A DNA stretch of 64,000 nucleotides, from NCBI GenBank assembly GCA_024137785.1, contig JAHRHZ010000018.1:49640565-49704564 (forward strand), given 5' to 3'. The stretch's first letter is position 1. Every line of letters starts with the position of its first letter. The stretch is from Ginglymostoma cirratum. Its lineage: Eukaryota. A program made the translations under genes and the position numbers. The notes under the pieces are model-generated. The model had not been told where the DNA came from and did no database searches. It saw nothing but the letters and a program-made list of their open reading frames with translations. Positions 1 to 64,000 of this stretch are shown in pieces.

Positions 1-488
1 AGGCCTCAGTAATGGCCTGTTCCCCCACAGTCTTCTGAAAGTCTGGGTCCATGACTGTTATAATTTCTCTCAACTGATCAGACCTAACCATGCTGTACTC
101 ACAAGGAAGTGTAACTGAATCTAAGTACAAACCTTCTGTGACCCAGGCATGATTCCCTGCACTGGTGGTGGGTGCAGAGAGGCAGAAAACAGAGCCATCC
201 TCTGGGTCCTTGTTGTTACTGTCTTTACAGGTGGAGCCTTTGGTCTCCTGGAGTGGCTGAGTCCCAGGAGCAAGTAAGGTTTAAAAGTCTATGACGACAG
301 AACAATTACTCACAAGATCCTGAACAGCTATGTGGCAGCATAAGGTTTGATAGCTTCTCATTCTAATCTCTTGCCCATTCATGACCACTGTGTGGTTAGC
401 CTGGTTTCCTGCAGTCTTGAGGTCTTCTTCCTCAGTTGGGGTATAAAGCTGAGATCGGGCCCTCTGCCTGTCTTTGTCATTCCCTTCA

Positions 489-845
489 GGGGTGGCATGG
501 TGGCTCAATGGTTAGCACTGCTGCCTCACAGCACCAGGACCTGGGTTCAATTCTACCCTCAGGCAACTGTCTGTATGGAGTTTGCAAGTTTTCCTTGTGT
601 TTGCAAGGGCTTCCACCGGGTGCTCTGGTTTCCTCCCACAGTCAAAGATGTTCAGGTTAGGTAGATTGGCCATGCTAAATTACCTGTAGTGTTCAGGGAT
701 GTATAGGTTGGGTGCATTAGCCATGGGAAATATATGGTTACAGGGAAAGGGTAGGGAGGTTTGTCTGGGTGGGATGCTGTTCAGACCATCAGTGTGGAAT
801 TGGTGGGCCAAATGGCCTGTTTCCATGTTGCTGTGATTCTGTATT
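489..845 (+). mobile_element. HE1-type tRNA-derived SINE (V-SINE superfamily)
   Basis: tRNA-like head GGGTGGCATGGTGGCTCAATGGTTAGCACTGCTGCCTCACAGC with B box GGTTCAATTC, V-domain core GGTTTCCTCCCACAGTC..AAGATG..CAGGTTAGGT.GATTGGCCATGCTAAATT, and a HER1-like 3' tail. Homologous to four other copies in the window. Confidence 0.9.
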
Positions 846-949
846 GTATCTGCTTTTCTTGCATGAGAGAGTGGAGACTAGTGACTTGACAAATGCCAAT
901 GTTCTCCTTAACCCCTATGCCTAGATGAGAGACTACCCCATGGGATTGC

Positions 950-1170
950 TATCAAGTGAGGTCATTGACCTTTTGCTGTACTGGATCCAGGCTTTTTAGT
1001 GGACCACACAGTTGCTAACCTGTTCTGTAATTTACATCCAAGCTGCCTTGCTCAGAGAGGATTGTGTCATATTCATCACTTGGGAAGATCATCTCCTGCT
1101 GTTCGCTAACGGCCTGGTGGAAAGTCTGGTCTAAGTCTTTTCTCTGACATCTCCAAAGTAATGTGAAAGG
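950..1170 (-). pseudogene. Degraded Myb/SANT-like DNA-binding domain of a PIF/Harbinger DNA transposon
   Basis: Minus-strand translation with frameshifts gives HQAVSEQQEMIFPSD...AAWM*ITEQVS...WIQYSK.VNDL, resembling the Harbinger Myb/SANT pattern (AW..VA..VS...RTW.QCRK..NDL). Confidence 0.55.
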
Positions 1171-2799
1171 AGCTTGGCCATAATGTGAGTGGTGGAGTGG
1201 TTGGATTGGGGGGAGGTTCCCAAGACACCAGTGTTTATTCAGAAGGGGAGTAATGGCACAGATGTTTGAGGGTAATGAAAGGTTGCACCTGCTGAATTGT
1301 CATGCAGTGGTGGGACCCACCATAAGAAACCCATCTCCATTGCATTATTACATGTATTCACCATACTCATAGCCAGTCCTTTGACGTTTCACAGCAATTG
1401 CTTGGGCGGGTCAGCTTCCGACATGAAGATGGAAGCAGCTCTATTTCCAGTGTTGCTGTCAGAAACGGTATGCATTTGCCAAAACATTACAGCTAACAGC
1501 AGTGGTTAGTTCCATTAGATTAGAGTCAAATTTAAATTTTGAAGAAAACAATCTTAAAGTGATAAACACTCTGGAAATGGATGAAGTTGCACTTTCTGTT
1601 GATGACTGACAATCGGTTTTGGTTAGAGCTTGATAGGTTTCAAGCTTTGGCCACGCTAAATTCAAAATATCAGCAAAATCAGTCTGTTTCCCTCTAGAAT
1701 ATAATGTGCCCTTCCTTAGGTAGGAGTCTAATGATGTAGAAATCCTTGTAGAAAACTCCTTGTCATAGTTTTGACAGAAATATGGGTGTGAAATGGTAAA
1801 CAAGAGTACAGGATGCAGGCCTTGGGGTCAATTTCTTAAATTATTCACTACTTCACAATTCCATGATCAGAGAATTTTAGAAAAAATAACAACTATTTTT
1901 ATTTGGCAAATATCTAAAAATCTTGACATTCTCTAAGGTCTTCTGTCGCTTTTAACAGAGAATGTTGCATTACATCGTTAGATATTCAATTAATAGCGGA
2001 AGGCAATTAAGTCTCTTACATACCTTGTGCTAGAGCAGGCAGAATTTATAAGATATGCAAGTCAAACTATAAAAAAGCCAGAAGAGTATTCTTGTTGTTA
2101 GGCATGACACAGCATGGAATGATAATGTGCATGACCTACCCTATAAACTGTATATTTAGTTAAAAAAAACAAAAATTCTTCCGGCATAAAAATTAAACAG
2201 GTTGAAAAGCATGCCAAAACATTTCAATTGCTGGGAAGAAGAAAAATAATATGGTAAGTCCGTTGACGGTTTCTTCGAGGTTTGGAGTGGCTCTTCAGTC
2301 TCATCATATTTCACACCATATGCAATACTTCAGATGCCCTTATATCCGTGTGGAAAGACAGCAGAATGTGACAGGCAGATACAGAATAATGAACTTGCAG
2401 CCCTTAAGGGACAATCACTTTCACTTAATATCATGAAGCTCAAAATGAAGAAAGAATTGCTAAAGTCAATGAAGATGCAATATCTTCGAGCAAGAAGGAA
2501 TTCCAAAAAGGTAGAACTACTCTGCTGAGTAAAGTCTTGGCCCTGACATTGCAGTCAGTGTAGTGATAGAGTTTGATGGATATGCAGATGAGCCTATGAG
2601 GATTCGGCTTGCATGGCCAGCAGTGCTAGTGGGGAAGTGCTACATGTTGAAAAAAGTGCTGGAATTTTGAACATTGGTAGCTTTTGTGGGTGGAAACATT
2701 GCTATTTCAATTGGCAAAATACAGGCTGTACCTGATTAGTTTGTTCAAGAGTATGGGGACCAGGAATCTCTAAATGTGGTCAAGACTATATTGTTTAGC

Positions 2800-3662
2800 T
2801 TTTCAGTCTCAGTCAGCTGAGATAGAAAAAAAATTGTTTTTAAAACCAAGGATTGTGGAAAGGATTACCGCATTTTCTTAAAAAAAAGATAGGTATCCTG
2901 AGACTCATTGTATCAGTTTACCTTGTCATTTGTTTAAATGTCAGGAGAGGTTTAGCTACAGGTGAGCTGGAACCAGGGAATGTGTATGAAATGGGAACAA
3001 GTAGCTGATTGGTGTGTGGAATGGTGACCAGTTGTACTTACCAAAGGTCTTCTGCCTGAATACAATTTTGTGTTAGGGTTCTAGGTAGCTGAACAGCTTG
3101 TTGGTATGAATGGTTGGTCAGGAGCCATTGGATCTCCAAAAATGCAGGTGATATCTTCTTTCTGCAGTGAAAAACATCTTAAAACTGAAGTAAACCAGTT
3201 TACTCCCTTCGTTGATGCAGGAAGCTGTGGCTTTTAACAATTAGGTCAGAGAATTTATAAGTGTGAACCAGGCACTCTGTGCATTCTGTAATCAAGTGAA
3301 TGTACTTGGCGGAGGAAGATCGAGGAGCAGTAAGTCCTGATAAACCAAAGAAGATCATCTCCATGAACCCTGTAGACAGGAGCCATTGACCTTGTTTTGT
3401 TTTAAGGGGTCAGAGTTTAACATAGTTTTAGCGTATCTTGATGGTTCATAATTTTTTACCTGTCGATAAAATCCATTTATTTGTCATAAATAGTCCTTCT
3501 TGTTGAGTTCAGAAACCTGGTCAAAGCTTGCTGTTCATCTAGGTCCAAAAGATGAGATATATTGGTGAATTTTATGTACTTTTATAGAATCTTTAACGTT
3601 CGTGACCTCACTGGGAATAGTGGGGCTTGATTTCCAGTGTGTTACCCCAGTGAGGTATAGTA
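2800..3662 (+). mobile_element. Probable degraded solo LTR
   Basis: 2958-3060 (CAGGTGAGCTGGAACCAGGGAATGTGTATGAAATGG...GTGACCAG...CAAAGGTCTTCTGC) is homologous to the reverse complement of ~22763-22868 in the LTR of the element at 15785-23530. Boundaries approximate. Confidence 0.45.
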
Positions 3663-4639
3663 AGTGTGGGAAAATGCTTCCATGGAATTGAAGTATGAGA
3701 ATGATATTTTATTTTGTATGAGAGACCAGAAAATTATTTGTCTTCATTTGATGATCTGGAGGCAGATGTGATCTGATCTGTGATCAGATGTGACAGTAAG
3801 CAATTTTGAAGTCCCTGCTATCTCATCTATTCACCCAGGATGTTACACAAAACTCCAGATGCAGTCCCAGTAGTTCTGACCATGGCTCTTCTAGTAAAAG
3901 CAGCAATTTCTGAAGAGATCTTAAAATTATTTTTGATTTACTGTTCTTGTGTGAATCCTCTGAATGAGTGAGTCTATACACTGCAATCTTCCCAATGATT
4001 CCCTTCTCTTCATGCTAGAATTGAAAATGTGGCACAGGAATCGCAAGACATTGTTGCTTTTCTTTTTGCAATCAAATGGTGTTACTCCTCAGATCTTCTT
4101 TAATGGCACAGATTCAACATTCAGTCGTTTTCCTTTGTCAGATCTTCAGCTCACTAGAGGGTATTATGAAAGAGACCATATAACTGATGTTCCGTCAACA
4201 GAACGTTGTACCATTTTGATGAGCATCCACCAGTCTTCATCCAGATGTTGTTGTTATTTTTTGATGTTCCTCCTATTTTTCTTTACTGGCCTGTTACCAC
4301 CACTTTCCTTCCTGCGTAACTATCCCTTCAATCTCATTTACTCTATTCTGCTTTTCATCTTATCAAAGACCTTCCCTTTTATTTTTTTCCCTGAACCTTC
4401 TCCTTTCCAATGTCTCCATACTTGCTTAAGTCCTGTGATGCCTGACATTTTTTAGTTATGTTTGTTTCTCTCTCCATATCATCTGCTCGGTGTGGTGTGA
4501 ATTTCCAGCTTTCTCAGACTTTTAACATCCACAATATATTGCCCGTTTATTTTTATAGAAAAAGCTTGATCTAATAAATTGAAAGAGAATAATGTTTATG
4601 TGAATTAACTTGTAAGCAGCACCGAGAAGCTCTGTGCAT

Positions 4640-5041
4640 ATTTTTCTTATACAAAGACAGTGTATGGGCATTGTTGGATACCCATCCCTAATTGCACTGG
4701 AGAAGGTAACAATGAGCTGCTTTATTGAACTGCCACAGTCCTTGGGATGTAGGTACACTCACAATGCTGTTGTGAAGGGGTTTCTGGAGTTAGACCAGAA
4801 ACAGTGAAGGAGCAGTGATATAGTTTTAAGTCAAGATGGTGTGTAATTTGGAGGAGTACATGCAGTTGGTAGTGTTTCCATGCATTTGTTACCCTTGTCC
4901 TTCTAGGCAATGGAGGTCATTGGTTTGGAAGGTGCTGTTGAAGGAAGCTGAAGGAGTTGCTACACTGCATGTTGTAGATGGTACGTGTGCTGCTACTATG
5001 CATTAGTGGTGACTGGAGTGAATATTGAACATGGTTGATGG
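4640..5041 (-). mobile_element. 3' fragment of CR1-group LINE family B
   Basis: Reverse complement matches the 3' ends at ~27130-27525 and ~45300-45675 (CATCTACAA.ATGCA..., TAGGGATGGG tail). Confidence 0.75.
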
Positions 5042-5044
5042 AGG

Positions 5045-5316
5045 CTAGAATACCGCTCCTGGCTCACTGGCCGGCCAACTCTGCAACTGCTTTACTGCAA
5101 GGATCCAGGCCTACAGTGCTGCTGCTGCTGAAACCATCTCTAAAACCACCTCTGAAACCGCCACCACTCCGGACCCTGTCGAAGGAGGAGTAAAAACTGA
5201 AAAAGAAAAGAAAAAAGCCAAGAAAAGAAGGAAAAAGAAGAAAAATATACAGAGTGAACAAGTCCCAGGCTTTGGAGCTTGGATGCTGCCTACTCTGCCG
5301 CTGCCACCTTTTAGAA
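5045..5316 (-). mobile_element. 5' head of a non-autonomous Rex1/Babar-like element
   Basis: Reverse complement AAGGTGGCAGCGGCAGAGTAGGCAGC...AGCCTGGGACTT followed by a pyrimidine run is homologous to the head of the element at 41807. Confidence 0.55.
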
Positions 5317-6036
5317 GGCATAGTAACGTAATATTTGTATGTCTGAGTGAGTTCAGTTTCTGGTCAATGGTAGGATTTTGATAGTAGGAGATTCAGCAAC
5401 GGGGAAGCGTAAACTGAAAGTCTGTGTTTTTTCACTTGTTGCTTCCTACTTATCAAAATGTATATAGCTATTCCTTGTTATGAGCTGTTCATTCCGTAAT
5501 CTCACGACAAATATTTCTAAATTTTCAATTAGAAACATAAGGGAGATTTCATTCTTACTTCACCTTCATTGCAATCAGTGGAAGAAACATATGGCAGGTT
5601 CCATAACAAGCAGAACATCCACTCAATGTCTAACAGCCGAGGTGTTGCAGCAGAAAATGCAATACATTGAATTTAGCAGCACAGAAGGAAAACTTGTGGC
5701 TGATCATACTTTGATCATTCTCAAAAGGAGCTATTCATTCAGTCACATTTGTCTGTCCTTTTACTATTGCCTTCATTTTATTTTCATATATTTATCTGTA
5801 TGATACTGCTCCCATTCATGTTTCTGCTTGAGAATTCAACGTCCCAGCAACCAAAAAAAAATCTACTAGCGTACCATTTGATATTGAACTTGAATCATGT
5901 CTTTTAGGTTCTAACTCATTGACCTGCCCATTGAAAATAGTTTTTGCAGTTTATTCCCTGAAAATGATTGTTACCACTATCAGATTTCCTTCAATCTTCT
6001 TTGTTCTTTTTTCAATTTTTCATCATGAAGTTTTAC

Positions 6037-6385
6037 TTTTTTTTTATTCATTCATGGGATGAGGACATCACTGGCTAGGCAGCATTCATTACCCATCCCT
6101 TTTTGCCCAGAGCCAACCACATTGCTAAGGGTCTGGAGTCACATGTAGGCCAGACCAGGTAAGGGTGGCAGTTTCCTTCCCTAAAGGGCATTAGTGAACC
6201 AGATGGGTTTTTCCCCAGCTATCGACAATGGATTCACGATCATTGTTAGATTCTTAATTCCAGATACTTCCTGAATTCAAATTCCACCATCTGCTGTGGT
6301 GGGATTCGAACCCAGGTCCCCAGAACATTATCTGGGTCTCTGGATTAACAGTCCAGCAATTATACCACTGGACCATTGCCTCCCC
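6037..6385 (-). mobile_element. tRNA-derived SINE family 2 with a LINE-B 3' tail (central domain possibly MetaSINE-type)
   Basis: Minus strand: GGGGAGGCAATGGTCCAGTGG...GGTTCGAATCCC (A/B boxes), core GGTTCACTAATGCCCTTTAGGGAAGGAAACTGCC...ACATGTGACTCCAGACC, tail CATGAATGAATAAAAA. Homologous to 10088-10434 and 22350-22710. Confidence 0.9.
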
Positions 6386-8379
6386 ATACATGATACATGG
6401 TCTCCATTACTGTGGGAATTTTTCTCTTGTGGAACCCTTTTTTGCTTTTGAGTTGATAAAGATATTGTTAACTTACAATATTTTCTGAGGGATATGAAGT
6501 GGCCACCCTTGTAGCAGAAAACTGCCCCTGCTAGATATTCTTTACTTTTGTTATTCTGTTTGGAGCCATATATTGTTCAACCTAATATGGTATATTATGT
6601 TCATTCCCACTCTTTTCCCAGTTTGGCTGGCTTAAGGGAGGGTGATGATGCCACCTTACGCTAACCTATGGGACCAGGTCAGTAGAATCCCTGATATTTC
6701 CTCACTGTACAGAATGGCTTTGGGCCTTGAATTCTGCCTGTTGAATCCAATGAATTGGATTGCCTGTTCCAACATCAATCTTCCTTGAGTTGAAGAAAAT
6801 CTGATAAAGTCTCATCCCTTGCACCAATTACCGTTGGGTCTCTAATTATTTCTTCCTTCACAGCTCTGTGACCACATCCTACTGGATGATATAATTGAGT
6901 TACAAAAGTTTCTGTCAATAATCTCAAGTGCTAAGATTGCTATTTAAATGTCACCTTATTCATTCACTAAGTTTCTTTTGGGGCTAAGGTATCTGTTGAA
7001 TATGATAATCAGTGTGTCATTCTCTACCATAGATTATGCCATGCTTTTTATTACCAAAACATCATCAGCTATTGGACCTGCAGCATATAGAAAACATGCT
7101 GACCTGGTGGCACTGCTGTTTTGCGAGTAAATCTCAACTTGTTGCGTAGCATTGAAACTGCTACTTCCAGAGTTTGCACATCTGACCCCATTGTGAGCTT
7201 TCCATGCTATCAAATGGTTACGGTAATGGCAAGGTCTCTACCAGAGTTACCATACCCACAGGCTAACATGTCTCACTGACCTGAATCAGCAAGTATACAT
7301 GCTTGCTACCTAAGTGTTCCAATCCATGTTTTTCATCTTCAGAGTATTCCCAGTATGCAGCTAGGCTTTGAAGTCTTCCAAGATCTTTTAATATGATCCT
7401 ATAGAGTCTTCATGGTCTGTGGCTTGTGTCAAATTCTTCTGAGGTCTTTTTCCTGCTTTCTGAGTCTTTTCCTTTTCCAGCTGTCTTTTCTTTTCTCTCA
7501 AAGCTTTCTGAGGTCTTGACCTACAGTTGGGGTCTTCACACTTTTAACCAGCTGCACCTTCCAAGTTTTCAAAGGCTCTGTCCTTCCCTTGGAATCTTCC
7601 CTTTTCCTTTGCATCCCTTGGACTCTGTTTTATCTTTGGATCCTGGCCCTAGAGCTTTTTTTTTCCTTAGCTGCCACCCTGCTTTATCTTGTAATTTCAG
7701 CCAATGCTGTTACTTGCACATTCAGATATCAATGTGGAGCCTCTTAGAGTGTGGATGGCTGAACAAATGCTGCCCCTGAGGTTGCTTGCCCTTCATCACT
7801 AAGTAAGGCTCTTCAACTCCTTATGTACGGTCATTAATTCAGTAGAGGGCAGGGGTCTTGCCTCACAGGATGTGCAAAGAGCAAACCTTTTCAGGGTTAC
7901 CCATGGCTTCTGGCTTGGAGACATCTGTCTTTCAAAGTCACTCAGCACCTGATTGAGAAATTTAACATTTGGAAGGTAGTGAAATGCTGACAGCCATTCC
8001 CCTGCTGCTGACCGCTTGCCCACACTCCCCCCGACTCATACTTTTCTCCCCAGACATCTATCATTACTCAATTCCGATCCAGTGATTTAGATCTTGTCTG
8101 GGTGCCGCAGCATCAGTAACCAACCCCTCCCAGTGACACTGCCATTCAGTGGAACTGGCAGGTTCTGATTGGCTGGCAGATTTCCGCAGGTTGATCTTCA
8201 GCCCTGGATCCTTAATCCAGAGGGTCCATCTGCCAGTGGTCCTGTTAAATGCCTGAGTGGCACCAGATGAGACAGGCCTTCATGGATTGAGGCAACACTG
8301 GGCTCTCGCCAGATTTCTAACTGGTTCCCAATATTTCCACTGCCTTAACAAGGTTCTACATGTTGAAACTAAAATTACA

Positions 8380-9005
8380 CACAATGCTCACGGATCTGGT
8401 CTCATCAATGCCAAGGTACGATTGTACCTGAACTTCCTTATTCTTAGAGAATCTACTAGAATCCCCTTGCACTAAAGGCCAACATGTTATTTGCCTTCCT
8501 ATTTGCTTGCTGTGTTCCTTGTATGAGTACGCCCAAATCCTTTTGATGATCAACATTCACAATTTAAAAACCTTACACTTATTGCTTTTCTATTCTTTCT
8601 AACAAATTGAATAGCTTTATTTTCCATAAATAATACATCATCTACCAGTTATTGCCAACTCACTTAATCAGTTTAAGTGTCTCTGCAGCCACCTCACATC
8701 TTTCATTCCACCTAGCTTCATATCATCTGCAAACTTCCTTTATTATTTTTTCCTTTATCTAAGTCATTAATGTAGAATGTAAATAGTCACGGACGCAACA
8801 CTGAACATTATGGCACTCCACCACTCCCAGCCTGCCAATTTGGAAATGTTCTATTTATCCCTATTATTTGCCTCCTGTCTATTAACCAATCCTCCATCCA
8901 TATAAATTCATTATCCAAACTCCATGTGTCTTGATCTGGTGTAATAAATAACCTTTCTGTGGCACCTTAGCAAATGCCTTTTGGAAATCCAAACATACCA
9001 CTGAA
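8380..9005 (-). mobile_element. Degraded HER1/CR1 LINE RT fragment
   Basis: Minus-strand peptide VVCLDFQKAFAKVPQK (CR1 RT motif LDFxKAFDKVPH), followed by degraded GVPQ and KFADD-like sequence. Confidence 0.75.
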
Positions 9006-9952
9006 CACAATGCGCACAAGGCACCGTAAATGGAGCCAAGAAACCTAGATATAAAAACTACAATGCCAGTTGTTTGCAATTTAATATGAAGTTGGAATTT
9101 TATGAATTTTACTTGAAATGTTTGTTGGTGATGAACTTCCTCAGTATTCATGCCCCACTACTCACACTTAGGGGTCCTTTCTAACTACAAAAATTGTGTA
9201 AGAATAATGTATAACCTGATTTAGTTGTTGCGATGACAATCTCCAGATTGTCATCTCCGATGACAAATATCAGATGATTGTTTCCTTTGGCTAGAGTCAT
9301 TGTGTGTGAAGTATGAAGAGTGGAAAAGTGTATCTTATTTCCTGGAAATATACTAGAAGGGATTGTTTCCTTCATTATCTACTGTTTTATTTGATTTGTC
9401 AGTCTAGTGAGGATTTGATTTGATTTATTTTGGTGATTTAATTTATTTATTGTTACATGTACCTAAGTGCAGTGAAAAGCTTTCTTTACGAGCAGCACAG
9501 GCAGAACATAGTAAACAAGGGCATACAGATCACAGGGTGAAAAATACATTTAGACAGAGGCATACAGGTTGCATTGCACAGGGTGTACATTAGCAAAATC
9601 AACATTAGCAAGATCAGCATTATTTGAAGTTCGAGTTCATTCATCAATCTAATAACAGCCAGGAAGAAGCTGTTCCTGAACCTGTTGACACATGTGTTCA
9701 AGTTTCCACATCTTCTGCCTGATAGAAGGGGTTGTAGGAAAGCATTACTGGGTGCAATGGGTCTTTGATGATTTTGGCAGCCTTTCCACAGTAGCGAGTC
9801 GTGTAAATTGAGTCCATTATTGGAAGGTTGGTTTCTGTGATGGTCTGGGCTGTGCACACCACTTTTTGTAGTTTCTTATAGCCCTGGGCAGAGCAGTTGG
9901 TACAGGCCGTTAAGCACCTGAACAGTATGCTTTCAATGGTGCATCTGTAGAA

Positions 9953-10052
9953 CAAAAACAAAGTTGCTGGAAAAGCTCAGTAGGTCTGGCAGCATCTGTG
10001 GAGGAGAAAACAGAGCTGACGTTTCGGGTCCGGTGACCCTTCCTCAGAACCT
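9953..10052 (-). mobile_element. 100-bp PLE-derived mini-element carrying a hammerhead ribozyme, with a 14-bp TSD
   Basis: Direct repeat GTGCATCTGTAGAA at 9939-9952 and 10053-10066. The insert is homologous to 43669-43768 and 62374-62482. Confidence 0.9.
10014..10051 (-). ncRNA. Minimal type I hammerhead ribozyme (PLE type), intact core
   Basis: Minus strand GGUU-CUGAGGA-A-GGGUC-ACCG-GACCC-GAAAC-GUC-AGCU: CUGANGA box, 5-bp stem II, GAAA box, palindromic ACGU stem III, GUC cleavage triplet and a short stem I. Confidence 0.8.
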
Positions 10053-10087
10053 GTGCATCTGTAGAAGTTAGTATGGGACCAATTTTT

Positions 10088-10434
10088 GGGGAGGTGATGG
10101 CCTAATGGCATTATCACTGGACTATTAATCCAAAGACCCAGATAATGTTCTGGGGACCCAGGTTCAAATCCCACCACGGCAGATTGTGGAATTTGAATTC
10201 AGGAAGTATCTGGAATTAAGAATCTAACAATGATCATGAATCCATGGTCGATTGTCAGAAAAACCCATCCGGTTTTAGGGAAGGAATCTGCCATCCTTAC
10301 CTGGTCTGGTGTCCAAGTGACTCTAGACCCACAGCAATGTCGTTGACTCTGAACTGCCCTCTGGGCAATTAGGGATGGGTAATAAATGCTGTCTAGAGAG
10401 TGATGTCCCTCATCCTGTGAATGAATAAAAAAAA
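10088..10434 (+). mobile_element. tRNA-derived SINE family 2
   Basis: A/B boxes (TGGCCTAATGG, GGTTCAAATCCC), core AGGGAAGGAATCTGCCATCCTTACCTGGTCTGG, tail GTGAATGAATAAAAAAAA. Inserted in the Rex LINE. Confidence 0.9.
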
Positions 10435-11571
10435 GCCTTACGGACATGCTAAATCTCCTGAGCCATCTGAGGAAGAAGCTACGTGTTGTGCCTTCTTGAC
10501 TGTTGCATTTATGTGGGAAGTTCGGGACAGGTTGGTGGTTATCCTCACTGTGAGGAACATGACAATTTCCAGCCTCTCAACCTCAGCTCCAGGAAGAGAT
10601 TGATCATAGAATTCACAGGGTTGCACTTTCAAAGCACTGGGAGGAGTTGCGAACTGAAAATCTAGAAGAATCCATTTGCCAATTATCCCACATATTTTAA
10701 TACTTTTCTTCAGGGTGCTCATTGGACAGCAAGACAAGACAGGTTAGTTGCAAGGCAAGTGCAAAAATCTGCAGCAAAAGGACACAGCAGAGGGTATCTA
10801 GGGAGGGGCTGCTGCCAGGAGTGGGACAAGCTTAAAGAGACAAGCTCAGTGAGCTTGGGAATGTGGTGGAGATAATGACTGGAGACTGAAATTGTGGTGA
10901 AAATAATGTTTGGAGGTGTTACAATTGTTGCCCAGTTACCACCCTCGACAACAGGTGTTGGCTCGCCGCAAGGAAGGAAATAGCCAGGTCTGTATCAACA
11001 AACAATCGATCTTATTGGTTAGTTAAAACAGACATACAATTCACATTGTTCGATTAAGAAAGAGTTAAAAGCAGGCATGCAATTTTTACAGGACTAAAAT
11101 CTATGCACATACCCACTAGGTTTTCTAAGACATCCCCTGAACAGTCACGGAAAATAAAGGCTAATACCCGAGAACAGGAGGTCTCGCTGGCCAGGCAATT
11201 CCCCAGGTACTCAGTGTGATCTCCATGCTTCCAAACATAGGGTTATCCACTTCAGCGAAGGTTAATCACCAGAGTTTTCGCTACAGACCCTCAGTCGCAC
11301 TCTGTTTTATCCCTGATCCTCTTACCTGCGTCTTCCAATCAGGGACATCTACCTAGACTCCATTTTCACCCCCTTGGTCCAGGAACTCCCTACCTACGTC
11401 CGTGACACCACCCACGCCCTCCACCTCCTCCAGAACTTCCAATTCCCAGGTCCCCAACACCTCATTTTTACGATGGATGTCCAGTCCCTATATACCTGTA
11501 TTCCCCATGCTGATGGCCTAAAGGCCCTCCGCTTCTTCCTGTCCCACAGAACGGACCAATCCCCCTCCACC

Positions 11572-11671
11572 NNNNNNNNNNNNNNNNNNNNNNNNNNNNN
11601 NNNNNNNNNNNNNNNNNNNNNNNNNNNNNNNNNNNNNNNNNNNNNNNNNNNNNNNNNNNNNNNNNNNNNNN
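11572..11671. other. Assembly gap (100 N)
   Basis: Run of N. Confidence 1.
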
Positions 11672-12030
11672 AAGGTGAGCCCTTTACTGAGGACTGACTG
11701 TTCGTCCTCAGTAAGGGGGAGGTCTGGGGGGATGGTGAAGACTCGGCAGGGCTCAGTGTTGCTGTCTCCTCTGGAGCTGCTGGCTGTGGAGGCTGTGGGC
11801 AGAGCGTTGTCGGCGTCGGCTGTGGGCGGAGTTACGTTGGCAGTGGGCGGGGTTGCGTTGGCGTCGGCGGTGGGCAGAGGTACGTCAGCGGTGGGTGTTG
11901 TGTCGGCTTCGGCGGTGGGCAGACTGGCATCGGCGGTGGGCGGAGCGGCGGCAACAGCGATGACGGTGTTGGTTTTGGTGATGGAGGCGGTGGTTTCAGC
12001 AGCGGCGGCGTTCGCTGTCCCGGAAGTGGT
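11672..12030 (-). mobile_element. Inverted N-terminal segment of the same PLE (Pro/Thr/Ala-rich repeat plus SKGL motif)
   Basis: Minus strand: (PPTADA)n repeats followed by PCRVFTIPPDLPLTEDEQSVLSKGLT, resembling the conserved PLE N-terminal LT..E..VLSKGL.F motif. Confidence 0.75.
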
Positions 12031-12800
12031 TTCAATTCCTCCCACTTCCTACAGACAAAAGGGGTGGCCATGGGTACCCGCATGGGCCCAAGCTATGCCT
12101 GCCTCTTTGTAGGTTATGTGGAACAATCCCTCTTCCGTACCTACACTGGCCCTAAACCCCACCTCTTCCTCCGTTACATTGATGACTGCATCGGCGCCGC
12201 CTCGTGCTCCCACAAGGAGCTCGAACAGTTCATCCAATTCACCAACACCTTCCACCCCAACCTGAAGTTCACCTGGACCATCTCAACACTTCTCTCTCCT
12301 TCCTGGACCTCTCTGTCTCCATCTCGGGCAACCACCTAGAGACAGATGTCCATTTCAAGCCCACTGACTCCCACAGCTACCTGGAATACACCTCCTCCCA
12401 CCCACCCTCCTGCAAAAATGCCATCCCCTATTCCCAATTCCTTCGCCTTCGCCGCATCTGCTCCCAGGATGAGACATTCCAATCCCGCACATCTCAAATG
12501 TCCTCATTCTTCAAGGACCGCAACTTCCCCCCAACAGTGGTCGAGAACGCCCTCAACCGTGTCTCCCGCATTTCCCGGAACACATCCCTCACGCCCCGTC
12601 CCCGCAACAATAACCAAAAAAGAATCCCCCTCGTCCTCACATACCACCCCACCAACCTCCGGATCCAACGCATCATCCTCCGACACTTCCGCCATCTGCA
12701 ATCAGACCCCACCACCAAAGACATCTTTCCCTCCCCACCCTTATCTGCCTTCCGGAGGGACCACTCCCTCCGCGACTCCCTTGTCCGCTCCACACTCCCC

Positions 12801-12900
12801 NNNNNNNNNNNNNNNNNNNNNNNNNNNNNNNNNNNNNNNNNNNNNNNNNNNNNNNNNNNNNNNNNNNNNNNNNNNNNNNNNNNNNNNNNNNNNNNNNNNN
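12801..12900. other. Assembly gap (100 N)
   Basis: Run of N, covering the position where the GIY-YIG motif is expected. Confidence 1.
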
Positions 12901-15900
12901 CCAAGCGGAGGCTTGGGGACCGCTTTGCAGAACACCTGCGCTCAGTTCGCAACAAACAACTGCACCTCCCAGTCGCGAACCATTTCAACTCCCCCTCCCA
13001 TTCCTCAGATGACATGTCCATCCTGGGCCTCCTGCAATGCCACAGTGATGCCACCCGAAGGCTGCAGGAACAGCAAATCATATTCAGCCTGGGAACCCTG
13101 CAGCCCAATGGCATCAATGTGGATTTCACAAGCTTCAAAATCTCCCCTCCCCCAACCGCATCCCAAAACCAGCCCAGCTCATCTCCACCTCCCTAACCTG
13201 TTCTTCCTCTCACCCCAAGCCACACCCCCATCTCCTATCTACTAACATCATCCTGCCCCCTTGACCTGTCCGTCCTCCCTGGACTGACCTATCTCCTCCC
13301 TACCCCCCTACCTACACTCACCTTTACTGGCTCCTATGATGCTGCTTGACCTGCTGTGTTCATCCAGCCCCATGCTTGTTATCTCGGATTCTCCAGCATC
13401 TGCAGTACCTTTTATCTCAGGGACATCCATGCCTTGTTGTTAAGCGCTGATCCTCCAGTCAGGCACCAGGACTGCTTCCCCTTTCCTTATTTGGTCTCGG
13501 TAGCAGCCATTATGTACATGACTGTTACCAGGTTTCATGCCTGACTGGAGGATCAGCGCTTAACAACAAGGCATGGATGTCCCTGATTGGAAGACGCAGG
13601 TAAGAGGATCAGGGATAAAACAGAGTGCGACTGAGGGTATGTAGCGAAAACTCTGGCGATTAACCTTCGCTGAAATGGATAACCCTCTGCTTGGAAGCAT
13701 GGAGATTACACTGAGTACCTGGGGAATTGCCTGGCCAGCGAGACCTCCTGTTCTCGGGTATTAGCCTTTATTTTCCGTGACTGTTCAGGGGATGTCTTAG
13801 AAAACCAGGTTTCATTCGTTCAGCTTGAGTAACTTGCAGTTTCTCCATTCAGGCTTTAACCCTTCCCAGCCAACAAAATATCATCTCAAGAGACTATGCA
13901 ATTGATGAACATGCCATCGAGGAACCAAACTGCAAAGCAGCATGTGACCAGCAATCAGCTACACTTGCTATGAGTAATGGTGGTTGTTGAATTGCTCGAG
14001 CACACCAATTCTTTTTGATCCATTTATAGCACGTTGTTGTAGTTTTCAAATAAATCAAACTTACTTATAGTTTCCCAATCCTCTCTGTGTGACTAGTGAG
14101 TTCACATAAATAGGCAAGCAACAGAGAGATGAGATCATGACATGGAGATGGAACTTGCACATAGGCTTAACCATCTTGGAAGAGAAAGCCTTCTCCATTT
14201 GACTCCAAAACAATGTCATAAAAGCACTTACTTTATGAATTCCAGACTTTTGCATATTCTTTTACCTGCCTGGTTTTCTAAGTCCGAGGAAACTCAGCTG
14301 ACAGGAACTAAGGAGAAAATCGTTGGTAAAATTGAGGTATATCAATATATATCCCGCTGAAGAGATTTTCATGGTTAACCTGCCTCCTGAGAGCAAATTA
14401 ATCACTAAAATTAGAATGAGATGCAAACCCGTTGGACTCAAGTTTAAAATCTTTGTAGTTTTCGTTTCTTCTCCTGTCCAGCTCTATGAGACTTGAAGGT
14501 TAAAATTATGTTTTTTTTATATTTCATGATGGAATAGTAACTGCTTCTGATCATTGCTCGCCAAGAGATAGGATTATAACTAGGTTTCTGACTGCATGAA
14601 TGAGAAACAGAAAGGAAGCTGATTTCCCTAGCTAGCTGCAGATTACAGATAAATCACTGAATGAAGTTTTTGCCAAAGCAGTCAACACAGAACATAAAAG
14701 AGACAAAGCACAACAAAGTGTGCATAAACCAAACTAGTGCAAAGGAATAAACTCACAATTGTTATCACAAAGGAATGGAGTGGAACGTCTGCTGTTAATT
14801 TCAATCAAGTAAGTCATCATGAGGTTACAGTAGGAAATCTGGCTTAATACTTCAGCTGGAATCATTGAAGGAGGAATTACATCCCCATAAGTCCTTTTAA
14901 CTAAGTTCTAAATTAGTTCTTTCAGCAATCTTCTTTTCTTCGAGTTGCTGGTTGCATTAATTGAAATTCAAATTTAATGAGCCAACCAATTTGAATTCAA
15001 TTTAGAAAATGCTGTGAATGGGAGCATTTTGAGCCTTAATTAGCTCCATACTTTCTTTTACTAAAGACTATCAATTCTACAGTTTCAGCTGAATCTTATG
15101 TCTGTTGCCATCTCCTGTATGTTAGTCCACCAATATGTTCCCCAGAATTTTTCAATTTTAACAGAAACAGATACACTGCAAATATACCAGAGAGGGCTAT
15201 ATATGTGGTTGTGTCCAATGAATAGTGAAGTGTAATCAGGTACTGGTTTTGACTTCAAGCTTTGTAGCTTGAAAGTGACATTTTATAATGATAAAATTGC
15301 AATGAGAAAACAGATGAAAAGGAATATCACAGGGTTTATAAAATGCTCAGAGGAACAGATACTGCAGAAACAATGTATTTATATCAATTTTAACAATTCT
15401 ACTGTTTATAGTCTTTTCTGCCAGGCTAGACTTGAACAAGTGATAGGATTTTGGTTTAAAACTTGGCCTGACAGCGAGACAAGTGGTGCCACCAAAAAAC
15501 GTGCGCAGAATAACAACGGTTTTTAATTTTGCTTAAATGAAAAATTAAAAGATGGTATGTGTTATATGTACCTAGGAGAGTGTAAAATAAAAGGAGAGAA
15601 TTGGGATAAAAATGTTCCTTCCAACTGGAGGTGCTTAATTTTATCATTTTTATTTTGACTGATTCCAATTTTTTGCTCAGGACTGGTATTTCCGTCATAG
15701 AACTATTGATGATATTTTAAGATACTGTAACCTTGGGGATTGTTTGGCATTGCGGTATCTGAGCTGAAAATTAGAAAATATGTCTATGTTACAATTCGAG
15801 TCAGGTTACTCGCTTTTAAAAAGTGCAGCAATCCTTCAACAAACATTGGTTTTTAAACTAGTTATTTTCTCATGTCAGGCTACAATCAGAAATACAAAAA

Positions 15901-17117
15901 AAAGACAGTCTTCACATCTGGATTTTCTTACCCTCATGGTTGGTTTCTCCGCATGGAATTTCAGTCTGTCCCACTGCTCACCATGTGATACTATCCTGAT
16001 TGTCTCACTGTACCTGACACTTCTGCCAGTATGTGGTTCAGAGTAAGTATTGTTTAATGTAGTGCAGTACCACCAATGTTCCTTTATTGATAGTTTGACT
16101 AGGTCTATCCAATGATAAATGGTAAAGGATACGCAATCATAGAGTTTTAGAGAAACAATTGCTCCTAGTTAACAAGATTGCTTACTGCATGATTGGAATA
16201 AGTGCAACTACATTACTCATCATAAGTAATTATTAGAACTATCAGAGTCTGGACAGATCATATGTATTCCCGAGGAAAGCTAGTGTAGAAATCATTACGT
16301 ATAACCACATAATACGTGTGACAAAATACTAAATGGATAGAATTGGATGGAAAATAAACATTAAATCTTTCTGAGGAATTACTTCATACCACATAAAACC
16401 CAAACTTTATTACCTGTAACTAACCCTTAAATTCATATACATGAATATATTACATTCACCACTCCCCTTCTCCCACTAAGTCTGTGGCTTCAAAAATGCA
16501 AGCAATAATGACATATCATAATTTTTCCAGTGCTCATTCTCTTCCAATTTGGGGGAATGATCGGTTTTTTGTTTGAAGACTGTTGACCTTGATTCTGATC
16601 CATGGATCATTTCTCTGCTGGAAGATATCCTTCACAGAGGTTGTTGTTCTTCTTGAACTTTTTGTTAGGCCATGGCATTATCTGGAGGACCATGAATCTC
16701 CTGAAATCCGTTTGCAGAGAAACTCTTCAGTGGAAACTCAAGTAATTGCCCCATAGTAGCATCTGGAGGACCTTCAATCTTGTGAATGCCCATCATAAAA
16801 AGGCATCTATTCTGTTGAAACAAGTCTTTTTCTCCTTATAAAAGTCTAAATTTCTGAATCAGTCAATACCTTTCTGGATGGAAAGGGCTATCGCTTTTTT
16901 GTAATATTCTCGATGTTTAGACCAAACAGTTTCCTCATCTTGACCATGTCCTGAATCTGTAGATATTTGTCTGAGTCCACATGCAGCTTATCTCCCACAA
17001 AATGTTGACCAGGCTGAACGCAGTTTTTTTGACTGCTGAAGTAGACATTTTTGGTTTCTCAGACAAATTGCTGAAATGATGCTAATCGCCCAACACTATC
17101 TGTCATTAGCATTGACT

Positions 17118-17297
17118 AGGTCAATAATCACATGACACCGGGTTATAGTCTAATAGGTTTATTTGAAAACACAAGTTTTCGGAGAAGGAGCAAGACTGTG
17201 AAATCTTGTGTTTTCAAATAAACCTTTTGGACTATATCCTGTTGTCATGTGATTTTTGACCTTGTCGACCCCCGTCCAACACCGGCACATACACGTC
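17118..17297. mobile_element. Hairpin-shaped PLE terminal fragment with a 12-bp TSD
   Basis: TSD TTAGCATTGACT at 17106-17117 and 17298-17309. Inverted arms ~17118-17184 and ~17196-17262. The central GAAGGAGCAAGACTGTGAAATCTT resembles a decayed HHR stem II/GAAA region. Confidence 0.7.
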
Positions 17298-17750
17298 TTA
17301 GCATTGACTGTTTATTTTATAGGAGAGAGGACTGAACATTTACGCCAATTCTGTGATTTTGTGATTTCCTCCAAGTTGACAATGTGAAATAGCTCCCTCA
17401 TGCCAACTTAAGCAATGTTAGTCATTTTCTTTTTCCTTATATTTCAGTTCTACCATGAGTCTAGGAAGTCCAGTGAAATCTTCTATCTGTTGCCTCTTGA
17501 CTGGTTGCTTAATTGGTTTGTTCCTAAACCAGTGTTTCAAAAACCGTTTATTTAATCAACAGTCATTTCTGGGATGTTGCCAAACTCCTTCAACTCTTCT
17601 GGTGAAGTTGAAGCTGAGACAAGCATGCAAACTTCAAAGTGAATAATTTTGATTATGAATAATGTACACATTTTCAATTCTCTTTTGTATGCTATGTTTC
17701 AGTGTAACTTGTATAATTCCTATGCACTTGACAGTTATCCTATCTATGCC

Positions 17751-17881
17751 TAGAGACAAAAATAAACTGCGGATGCTGGAATCCAGTCCTGAAGAAGGGT
17801 AATATCCAAAACATTGACTTCTCCTTTCTTTCAGATGCTGCCTGGTTTGCTGTGTTCTTCCAGCCTCCTGTTTGTCTATCT
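17751..17881 (+). mobile_element. Short PLE terminal fragment with a degenerate HHR, an inverted 5' piece and a 10-bp TSD
   Basis: TSD TATCTATGCC at 17741-17750 and 17882-17891. CTGAAGA-AGGGT-AAT-ATCC-AAAAC-ATT at 17789-17815. The 5' piece CTGCGGATGCTGGAATCC is the reverse complement of the PLE 3' end. Confidence 0.75.
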
Positions 17882-17943
17882 TATCTATGCCATTTGGTAT
17901 CATTTATATAACCTCTGCTGCTTCAGTCATGGTCACAGGTCTA

Positions 17944-18010
17944 ATATGAGAGTAACATTTGATCTTGTGCTAAGCATAAACCTAACAGGATGCCCACTGA
18001 CCCAAACAAG
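17944..18010 (-). pseudogene. Degenerate retroviral-like aspartic protease motif
   Basis: LVWVSGHPVRFMLSTRSNVTLI matches V.V.G.PV.F.LDTGS.VT.I with the catalytic DTG decayed to STR. It lies downstream of gag on the same strand. Confidence 0.6.
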
Positions 18011-18304
18011 TTCTGGGCTTTCTGGATCAGCCATTTTCCTAAGAAATGCTTCAAACATTTTTCTGATTGAAGTATCATACCTAATGCAACTATTGTTTTT
18101 AATGGTGGTGGGTGCACAACTATATAGCCTTCTTTGTGTAAGTTAGATCATCAGAATTTCTGCTGTTGTGAACCTGGGTCTTACTCTGTGCCTCTTCTGG
18201 ACATCATCTACACTTTTATAAATGTGGTATTCCTTCTGATGGCTAGGGTGACCAATGATGTGCCACAAGTATCATTGGCTGGGACCCTTCCTGACTGTTT
18301 GTAA

Positions 18305-19170
18305 GTTAACAACTTGTATACTTATGTAGAAGGTTTAGTTTGTAAGTTTGCAGACGGCATGAAAATTGGTGGTGTGGTTAACAGTGAGGAGGATGGTCTC
18401 AGGCAGTAGTCTGATATTGATCAACTTGTAAATTGAGCAGATCAATGGCAGATGGAATTTAATCGCAATAAGTGTGAGGTAATGCATTTTAGTAGGTCTA
18501 ACTGGTGAAGGATATACACAATGAATAGTAGGTCCCTAGGGAATACTGAGGGACAAAGGGACCTTGGTGTAAAAGTCCATTCTGTCAAGGTATCAGCACA
18601 CAGAGACAGGGTGGTGAAGAAGGTATACCACAGGATGTTTGCCTTCATTAGACAGGGCATAGAATATAGGAGCAGCAAAAACTTATTACAACCTAACATC
18701 ATTGGTTAGGTTGCACATACTATGCTGCGTTCAGCGAGGGTACACAGGAGATTCACCAGGATATTGCCTGAGATGGAAAGTCTCAGTTATGAGGAGAGAC
18801 TGGATAGGCAGAGGGGTGTTCTGATTGAGGTGCACAAAATTATGAGAGGCATAGACAACCTGGACCATGACAATCTCTTTCCCATTGCAGACATGGCTAA
18901 GAGCAGATGGCATAAGTTTAAAGTGTGGAGTAAGTGATTTAGAGGGAATCTGAGAGTGATAGGTATTTGGAACGTGTTGCCTGAGAGGGTGGTGAAAGCA
19001 GGGACTCTCACAGCATTTAAGAAGCATCTGGATGAGCGCTTAAAATTCTGGGGCAGAGATGGCTATGGACCAAGTGCAGATCATTGGGATTAGTGTAGTT
19101 TTGTGTTAGTTGGTCAACATAGACATAGAGAGCCAAAGGGCCTGTTTCTATACTGTATGACTCTATGATA
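18305..19170 (+). mobile_element. HER1/CR1 LINE 3' fragment
   Basis: KFAD..KIGG, QRDLGV.VH, RV.RRFTR..P.M..LSYEERL..L motifs; 3' tail AAGGGCCTGTTTCTATACTGTATGACTCTATGA. Confidence 0.9.
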
Positions 19171-19189
19171 TTGTGAGGCCTTATGGTCC

Positions 19190-19600
19190 CACAGAATTGA
19201 CACTGATTTTTAGCATCAAGCATTTGGTCTGTTCTCTGCACAAGTTTGTAGCACACCTTCTTAGAGTGTCCATGTTTTCTAAACTGAATAGACCCTGTTG
19301 GCCCCTTGAATTTAGTTTCATCTTCCCCTCTGAAGATCCGTCTGTGAGTCTTTCTGGTTTCTGCTTCCAGCAGAATTTGAATAACTTTCTCAAAAGTTAA
19401 TTCTTCTTTAGACAGTAAGAAATCTGGCATGATGTCCATCAAGAATTCCAACAACAATCCTACCTCTTATGGATTTTGATTTCAAAGCAAATTCACAGCT
19501 TTCTACTAATCTGCTAATTATTGGTATTTTCCGAAGATTCCCCCAGAAACTGAACTCTTCTGTTAAATCTTGCTCTTTCAACTGATTTTATTTGTTCTTA
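19190..19600 (-). pseudogene. Gypsy-type gag relic (capsid region plus degenerate zinc knuckles)
   Basis: ERARFNRRVQFLGES (19535-19579), IRGRIVVGIL (19441-19470), KEELTFEKVIQILLEAE, KHGHSKKVC, CQFCG; frameshifted. Confidence 0.8.
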
Positions 19601-19686
19601 AGTTCAAGTAATTAGAAAACCTTTCAAGGCATCTCCAAAATCGTTTGTACTTTCTTTAATAATCTGTTGATGAATAAATCACCTGC

Positions 19687-20130
19687 TGGAGGGTGCAGAG
19701 GAGATTCACCAGGATGTTGAATGGAACACAATATTCCAACCAGGAACAGAGACTGGATAAGCTTAGGTTGTTTTCTTTGGACCAGCGAAGATTGAGGGGG
19801 ATGTGATAGAGGTGTGTAAGATTTTGAAGGCATGGACACGGTGGAGAGAAAGCAGCTGTTCCCTTTGTCCGAAGGGTCAAGAACAAGTGGGCACAATTTT
19901 AAGGTGAAAGGCAGGAGGTTTTGAGGAGATGAGAATGGAATGCACTGTGTGGGAGGGTAGTTGAGGTGGGTAACGTCACAACCTTTTAAAAAGTGTTTGC
20001 AGGAACACTTGAAGTGTCATAACATTCAAGGTTATGGGCCCAGTGCAGGGAAGCGGGACTAGTGTGGGTAGTAGTAGCTGTACAGACTTGGGAACCTAAG
20101 GACCTCTTCTGAGCTGTATGATTTTATGAT
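19687..20130 (+). mobile_element. HER1/CR1 LINE 3' fragment inserted in gag
   Basis: GAGGGTGCAGAGGAGATTCACCAGGATG start and CTGTATGATTTTATGAT tail. Confidence 0.85.
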
Positions 20131-20741
20131 CAGACCCACTAATATAATAATCTATCAATCTGCTCATCTTCAAACATAGTGGTACCTTCAAAGGAAATGT
20201 ATTTAAAAACCGTTGGCCCCAGAATATACAATTTTGTGTACTGTTGGTCTTTCTCTAAACTTGAATTTTTAAGAAAATATTATATATCTCTCTATTTCCT
20301 CTCAATGATTTTCTTCATTCTTATTACTGTAAATTGGTTTTACATCTGTATCACCTTAAGACTACATGTAATTTGTTGTTCAATAAGTTTGTAGCCTTGC
20401 ATTCAGCAATTTTTTTTTTACATTCAATTGCATTAGAGTTTGCGAGACTATGTATAGCATTTTTGCTGCTTGCCAGTCTTGTTAAATTGTTTATTGCAGT
20501 AACACTGTATTAAAACCTTCCATTGAGCTTTAAATTCTGTTTGCTGCTGGTCTGTAGTGCTTTTCTGCTGTCAATTTTTGAAATTCTATTTATTTCTATT
20601 ATTGTTTCTCTGTACAGATTATTTGGTTTTCCTGCCTTTTTTCAGAGTTTTACCATATTTTTAGTGACCAATGTAGTGATCTCCACCTTTTCCAGGCTTT
20701 TGTCTATCATCTGCAGTCAAGAGGGAGTTCTTCTGCTTTTT

Positions 20742-21050
20742 GGTGGCACAGAGGGTCAGTGATGAGAGATACGGCCTCACAGCGCCAGAACCCAAGTTCA
20801 ATTGAAGCCTTGGGCCACTGACTGTGTAGAGTTAGGAAATTCTCCCCATGACTGCATGGGTTTCCATCAACTGTTCCAGTTTCCTCCTACAGTCCAAAGG
20901 TATGCGGGTTAGATAGGTTGGCCATACTAACTGCAGGACTGCGGGGATAAGGTCTGAGGTCTAGGTCTGGGTACGATACTCTTCGGAAGGTTGGCATGAA
21001 CTCAATGGGCCAATTGGCCTCTTTCCGCATTGTAGGGATTCAATCATTCT
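20742..21050 (+). mobile_element. HE1-type SINE (diverged)
   Basis: GCCTCACAGCGCCAG, TTTCCTCCTACAGTCCAAAG, TGTAGGGATTC tail. Confidence 0.85.
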
Positions 21051-22349
21051 GTCTTTCCTGGTGTAAGACAATCAGCGCATTCTTCTGCCCAAATTTTTAA
21101 ATATGCTTCTCTGTATATGGCACTTATGAATCTTCTTGCGGAAGTTGTGATTTATTATTTAATCACAGTCCTTTTAAAGCTTTAGTTTCTCCTGACTGTC
21201 CTTCTTCTGATAGAGAGTTTCACAAGGTTTCTCTAAGATGGCTCTTTTCCAGATTCTATTATTTCTGAAGCCATCCCAATTCCACTGTCCAGTCTAAATT
21301 TATTTTCTGTAATTTTCACTGTATCTTGCATCTATGCCTAATGGAGCCTAATTCTGATGGCTGTGATACTTCTTGTGAGAGGTGGGAACTCTCTTTTATC
21401 AATTCTTTGTCTTCTCTTTCTGGCTTTTGCACTGTATTCAAAGAATTATTCCCCTTTCCTTTAGGAATATCTAACAATACTCCCAAAGCCTTTTCTTCTT
21501 CTCTGCAGAGCCTCCTTTGTTAAGACCTCTGTTTTTTCCCTACATGTGACCGTCTTTTCACTCTCCTCCGAGGCTACACTCTTGCCCCTGCACTTCTTAC
21601 CAGCTTCTTGGTAAAGTTTGTCTTTCACGTCTGAGTTTGTTCTGTTGCTGTTTCAGCTTTAGTCTTCTTCTGTCATTAATTGAGTTTTGGCCGCTGACTG
21701 TAAAAGTTCTTTAAATAGTAAACTCATTTGTGTTCAATATTTATTTTCTTCTACACTACACCTCACTGCTAATCAAACCCTGATACTCCCAGAGTTGTAA
21801 CAAAAGCTAACAATTTTATAATGTATGCATAATTCCCCAATTTACCTGACTTTTAGATCAGGTTTCTGTTTTAACATTTTTACAAGAATGATTATTACAA
21901 CAAATAATACATTCTAACTGCAGAAAAGCAATCGTGAACTGCCAACATATAAGTCTACTGGTTACAACTCGAACGCCCTATAAATGCCCCCTCCATGCAC
22001 ACATACAGACAAACAGAATAGAAATGTAAATGGTTGTTATGGGTGGAGGAAAACACTGGGAAGGCAGTTGCATTGTCCCTGTCCACCAGGGTTTGCTGAG
22101 GTGATTTTTGTGATTTTAGAACACTGCTTCTTGATTTTCCTTCTCCAGATACTTCCACCTGTTTGCTTGAGGCACAGGCTGACTGACCTACTTATAAATG
22201 TCCTTGACCTGTCATTTAAAAGTCATAGCTTACAGCAAATGGCAATGGGAAATATACAGGCTATCTTCAGGTTTGAGATGTGTTTTACTACAGAAAAAAG
22301 AGGCAGCTCCTGCTTTTTTGGAGAATCAATTGCTTCCATAAAAACATTT

Positions 22350-22710
22350 GGCGGGGGCAACGGCCTAGTGATATTATTGCTGGACTGTTAATCCAGTGAC
22401 CTAGATAATGTTTGGGGGGCCTGGGTTTGAATCCTGCCATGGCAGATGGTGGAATTTGAATTCGATAAATATCTGGAATTAAGGATCTATTGATGACCAT
22501 GAATCCATTGCCAATTGTCGGAAAACCTCATCTGGTTCTCTAATGTTCTTTGAGGGAAGGAAACTGCCATCCTTACCTGGCCTGGCCTACATGTGACTCC
22601 AGACCCACAGCAATGTAGTTGACCCTGAACTGCCCTCTGGGCAATTAGGGTTGGGCAATAAATGCTGCCGAGCCAGCGATACCCTTGTCCCGTGAATGAA
22701 TAAAACAAAA
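22350..22710 (+). mobile_element. tRNA-derived SINE family 2 inserted in the LTR
   Basis: Full head, core and tail homologous to 10088-10434. Confidence 0.9.
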
Positions 22711-25256
22711 ATTCAGAGCCCCTAGGCTGTTCAAGTAGCTGGGAAGATTGACATAGTTGTGGCAAGCAGAAGGCCTTTGTCACTGGTCACTTAGTCCACT
22801 GACAAATCATCTACACATTGCCAGGCAAATCTCCATTTGTATATACTCTTTGGCTCCAGCTCACCTGGAACCAGGCTTTTGCTACGGCTTGAGCAAGCAG
22901 CTGTGTAAACAATACTTACAAAGAGTGTCAGGTTACTTGCTTTAATAAAGTGCTGCAATACTTTAACAAACCTTTCTAGAATAAAATGTTATTTTTTCAT
23001 TATAGTCAACAATCAAAAACACAAAAAAGGTCTTTATATCTGGATTTCTCTTTATAGTCAGGGTTTCTGCATGGAATTCAAATCCACACTATGTGGTACT
23101 ATCCTGATTAGCACTACTGACACCTCAATGGCCATCTCTGTCTGTATGAAGTTCAGAGGAAGGGTTGTTTGAGACAGTTCACTGCTACCAATTCCGTTTT
23201 GATAATAATCTGTTCAGAACAAGTCTAATGAACAATGATAGAGGATACACAATCACTGTGTTGTTACATTAGAGGCATTATTTTAGTGAACAAATGGTTT
23301 ATTGCTTGATAGGAAAATGTACAACTACAAATAACATAATTATTAGGATGTTTGAGAGCTGTACAGAATACATTCACTTCCCTCCAAGGCTTAGTGTAGA
23401 AATTATCCACAGACTGTGTGTGACATAAACAGAATGGGGGAGGTCAACGTAACATGAATATTAACTCCATCAGAATCATTACTTTGTACAGCAATGCCCT
23501 GAAAGTCTAAAGTCCTCATTTTAACCCTGCTGCCTTGATGGAAACACAGCAGCTGGGTAGTTAAAATAAGAATAATGCATTTAACAATGGAAGTGACTCA
23601 AGAAAACTAAATAATTCATTTATCTCTTCTGAATCTCTCAAGGAAATGTTGGATCTCTCCCAGTTAACCCTTTACCCTCTATCAATGCTTACTTCACTGT
23701 CCCCTGTCCAAGTCTCTGCTCTCCCCACTTAAGTACTCTTGTGAATGCCAAGGGCCATTATGTTCACAGCGATGACTACTTTGCCATACAAATGATTGCT
23801 GTTACGTGTTAAAATAATCTCTGAATTGCTTAGCATATGACTATAGAAACAAATTTTTCAAGCAAGATCTGAGATAAAAAGGATTGTCCTCCTCCCCATC
23901 ACATTGAATAATAATTGTGCCAAAGAGAGCAGTTAATACTATTGATTAATACTATTGATTACTATTGCTGTCAGAATATTTGATTGAGATTGGATTGAGC
24001 ATTATAGAAACAAGCAATGACGAGAACGGTCAAATGGTATGTGGAACACTGTCAATCATCAGTTACTGGAATCATGACAAAGAACATCAAGAATGTGTAT
24101 GTGTAATTTAGAGTGTAAATTCAGACAGGTTTGCAAGAATTTTGCTTCATTTACTTTTCTGGCATAGGTTAGTCGTTTGGAAGTTTCTTAAGTAAATTAA
24201 ATGCTTTGGCCTAGAATTTATCTGGGCCTGTTTTCAGATTGAGACTCAGAGCTGTTCAATGAACATGCTCCTAAATCTAATGCTCTGGAATCATTGGTAT
24301 TAAAATTATGAAGTTTATAAGACCAATGTGTTTTTAAATCTCAGCTAAATGAAGGGTGTCATGAGACTTGTTCTAAAGTCTGCCTGATAATTAACCTGTT
24401 TGGTTTGATTGTTAGAACTCAAAGGAAAGCTTATATTACCTTACTGGATAGAAGATGCATTATATTTATGCTTGGAGACAATGGTCACAGACTCTGAGTT
24501 CGCAATATGTAGACTCCAAGTCTTTCAAAGTCACAAAAATGTGTTGGGGTATCGGATTGTAAACAACTATACTGTAAAATGATCATTTACATCATAAATG
24601 AAAGAGATTTATGGTCAAGAGTAACTAATCAGCAGTCCTTCCTAGATGAAAGATTAATGTGTTTCACATTACCGTGGAGAAGAGGGCAGAAGAAGCCATC
24701 AGGTTACAGGCTTCCCTACAAATCAATGACTACGTCAGACAGACAGCAGTTGTGGGTTTTCAGTAGGGAGGAAAGGTTCCTTGGCTTTGTGAGCTACCAC
24801 AGTTAGATGCAAAAGGCAGATAGTATCTATTCAAACAGATGAATCCTGTTGTTAGCTGCAGATTTCAGATTTGTTCTGGCATGGCTAGGGGAAAGAGATT
24901 ATTTGAACAGGTTTTACAGCTGGTGGTGGAATTAGGAACATTCTGATAACTGAGGCAAATACATAGAGCCAGTGGCTTAAAGTTACCGCACATTGAAATG
25001 GTGACATGGTAACCCATTTCAAGTTTGGAGGAATTGTGCACTACTTGTTAAAAAGGTTGTAATGCAGTGGACAGTGTTATGGGTGATAATTATAAGGTGG
25101 GTACGTAGCCTTGTATGTAGCCTTCTGTAATTTAGGATAAAATTTCCCTAAACAAAGTAAAAAATGCTCAGGCAATAGTGAATTTAGCCATTTGTTACAG
25201 CAAAAGTTTTAAAATGTGAAATCTTGATAAGGCATTCTTTCAGCTAATAAATATAG

Positions 25257-25345
25257 TGGGATATGGGCCAGGAGCCAGCAGGGGGAGCTAGTTTAGTTTG
25301 GGATTATGTTTGGCATGGACTAGTTGGACTGAAGTGTCTGTCTCC
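25257..25345 (+). mobile_element. HER1 3' tail fragment
   Basis: GGGATATGGGCC...GGCATGGACTAGTTGGACTGAAG...CTGTATGACTCTATG. Confidence 0.75.
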
Positions 25346-25949
25346 ATGCTGTATGACTCTATGGGTTTCTTTTTAGAAGTTGTTCATCTCTATGGAGATT
25401 GTAAGAATGTAAATTAGAAACCATTCTTCACCATTCTTGCTGGGAAATTAATGCCTCTACAGACAGCTCACCCAAGTAGAAATAGCAATGTTGCATTGCC
25501 CAGCTTGCTGTCAACATTCTTGGGCAAAGAGTTTGGAGCAGGCTACGAGAAGGGTGTTCCTATGTCATTGGATGAGAATTCTGTCAGCTCTCTTCTCCAC
25601 AGGTAGGGCTTTAAAACAATCTTTATAAAAAACAAAACTTACTTTGCTTTGGTTCACAGTAAATTGCAGAACTTTTAGGATTTGTAAATCCAGCTTCGTT
25701 CATTTCCAGGTAATGGCAGATAGGCCCTTTAGCAGGTGTATGTTTAAATGACCTAAAGTCTGCTTTAGGCAATTGTCTCAGACATCCAACAATAGGGGCT
25801 TGGCATTTTGCAGTGACATCCACCCTTGTTCATTCATGCCACTGTTAAATTAGTAGGAAATGCACCCATGGTCCAAATGAAAAACAGGCAAAACTCAACA
25901 TTTATTTCTACCCCTTTGAGTTGAATCCACAACGGAGCAGGCTTTAGGG

Positions 25950-27525
25950 ACTTCTCCGAAGTGTTCAGCATCATAGGTGCCAGTCTTTAGCCAATTCGAT
26001 TTACTACATATTATGTGAAGAAACAGTTGACGGCATCGGATACTGTAAAGGATATGGGCCTTGATAACATTCCAGCAATAGTACCAAAAACTTATGCTCC
26101 AGAACTTGCCACATCCTCGCCAATACATTCCGTTACAATTACAACACTAACATCTGTCTGACCTTGTGGAAAATTGCCAAGATATGCCTTGCATACAATA
26201 AGCAGGACAATCCAACCCATTGCTGCCCCATCAGCCTTCTCTTAATCATCAGTAAAGTGTTGGATGGTGTCTTCAACAGTGCAATCAAGTGGCACTTGCT
26301 CAGCAATAAGCTGTTCACTAATGCCCAGTTTGAGTTCTGCCATGTCTACTGTGACCTCATTAAAAATTTGGTTCGAGCATAAGTAAAAGAGCTAAATTCC
26401 AGAGGTGAGGTGAGAGTGACTACTGCATTTGACTGAGTTTGGCATGAATGAGAACCACAGGGATAACTTCCTGGTGGTTGGAGTCAAGCCTGGCATGTAG
26501 GTAGATGATTCTGGTTATTGGAGGTCAGTGAATTTAGCTCTAGGATATCCCCGCAGGAGTTCCTCAGGGTTACGTCCTAGGCCCAACCATCTTCAGCTGC
26601 TTCATCAATGGTCTTCTTTCCCTCATAATATGAGAACTGGGAATGTTTGCCAATGGTTGCACAATGTTCAGCCCCATTTGTGATTCTTCAGATATTCAAG
26701 CAGTCCACATATAAAGGAAACAAGACCTGGACAATATCCAGGCTTGGGCTGAAAAGTAGGAAGTAACATTTGTGCCACACAAATGCCAGGCAATGACCAT
26801 CGCCAATAAGAGACAATCTAACCATTGTTTCTTGACATTCAATGGTATTGCCATCATTGAATCCCCCACTATCAACATTCTGGGGATTACCACTGACCAG
26901 AAACTGAACTGGACTCACAGTATGAATACAGTGAATTTAAGTGCAGGTCAGAGGCTAGGAATCCTGCAGTGACTCACTTATCTCCTGACTCCACAAAGCC
27001 CATCCAGCTTTGCCCACAAAGCTCAAGTGAGAAGTGAGTGGAATACTCCCCTCTTGCCTGGATGAGTGCACATCCAACAAGAAACTTGACACCATCCTGG
27101 ACAAAGCAGAATGTTTGATTGTCATCGTATCTACAAACTTTCACTCCCTCCAAAACCGACACTGAGCAGCAGCACTATTTACAAGATGTGCTGCAGAAAT
27201 TCACCAAAGATCCCGAGACAGCATCTTCCAAAATCACAACCACCACCATCTAAAAGGGCAAGGGTGACAGATACATTAGAACACCACCTCCTGCAAGTTC
27301 TCGCTCAAGTCACTCACCATCCAGACTTGAAATTATTTTGTCATTCCTTTGGTGTTGCTGGGTCAAAATCCTGGAATTCCCTCCTTGATGTCATTGTAGG
27401 TCTATCTATAGCCATGAACTACAATAGTTCAAGAAGGCAACTCATCAATACTTTTTCAAAGTCACTAGGGATGGGCAATAACTGTTGGCCAACCAGCAAT
27501 GTCAACACCACACAAATGAATTTAA
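25950..27525 (+). mobile_element. CR1-group LINE family B, RT and 3' UTR, degraded
   Basis: WKIA...HCCPISLLLIISKVLDG, AGVPQGYVLGPTIFSCFIN, GMFANGCTMF (decayed FADD), NILGITTDQKLNWT; tail CTAGGGATGGGCAATAAC. Confidence 0.9.
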
Positions 27526-30500
27526 AAGGCGTCTGATAGATGAAAGGGCCTGGTGTTATTCCATTGTTGCATCCTTTCTTATCTTTCTGCAGCAAACATA
27601 ATGTCCTTCTCTTCTCCACAGGCACCAGACATCCTTGTCATACCCAGGTGGCCATTCTTCACCTGCGAGCTTAGACAGAGTCCCAGTAGATTTTCAGGAA
27701 ATCAGGCAATGACAATACCCTATTAAAGTTATGATCTTTACTGCATTGACTGGAGTCACACAGAGAAGATACAATAAACTGACCAAATTTATCTTTCAAA
27801 TATCGAAACTTTTTTCAAATTATTCCATAGCTGCAGTTTAATTTCTCTCAAATCAATCAACCCAAATAATCAGTTTCTTCTAAAATTGAGAAGTAGTAAA
27901 AAAAAATAAAAATGTGTAATCTACATTTGTTTATACGAAAACATTCCTCTGATTAACTGGCAGACAAAATTTTCAATTATTGAAATGTTATTGAATGTAT
28001 AATATGATAAACAACACAGATATTGATATTATATCTCTTCAGTGTTACTGATTTCAACAAAACTCCACATGGGTATGTATGTGGCTTTGACTGTAAAATA
28101 ACAAAATCATTAAAATTAAGGAGTCAGATATTCACTAAGAAGAAACATCAGTTGCTATTAGGCGATACAGTAGTACAAGCCGAACTGGCTTTAACCTTTT
28201 CATCCAGGCTTCTCATCCAGAATACATTAAAAAAAAGTGTTGTGGAAAGCAGATCTTTAAAAACTAAGTACACAAGAAACAAATATCCATTGGAGACTTG
28301 AATTTGATTGGTTGATGATTGTCCTTTAACCAGATCTATCCTCGTTTTGAATGAAGTTCTCTCTTCATACTCTCAGAGTGTCCGAACGAGCCATTCAGCT
28401 ATAATCGTCTGAAGAGGCAAAATTATTTGTTTCAAACCAATTAATAAAAATCCATATCATAATGTTAAAATATGTTTGCTTATATCAATGACAGATGTTG
28501 AAACTTTTGCATAGAAGTTGTTTGATAGAATTGTCTTTCCAGATTCTCCTGATTCATCAGGAATCTCTGTACAGCAGAGGGCAGTAAAACACCACCTTTA
28601 AAGAGTCATAACTAAACAATGATAACAGTTTTAGGAATCACTCGTAACAGCTTTACCTAGCTGACTCTTACATTTCCGTCATTCCATTTTATCATGCCAA
28701 GGTAAACAATCTATTCTTCTTTAGAATTTAAAATAAGGTAGAATTTGTAGAAATGTAAAATCTTCTTTTGAGCAAAAAATTAAAATGCCTTAAACTATGT
28801 TATTATATTGATTTAAAAATACATACCACTGATTGTAACAAATTAGGGCACCTCCTGCATAATGATAGATATCAGCAAATATTTCACTTTCTCCTGCATC
28901 AATATGTGTACTTCAGACCTTTTCTTAGGCCATTTGTAATTGCAAAGGGATTGGAAGAATTTCCCAGATTCATAGAAATAAGGTGATATCATGATGTTTG
29001 TAAGCTTGAACATTCTGATGCATGCTTTCATGTTATTTTACATTGGGTTCTTTAACAGGGTACGTTTCTATACTTGGTCTTTTGCAACTGCATCATGTTG
29101 ATTCTGAGAAATTTAAGATCAGCACTATGGATCTGGTCTCTCTAATGGACATCTGTAATACAATATTTTATCTTCTGATATTAATATGCCAAAGAATGCT
29201 ACCTTTAATCCCTTTGTTCACTGTCACATTACTGTATTTAAATAATGGTATACAGTTTGTATCCAGTACCCAAAAAAATCACTTGCATTACTGTGCTGTC
29301 AGTTTTATAATGGCATGCACCTTCAGGATTTAGATTGCTAATAGCTTTCTTATTCTTTCATCTATTTCACAATGTCCCTACTGTGCACAATGTGCATGCC
29401 TTCATAATAACACACTTGTTTTGTTTTAAAGATCAGCATGAACATGCATTCCAATAAACATAGAAATCTGCAACTTGTATGTATGGGAGTTGCATTACAT
29501 TTAACCCACTAATTTCAATTAAGTGAGACTCATTGATATTCAACCAGGGAAGTTGTTTTTTGCAAGTTGGGAAACTGACAGGAAGGAATCATTCATCAAG
29601 CATCCATTCCTGTGGCAGAGAGTCTTTTACTTTGATTTTGAACTTTCTAAGTGAACGTGCCAGCTAATAGTGGGTAAGGTGAATGGGGAAGGGAGGTACT
29701 CGATGAGATAAATGGGTCACTGATACCTTAGACAGATTCAGATCGTTTTGTGGAGACATTGCCTATTCTGTTCATTATGCAGAGTGCTGTTGCACTTCAT
29801 CGACATTAATCGATTAAGGCTGCGATCAATATTTGAAGATGGATACTATAGATTTTGAACAGTTTGTCAATTAATGTAAGATCCAGCTCTGATTTCACAC
29901 ATCTTTGAGCTTTACTTAATTGTCTATGGAGTTTGTGTTCTCGTTGCCTTTAATCAACCTTTCAATTTTTTGTGAATGTATATGAGAATAAAAGCAAAGA
30001 GAATGAATTGGAACAGAAAGACTACACAAAATAAAAAACAAAGAAATAAAATATCAGAGGCAATGGAATTGTTTTGTACTTTTAATTGATGAGGGACTGT
30101 TGGGTAAAAGTCATTTATTAAAACAAGTCCTTCATCATACCTTGTGCTTTTGGAACCTTCCAATGATTTTCCCACCAAGTACCTGGTGGTTTCATTTGTG
30201 TAGACCTATCAGTCAACCAGTGCCACAAATGGTGTGAATTCCCTGTCCCTCTCCCACTGTTGAAGACAGGATAATTCGGACCCAGGACTATTGGAGTAGC
30301 TAGACAATGGAAGTCAAGTCCATCTGGTTCTACCTTTTTGCAGACTGGCCATTGCATGATACAGCAGTCATAGAGTTGTCTGACTTTGGCAGCCATTCTA
30401 AGATTCATAGAGATGCGGGAATTGTCAGGCTTCAATTTATGTGGAACTGCAGAGCCTCTATGCTTTATCAAAAATGGTCCCGGGACTCTGGATCCAGCAG

Positions 30501-30761
30501 ACCTGCACCATTTCCAGCAGATCCCATTTTTGCAGTAGGGGAAAGAGGGTGAGATTTAATCCACACAGGTTTGAAGAACAAATCGAGAAGGGCTGTTGCA
30601 TTCGGTGCTGAGTTTAAACAACCCATTTTAACCGGAGAGAGGTTCATTTCCCACGTTGCGTGACTTATGGCTATTAAGAGTGGATGTGAATGCCTAAAGG
30701 AAGTAGATAAGGATTTTAGTAATACCAAGCTTTTTTAAAAAAATCTTTATTTGCTCATGGG

Positions 30762-30907
30762 AGATATAAGATATAGGAGCAGAAGTAGGCCATTCAGTCC
30801 ATCAAGTCTGCTGCGTCATTCACTGAGGTCATGACTGATCTGGTAATCCTCAACTCCACTTTCCTGTATTTTCCCCATGGCCCTTGATTCCCATACTGAT
30901 TATAAAA
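30762..30907 (-). mobile_element. CR1/HER1-like 3' tail fragment
   Basis: ATAAGATATAGGAGCAGAAGTAGGCCATTCAG...CCCTTGATTCCC, homologous to ~61660-61780. Confidence 0.75.
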
Positions 30908-31059
30908 GAGTATGAGGGACCACACAGGAGGTACAGGCTATAAAATGGTATGGGTTGATATGAATGGGCATACGGTATGACTATGGTGTGAGCGATGAAA
31001 ACTGAAATGACGCTTTATGTTACATTCCTTTCAAAAATATTGCCTCACTCCTCCTTCGT

Positions 31060-31369
31060 GGGCGGCACGGTGGCTTAGTGGTTAGCACTGCAGCCTCACA
31101 GCGCCAGGGACCTGGGTTTGATTCCAGCCCCAGGTGACTGTCTGTGCGGAGTTTGCACATTCTCCCTGTGTCTGCATGGGTTTCCTCTGGGTGCTCCGGT
31201 TTCCTCCCACAGTCTAAAGATGTGCAGGCTAGGTGGATTGGCCATGCTAAATTGCCCATAGTGTTCAGGGGTGTGTGGGTTATAGGGGGATGTGTCTGGG
31301 TGTGATGCTCCAAGGGTTGGTGTGGACTTGTTGGGCCGAAGGACCTGTTTCCACACTGTAGGGATTCTA
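31060..31369 (+). mobile_element. HE1-type SINE (young)
   Basis: GGGCGGCACGGTGGCTTAGTGGTTAGCACTGCAGCCTCACAGCGCCAGGGACCTGGGTTTGATTCC...TGTAGGGATTCT. Confidence 0.93.
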
Positions 31370-31697
31370 AAATGACATCCTCCTTTGAGGGTACCTTGAG
31401 AGTCACATGGTCCAGATTCTAATATAGCCTACTGCCTGCAGAATGAAAATCTTGAAGTCCAGGCAATCACTTTTAGAAGTTGTGTTTGCAGACCGGGGAT
31501 TTCTACAGTGTGAAAATCCGACGGTGGTCTGATCAAAACTGGTTTATTCATAATGAAGCCCTGCAACATTTTGGGCATGAAATTTTCCCGTGAAGTGGAG
31601 TAGTGCGAGGAATCTCATATGGGTTTCCTACAGACAAGCTGTGTAGCTGGCCTTGAGCTGCACAGCCTTTGTGGCAATGCTGCAAGGAAATGGGCAC

Positions 31698-31962
31698 ATG
31701 AAAGATTTAAAAGGGACCTAAGGGGCAACTTTTTCACACAAAAGGTGGTGCATGTATGGAATGAGCTGCCAGAGGAAGTGGTGGAGGTTGGTAGAATTAC
31801 AACATTTAAAAGGCAGGTGGATAGGTACATGAATAGGAAGAGTTTAGAGGGAAATGGGCCAAATGCAGGCAAATGGGACTAGATTAATTTAGGATACCTG
31901 GTCGGGCATGGACGAGTTGGACCAAAGGGGCTGTTTCAATGCTGTACATCTCTATGACTCGA
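31698..31962 (+). mobile_element. HER1 LINE 3' end
   Basis: ERFKRDLRGNFFTQKVVHVWNELPEEVVE peptide and tail; highly similar to ~44163-44420. Confidence 0.9.
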
Positions 31963-33795
31963 TGTAGGCAGGATATGCCCTGAATGAGCCGGAAATCACT
32001 GGCATTGAGCTGTTATGTTGTCAGCGGCTGACATGATGCCAGCATCTTAAATTGGAACAGTGCAGGTCCTGTCCTGGCAATTCTTGAAGAATTGTGGGAA
32101 GCAGTAAGGTGTATCCTGTAGTAATACTATTTAAAGAATGTGGGGTACAGTTGAGGCAAATTTGTGGGAATATTTCTATTGGAAAGCTCCTGGAAATATT
32201 TTGATGTATTTCTTGATACTGGCTCAGTGGATGCCTACAGGGTATTTCCCATTGTCACAGGGCAGACTGAGCTGTCCTTGTGAAGCCTACTACAGGTATT
32301 GGGCAGCAAAGACTGTGCCTCTGGGTCTGCAGCATGGCAAACAAATGAAGCAGAGATTGTGGACTGGAGAAGCTTTGTGCCACCCCTTTTGACACATTGG
32401 AGCGGACCCTTCCATGTTCCTTGACAGTATCTAGCAGGCAAGCAAATGCCTCCATCATCTTAGTGCACATACCTTTTTACCATTTCATATATGCCACCCA
32501 TTGAGGTGCTCATCTGAGTCCTCTGTAAAAGCACTTCTCTGCTACCTCAGCTTCGGTGAGACAGCAAAAGGAACTGCCATTCTCTTCCCCGATCTGGTTG
32601 TACCAATTTTTACCCAGTGACTGACCACATGCTGATCCCAACTCCACATCACCTTCCAAGGTGAGTGCAATGCCAGTGTTTGAGCTGGAACACTGAGTGT
32701 CAGATCATGGAAAAGGGCATCCTCATCAGTGCTGTGCTGTTGCTCTTCCTGGGGCAGTTATGTCTCAGTGTGCTGAAGTTCTTAGCAGTGTGAAAGCAGG
32801 AACTCTCAAGGGTTCAGTGGGGCTCAGTGGAAGTCAGGAGGCCCACAGGCACACATCAGCAACTTTGTCCCCATGTCAGCTAGCAGGTTGAGGATAAGTC
32901 GGAAAAGGGTCATAAGGCGGGAGCATTATCCTGAGTTTTCTCAGTATCACTGGATGATAGAGGCCCATCATAGCCATCACCATGATATAGAGAATTATAT
33001 TTTCTGGTCCATGAGATGCAGACATCCTTTTTCTGTTGGGGTTCTTCTCTGCCCTCTTCCATTGTGTGTACCTGGTTCTGCAAAAAATGTGGAAGAAGTG
33101 TCAGTGGTTGTGTAGTACTGTGTTCGGATGATTCGTCAGTCATTGTTAAATAGCTGGAGCTATGCATAGGCAGTGAGTATTTCCTGCTCCCTTACATGAC
33201 CATATTCTTCTGTGCCTCTGGACAACTGATGCCTCCTGTATCACATTCATCACTACGGATCCTTCTGTCTTCTTTCCAAGAATGTACATCAGTGTAATCA
33301 TTGTCACATAGCTTACCTTTAAGAGGTAGCCTTCCTTTTAAGAGGAGAAGGTTATCTATACCTCCTGATTGGTAGGCAATGCTGCTGGAACCTCCTGATG
33401 TTTGTAAAGATTGCTGGCAGCACTAAGACACAGAAATCACTGCTGGAGATGTGCCAACTAACATCACCATCATTCAAATGTTTTGGATATACTGGTTTTG
33501 TGTGTTTACCACCTCAATATGAACATGCTAAAGGCACGTTGAGAACTGTAATCCCAAAATCCCGAAAATCAGGGCAAATGAATTTGAGCCTACTTACTCT
33601 AAAGCACTGGGGGGATGCATAGTTACTGTCACAACGAGATAGAATTTGACCATCAAGAATTTGATCAGCAAACAGCGTATTGAGAGTTCCCAACATGTGA
33701 AACAAGCAGACCGTTCAGCTGGTCAGCTGTAGTATCCTTACAGAATGGCATCCGCAAGAGGGTCGGCACGAGCAAGGTAATAAACACACCTTAGG

Positions 33796-34075
33796 ACCAG
33801 TTCTGGTAGCACCTGTGGGGAGAAAGAAGAGTTAACATTTTGGGTCCAGAGACCCTTCTTCAGAACTGATTGGAGCTATGAAAAGGTTGGAATATATGCT
33901 GAAGTTGAGATGGGGGTGTGGGGGAAAGAATAAACAGTAGGTGGAGATGGAGTTCATAGAGAGAGGAAATGGGTCGGGCAGATAAAGGAATGAGTAAAGG
34001 TCAACCTAGGAGAATGAACAGCTGCTGATGGGGATCATTAGTTGCTGACAATGGGTTGTTTGTAGTAGTGGCCCA
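33796..34075 (-). mobile_element. PLE 3' terminal region with a degenerate HHR
   Basis: Minus strand CUGAAGA-AGGGUC-UCUG-GACCC-AAAAU-GUU (33834-33863) preceded by the pyrimidine-rich PLE terminal region. Confidence 0.7.
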
Positions 34076-35459
34076 CAAGATCTTGTGTGTGGGCATAATG
34101 GCATTGTCACAGGACTAGTAATCCAGAGACCCAGATACAGTTGTGAGGGCTCAGATTCATATCTCACCATGGCATATCGTGGAATTGGCACTCAGTGAAT
34201 ACCTGGAATTAAAAGTCTAATGATGACCATGTAATCATTATCCATTAATATTATCTGGTTCGCTAATCTCCTTTAAGGAAGGAAAGCTGTTGGCCTTACC
34301 CAGTCTGGCCTACATGTGACTGTAGACCCACATAAATGTGGTTGGCTCATAATTGACCTCTGAAATGGTGTAACAATTTGTATCAGTTCTATCAGCAATG
34401 ACTAAGGCACAGGACATGGCAACAACAAACATAGCTCTATTGCTCCTGCAAAGTATAACGTTTGAGGGTTAAGTATCAAAACTGGGAAATCTGTCTCATA
34501 AATTGCTCAAGCAACAACCTGACATAATTATACTCATGCCTCACAGACAATGTCCCAGATGCCATCATCACCATCCCTTGTATGTCCTGTTACTGAACTC
34601 CAAGCTGCACATGCAGCAAGTATTAGTCGGAGCTAAGCAATTCCACAGGCTGCAGTTCCAAAGTAAGCTCTGCATTCCTCCCACATTCAATTGTGAATGG
34701 TGGTAGACAACCAAACAATCCACAAATATCATCAATGGGGGAGCCCAGCACATCAGCGCAAAAGATGAGGCTGAAGCAATCACAGCAATCTTCAGCCAGA
34801 AGTGCCCATTCCAGTGGATAATTCACTAGAAGTTCCCAGCCAGTTTTCAGCCAATTCAATTCACTCCACATGATATGAAGAAAAGGCTGGAGGCACTGGA
34901 TACTGCAAAGGCTATGGGCTCTGACAGCAATTTGGCAAAAATACTAAAGACGTGCGCTTCAAAAATGCAATGTCCCTAACTAACCTGCTCCACAGTAATA
35001 ACACTTACATCTACCAGACCGTGTGGAGAATTGCCCAGGCATGCCCTGTACACAAAATCAGGATGAATCCATCCTGTCAATTACTGTCCCATCACTCTAC
35101 TCTTAATCATCAGTGAAGTGATGAAAGATGTCATCACTAAGTGCTATCAAGCTGCACTTGCTTAGCAATAACTTTCACACTGGCACTCAGCTTAGGTCTT
35201 GCCAAAGTCACTCAGCGCCTGACCGCATTACAGCCCTGTTCCAAATATTGTCATAAGTGCTGAATTCCAGGTGAGGTGAGTCGGGACATCAAGGCCCAAT
35301 TTGACTGACCACTAAGGGAGCCTACCAAAACTAGAGTAAATGGAAATCGGGCAGAAAACTCTTCACTGATTGGAGTCATATCTGGCATAAAGGAAGATGG
35401 TTATGCTTTTGAAATTAAGACATCTCAGCTCCAGGACATCTCTGCTTGAATTACTCAGG

Positions 35460-35576
35460 GGAGATATTTCAAAACAATGTCTCCAGCAATGTTATGACAC
35501 ACCTGTGATCCAGGTAGGACTTGAACGCAGGTCTTCTCAGAGATAGAGACATTAACACGATGACACTGAAAGCCCC
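35460..35576 (-). mobile_element. Short tRNA-derived SINE relic
   Basis: Minus strand GGGCTTTCAGTGTC...GCGTTCAAGTCCTACCTG..ACAGGTGTGTCATAACAT, with a B-box-like GTTCAAGTCC; interrupts the LINE B RT. Confidence 0.5.
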
Positions 35577-35850
35577 AGTTCCTCCAGGTATGTCCATGGC
35601 CCAACCATCTTCAGCTACTTTATTAACAACCTTCCCGTCAGCATAAAGTGTGGGTGTACATCAATTGCAAAATATTCAATACTATCATGACTCATCAAAA
35701 AAATCAAGCAGTCCATGGCCAAAGCAGCAAGCCTTGGACAATTTCTATATCGGGCTAACAAGTGACAAGTAACATTCGCAGCCCACAAATTCCAGGCAAT
35801 GACAAGCTCCATCTTGACATTCAATGCATTCAAACTTTGGAAAAGATTTG

Positions 35851-36657
35851 AAGCCTCTTCTAAGGATGCCTACCCTGAAGAAGTTACCCTCCTCCCTCCG
35901 GACAAACCTCAGGGAATCTCTCTCCCACTGCAACTCTCTCATAACCTCTTCGGCCTTGAAACTGCTCGACCACGTCCTGAAGCAAACCAGGTACTACAGC
36001 CACATCACCTTTCTTCGTACCTGCCTACGGAACCAGATCATCCCCAATGGACTACAATCCACATTCAAGCCTTCCCAATTTGGCCCCAACCGGGACAATA
36101 TCTACATGGGGAACATTGAGACCCTCCAGAAGCGCTTCTCCCTGTGAGTCCTGAAACACACACTTGCAGCAATGCGCCGGCATATCCAGCCACTACAATC
36201 AAGACTCCCCCAGCTCAGAGCCTCCCTCTCCCAGACCTGCAAAGGCAAAATCTCCCCTCCCCCAACCGTATCCCAAAACCAGCCCAGCTCATCTCCACCT
36301 CCCTAACCTGTTTTTCCTCTCACCTCAAGCCACACCCCCATCTCCTATCTACTAACATCATCCCGCCCCCTTGACCTGTCCGTCCTCCCTGGACTGACCT
36401 ATCTCCTCCCTACCCCCCTACCTACATTCACCTTTACTGGCTCCATCCCCGCCTCTTCGACTTGTCGGCCTCCTCTCCACCTATCCTCTCCTCTATCCAT
36501 CCTCTATCCGCCTCCCCCTCTCTCCCTATTTATTTCAGAACCCTCTTCCCCTCCCCCATTTCTGATGAAGGGTTTAGGCCCGAAACGTCAAGTTTTCCTG
36601 CTCCTATGATGCTGCTTGACCTGCTGTGTTCATCCAGCCCCATGCTTGTTATCATAG
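35851..36657 (+). mobile_element. Internally deleted Neptune-like PLE (N-terminal ORF fused to the 3' terminal region)
   Basis: N-terminal peptide MPTLKKLPSSLRTNL...HITFLRTCLRNQIIPNGL joined at ~36246 to sequence nearly identical to 13136-13334. Possible TSD AAGATTTG at 35843-35850 and 36658-36665. Confidence 0.85.
36560..36591 (+). ncRNA. Minimal hammerhead ribozyme in the PLE terminal region, intact core
   Basis: UU-CUGAUGA-A-GGGU-UUAG-GCCC-GAAAC-GUC-AA. Confidence 0.82.
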
Positions 36658-36665
36658 AAGATTTG

Positions 36666-38033
36666 TAGCTCAGGTTGTGGATGAAGTTTTAGACTTGCTC
36701 ACCAAGCCGGTATGTTTAATTGCTGACGTTTTGTCACCCTGCTAGGTAACATCGTCAGTGCGCCTCCAGTGAAGCATTGGTGTTCAGTTCCATTTGTTAT
36801 TTATATGCCTTATTTGCTGGGGTGGTTGACATCACTTCTGGTTCTATTTTTCATTGGTTTGTATATCAGGTCCAGTTCAACGTGTTTGTTGATGGAGTTC
36901 CGGTTGGGATGCCAGGCCTCCAGGAATTCTCTGGCATGTCTCCATTTGGCTTTTGCTATTATGGATGTGTTGTCTCAGTTGAATTCGTGTCCTTCATTGT
37001 CCGTGTGTGTTGAGACCAGGAGGTGAGTTACTCACTGCAGTGTTCCTAGCCTCTGACTTGCTCTTGTAGCTCTGCATTTATGTGGCGAACCAAGTCAATT
37101 TCTGGTAAATGGTAGCTCCCAAGATATTGATAATGGTGGATTTAGTGAGGGTAATGCATTGAATGAGGTTGTAGTGAGAATTAGTTGTGTTTCTTGGTGC
37201 CTGGTTGGTGTTTGTATATCCTTAATGTCAGTTTTCTTCCAGTTTGGCCTATGTAATGTGTCTCACAGTCCTTGCATGGTATTTTGTATATTGTATCAGT
37301 TTTATTGGTTGTGGGTATGGGATCCTTTACGTTCATCAGTAGCTGTCACAGGGTGGTTTTTGGATACCCAAAAAAGCACAATCCGCCATTACCTCTGCAG
37401 CAGACAAAAACAGGAAGACACAACACGGCCAGACGCACTAGTCAACCTACCATGCACCAGAGACATATCAGAGATGACCACAAGACTACTCAGACCCCTA
37501 GGTATCAGGGTAACCCACAAACCAACAACCAACCTGCGACAGATACTGACGAACGTAAAGGATCCCATACCCACAACCAATGAAACAGACATAACATACA
37601 AAATACCACGTAATGACTGTAAAAACATTACGTAGGCCAAACTGGAAGAAAACTGACAATAAGGATACACAAACACCAACTAGCCACCAAGAAACACGAT
37701 CAATTCTCATAGCCGCAATACACAGACAAAGATGGACACGAATTCAACTAGGACAACACATCCATAATAGCACAAGCCAAACAGAGACATGCCAGGGAAT
37801 TCCTGGAGGCCTGGTATTCCAATCGGAACTCCATCAACAAACTGGGCCCGATATACAAACCACTGAGAAACAGAACAGGAAGTGATGCCCACCACCCCAG
37901 CAAACTGAGGCAAATAAATAACAAGCGGGACAGAACACCAAGGCTTCACTGGAGTCACACTGATGATGTTATCTAGCAGGGTGACACAACGTCTGCAACC
38001 AAACTCACCGACTTGGTGAGCATGTCTACAACT
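36666..38033. mobile_element. Inverted pair of Penelope/Poseidon-type PLE 3' halves (minus copy ~36666-37352, plus copy ~37355-38033), each with a degenerate HHR
   Basis: The plus copy encodes, across frameshifts, YKIPRNDC..YVGQTGRKLTIRIHKHQLATKKHD and HAREFLEAWYSNRNSINK (GIY-YIG). HHR motifs at 36723-36760 (minus, CUGACGA..AAAACGUC) and 37960-37994 (plus, CUGAUGA..ACAACGUC). Confidence 0.85.
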
Positions 38034-41000
38034 CATTCAATGCATTACCCTCACGAAATCCACCATTATCAATATCTTGGGAGCTACCATTTACTAGAAA
38101 TTGACTTGGCTCACCACATAAATGCAGAGTTACAAGAGCAGGTCAGAGGTTAGAAACGCTGCAGTGAGTAACTCACCTCCTGACTCGAAGAGTCTGTCCA
38201 CCATCTACAAGGCACAAGTCAGGAGTGTGATGGAATACTTCCCACTTGCCTGGATGAGTGCAGCTCCAACAAAATGAAGCTTGACACTAACCAGAACAAA
38301 GCACCAACCTTGATTAGCACCATATCCAAAAGCATCCACTCCCTCCACTCAGTAGAAACAGATGCATCATCTACGAGATGCACAGCAGAAATTCACCAAG
38401 GTTCCTTAAACAAAACCTTCCAAATCCAATACTGCTTCCATCTGGTAAGACAAGGGGAATTGATCAATGACAACACCCCTACCCAACAACCTACTGACTA
38501 TCTTGACTTGGAATCATAAGGCCATTCCTTCAGTGTCACTGGGTCAAAATCCTGGAACTCCCTCCATTAAAGAATTGAGGGTCTACTACAATAAATGGAC
38601 TGTGGTAAGAGGGAAGCTCACCAGCACTTTCTCAATGGCTGTTAGGGAAGATCAATTAATGCTGGCCAAGACAGCGATGTCCACATCCCATGCATGGTTA
38701 AACATGGTGGAGGAGTTCTGAGATTATGAGAAAGATCATCAAGAAGGCCCATACTTACTCAGGCTAGATTGACTGCCAGAGTTTAACTTTCCTCAGGACA
38801 GGCAAGTTTCTGACATATTGCACATTGTTATACTTAAGCACAAAGAAAAAGCACCAAAATACAGGTTCAATCAGGCATTAATGAGTTTGATATTGCGTTA
38901 TTACTTAGCTGGGGTAAGGGTGGCAGAGGTGACCATGATCATTAATCTATTTGTAAAGTTATCCTTCAACCGAAAAAGTCTGGGAAAAACAGGTCAACAC
39001 TGAAGGTGTTCCCCTTATCAACTGTGTTTTCATGCGGAGTGGGCAGTGAAAGTTGGCAATGAGGGAATGGCAACTCATCCCAGGAATTTATCCATTCTTT
39101 CACCCAATGCCTGGAAATAGCACCATTCCTTGCCTACGTGGGCAGCACTTCCTATGAGCCAAGGATTGTGTCTAGCAGCTTCTCCTTGGCTCAAATGAAA
39201 AAGTCATCAGAGTAGGCATGACCAGGCCAAAGTTACTGGGAACAGGGAAAAATGTTCTGAGAAGAAACAGATGCCTGAAGCATCAAAGCGTCTTACATAA
39301 GGATGAGCAACAAAAACCGTGTGAAATTCCTCTCTAGGATAGAGCTAATATGTGCTAAATCTGTTTTAGTGTGAAATGATTTAGCTGGGAGTAAATACTT
39401 TCAAAATCTTGCCCATTCTGCTGAAACTCTCCTGGGTAGTAAATTGGTTTAATGCACAAATCCAATATTAACTTATTTTCTCTTAAGGGCTTATTAACAC
39501 CAATTATGCTCAAACACGTAAACATGTTCATGCTTGCCTGCCAGCTATAGCATGTCAATGGTGCTTACTGTATGGGTGGTTACACAGTAAAAAGAGTTAA
39601 CAGAGGTCTAGACTGGACCATAGGGAAGAGTATGAAGAATGATTTAACTGTTCCAGTCTACAAAATATTATGGGCTTCTTCCCGTAAATTGGCAAAGCCC
39701 AGTGCAGTTTACACTGTCTCTGGGCTGGCAGCTCTTTCAAGTTCTGATAGTGCTGAATATCATCTTGAAACTCATTGCGGCTGGAGTTATAAAATATTAG
39801 ATTTGATTAAAGTAACGTGTATTTATGTAGCACCTTCGATGCAAAAATGTGTCATTGGTGCCTGGGGACAGGGGGGAGATGTAAATCTAATTAACAGAGC
39901 AGATGATAACCAATCACTTTCCTGCCTCTATCCCAAATAGGTTTATGGAGGTGGAGACCTTCCTGCCCTCTGTCAATTGATGAAGTGGTCAAGGAGCTTC
40001 CTGGACTCAGCTTAGAAACCTTCCTATGTTTCACCTTAGCCCATTGTCATGTGACTTAACTGGCTGCTGTCCTAGTGAGCTATGAGTTGTGGAGTCTTTG
40101 TTGGCCCAATGTTGATGAGCTGTCCCTCATCACCAGCTCAGGAAAGCATCTAGCAATGCACTGTTAGTGAGACCCAACTGTTAGACTGGGCCAGGTCTCT
40201 CATTGGAGCTTTCCAGTTGTTAGACTGCTCAACCCAAAAGCTTCCTCTCCAGGAGTTGAAATCCTGCCATTACAATTCTCAAAATGAAAGCACTTTTCAA
40301 AGTGCATTCTCCCTATTAAATGAGAAGGAATTAATGCAATCTTCCTCTGTTCCATGCTCAAGCAAGAAACCTAAGTATTCATTGCCAGAACTATGGAGCT
40401 CTTGCACAGAAATATGACATTCAACTCCATCTAACTTATTAGTGAAACTGCTCTTAGAAAATTGCATTTTATTGATTAGTGATTAACTGAGCAAAATGTT
40501 CTTTTAATCTTACTTTTTGTTTGAGATATTCTGCATTCTTTGCAGATTTTCCCTGCATCATGCTGCAGTCCCTAGATGGTTCCGTACTCATTAGCACAAC
40601 TGCTGATCCTCTCTAGATCCCTTTGAATTCTAACAGCCTCCAATAAGCAGGCAAACTGGAAGAATTATCCGTCCAAGGACTGCTCCCCAAGGAAAACCAG
40701 TCCGTCACTTTCCCTGGTTCAAATAATGCTCACTTACTGTAGCATTATATTACTCTAACTGACACATCCAGTAGATCAGAAAAGCCAAAAATAGATGTAG
40801 ATGCCAATGTCTTATGTAACAGTGAATTGAATGAGAACCCTTATTCCTTTACTTACCTTAATTGTAAAAGACAAATCAGAACCTAACACTATAAAGAAAT
40901 GGATACAGCTCCCCAAGCATTAAATGAATACGGGGTCTGGTCTTATCATTTCTCTCTCCTGCCTTAACAAGTGGCCTTGATTTTAACTGGCCTCCCCACG

Positions 41001-41806
41001 CCCACCAAATGGGTGAACAATTAAAATCAAGAGGGAAATGTGCACTCACCTTTTCCGAATGCAGTTTTAAATTGCAAATTGCAGGGACAACCACCCTAAA
41101 TTGGCAGGGTCCTCTTTAAATAAATCATTTGCATTGCAATCATGTTGTCAGGGCCTGGTCTGTCATTTTAATCTGTGATTTGAGTGGAGGAACTATGGTC
41201 ACACTTCTAGCAGGTATGACTGGCTGGGTACAGAAAGAAGTATGTTGTTACCTTTTGCTTCAGTTTTGTTATGAAGCAGGAGGAGCCAAAGAAATCCTCT
41301 CAGTTCCAGAGGCAATCCCAGACTCTCTTACGAGAGCTCTCTGTTAAGTTTCCTGAGGCTGAAGTCTGGCCGTGCACGTCCCAGTTGGCCACCTCAAGAA
41401 GCATATATTCTTGTTGCCACTTCCAGCCAAGTTAGTGATTGCTACTGGGATTGGACTAAAGTCAGGTCTCCACTATATGGAGTGAACTGCTAATTTGAAA
41501 TGTTGATGAGGCTACCTGTCAATTAACTTTGGCCAGGCAAACCACCAAGCGTGGCTCAGTAGCAGCACTACTGATTGAGCTGATTCAGTTCTAAAGGACG
41601 TAGCTGCAGGATTGGGTCTGTGGCAGGTGGTGAGGAGGTCAACTGGAGGGAAAAATGTACTTGACGTCATTCTGTCCAATCTGCCTGCCACAGATGCATC
41701 TGTCTATGACAGTATTAATAATATTGACTACCACACAGGCCTTGTGGAGACTAAGTCCCACCTTCACTTTGTGAATGTCTTACATTGTGTTGTGTGGCAT
41801 TATCTT

Positions 41807-42440
41807 TCAAGATGGTGGCGGCGGAGTAAGCAGTGTCCCAGCTTAGCCTGGGACTTCATCTTTCCGTCCACTTCTGTTTTTTGTTTCTCTTTTTAATTAT
41901 TAGTGCTTCTTTTTTAACCTACTTTAGCCTGTGAAGAGAGTGGTGGTACTGTGATGGCTGAGGGCTTAGAGCGGGAAGGCCAGCAGTCGGTAGGCCCAAG
42001 CCGAGCAGGGCAGCCAGCGGCCAAAGGGCTGGAGGGGAGCAGCCAGTGGGCTTGGGACTCAGAGGGTTTGGCTGTGGGCTGGGGCTTGATGCAATCAGCC
42101 TGTCAGATGTCAAGCCTGGCAGTGTGGGGAGAGTGAGACCACTTTTGGAAAGCCCACAGCATTGATAGACTGCAGGCTATAGAAGGACTGTAACATTTAT
42201 CTTTTAACTTTATCTTCCTCACTTATGCTATGAAGAACTGTAACTTAGAACTTTTATCTTTTGTCTTTATTTCCCGATTTTTGTACCCAATCTATTTTAG
42301 TACCTAAACTCTGTACCTAGGCACCTTGTACCTAAGGTGGCGCCTTGTGTGGCAACTTTGTGCGCATTTCACTGTACTCCTGTATTTTGTACTGAGTACA
42401 AGTGGCAATAAATCTAATTCTAATTCTATCCTATTCTATC
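41807..42440 (+). mobile_element. Non-autonomous Rex1/Babar-like element
   Basis: CAAGATGGTGGCGGCGGAGTA head, no ORF, tail TTTCACTGTACT...GTACAAGTGGCAATAAATCTAATTCTAATTCT resembling the Rex 3' end at 9415-9480. Confidence 0.65.
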
Positions 42441-43074
42441 CCATACTAAATGGGGCAGACTTCAAACAGATTTAGCAACTCAAGATTAGGCATCCATGAG
42501 GTGCTGTGGACAATCAGCAACAGCAAAATTATACTTCAACACAATTTGCGAGCTTGTGACCCGGTTTATCCCCCACTCCACCATCGAAGCAGGGGATCAA
42601 CCCTGGTTCAAAGAAGAGTGCAAGAGGGCATGCCAGGAGCTGCACCAGGCATACCTAAAAATGAGGTATCAACCTGGTGGAGTTACTACATGGATTACTT
42701 GTGTGCCAAACGGCATAAGAAGCAATTGATAGAAATAACGGTTCAGACCTAAGCTCTGCAGTCCTGCCACATGCAGTCATGAATTGCGATGGACAATTAA
42801 ACAATTCACTGAAGGAGGAGGATCCACAAATATCCCCACTCAAAATGCTGGGGAAGCACAGCACATCAGTGCAGAAGACAAGGATGAAGACTTCACAAAA
42901 GCTTTCAGCCAGAAGTGCCAAGTGGATTAACCATCCTGGTCTCCTCCAAAGGCCACCCTCACAGATATTTGTTCAAACATGTACAAAAGTGCTGAATTCC
43001 AGATGTGAGATAAAAGTGACTGCCCTTGATATCGAGGCTATGTTTGATCAAGTATGGTATCAAGGAGTCTTAGC

Positions 43075-44425
43075 TGTCTCGCTAACTTGATTGAGTTTTT
43101 TGAAGAAGTAACAAAGAGGATTGATGAGGACATAATGGAGCACATGATCTTTATGGACTTCAGTAAGGCGTTTGACAAGGTTCTTCATGGTAAACCGGTT
43201 AGCAAGGTTAGACCACATGGAATACAGGGAGAAATAGCCATTTGGATACAGAACTGGCTCGAAGGTAGAAGACAGACGATGGTGGTGGAGGGTTGCTTTC
43301 CAGACTGGAGGCCTGTCACCAGCGGTGCGCCACAAGGATCAGTGCTGGGTCCACTGCTTTTCATCATTTATATAAGCGTTTTCGATGCGAACTTAGGAGG
43401 CATGGTTAGTAAGTTTGCAGATGACAATAAAATTGGAAGTGTAGTGTACAGCAAAGAAGGTCACGTCAGAGTACAACAAGATCAATGGGCCAAGGAGTGG
43501 TAGATGGACATTAATTTAGATAAATGTGAGGTGCTGCATTTTGGAAAGGCAAATCAGGGCAGGACTTATATACTTAATGATAAGGTCCTGGGGAGTGTTG
43601 TGGAAAAAAGAGATTTTGGAGTGCAGGTTCATAGTTCCCTGAAAGTGGAGTCCCAGGTATACAGGGTAATTCTAAGGAAGGGTCACCGGACCCGAAACAT
43701 TAACTCTGATTTCTCTTCACAGATTCTGCCAGACCTGTTGAGCATTTCTGGCAATTTCTGTTTTTGTTAGTGAAGAAGGCTTATGGTATGCTCGCCTTTA
43801 TTCGTCAGTGCATTGAGTAGAGGAGTTGGGAGGTCATGTTGCAGCTGTATGGGACATAGGTTAGGCCACTTTTGAAACACTGCATTCAATTCTGGTCTCC
43901 CTGCTATAGGATAGATGTTGTGAAACTTGAAAGGGTTCAGAAAAGATTTACAAGGATGTTGCCAGACTTGTAGGGTTTGAGCAGGGTTGGAGGGAGAGGC
44001 TGAATAGGCTAGGGCAATTTTCCCTGGAGTGTTGGAGGCTGAGGGGTGACCTTAAAGAGGCTTGTAAAGTCATGAGGAGCATGAATAGGGTAAATAGACA
44101 AGGTCTTCTCCCCAGGGTGGGGGAGACCAAAACTAGAGGGGCATAGGATTAAGGTGAGAGGGGAAAGGTTTAAAAGGGACCTAAGGGGCAACTTTTTCAC
44201 ACAGAGGGTGGTGCCTATATGGAATGAGCTGCCAGATGAAGTGATGGAGGTTGGTACAGTTACAACATTTAAAAGGATGTGTACATGAATAGGAAGAGTT
44301 TAGAGGGATATGGGCCAAATGTTGGCAAATAGGACTAGATTTATTTAGGGTATCTGGTCAGCAAGGACAAGTTGGACCAAAGGGTCTGTTTCCGTGCTGT
44401 ATATCTCTATGACTCTATGACTCTA
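43075..44425 (+). mobile_element. HER1/CR1 LINE RT C-terminal half plus 3' tail
   Basis: NLIEFFEEVTKRIDE, MDFSKAFDKVLHG, VTSGAPQGSVLGPLLF, SKFADDNKIG; tail CTCTATGACTCTATGACTCT. Confidence 0.93.
43669..43768 (+). mobile_element. 100-bp HHR mini-element with a mutated core
   Basis: CTAAGGA-AGGGTC-ACCG-GACCC-GAAAC-ATT...CTGTTTTTGTT. Interrupts the HER1 sequence CAGGGTA|GTGAAGAAGGC; no long TSD. Confidence 0.85.
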
Positions 44426-44965
44426 AGTGGCAGGTGGAGTTTAATTTGGATACATGTGAGCTATTGCATTTTGGTAAAACAAAAAGGGGCAAGACTTATA
44501 CAATTAAAAGTAGGGCCTTGCGTAGTGTTTTAGAACAGAGAAACCTAAGAGTTTGGGTACATAATTCTTTGAAATTTGCATCACAGGTTGACATGGTGGT
44601 GAGGAAGGCATTTAGCACACTTGCCTACGTTGCTCAGACCTATGAGTGTAGGAGTTAGGAAATCTAGTTGAGGTTGTACAGGACATTGGTGAGGCCCCTT
44701 TCGCAGTATTGTGTCCAGTTCTGGTCACTCTGTTATAAGAAGGACATTATTTTAAACTGGAGAGGGTTCAAAAAATAATCACCAGGATGTTGCTGGGAAT
44801 GGAGGGTTTGAGATATAAGGAGAAGCTGGAAAGGCTGATACTTTTTCCACTGGAGTGTAGGAGGTTGAGGGGTGACCTTATAGAGATTTTTAAAATTATG
44901 ATGGTATAGATAAGGTGCATGACAGGTGTCTTTTCCCTATGGTGAGGGATTTCAAGACTAGTGGC
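44426..44965 (+). mobile_element. Second HER1/CR1 subfamily fragment
   Basis: WQVEFNLDTCELLHFGK, LRLYRTLVRP..QYCVQFWS. Confidence 0.85.
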
Positions 44966-47062
44966 CAACAAGAGAGAGTCTAACCATCATCCCTTGACAT
45001 TTAATTTAATGGCATTACCATCACTGAATCCCCAACTCTCAACATTCAGGGAGTTACCATTGACTAGAAACTGAACCAGGCTAGCCATATAAATATAGTT
45101 GCTACAAGAGCAGATCAAAGGCTAGGAATGTTGCAGTGAGTAACTCACTCCTGACTCCCCAAAGCCTGTCCACCATCTACAAAACATAAGTCAGGAGTAT
45201 GATGGAATACTTCCCACTTGCCTGGTTGACTGCAGCTCCAATAACACGCAAACTTGACACCATCCAGGTCAAAGTAACCTGCTTGAACATTCACAACATT
45301 CACTCCCGCTACCGTTGACACTCAGTAGCAGCAGTGTGTAACATCTACAAGAGGCACTGCAGAAATTTACCAAAGATACTTAGACAGCACTTTCCAAACC
45401 CATGACCACCTCCATCTATAAGGACAAGGGCAGCAGATACATTATCATCCCACCACTTTCAACTCTCCATCCAAGCCACCCATCATACTGACTTGTAAAT
45501 ATATTTCCATTCCTCAGCATCCTGGAATTCCATCCCTAGTGTCATTGTGGGTATAGCTACTGTACGTGGACTGGAGCAGTTCAAGAAGAAGTTTACCACC
45601 ACCTTCTTAAAGGCAACTAGGGTTGGGCGATAAATGCTGGCCCAGGCATGACATCCACACTCGATGAATGAGTGAAGTAAAAGTTAGCCCAGGTCTCGGA
45701 GGCTGCAAGGAGGTGTGATGAGTGGTATTCCTCAGCTGCATGTCAACAGTAGCAAGAATGTTTCCTCCACATTCTACAAGCTACCCACTAAATACCTGAC
45801 ACACTTGCTCCCCTCACAAAGCCCATTGAATAACCCAACCATCATCAAGTCTAACAACATCATCTGGCTAATCAGGACACACTCCCTAGCATGAGAGAGT
45901 CTCTATTCAAACTCAGTGAATCTCACCCAAAGTAATTCGACACTCCCACTCTCCCAAGATTCTCTTGTTCCCAAAATTGCTGGTAATCAAGCTCTCTCTG
46001 AGTGGGAATGTGACAGAAAGATTTTTAAATGAGCCCAGCAGTGAAAAACAGCAGAGTATTTGGGAAGCCTATACTTTGGTGTTTCCGAATAACACCGCAG
46101 TGGCTCTTAGCATAGAACCTTACTCTAATATTAAATTCAGCTCTTTATTTTCCATATGTTACTAAAAGTATTGCACACATGGTTAGTTATGCACTGTATA
46201 TTCTGTATCAAAGATAGATTTAATATTTTATGTTTCAGCTGTTTCAATTTAGGTACATGTTTTTGTTCTCTTGTAGGTTTGAATATCAGTGAGAGTAGCT
46301 TATGGTAATTAATTATCTGATCCCAGTAGTCTTGAAAATGCTAGTGAATGCTTTCATATTTCCCAACAGCGTGAAACGTTCTTGGGGTATTTGGATTTAC
46401 TGTAGGATCTTAGAGTCCTTGTATATGAATCATGAAAACTTAGCATTCAAGTTCAGCAAGTAATTAGGAAAGTAAATTGCAAAGGGGGTTGGAATATAAA
46501 AGCACGGAAGACTTAAATGCACGTTTCAGCCACCTTAATTGAGGAAGGACAAACTTACAAAGGAAGCAATAAAGGGAAAGTTCAGTGGGCTGAGGAATTC
46601 CCTTCCTTGGAGAGCTATAGAGGCTTAATCATTGAATACAATCAATGCTGATTGAAATATTTCCTGGGTCTATAAAGAAATCACAATTATGGGGTGTAGG
46701 GGTGAGGGATGTTGTCGTACAACTCGATAAATTGATAGGAAACTAAAGAAACAGATCAAACTGTCATTTATTTGCATGTGTATGCAAGAAGATATAATCT
46801 TGTTCCCATGAAGTGCAAAACCAACTCTGCTGGGATACAGGCATAGCCCAGCTTTATACAAAATATTACAACATTACATATTGCAATTTTCATGTTTCTA
46901 CTGTTTTCCCACAGTTTACATAGCCACTGCCTGTATTTCTCTTGGGGCCAGGGCTATTGTCCTGGTTGCGTGGCTCCTGCACCCCAGCCCACTTTTGTGT
47001 TTCTGTGGTTCTGTTTAGTCTTTCCTATTAAAATGTAACCTTTGACCAGCTGAAACTGACTC

Positions 47063-47130
47063 AAAGATAATAGGTACTGCAGATGCTGGAGAATCCAAGA
47101 TAACAAGGTGTGGAGCTGGATGAACACAGA
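47063..47130 (-). mobile_element. Extreme 3' end of a Neptune-like PLE
   Basis: Reverse complement matches ~13354-13417 (CTGTGTTCATCCAGC...GGATTCTCCAGCATCTGCAGTACCT). Confidence 0.8.
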
Positions 47131-49855
47131 AGGCAATCCCTTTGGAAAGGGAGGAGGTGGTGGAAGTTAGTTGGCAGAAAAGTAGAGTTAAAATCACAAT
47201 GCAATCAGCCATGATCTTATTGAATGGTGGAACAGAATGGATGGTCCAAATGCTCCTATTTCTTACCAACTTATGATATTAATTTCACACATACATAATT
47301 TGACCTTCAGAATTGGACCTTTGCCAATTGCTGTTAACCATCTGCCAGTAGTAGAAAACCTTCACTGCTCTTAAAGAGATGAAGGATATGTGGTCATAAA
47401 TTATCAAGTAAATTCACTGTCAGGTATATCTTGTTTCTTTAAGAATCTTCAGACAGACAAGGTCAAGGGCTGGGACTTTAAAAAAAAAACAACTTGCATT
47501 TATTAATTTCCGTCTTTACTTAACAATTGCAGAAGTATTTTGGGTGCCTCAGTCAACCCTTTCCCATTCAATTGAAGCAACTTATTGTTCGTGAATTGCC
47601 ATTGACAACATGGGATATTACCTGCAGTTTGTATTGAGAGGGGGGGGTTCATCCATGTCCTGATCATTTGCAATTAATCCAGCCTTCTCAACACTTTGAG
47701 TCTCAGCTTGTCTAATTCTCTCGCCTACTATGAGCAAAGCTTAGAAAAATGAATATCAAGTGACATCTTTTTGATGCCAATGAATGTAAGTTATTGATCA
47801 TTTGACGGGCAGAGGAATATAATGAGGATATTTCTGGCTAAGCCATGGGGTTATTCATTGTATTGTGTGTATTCTAATCAGGTGCCAACGTTTTCTTGAT
47901 ACAATGGTGTTGAAGTTGCAAGATGTTTTGTCATTTAGGCAGAAGACGACATCATCAATTTTCATTTAGGATCAAATTGAACATATTATAACACTTTGAT
48001 GGATGGGATTTTCTTTAAATTCCAATACATTTATTTTTCCTGAGATCTTGGCGGAGAACAGCAATCTGATCCACCACTCCCCCAGGTGCTGGATATGCCA
48101 TTTTCAATCTGTAGAGAATTATTTATGACTGTAAAGTGGATATCAAGGAAATGTCAATAATTTTTTAGTAAAATGCTTCCATTGTTTTTGAAACTGTAAC
48201 ATATGCAGGAAGCGAGAAGAGAAGGGGGCGATTGTCACCCACTTGCTCAAGGGGAATGCAACTTTTCAGCAGTTAAACTGGAGCAGCTCAATTTCACATT
48301 TTGGTTCCAGCTGATTTCAGATTTTAACAGCACGGCAGGAGATGTGCACGCTCTACTTATGTAGCCGTGAATGTATGTTCAGAGTTTCGCATCCTAAGTG
48401 GGATCCTGTTTGCATTTTAACTCAGGCCTGAGCAGGGAAACAAACACAGAATTGCCAGAGATGAAACCAAACTAGAAGGTCTTGTCAAGGAAGGAAAGAC
48501 CCAACAGTAATGGATGGCTATCCCAGGGTGACCAAGAGGGGCTGGAGTGCTTCAAGGAAAGTTGAGTTTCCTCTGTACTCCACTCCCCGATCCTTGTCCA
48601 ATGCAAGACCATGCTAAAATCCCCCTTCACACATCACATATGAATCTGTGGTAGGTTAAGAGCAATTGAATCTTCAGTAGTCAACAGTCCCATTGCAATA
48701 GGAGAGAAATGGACCAAAGTACCAGAAAATTTTGAGCTGGCAATCCACTTGAGATTAAAATGCACCCTGTAGTTTCTATTAATATTTCACTTCAAAACCT
48801 CCACAATGGTGATAAGCTAATATATGAAACCATTTATTGCTTAAAAAAAACTTTTATCATGAAAAAATGAGTGCATTTTAGATGATCTCCTGCCTCCTGA
48901 CTTTTCAACAGGGTCTAATCATTATGATGCAATGTTATGCATTGTGATGCATACCTACTCTGCATGGGCAGGCTGAATCTTGTAATTAGCTCATCCTCAA
49001 ATTAGGTTATAATATTATTTGTTGGACTTGAACAACATTAGTAAAGAAGGTCCTAGTAACCTCTGGTGTCACAAACAGGGGACAGTGACAGACTAAACCC
49101 ATGTATTCCCCTCACTTTCTGTCAGTAAACAGAGTAATTCAATTTTGATAACATTAAGGAGTGTTCCCAAAATCCCTGTTTTAGTATAAAGTCAATGTTG
49201 AAGTGATTCATCAAAATAGACACTCTTTGAGATTTGTAACCAGGAGCATCATTTGGTCACACATTCAGTCCTAGGGTGGTGATATGTGACGCGGATGCAC
49301 ACACACACACAAGAAAGGTAAGCAGATAAAAGCGGTCTCGCAGATCTGAATCTTAAAACCAAACAGTATGGTTGTCAGTTCACTTGAAGAAGAGAGTCCA
49401 AAAGGCCGGAGTTAGGAGTTGTAGAATTCCTTCAGAGTGTGCAGCTTGGCAAGTCAGCAATTCCTGGCAATGGGATTAGACAGAAAATCAATTTGCTTTT
49501 TGGTTAATTCAAGATCTTTCGGAAGCAGGTTTTGAGGCTTTATCTTACAGACAGTTGCAGCTGTTAGACTAGAGTCTATGGCTTTCGTGGCTGGTGGTGG
49601 CGGGTTGATTGAGGCCTTAAGAATGTGTGATTAAAGCTCTCCAAAATTGGAAAGGAATTTCAATCACATTTCTCTGGCCATCAAGGACATAGTGGGTGGC
49701 TAATAGTGAGTGGTTGATGCAAACAAAGGAGTTTTCACCCCTATTCTTCAGTCAGACCCACTGAGCATACCTCAGGAGATGGGTAATTACATTAAGCACC
49801 AATGCTATGAGTTCTGAAATGTCTTGTCTAATGATTGAGCTGAGCTTGGAGACCA

Positions 49856-50985
49856 GGGGCTGAATCTTAAATTTTTTGGCTAAGTATTAGTTTTGTCAAG
49901 TTTCATGGAGATGTCTTCCACACATCCAAGTAATATCTCTCACCATAAATTATCAAACCCGTTGTATTACTTACCTGCCCCACCTTTATATTGCACCTCT
50001 TTCCCAATTCTGTCCTTATTCTACCACTCACCAAACTGGAACACTTCACCACTGCTGGGATATCCAGGAGTGGACCAGAATCTCTGGCACTGACACCATC
50101 TTTAAAAGCCCATTGCGCACTGGGACAAGCACTGTCAGTCCACAGCTACCTGCAACAGTTCCTGATATTTGCCCCAGGTATGGCAGACAAGGGAGAATTG
50201 GCACCCTGCTGTGCAGGCAGTGACCTGAAGGTCTTTGGAGGACAGGGTGGTGCAGAGGTGGGATACTGGCAGTGGAGTCCACAACACCATGCCATGCCAA
50301 CCTAGTCTGAAGGCTGCCATCTGCAGTCTCAGCCATCTGGAGGAAAACACAGCAATGTAGAAAGACCTTATCCACCCCACCAGCGTAAGTGCTTCCATCT
50401 CCTGTCCAATACCTCTCACCCACTCCAACTTTACTACTATATCTACCTGCCACTAACATCTATGCCACTCTCTGTCAGCCACCACAACTCCTGACAGCAC
50501 TAACCCTGCTTGCCCTCTGCGCTTGAGGCCCTTCCCCACCTGTATCAAATGTGACAGTTTTGCCACCTGGTGGAAGCCCTCAGCTAGTATTGGAGCAAGC
50601 CCTGAGATGTAGGTGCCTGGTGTCCAATATGGAGGTCCTTTAGAGCAAGTGGTGTGCTGAAGTTGCCAGGTACCTGCTGTGGTTTCTATGTCAAGAATTC
50701 TCGGTATTTAGCTTCCACACAATGGGTGGAAGGATAAATATTTGCATATTAATGAGATGAGATGTACAGTTAATAAAGTCATTAACAAGCAACAATCTGA
50801 GTTAATAGACAAGTGATCACTGCCCAGAGAGAACCTTGCCTCCCGAGCTCCATGCCTGTGACATAATCAAAAGATGTAGTGAGTTGTTCCTGATATCAAG
50901 GTAGGCCCCATTGGCCCTACTGCATGACTTTGCCACAGATCCTGCCTTCGCCCACATAGTTCAGGCCCCTATAAGACCCTGCCCC
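49856..50985 (+). mobile_element. Deleted PIF/Harbinger-like DNA transposon with a Myb/SANT relic (50179-50390)
   Basis: Imperfect TIRs GGGGCTGAATCTTA and TAAGACCCTGCCCC. MADKGELAP..GSDLKV.EDRVVQRWD...WRKTQQCRK..LIHPTS is followed by a GTAAGT donor. Confidence 0.6.
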
Positions 50986-53900
50986 AACAGTCTGAGCTCT
51001 CTTTCTTTCAATGATTTTGAGTCTGTCCACACAATAATAGGTGAGAAATTCAGCAAGGGCTATCTCTAGCCTCATCCCTCTTCAATTTATTGTTGAAAGC
51101 TTGTAGAAATTTGGCCAGCTTGCAAATCATTTGACATGTAGCAGCCATTTTAAAGGTCCAGCAAAATCAATTTTATAAAGAAGAAAAGTGCAGCTTTTAG
51201 CAATTTGTGATATCCTTTGTTTCCCCACAGACATGACACTTATAATGTTTAATTATGAGCAGTGCAGCTGTTCCAGCCAACAACATCAGTCAAATTGATG
51301 GGTGAGCAGAAGAATTTTGAGATTAGAGGTGATAGCAAGCGATTTAAATTCTTGTTCGAAAAAAGCAACAAGAGAGATTGTGCTACCCTATGTATTACTA
51401 TTAATTTTAGTGAAGTTTCAAAATAAGAAGTATTTTGCATTCTTGTCTATCTTGAGTAACAGTTCTGCTCGATCCTATGACTTTTCACATTCTTGAAAGA
51501 TAGATGAGTATATTAATATACTTTTATTGGTATGGGACTACAATAACTGAGATTTACAATTTATATGAACATGGAATTATTTGCAGTTCCACATAATAAT
51601 TCACTACCATGGTAATTTTATAAATTAAATAAAGATATGCTTATTTACTGAAAATAAACCAATTGGCCACTGTTAACAAGCATGATTTTTTTTCCCTCTG
51701 GCAATTAAAGGGGGAAAATTGGCATGGCAAACAAGTTAATACTTCTATATGTTAATTGCCAGAAAGCCATGATAACTTCAACTAAACTTCATCAGCTCAT
51801 AAAATATGTCAGATTCTGTTCCAAGAGGTGTTCTATGTTAACAAGAGTACAACAGAACGTAAATTCGTACTGTGGCCTTAAAAATCTGGCATTTCTAAAA
51901 ATGACACACAAATCACTGGCAGAATAGAACCACAATGGGCAGAATTTAATGACCACAGTGATGGAGTCAGAGCTAGGGAGAAAAGACATGATCTGTGGAC
52001 TTCTCCTGTTTTTGGTCCCTTACTCCTATCCCACACCCTCACATTTCACAATCCTCTTACTTCCTTCAGAAGTTGGAACAGGAGTCAAAGTATATTTTCC
52101 TCTGCCCAAGGGTCCTCTTGAGATTTTCTCAAGGGCTATTTTTTGATTTTCAATAACTGTTTTTGCTTTCTCACTAACTTACTTATTCAGTGATGCAATC
52201 TCATAGTAACAACACCAATACTTTTGTTGACATTTAAGACATTTGGTCTCCCACAGAAGCAGAAGCAGAAGAATGCATCCATATACCGAGTACTAGCTAA
52301 CCTATTATTAAACTCAAGGCTATAATGCTCAAGGAAAACATTAATCTCATATTCCCTGCAGTATTTAAATTGACACAAGACAGCTGGCAGTTAGCAACAT
52401 TCCTTTTCAAAATAACTAGCACACCTCTATTGACAATGGACCATCACTCTAAAACTGCTTCCACAGAGTAATGAAGTCACAAATAATGCATTTCCACCAC
52501 ACATACTCAAAACTGGAAGATTTTAACCAGGCAGTTACAACTCTTTTCACTACATCTCAGATCTCAATGGCAGATTTAAATGTAATAATTGACACAGTGT
52601 TCATTACAATAGCATCCACTGCATATAACAACTACCGAATATATGCAACCTTAAGCTAGAGATTCCAGATTCATTTGCAGGGCAATGATCACCTGTATTC
52701 CTGGCTCCTTGTTAGCTGAGTATCCATTTGTTGGCAGGTTTAAATTGTTCACTCTCCTTTGTGTCTCCCTGTCCCCCTGCCCTCATCTTCAGCGACTGAA
52801 TTTTCTGTGTGCTTTGGGGGTATATTTGCTCTCTGCTCCCATATGTTTTTAGTGCGTTTTAGATGGCCAACATGCCCCTACAGCATGGACACCAGTGATT
52901 ATCACCATTGGGTTGGAGGGTGATTTATACCTTTCCAATGCCTTGTATGGGCTTGTGCCAACACCTAGTGAGTTGGTAGAATCCCTTGCACATTTTATCT
53001 GGGAAGCTCGATGCTATTCTGAGGTAATCAGGCACTTAACAGCATAGCATTGGTCCTCCCATCAAATTATACCTACGGTAAGGTGGATATCATACTCCTA
53101 AGAGTTTATGACCCATCAAGGGCCAGTTGCTGTTCAATGTTCACACTACAATACTGGTACTACAGTGGGTGTATCATGTGGATTACCAGTGGATCTCCAT
53201 ATAGAGTGAAGTAAGATGAAATTTACGCTCTTATAAATGAACATGAGAAAACTGTATTAAACATAAGTATTTATGAGTCATGGTAAGAGAGACATCTTCA
53301 AAATCTTGACAGATTCAGGGTTCCATTCCACAGGATGGGACTTGCAGAACATTAGTTAAGGAGGGTTCAGATATATGGGATGTCTCACTATGATGCCCCT
53401 TTCATCTGGGTGCAGGGCCTCTCATTTAGAGAGGTCGACAGTAGACCGGTGCTAAACCTAACAACCTCTGCTGGTTAACTCTCTGGCAAACACCCTGCAT
53501 GCCATTGGCTGAATACCAGTGATGGCTGTGATCAGGCCCTTAAGTGGCTACCTCAGAGGTTCAATTGACCTCTGGTGGGAAGGTCATCTGTTAGCCTTCC
53601 AGCTCTGAACATGATTAGCAGGAGTAAGGAGGGCTAGTGGATCTTCACACCTCACCCTCCCACTTGATCACATGCCCCTCTCCACTTCTAAACTCATTAG
53701 GGTGGAGGGGGCATTAAGTTACATTCAGAAGGTGTGGCTGTCTCTCTGCTGCCAAACTGGAATCATTGATACTTTCTGGCGATGGTCTAGTTTCTTCAAA
53801 TTTGCTCAGTACATGGCATTCACCATTCACACATGACCTGTCAATGAGGCCCAATTTGAGAATGACTCATCCGCTACTTCCTTTCAATTATATTGAGATT

Positions 53901-55004
53901 GATGACTTATTAAGGTCATTGAGAAACACAGCTAAACAGAGATGCCATTGGGGTTTACCCCATTCAGGGTTCGGGTATTTTCATGTTAGTTTGATCAATT
54001 GTCTAATTCTTGTCACAGCAATAGATATTAGATCATGATGGGCATAGAGAGACAATGATTGATATCATTCACAAAGCAAATTAGTTCATTATCATGAAAT
54101 GTGTACCCAATAAACTATTCATCATCTGTAGCTTAACCTCCCTCTGATGGAACAACATCATTATATTCTTCCTTCTGGAACTCTTCAAAGAAACGTAGAT
54201 TTAGCGTGTGTCAGACAGTCTTGTCTAACTTTGTTTTGTTAGTCACATCAGACAGCTTCAGAACAGATGCGGGTGCATTTGGAACATGTTCCACAGGAGC
54301 AAGAAGGGAACTATTGACAACAGAATGAACATGGACATTAAATCTCATTTCAGAGTTGATCAGAATTCTGTGATTTCACACAACTCAACTCAATCCTGGA
54401 GTGCAGCTTAGAGACAGGCTGTGATAAATATAAAATAGCCATGTTGAAGCCCAAGGAAATTGACTGTGTCTTATGGATGCTGAGCTGTAACAAATGTTTG
54501 CATCAATCAGGACTGGTTACTGAATAGGCAGCCAGTATAACGACTGTAATGAGACAATGATGATGATTGTAGCCTTATACAAACTAACAGCAGACTTAAA
54601 AAGGGATGCCAGTAGGCGAGAAAAGCCAATGAGATGAAGTTGCAATCACATATTTTTAAAATGAATTTAACCAGGGTGCTCAAGATACTGTACGTGAATT
54701 TGAAGCAAAATTGGATGAATAGACGGAGTGCTTAAGAAAATGGCATATAAAACAGAAAACTGGAAACAATGCATCCAAAGTCCTTGGAGAGTAAAGACAA
54801 GCTGCTAAAAGGGAGTTAACTTAAAAGGATGGGATACTGAGTCTACTTTTTAGAAAAAAGGTAATAATGAATGTTTTAGTTTGACTCAGAATAATTTTTG
54901 AAGATGTGGATTTTGAATGAAGGAAATATGGCAGTTATACAGAACCCATAACAGCCTCAGAATGCTCTCTTACAACATACAATGACCAAATAGTTTGTTT
55001 TTAA

Positions 55005-55125
55005 TGGTGTTGGATGAGGGAATAAGTACTATTTAAGACACTAGGAGAAATCCCTGCTCTTCTTCAAAAACTACCACAACCTAGATTATATACTCACATC
55101 TCTGGAAGCAGATGTTGGGTTTCAG
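55005..55125 (-). mobile_element. Deu-domain SINE relic (SacSINE1/AmnSINE1-like)
   Basis: GTTGGATGAGGGAATAAGTA...GACACTAGGAGAAATCCCTGCTCTTCTTCAAAAA resembles the recalled reverse Deu domain GAGGGATAAATATTGGCCAGGACACC...CCCTGCTCTTCTTCGAAA. Confidence 0.5.
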
Positions 55126-56032
55126 AACTTGTATTCAGGAGCCGTTAATGGATTTCATGGATGAAGTAATTATAGTAAGAGCTAGAGAAAGGGAAGGATT
55201 TGAATGAGTTGAAGAACATGAAATAGGGCATAAGAAGGAAGAAGCAGTGGAGATAAGTATGTTCATATTGATGTAATACATCAGAATGAGGCATACACTC
55301 AGTATGGCTATGAAGTCCGAAAGATAGTGTCTGGAGTTAGAGAACACATGCTGACTTAGTTAAGTCATCACTTTATGATCTGGGGAAGAAAAAAGAACAA
55401 AGACTATGGAGTCATACAGATAGATGGGGAAGAGGAAGTAGAGGTGATGAACTTGCTCTGTCATGTTTCCGACATTTCAAATAGCATTGCCTTGTGTGAG
55501 GAAGCTATCTTGGACATGATTGTGAAAGTCTATTCAGGAGAGGATGTTTATGGGGGAAAACAGGCAGGTGGTTTCAGGCAGAGGTTAAGATGAGGTGTCA
55601 GAATACAAGGGTTGAATGGAATAACAAAAATGAGGCAATTTTAACACAGCCCATATTGCTTCCATTTAAGCACAGGATGAAATACAGCAAATAGTTGGAC
55701 AGGATGTTTCATTGAGAGAGAAAGATTGCTGTTAGTGAAAAATAGTTGTTAACTTTGATGACCGAAGAGTAGAAATGATGGATTCAGATTCGATAGTGGG
55801 GAATTAAGCAGGTCACAAGACTTCACAGGTAAAAACTAGAGCTATGTGTTGGCATCATGGAGGCTGCCCAGATTAGTGCAGAGGAAATCCACAAATACAG
55901 TAGGATGGCACAATAGTTCATCAGAAAAGTAAAAATGCATGTGGTATTGGATCAGCAAGGACATTGTGAAACAAGAAAGAAAAAAAGAGGGAGATGTAAT
56001 CATTTTGTTCAATATTTTGTCTCAGAATTTAG

Positions 56033-56252
56033 TCTGATTGATTTGATTTATTATTATCACATGTACCCAAGTACAGTGAAAAGTTTTGTTTTGCATGCAG
56101 TACAGGCAGATCGTAACAGACAAAGATCATAGGGTGATTGAACAGAGCAAGGAATAATTGAGGTTTAAATGTGCAGAACGATTGTAAGAAATATGAGAAT
56201 AAGCTTTACTGTAGAGAGCTCGCAGAGTCGCCCTATGTCAGTACCATCTTGA
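56033..56252 (-). mobile_element. Short bipartite Rex-type non-autonomous element
   Basis: The 3' tail (plus strand GATTTGATTTATT..CACATGTACCCAAGTACAGTGAAAAG) matches 9415-9510; minus-strand head CAAGATGG at ~56244-56251. Confidence 0.55.
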
Positions 56253-58472
56253 CAAGTACATATTCTATTTATCAAAAGTCATCTAACTTTAATAGATATG
56301 CTGATGTAAATTGCCTAATATCAGAAAATCTTTGCTAAAATTTGCTACAGTTCTCAGGTTAGGAATTTGCTGTGCAATTTTTGTTTAATTATCCTCCTGT
56401 GTTAAAGGCACTACATAAATATAGTTCTGATTAAACTTTGCTGGTTTTCTCGAATCACCCTCCCAGTTGATGTAGTGAAGTTGCTATGAATGTTGGGAGA
56501 GGGGTGGTTTGGGGGTGGGGAGTGATCTGGTGAATAACCCCAACGTGTTGGTAATTTAATTGCTGTGGGATTAGAGCAAGCAGCTGAAGGTTTAATGCTG
56601 TGATTCTCCTTAATATCAAATGCCTTTTAAAATAACAAAGGTTGCCATTGTTACAGTCATAAAGTACAAATCATACACATTTATAATTGCCATTTTCCTG
56701 TGTCTCCTTTCAAATTTAACCAAAAGCCAAGTGCAGAGCTTTGCCAAGAGTTAGAATATCTGAATATTCTGCAAGTAATAAATCTTCTATTACTTCAGTG
56801 CAGTGAAACAAGTTCTGCATATTTGCCACTTGACCTCTGCTTTTCCCTTGTGATATCATTTCTGGAGACAGTACAGGTCCACTCCAGCACACAGCTTCCC
56901 ACTCAGGTAATATTTTACACGTGTCTCATCCGCTGCCTTACTGAGGTACAATGATTACAGTCTGTTAGGACAGTTTAGGCTTAATTGCTTTAAATGGACT
57001 AATTTGGACAATATGAGGCAGAATATTCCCTCAGCTATTTTGAAATTATAATTTCCCACCACAAACAGATATCATGCTGCACAGTTCTAATTCATTTAAA
57101 TATATATATGCTGGTTAAAACTCGACACACGTGTTCTTTTAACCCTTTCAATGCCAATGTGAGTTTACATATTCTCCAGCCTAAATAGCAGGTGGAAATA
57201 AGATTTCTCCATTATTCTGTGCATTGTGCGTTCTCGTGCTAATTAGGAAATATAAATTGCTGAGAGGAGGGTTTTTGCACATTGGGCCTTTGTCCAGTGG
57301 GAATTCTATGGAGGCTGACCAAACTAATTTACTTTAGAACCTTTAACAGCTGTCAAACAGAAAAGACTTTCATCCCATTTCCAAATCCCAGAGGTAAAAG
57401 GACTACATTTTAACCTTCCACCTCTGCATTATACAGTCCATGCCTGCAAATTTCTAATACTCAGTAAAATAAAGTTAACCACCAAAATGTAATGGGCCAC
57501 TAATCATTTCTTAAAGGAGAAACTAAATCCCAGAGATCGCGTAATTCCTTCCATGCTATTATTATGAATCTTCTCTTTAATTACTGTGAATATTTCTCAT
57601 CTGTTAGTTAAACCTTTGGTCCTGCATCCCTTGTTCACTTATTAAGTCCCCCTCAGTTGTCATAATATCCTGTTCCTGCTCAGGATTATGGGTAAGTAAT
57701 ATTAGTGAGGAGTTTTACTTGTCATACAAAATTCCCATGGCTGTAGTTTAATTACCTGATACTTTCCTATGGCTTGGAATTTCCTCAAACCCATTTCCAG
57801 AGAAATTACTATGAAATATATGCTGATTTCTACACCATGTTGGTAACAGGATCTTATGCCTAAATTAGCAAGTGAGCTTATTTGTTTACAGCGGAACGTA
57901 CACAACTGCATGAAGGTAATTGAAAATGGAACACTAAAACGCAGGAACATAAGTCTCAATATGCAGCACAGAATTGTGAAAATTAATTTTAATCTTTCCC
58001 TTTTTGCTTCAACACCACCAACCCCTAATCCCAAGCACAGTTCTCTCTCCCCTAATTGCTGGGTACCATTCCTAATGACATTCAGCTATGACCTTTTGCA
58101 GTCTATTTTCATACACAGCGTCCCCAAACTATTAATAAGGGTAGCTGATGAGCAAGAAAGGAAGTGAAAATTTGTCCTGGATGTTAAATTTAGATCAGAT
58201 TCTACATCTCTGGCATTTCTGTGTGCTTTCCCCATAACCTGTCTTGCCTCCCACCTTCGCATAAGAACAAGAGTGGGCCATTCAGCTGTCCAAGCATTCT
58301 CTGCCACTCGTTTAGATCATGGCAGATCTTATCTCAACTCCATCCAACTGCCTTATCTCCGGATCTTTTTGATCATTTTCAAACAATAATCTATCAATTA
58401 CAGTTCTGAAATTTTCAATTTGCCCAATCTCAACAGCTCTTTTTGAGAAAGTGGGCTAACATCTTCTGTCAA

Positions 58473-58742
58473 GATGGCATTGTGGCTGAGTGGTTAGTAC
58501 TGTTGCCTCACAGTGCCAGGCTGCTGAGTTCAATTCCACCCTCAGGGGACTGTCAGCGCGCAATCTTTGTGTCCATGTGGGTTTTCTCTGTGTGCTCTGA
58601 TTTCTCCCCAAAGATATGTAGTTTAGATGAATTGGCCATGGGAAATGCAGGGTTACAGAGACAGGGTGGGATGTTCTTCAGATGGCCAATGTGGACTCGA
58701 TGGGCTGAATGGCCTGCTTCCACAGTGTAAGGATTCTATGAA
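58473..58742 (+). mobile_element. HE1-type SINE (diverged)
   Basis: TGGCTGAGTGGTTAGTACTGTTGCCTCACAGTGCCAGG...GGCCTGCTTCCACAGTGTAAGGATTCTATG. Confidence 0.85.
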
Positions 58743-59234
58743 ATCATATCCTTTTCCCTCTTTTGTACCTTTTTGGTTATTCTGTAAAACCTCAACTTGT
58801 CCATTGGAAATGTCAGTTTTGCAGCTTGGGCGTTCTGAATGCACAAGTGGGAGAAGGAGCTGAGGACCAAAAACATTTGAATGTATAGATGCTGACAGCA
58901 CATTGGTTAAGTATAGTCCAGATGGAACTAAGAATTTGTTTTCTAAAAAGTATTAACTTTGCACTTTTGGTTTATTTCATGTTACGTGGGATTGCGATAA
59001 TGCTAGTTGATTACCTGTCATATCAACCATCATTGAAATCAGATTTTAACAACAGTGACAGACTAAAACCAATACAAATCCAGACAACTTGTTAAGTACC
59101 TTGACAGATAGTCCAATAAAAAATAAGTGTGCACGGCATACTGAAGTCTACGGAGTTGGTGTATTGATAATATTGTCCCATATTGTTGTCTGATGCAACA
59201 TACAACACAAAGTCTCCATTTATTGCATTATATT

Positions 59235-60030
59235 GAATGTAGACATAAAAGAACATAAATTACTCTCCTCGTTTTTCTGTTCTACCATTCATTTAAGTCA
59301 TTGCTAATCTGTACCTCAACACTATCTATTTGCTTTTGTGAGCGTTGTCTTATAGGAATAGTTTGGACAACCTAGGCTCGTTTCCACTGGAGTTCATAAG
59401 AACGAGGGGTGACGTGACTGCGCTTACATAAGATCGTGAATGGTTTTGACAAGGTGGATATGGAAAAGATGATTCTTCTTTTGGTCCAGGCCAGAACTAA
59501 GGGGCGCACTTTTAAAATTAGGGGTCACATTTTCAAAGCACAATTTAAAAAAAAATCTTTTTCAATGAGAGTTAAGTAACTTTGGAACCCTTTGCCTCTG
59601 AAAACATTGTAAGCGGGGTCATGGAATACTTTTCAGGCAGAAGTGGATGGATGGATATATGGATAAATTCTCTTCTGAGGCAAGAGAATCAAGGGTTATC
59701 AGAGATAGATGTGAATGTGGAATCTGAAGCTCCAACAGTGTGAAAGCAGGCCAATCAGCCCATCGAGTCCATACCGATCCTCTGAAGAACATCCCACCCA
59801 GATCCATTTGAATGATGGAGCAGGTTGGATAGTCCACTTCTGCTCTATTTTCTATGTTCATACATCTATTGATGTCTTCCCCTAACAAAAATTGACTGAT
59901 TTTGGTCTTGAAAATGTAATTTGGCCAAGCGTCCATAGCCTTTTGAAGGAGAGATATCTGGATTTCCATTACCCCTTGTGTGAAAAGAAGTTTCCTAATG
60001 CTTCCTAGATGACCAAGCTCTAATTTTGAG
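59235..60030. mobile_element. Cluster of CR1/HER1 3' fragments in both orientations, plus an HE1 tail (59730-59805, minus)
   Basis: LGSFPLEFIRTRGDV-like peptide on plus (59345-59870), flanked by minus-strand CR1 3' pieces. Confidence 0.65.
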
Positions 60031-61314
60031 ATTATTTATGGACGGAAAATAATTTCGCTGTTACAACTAATACAAGTCAAACTGCCATCTGCATGAACAT
60101 ATTAAGGATTGCAGGAGCCACAAGACAAAAGAGCACCATCTGTGACTGAACAGTCCAGAAATAGTCGCAGTTAAAACAGGTGTTGTGCTGAAGGCATCTA
60201 TTTAATGAATGAAATTGGATTTTAAAAAAAAGCATAGCCAGAAGGAAATCAAAGAAAAAAAGACAGAATTGAGAGAAATAAAGCCCATCCATCAATAAGC
60301 TAACAGAAGTTTTAATTTATATTTTCAGATATTTGTGTGCCCTAATATTTCAATTGGAAGGAAACAAAAGATGAAGCTTTCTTTTTTTCTTATTATGTTC
60401 TTGCAGAACTGTAAAAAGCAGCCTCCAAGTCTTTGAGAAGATCAGGGATGATTTTTCAAAGGCAGGTACTTTACATCAGAATGTCCTACACTAGTCAGCC
60501 TTCAAATTTCTCAAAGGGAATATTCACAGTAACCACCCAGATAGGGTGAAGCAGGGCAGTGACCTTTTTTTTTAACTAGCACGATGAGGCAATTGTCAGT
60601 CAAACTGTTCTGTCAGTTGTGCCCAATGCTATTTCATACAATTATGTTAGGTACTTTGTCAGTGTGCAGACTGTCGACAGTCTGCAGTCTTTACACTGGT
60701 CTGAACTTTTTCTAACAAGAATGATGCTGGCTATTTAGCATACATCCAGATGTAGAACCTATAGGCAGAGATCATCATGTGGCTGGCTTGTCTGCTGGCT
60801 TTCATCCTCAATAACCCATGCAATATGACCCAGAGAAAGTTTGAAAAATCTGGCTGGTCTCACCTACTTCAGGAGTCTGTTGTTTCTCACAAAAGATTGA
60901 ACTTGTTCCGGTGCCCCAATTCTCTAAGGTGTTGCTTATTACTTAAGATTGATAGGGTCTTTTCTGGGTGAAGAGGTTGAGGAGACAAGGACATTGATTG
61001 ATTAACTGCATTAGTCTACAAATGTCCATTGGATCCCCTGGGTGCAGTCAACCAGGAAATACCTGCAGGAGATATCAAATGACCAAAAGGAAGTTTAATT
61101 TAATCAACAGAATTGCTGGATTTTGAACTCGTTGGCATGGGGGAATTTGGAAAGAAATGCTTTCAGAGCACAGCTTCCCGAGACCAGATTTGAGATTTGT
61201 AAAGAGTAATGAGGGAGAAGAGTTGAGAGTCTAAGCCAGTCCTGGCAGTTCCTTTTCTAACTCTGGAGCTGCATGGTTGACTGATGATCAAAAAACAAAG
61301 TTGTATGATTAACA

Positions 61315-61628
61315 GGGCGGCACGGTGGCTCAGTGGTTAGCATAGCGCCAGGGACCTGGGTTCGATTCCACCCTCGGGTGACTGTCTGTGGGGAGTTTAC
61401 ACATTCTCCCCGTGTCTGTGTGGGTTTCCTCCGGATGGTCTGGTTTCTTCCCACAGTCCAAAGACGTGCAGGCTAGGTGGATTGGCCATGCTAAATTGCC
61501 CATAGTGTTCAGGGATGTATAGATTTAGATAGATTATAGGTGGATGGTTCTGGGTGGGATGCTTTGAGGGTTGGTGTGGACTTGTTGGGCCGAAGAACTG
61601 TTTTCACACTGTAGGGATTCTATGATTC
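61315..61628 (+). mobile_element. HE1-type SINE (young)
   Basis: GGGCGGCACGGTGGCTCAGTGGTTAGC...GGTTCGATTCC...TGTAGGGATTCTATGATTC. Confidence 0.92.
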
Positions 61629-62373
61629 AAACAAATCAGCACTTTAGCCCATAATACCATAGAATATAGAGGTATATTAGCCTATGAGTCTGCCCTACCA
61701 TTCAATGAGATTATGGTTGATCTGATAAGCCTCAACTCCATTATCCAGCTGTAACCCTTGATTCCCTTACTGATTAGAAATATGTCTTTTTCAGCCTTGA
61801 ATATACTTAATAAGGCAAACTCAACAGCCCTCTCTGATAAAGAATTCCATATATTCACCAGCTTCTGAGAGGAAAAATATCCTCATGTCTATCTTAAATA
61901 AGTGACCCCTTATGCTGAGATTATGCCCTCTGGTCCTTAACTCTTCCAGAAGGGAGAACAACCTCTCCACATCTACCCTGTCAATCCCCCTAAGTACCAT
62001 ACATGTTTCAATAAGGTCTCCTGTCATTCTTCTAAGCTTTAATGAGTACAAGCCCAATGTATTCAACCTCTTCTCATAAGAAAAGCCTTTGATGCCTGGG
62101 ATTCATCTAGTGAACTTTTTCTGGACTAGCTTCATTGGCAGTATATCATTCCTTAAACAGAGGGATAAAGATTGTTCAAGTGTTCAAGGTGTCGTCTGAC
62201 TAGAGCCTTGTATGGTTTTAGCAAGACCACCCTATTTTTATACTCTATTCCCTTTGAAATAAAGGCCAACATTCCATTGGGTTCCCTCTTACCCCCTGAA
62301 CTAGTGTGCTTGCTTTAATGACTCATGGACGAGAACCCAAAATCCCTCAGTGCTGCAGCTTTCTGCAGTCGTT

Positions 62374-62482
62374 ACAAAAACAAAGTTACTGGAAAAGCTC
62401 AGCAGGTCTGGCAGCATCTGTGGAGGACAAAACAGAGTTAACGTTTGGGGTCCAGTGACCCTTCCTCAGACCCTTCCTTTTC
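62374..62482 (-). mobile_element. ~100-bp HHR mini-element with a 12-bp TSD
   Basis: TSD TCTGCAGTCGTT at 62362-62373 and 62483-62494. Minus strand CUGAGGA-AGGGUC-ACUG-GACCC-CAAAC-GUU (62439-62469; GAAA changed to CAAA). Confidence 0.88.
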
Positions 62483-63528
62483 TCTGCAGTCGTTGTCCAT
62501 TTAAATAATAGTCAGCTGTTCTTTTCTTCCTATCAAAGTGCATAACCTCATTCTTTCCCCATACGATATACTGTCTGCCCTGTTTATTTTGCCCACACAC
62601 TTAACCTGTTTATATCCATCTGAAGACTCTTTGTATCATCTTCACTGCCTGCATTCCCACCTGTTTCATGTCATCCATAAACTTGGTGATAGTACATTCA
62701 GTTCCCTCATCCAATCATTAATATATATTGCAATTAATTGTAGTCCCAGCACTGATTCTTGCGTCATTCCACTACTTGCAGGTTGCCCCCCTGAAAACAC
62801 AAACTTTATTTCAATTCTCTGTCTTCTATTAGTTAGCAGCCCTTTATTCATTCTAATATACTAGCCCTAACACCATGGGCTCTTATTGTATTAAGCAGCC
62901 TTACATGTGCTACCTTATCAAATGCTTTTTTGTGATCCAACAATATTACATCCACTGCTTCTCCTGCATCAATCCTATTTGTTACCTCCTCAAAGAATAC
63001 AAATACATTTGTCAGCTTTGATTTCCCTTTAATGAAGCCGTTGTGACTCTGCTTGACTAGATTTTCTATTTCTAAATGCTTTGATATTACATCCTTTATA
63101 TTAGACTATAACATTTTTCCAATGACAGATGTTAAGCTAACTTGCCAATAGTTACCTTATTTTGATCTCCCTCACTGAATAAGGGTGTTAAATTGGCAGT
63201 TTTCCAATCCTCTGGGACTTTTCCAGGATTTTGAAATTTTACTAGTAGTATATCCATAATCTCTGTAGCTATGTCCTTTAAAATCTAAGGATGCAACCTG
63301 CCAGGTTCAGGGTACTTATCGATCCCATTAGGTTCTCTTGTACTTTTTCTCTTGTGATAGATATTGTGCTTATTTTTCTCCCATCTCCCAATCACCCCTT
63401 GATCAATCAGAATTTTTGGAAGGCTATTAGCGTCCTTTACCATGAAGACTGATGCAAAATATTTGTTCAGCTCCCCCACAGTTTCCTGGTTCCCCATTGT
63501 CATTTCCCTAGCCTCATTCTCTAAGGAC

Positions 63529-63685
63529 AGAGAAACAGTTAACATTTTGAGTCTTCAGTACTGAAGGAGTCATTCTGGACTCACAACATTAACTTAGTTT
63601 CTCTCTTCATAGATGCTGACAAATCTGTTGAGTTTCTCTAACATTCTCTGTTTTTGTTTCAGATTTCCAGCATCAGCAGTATTTT
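63529..63685 (+). mobile_element. Older PLE terminal fragment with an inverted 5' piece and a decayed HHR
   Basis: Degenerate TSD GCCTCATTCTCTAAGGAC / GCCTTCATTCTCTGAGGGAC. The 5' piece AGAGAAACAGTTAACATTTTGAGTC is inverted relative to the downstream GACTCACAACATTAAC..TTTCTCT. Confidence 0.65.
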
Positions 63686-64000
63686 GCCTTCATTCTCTGA
63701 GGGACTTTGATTAATTTAGCCTCTCTCTTCCTCTTAATGGATTTAAAGAAGCTCTTTCTCTTGACTGTTTTTGGTCATCTTTTGTTGGCTTTTTAAACTT
63801 TTCCAATCTTCGATTTTGCCACTAAAACTTTCCATATTGTATGTTTTTTGTTCTTCTTTCTTTCAGTTTGATTTTGACCATGTGACTGGGGCTTTGGGCT
63901 GAGACACTCATAATGAGGAGGTTTTGACATTCCTTCATCAGAATCCATTCCACCTTTGTTGTGGATAACTATAAAGCATTTGCACCAACTGAAGCCATAT

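Follow-up and report, generated by a model that had tools for sequence, protein, structure and literature searches.

The window, that is, the whole 64,000-nt stretch of Ginglymostoma cirratum contig JAHRHZ010000018.1 that was analysed, is repeat-rich vertebrate DNA, and it contains three short insertions of one hammerhead-bearing family.

9953–10052, minus strand: copy A, a 100-nt insert from the ribozyme edge to the first 3′ end point (TGTTTTTG), from sequence comparison
9939–9952, no strand: target-site duplication of copy A, 3′ copy, 14 bp
10053–10066, no strand: target-site duplication of copy A, 5′ copy, 14 bp
43669–43768, plus strand: copy B, with ends as in copy A and the core broken at G5, interrupting a LINE-type repeat
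62374–62482, minus strand: copy C, 109 nt, with a 12-bp duplication, G12 changed, and extra 5′ letters that repeat part of the element

An earlier note on this DNA had reported three insertions of about 100 nt with shared ends, and all three are found where it placed them, with pairwise identities of 92% (A and C), 85% (A and B) and 84% (B and C). The clean duplications it described for two copies are exact, over 14 bp for copy A (9939–9952 and 10053–10066) and over 12 bp for copy C (62362–62373 and 62483–62494); duplications of at least 12 bp occur in 0 of 19,822 random window pairs, which served as control for both. The duplication is separated from the hammerhead core by 5 nt in copy A and by 13 nt in copy C, the latter including a repeat of the element's own GAAGGGT. 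No target duplication above chance was found at the flanks of copy B; this copy is bracketed at about 43668–43769 by a paralogous repeat (44432–44726) that is continuous across the site and has no insert. ACAGATGC, inside the target duplication of copy A (9939–9952), is present also within the element, which may reflect chance or microhomology.

Two predicted features lie within copy A.

10014–10051, minus strand: predicted minimal type I hammerhead motif, from pairing across copies
9993–10016, minus strand: candidate splice-acceptor-like pyrimidine tract with CAG and ATG behind the cut site, from a pattern match

The hammerhead motif consists of the helix I 5′ arm (10051–10048), the core box CUGAGGA (10047–10041), helix II (10039–10026), GAAA (10025–10022), the ACGU palindrome (10022–10019), C17 (10018) and the helix I 3′ arm (10017–10014), and the predicted cut is at 10018/10017. 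Every core nucleotide is present, in agreement with the intact core claimed for this copy, and there is an unpaired A before a 5-bp helix II, a 4-bp helix I, and no loop 3 at the palindromic ACGU. Among the five family copies described below, the core is intact only in A; in the other four it is broken, at G5 (B), at G12 (C and D) or at both G12 and A9 (F). Across the seven hammerhead copies of the window, 90% of helix cells are paired compared with 18–54% in slid controls, and 9 of 500 shuffles reach the observed pairing, both being weak covariation tests on related rows. In the same seven related rows, 25 of 28 helix I cells are paired, with 2 compensatory changes, and the G10.1–C11.1 pair is G-C in all seven. 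A search of Rfam at gathering thresholds gave 0 hits, and the 100-nt monomer of copy A folds no better than its shuffles (z = −0.33). A computed dimer with intermolecular helices lies at −17.5 to −19.9 kcal/mol, well above the dimer minimum (−32.8); dimer cleavage has been described by Lunse et al., by way of the review PMC6765202. The sequence supports the assignment of the copy A motif to the minimal hammerheads of Penelope-like elements (PLEs).

Directly behind the cut site, a branch-point, pyrimidine-tract and YAG pattern overlaps helix I, and in most copies an ATG comes next; the first ATG in this family is 52 nt after C3. The strict pattern is present in four of the seven hammerhead copies (B, C, D and H; not A, E and F), with a background of 3×10−4 per position. 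To judge from these patterns, splicing might compete with ribozyme folding at 9993–10016 and at the matching sites.

To collect further copies, we searched the window with a profile built from the copies themselves. It detected seven copies with a hammerhead (E < 1×10−16) and one ribozyme-less copy; a control search of the reversed window returned no hit below E 0.5. The family comprises five window copies (A, B, C, D and F), so the three copies of the earlier note are confirmed but are not its full membership. The two added copies, and one of another family, are as follows.

33799–34082 (end approximate), minus strand: copy D, a longer member of the family that extends about 215 nt upstream of the ribozyme, with its 3′ end cut off
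63528–63689, plus strand: copy F, with a fold-back piece (63528–63558), the ribozyme edge, a body to 63657 and a 32-nt tail (63658–63689)
17751–17881, plus strand: copy H (other family), in which a tail-like piece in inverted orientation meets the ribozyme edge, with a body to the first end point and a 10-bp duplication

Copy D shows a divergence of about 16–19% from copies C and A. It ends in non-coding sequence without a protein match, and a search of its flanks gave no target duplication. TCAGTTC is located at 33869–33863, with its A at 33867 (position −4), and the junction peak described below falls at 33865–33867. A 952-nt contig of organism B covers copy D and its flank (33842–34783) at about 90% identity, which suggests that copy D probably inserted long ago and is common to more than one species. 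Copy F has an exact 9-bp duplication (63514–63522 and 63690–63698); its 31-nt 5′ fold-back lies exactly at the ribozyme edge, centred on TCAG..CTGA, and it extends 32 nt beyond TGTTTTTGT. The 3′ ends of copies A, B and C are at the first site, and that of copy F is at the second site, 32 nt further. The search for tandem copies proposed in the earlier note, run within the 64-kb window, found a tandem arrangement in 0 of 5 family copies, and there is no circular permutation among the family copies in the window. The family motif was found in 0 stretches of the metagenome, prokaryote genome and viral collections. A looser motif returned 119 metagenome loci, all of which were profile-scored and dropped; the three examined in full (L081, L084 and L088) are unrelated, microbial-looking DNA.

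A sister family (family 2) is represented in the window by a comparison copy and by an ORF-bearing element.

35850–36653, plus strand: copy E, the ORF start region joined to the ORF end, 3′ UTR and an intact hammerhead core (C3 at 36562)
11317–13417, plus strand: family-2 PLE with RT and GIY-YIG-type C-terminus, 3′ UTR, body and tail; ribozyme deleted; two assembly gaps

It is in family 2 that an ORF with RT and GIY-YIG is linked to the end module. A PLE protein piece from the window shows 91% and 89% identity with proteins of Rhincodon typus and Stegostoma tigrinum, respectively. Pfam gave one weak RT hit among five window pieces, and the family-2 domains were read from homologs; the cysteine-rich linker of one homolog (P0001) fits the Neptune/Nematis type (PMC8557442). 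By homology, the family-2 ORF starts beyond the tail (35866). In the window no RT/endonuclease ORF is linked to the A-B-C-D-F family, and translations of copies F, E and G match none of 120 proteins.

Several rearrangements were seen around these elements. At 13330–13338 the ORF-bearing copy has lost the whole ribozyme through a deletion that runs from one GCTCC repeat to another (see 36440 and 36600 for comparison). This copy is flanked by a 231-bp inverted repeat of 97% identity (11119–11349 and 13576–13806) and contains an inverted piece of its own N-terminal coding region (11672–12030) next to an assembly gap. A family-2 fragment at 47065–47133 (minus strand) starts well downstream of the ribozyme and includes the tail. 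A second PLE type is present at 37166–38040 as rearranged pieces in inverted arrangement, with a GIY-YIG-like translation at 37490–37690; the CTGACGA...GAAAC match at 37546 is coding sequence and was rejected as a ribozyme. Contigs of organisms A and B join 35914–35940 to 36470–36511 with 0–5 extra letters, connecting the family-2 ORF start with the 3′ UTR about 50–90 nt upstream of the ribozyme. These joins may be head-to-tail derivatives of about 300–350 nt, which would come nearer to a true retrozyme, or they may reflect template jumping that starts from a preferred end; position 36470 is possibly shifted by changes private to copy E.

The distribution of 5′ ends, a check suggested in the earlier note, was analysed on contigs of related organisms. 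Contigs of four public runs (organisms A, B and C, DNA; organism D, guessed to be RNA) were aligned to 33772–36651, which holds copies D and E, with bin borders set near both ribozyme edges; X1, X8 and X14 are the DNA runs and X15 is the run guessed to be RNA. Junctions were counted on assembled contigs, which cannot reveal RNA starts. In three related organisms, at least 2,358 junctions with near-random flanks lie 2–4 nt upstream of the core, among the 24 listed of 6,892 loose-end rows. Among these listed rows, loose ends at 33865 (2 nt upstream of C3) number 398 in X1 and 397 in X14, those at 33866 (3 nt) number 426 in X1, 490 in X8 and 344 in X14, and those at 33867 (4 nt) number 303 in X14, giving totals for 33865–33867 of at least 824 (X1), 490 (X8) and 1,044 (X14) contigs. 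The peak falls at the outer edge of helix I, on the 5′ arm of this 4-bp stem.

The loose ends listed at 33865–33867 have a median loose length of 255 and an agreement of 0.33–0.35. In simulations, agreement is 0.31 for random flanks, 0.33–0.36 when 10–15% share one upstream sequence, 0.40–0.51 for 3–10 alternative upstream types and 0.36 for 20 equally common types. This comparison suggests that most edge junctions open into unrelated DNA. The depth of the ribozyme bin over the next upstream bin is 15.4, 17.3 and 14.4 in the three DNA runs and 10.9 in X15, contig depth not being copy number. Depth thus falls roughly 15-fold at the edge of copy D. The upstream sequence is itself repeated, as contigs cover 33802–33918, 33816–33952 and 33918–34063.

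At the edge of copy E, by the same measure of contig depth, which is not copy number, the ratio is 1.09 in X1, 1.12 in X8 and 1.89 in X15, and depth decays across the following 400 nt. The ribozyme of family 2 is similar and there is no step at its edge, which indicates that the edge rule is not general. Organism C shows a 1,089-fold step at copy E, with next to no depth on the upstream parts of this copy, so cross-family mapping can create such steps and depth alone can mislead. Independently of contig depth, however, the duplications of copies A and C at 5 and 13 nt from the core and the empty paralogous site of copy B show that these copies truly begin at the edge. The 5′ boundary is a real, non-random peak in this family, as the earlier note held in arguing against random truncation.

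The same coordinates exclude cleavage as the source of this end. The listed junctions are at −2 to −4 from C3 and the cut site is at +29; cleavage would fall 34 nt inside the 5′ end of copy A, and cleavage-defined ends were therefore rejected. Splicing to an AG at the ribozyme edge was also rejected as a source of the short copies, because with a shared first exon the loose ends would agree strongly, and because only 5 nt separate duplication and core in copy A.

We favor, at a little better than an even chance, the reading that each insert is a short retro-copied piece of a likely PLE, namely its end module with the ribozyme, and that its ends were likely set by the copying of the element: the template RNA would start at the edge, and the inserts would be the run-off of internal initiation. 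The template RNA's 5′ end would lie at the first letters of helix I and would most likely be a transcription start, at TCAGTTC of copy D, which we take to be an initiator-like motif. The initiator pattern matches 1.2% of positions, and this match comes from copy D alone and overlaps letters fixed by the ribozyme; copy E has no such TCAGTTC at its edge. The Penelope element of D. virilis is transcribed from an internal promoter a short way upstream of the ribozyme; transcription begins 46 nt ahead of an intron of 75 nt (PMC2377424), and the end of this intron maps to helix I (PMC4209133). The PLE endonuclease would make staggered nicks 9–14 bp apart, and RT would initiate within the RNA, either at the TGTTTTTGT site or 32 nt beyond it (tail), copy through the uncleaved ribozyme and run off the RNA 5′ end. 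The resulting cDNA of about 100 nt would integrate, sometimes following a slip or fold-back. The mobilisation by PLE RT and endonuclease put forward in the earlier note fits the duplications, the tail and the fold-back.

Support for internal initiation comes from the anole PLE (PMC11167929), whose enzyme nicks both strands and initiates reverse transcription internally at two sites, which mark the bounds of the tail; the 3′ ends observed here, with A, B and C at the first site and F at the second, fit this internal start. RNA of the anole element is needed out to +172 with the start at +111–118, and mainly uncleaved RNA serves as template in vitro (PMC11167929). In short copies the stretch that the enzyme requires, downstream of the start site, would be missing (a cis-requirement taken from this Poseidon-clade element of a lizard), and so these copies would not move again and their cores would decay. 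The short copies are thus probably dead by-products and not a self-propagating ribozyme element, and the inserts of about 100 nt are best understood as what PLE copying most often yields in this family. The earlier note had the template RNA uncleaved or re-ligated at the cut site; the copies do read through this site, as that view requires, and the largely uncleaved anole template agrees with it, but it leaves out a template jump across a cleaved site.

A further step, which we propose tentatively and rate as clearly short of even, is that PLE RNA begins at the first nucleotide of the ribozyme and RT starts about 100 nt in, yielding a strong-stop-like cDNA. Its jump to the RNA 3′ repeat, which resembles retroviral strand transfer, would lead to full-length copies and pseudo-LTRs; when the jump fails, the cDNA would integrate alone.

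An unlikely alternative is a non-coding master RNA dedicated to serving as template: it would derive from a PLE by deletion, start at the edge and have the tail and enzyme-binding region, and the 100-nt copies would be its SINE-like products and not a mobile unit. The roughly 15-fold depth of ribozyme over upstream sequence and the ORF search, which gave none for this family, would agree with such an RNA; PLE ends are able to mobilise sequence in trans (PMC3846280), and non-autonomous PLE derivatives are known (PMC8557442; 10.64898/2026.07.22.740005). However, distinct variants (A/C, B and F) and another family (H) give the same format, so several independent masters would be needed; the same fact speaks against the independent unit of the earlier note. 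Moreover, the longer copies share upstream sequence, in copy D and in the contigs covering the intervals given above.

Still less probable is a longer RNA from which RT falls off, or on which it folds back, at the ribozyme edge, making that edge a truncation hotspot. Copy F folds back exactly there at TCAG..CTGA, family 2 has neither this quasi-palindrome nor the step, and palindromic inverted junctions are common in PLEs (PMC3846280). Yet the predicted cDNA hairpin at the copy D edge is not stable (0.0 kcal/mol), helix I would already be open by the time RT gets to its 5′ arm, and the loose ends listed look near-random and not like inverted copies.

That the sequence of about 100 nt is itself a minimal retrozyme, processed by its own ribozyme through dimers or circles and re-inserted as a unit, is close to the self-contained unit that the earlier note had inferred, and it appears very improbable. 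The short copies do share fixed ends, duplications of more than 4 bp and the lack of an ORF with retrozymes, the core of copy A is intact, and a PLE origin and consensus lengths of 51–972 bp have been published for vertebrate retrozymes (10.64898/2026.07.22.740005). However, two or more consecutive ribozyme units were found in none of the five window copies, the ends differ from the cleavage site without any circularly permuted copy, and four of five cores are broken. The sequence upstream of the ribozyme in copy D is PLE-type UTR and not the 3′ end of a unit, and tailed and folded-back forms (F) and longer forms (D, and contigs that span the edge) exist. The ribozyme is minimal, with no loop 3, a 4-bp helix I and no Rfam hit, and not canonical type I, two types that are separated in PMC7229834.

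We give hardly any weight to the view that the peak is partly an artefact of PLE families that share the ribozyme module and differ upstream, so that an alignment to any one copy breaks off at the edge. Such sharing probably produced the step seen at copy E in organism C, 20 equally common upstream types would yield nearly the observed agreement, and copy D is diverged from C and A, but 3–10 types would give agreement above that observed, and copies A, B and C are delimited by their own insertion sites.

How PLEs replicate, and what the hammerhead does in this process, is an open question in the field. A sharp, family-specific 5′ end at the outer edge and not at the cut site indicates that the ribozyme does not make the end of the template, and the edge coordinate offers one exact point for 5′-end mapping. 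If the edge reading holds, it would account for many solitary minimal hammerheads in vertebrate genomes, and such copies should not be counted as retrozymes. If the strong-stop-like reading is true, shark genomes would hold a very large fossil record of the intermediate, and DNA alone would map the RNA start and the RT start for each PLE family. It is this exact, family-specific 5′ end that deserves to be pursued.

Much of this format is already in print, including solitary minimal hammerheads from truncated PLEs, tails and inversions (PMC4209133, PMC8557442, PMC3846280, PMC6765202). In the literature searched, with most subscription papers outside its coverage, nothing described a 5′ peak at the edge of the ribozyme or put forward a strong-stop model for PLEs. 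Insertions of EN+ PLEs have a pLTR, an optional tail of 30–40 bp and an inverted 5′ piece (PMC8557442, PMC3846280). The window copies share with 5′-truncated EN+ PLE insertions the ribozyme end module, the 32-nt tail and fold-back of copy F, the inverted tail-like piece of copy H and duplications of 9–14 bp. The available text of this literature describes frequent 5′ truncation and no sharp edge peak, whereas one family here has a peak and its sister does not.

The minimal hammerheads of metazoan PLEs (Cervera & De la Pena 2014, PMC4209133) have the same core boxes, G10.1–C11.1 pair, unpaired base between 9 and 10.1, palindromic 15.2–16.2 without a loop and short helix I, and they are mostly solitary; the solitary ones were called probably related to truncated PLEs. 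The window motif differs from them in that helix II has 5 bp, helix I has 4 bp and the 5′ end of the element is the 5′ boundary of the ribozyme. Non-LTR retrozymes (Cervera & De la Pena 2020, PMC7229834; Li et al. 2026, 10.64898/2026.07.22.740005) are likewise non-coding and PLE-related with a type I hammerhead, and, as with the window copies, they show duplications of more than 4 bp and occur as dispersed monomers. However, they consist of tandemly repeated units that each carry a ribozyme, in most cases a canonical one, and they give circular RNA, whereas the window copies are solitary, minimal and not bounded by the cut site. Poseidon of Anolis carolinensis (PAc; Frangieh et al. 2024, PMC11167929) has in common with the family two 3′ end points about 30 nt apart, some 100–130 nt downstream of the ribozyme, and copies that read through the cut site. 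The available text on PAc does not report clustering of 5′ ends, and the PAc ORF starts in helix II, whereas the first ATG of the window family lies well downstream of C3.
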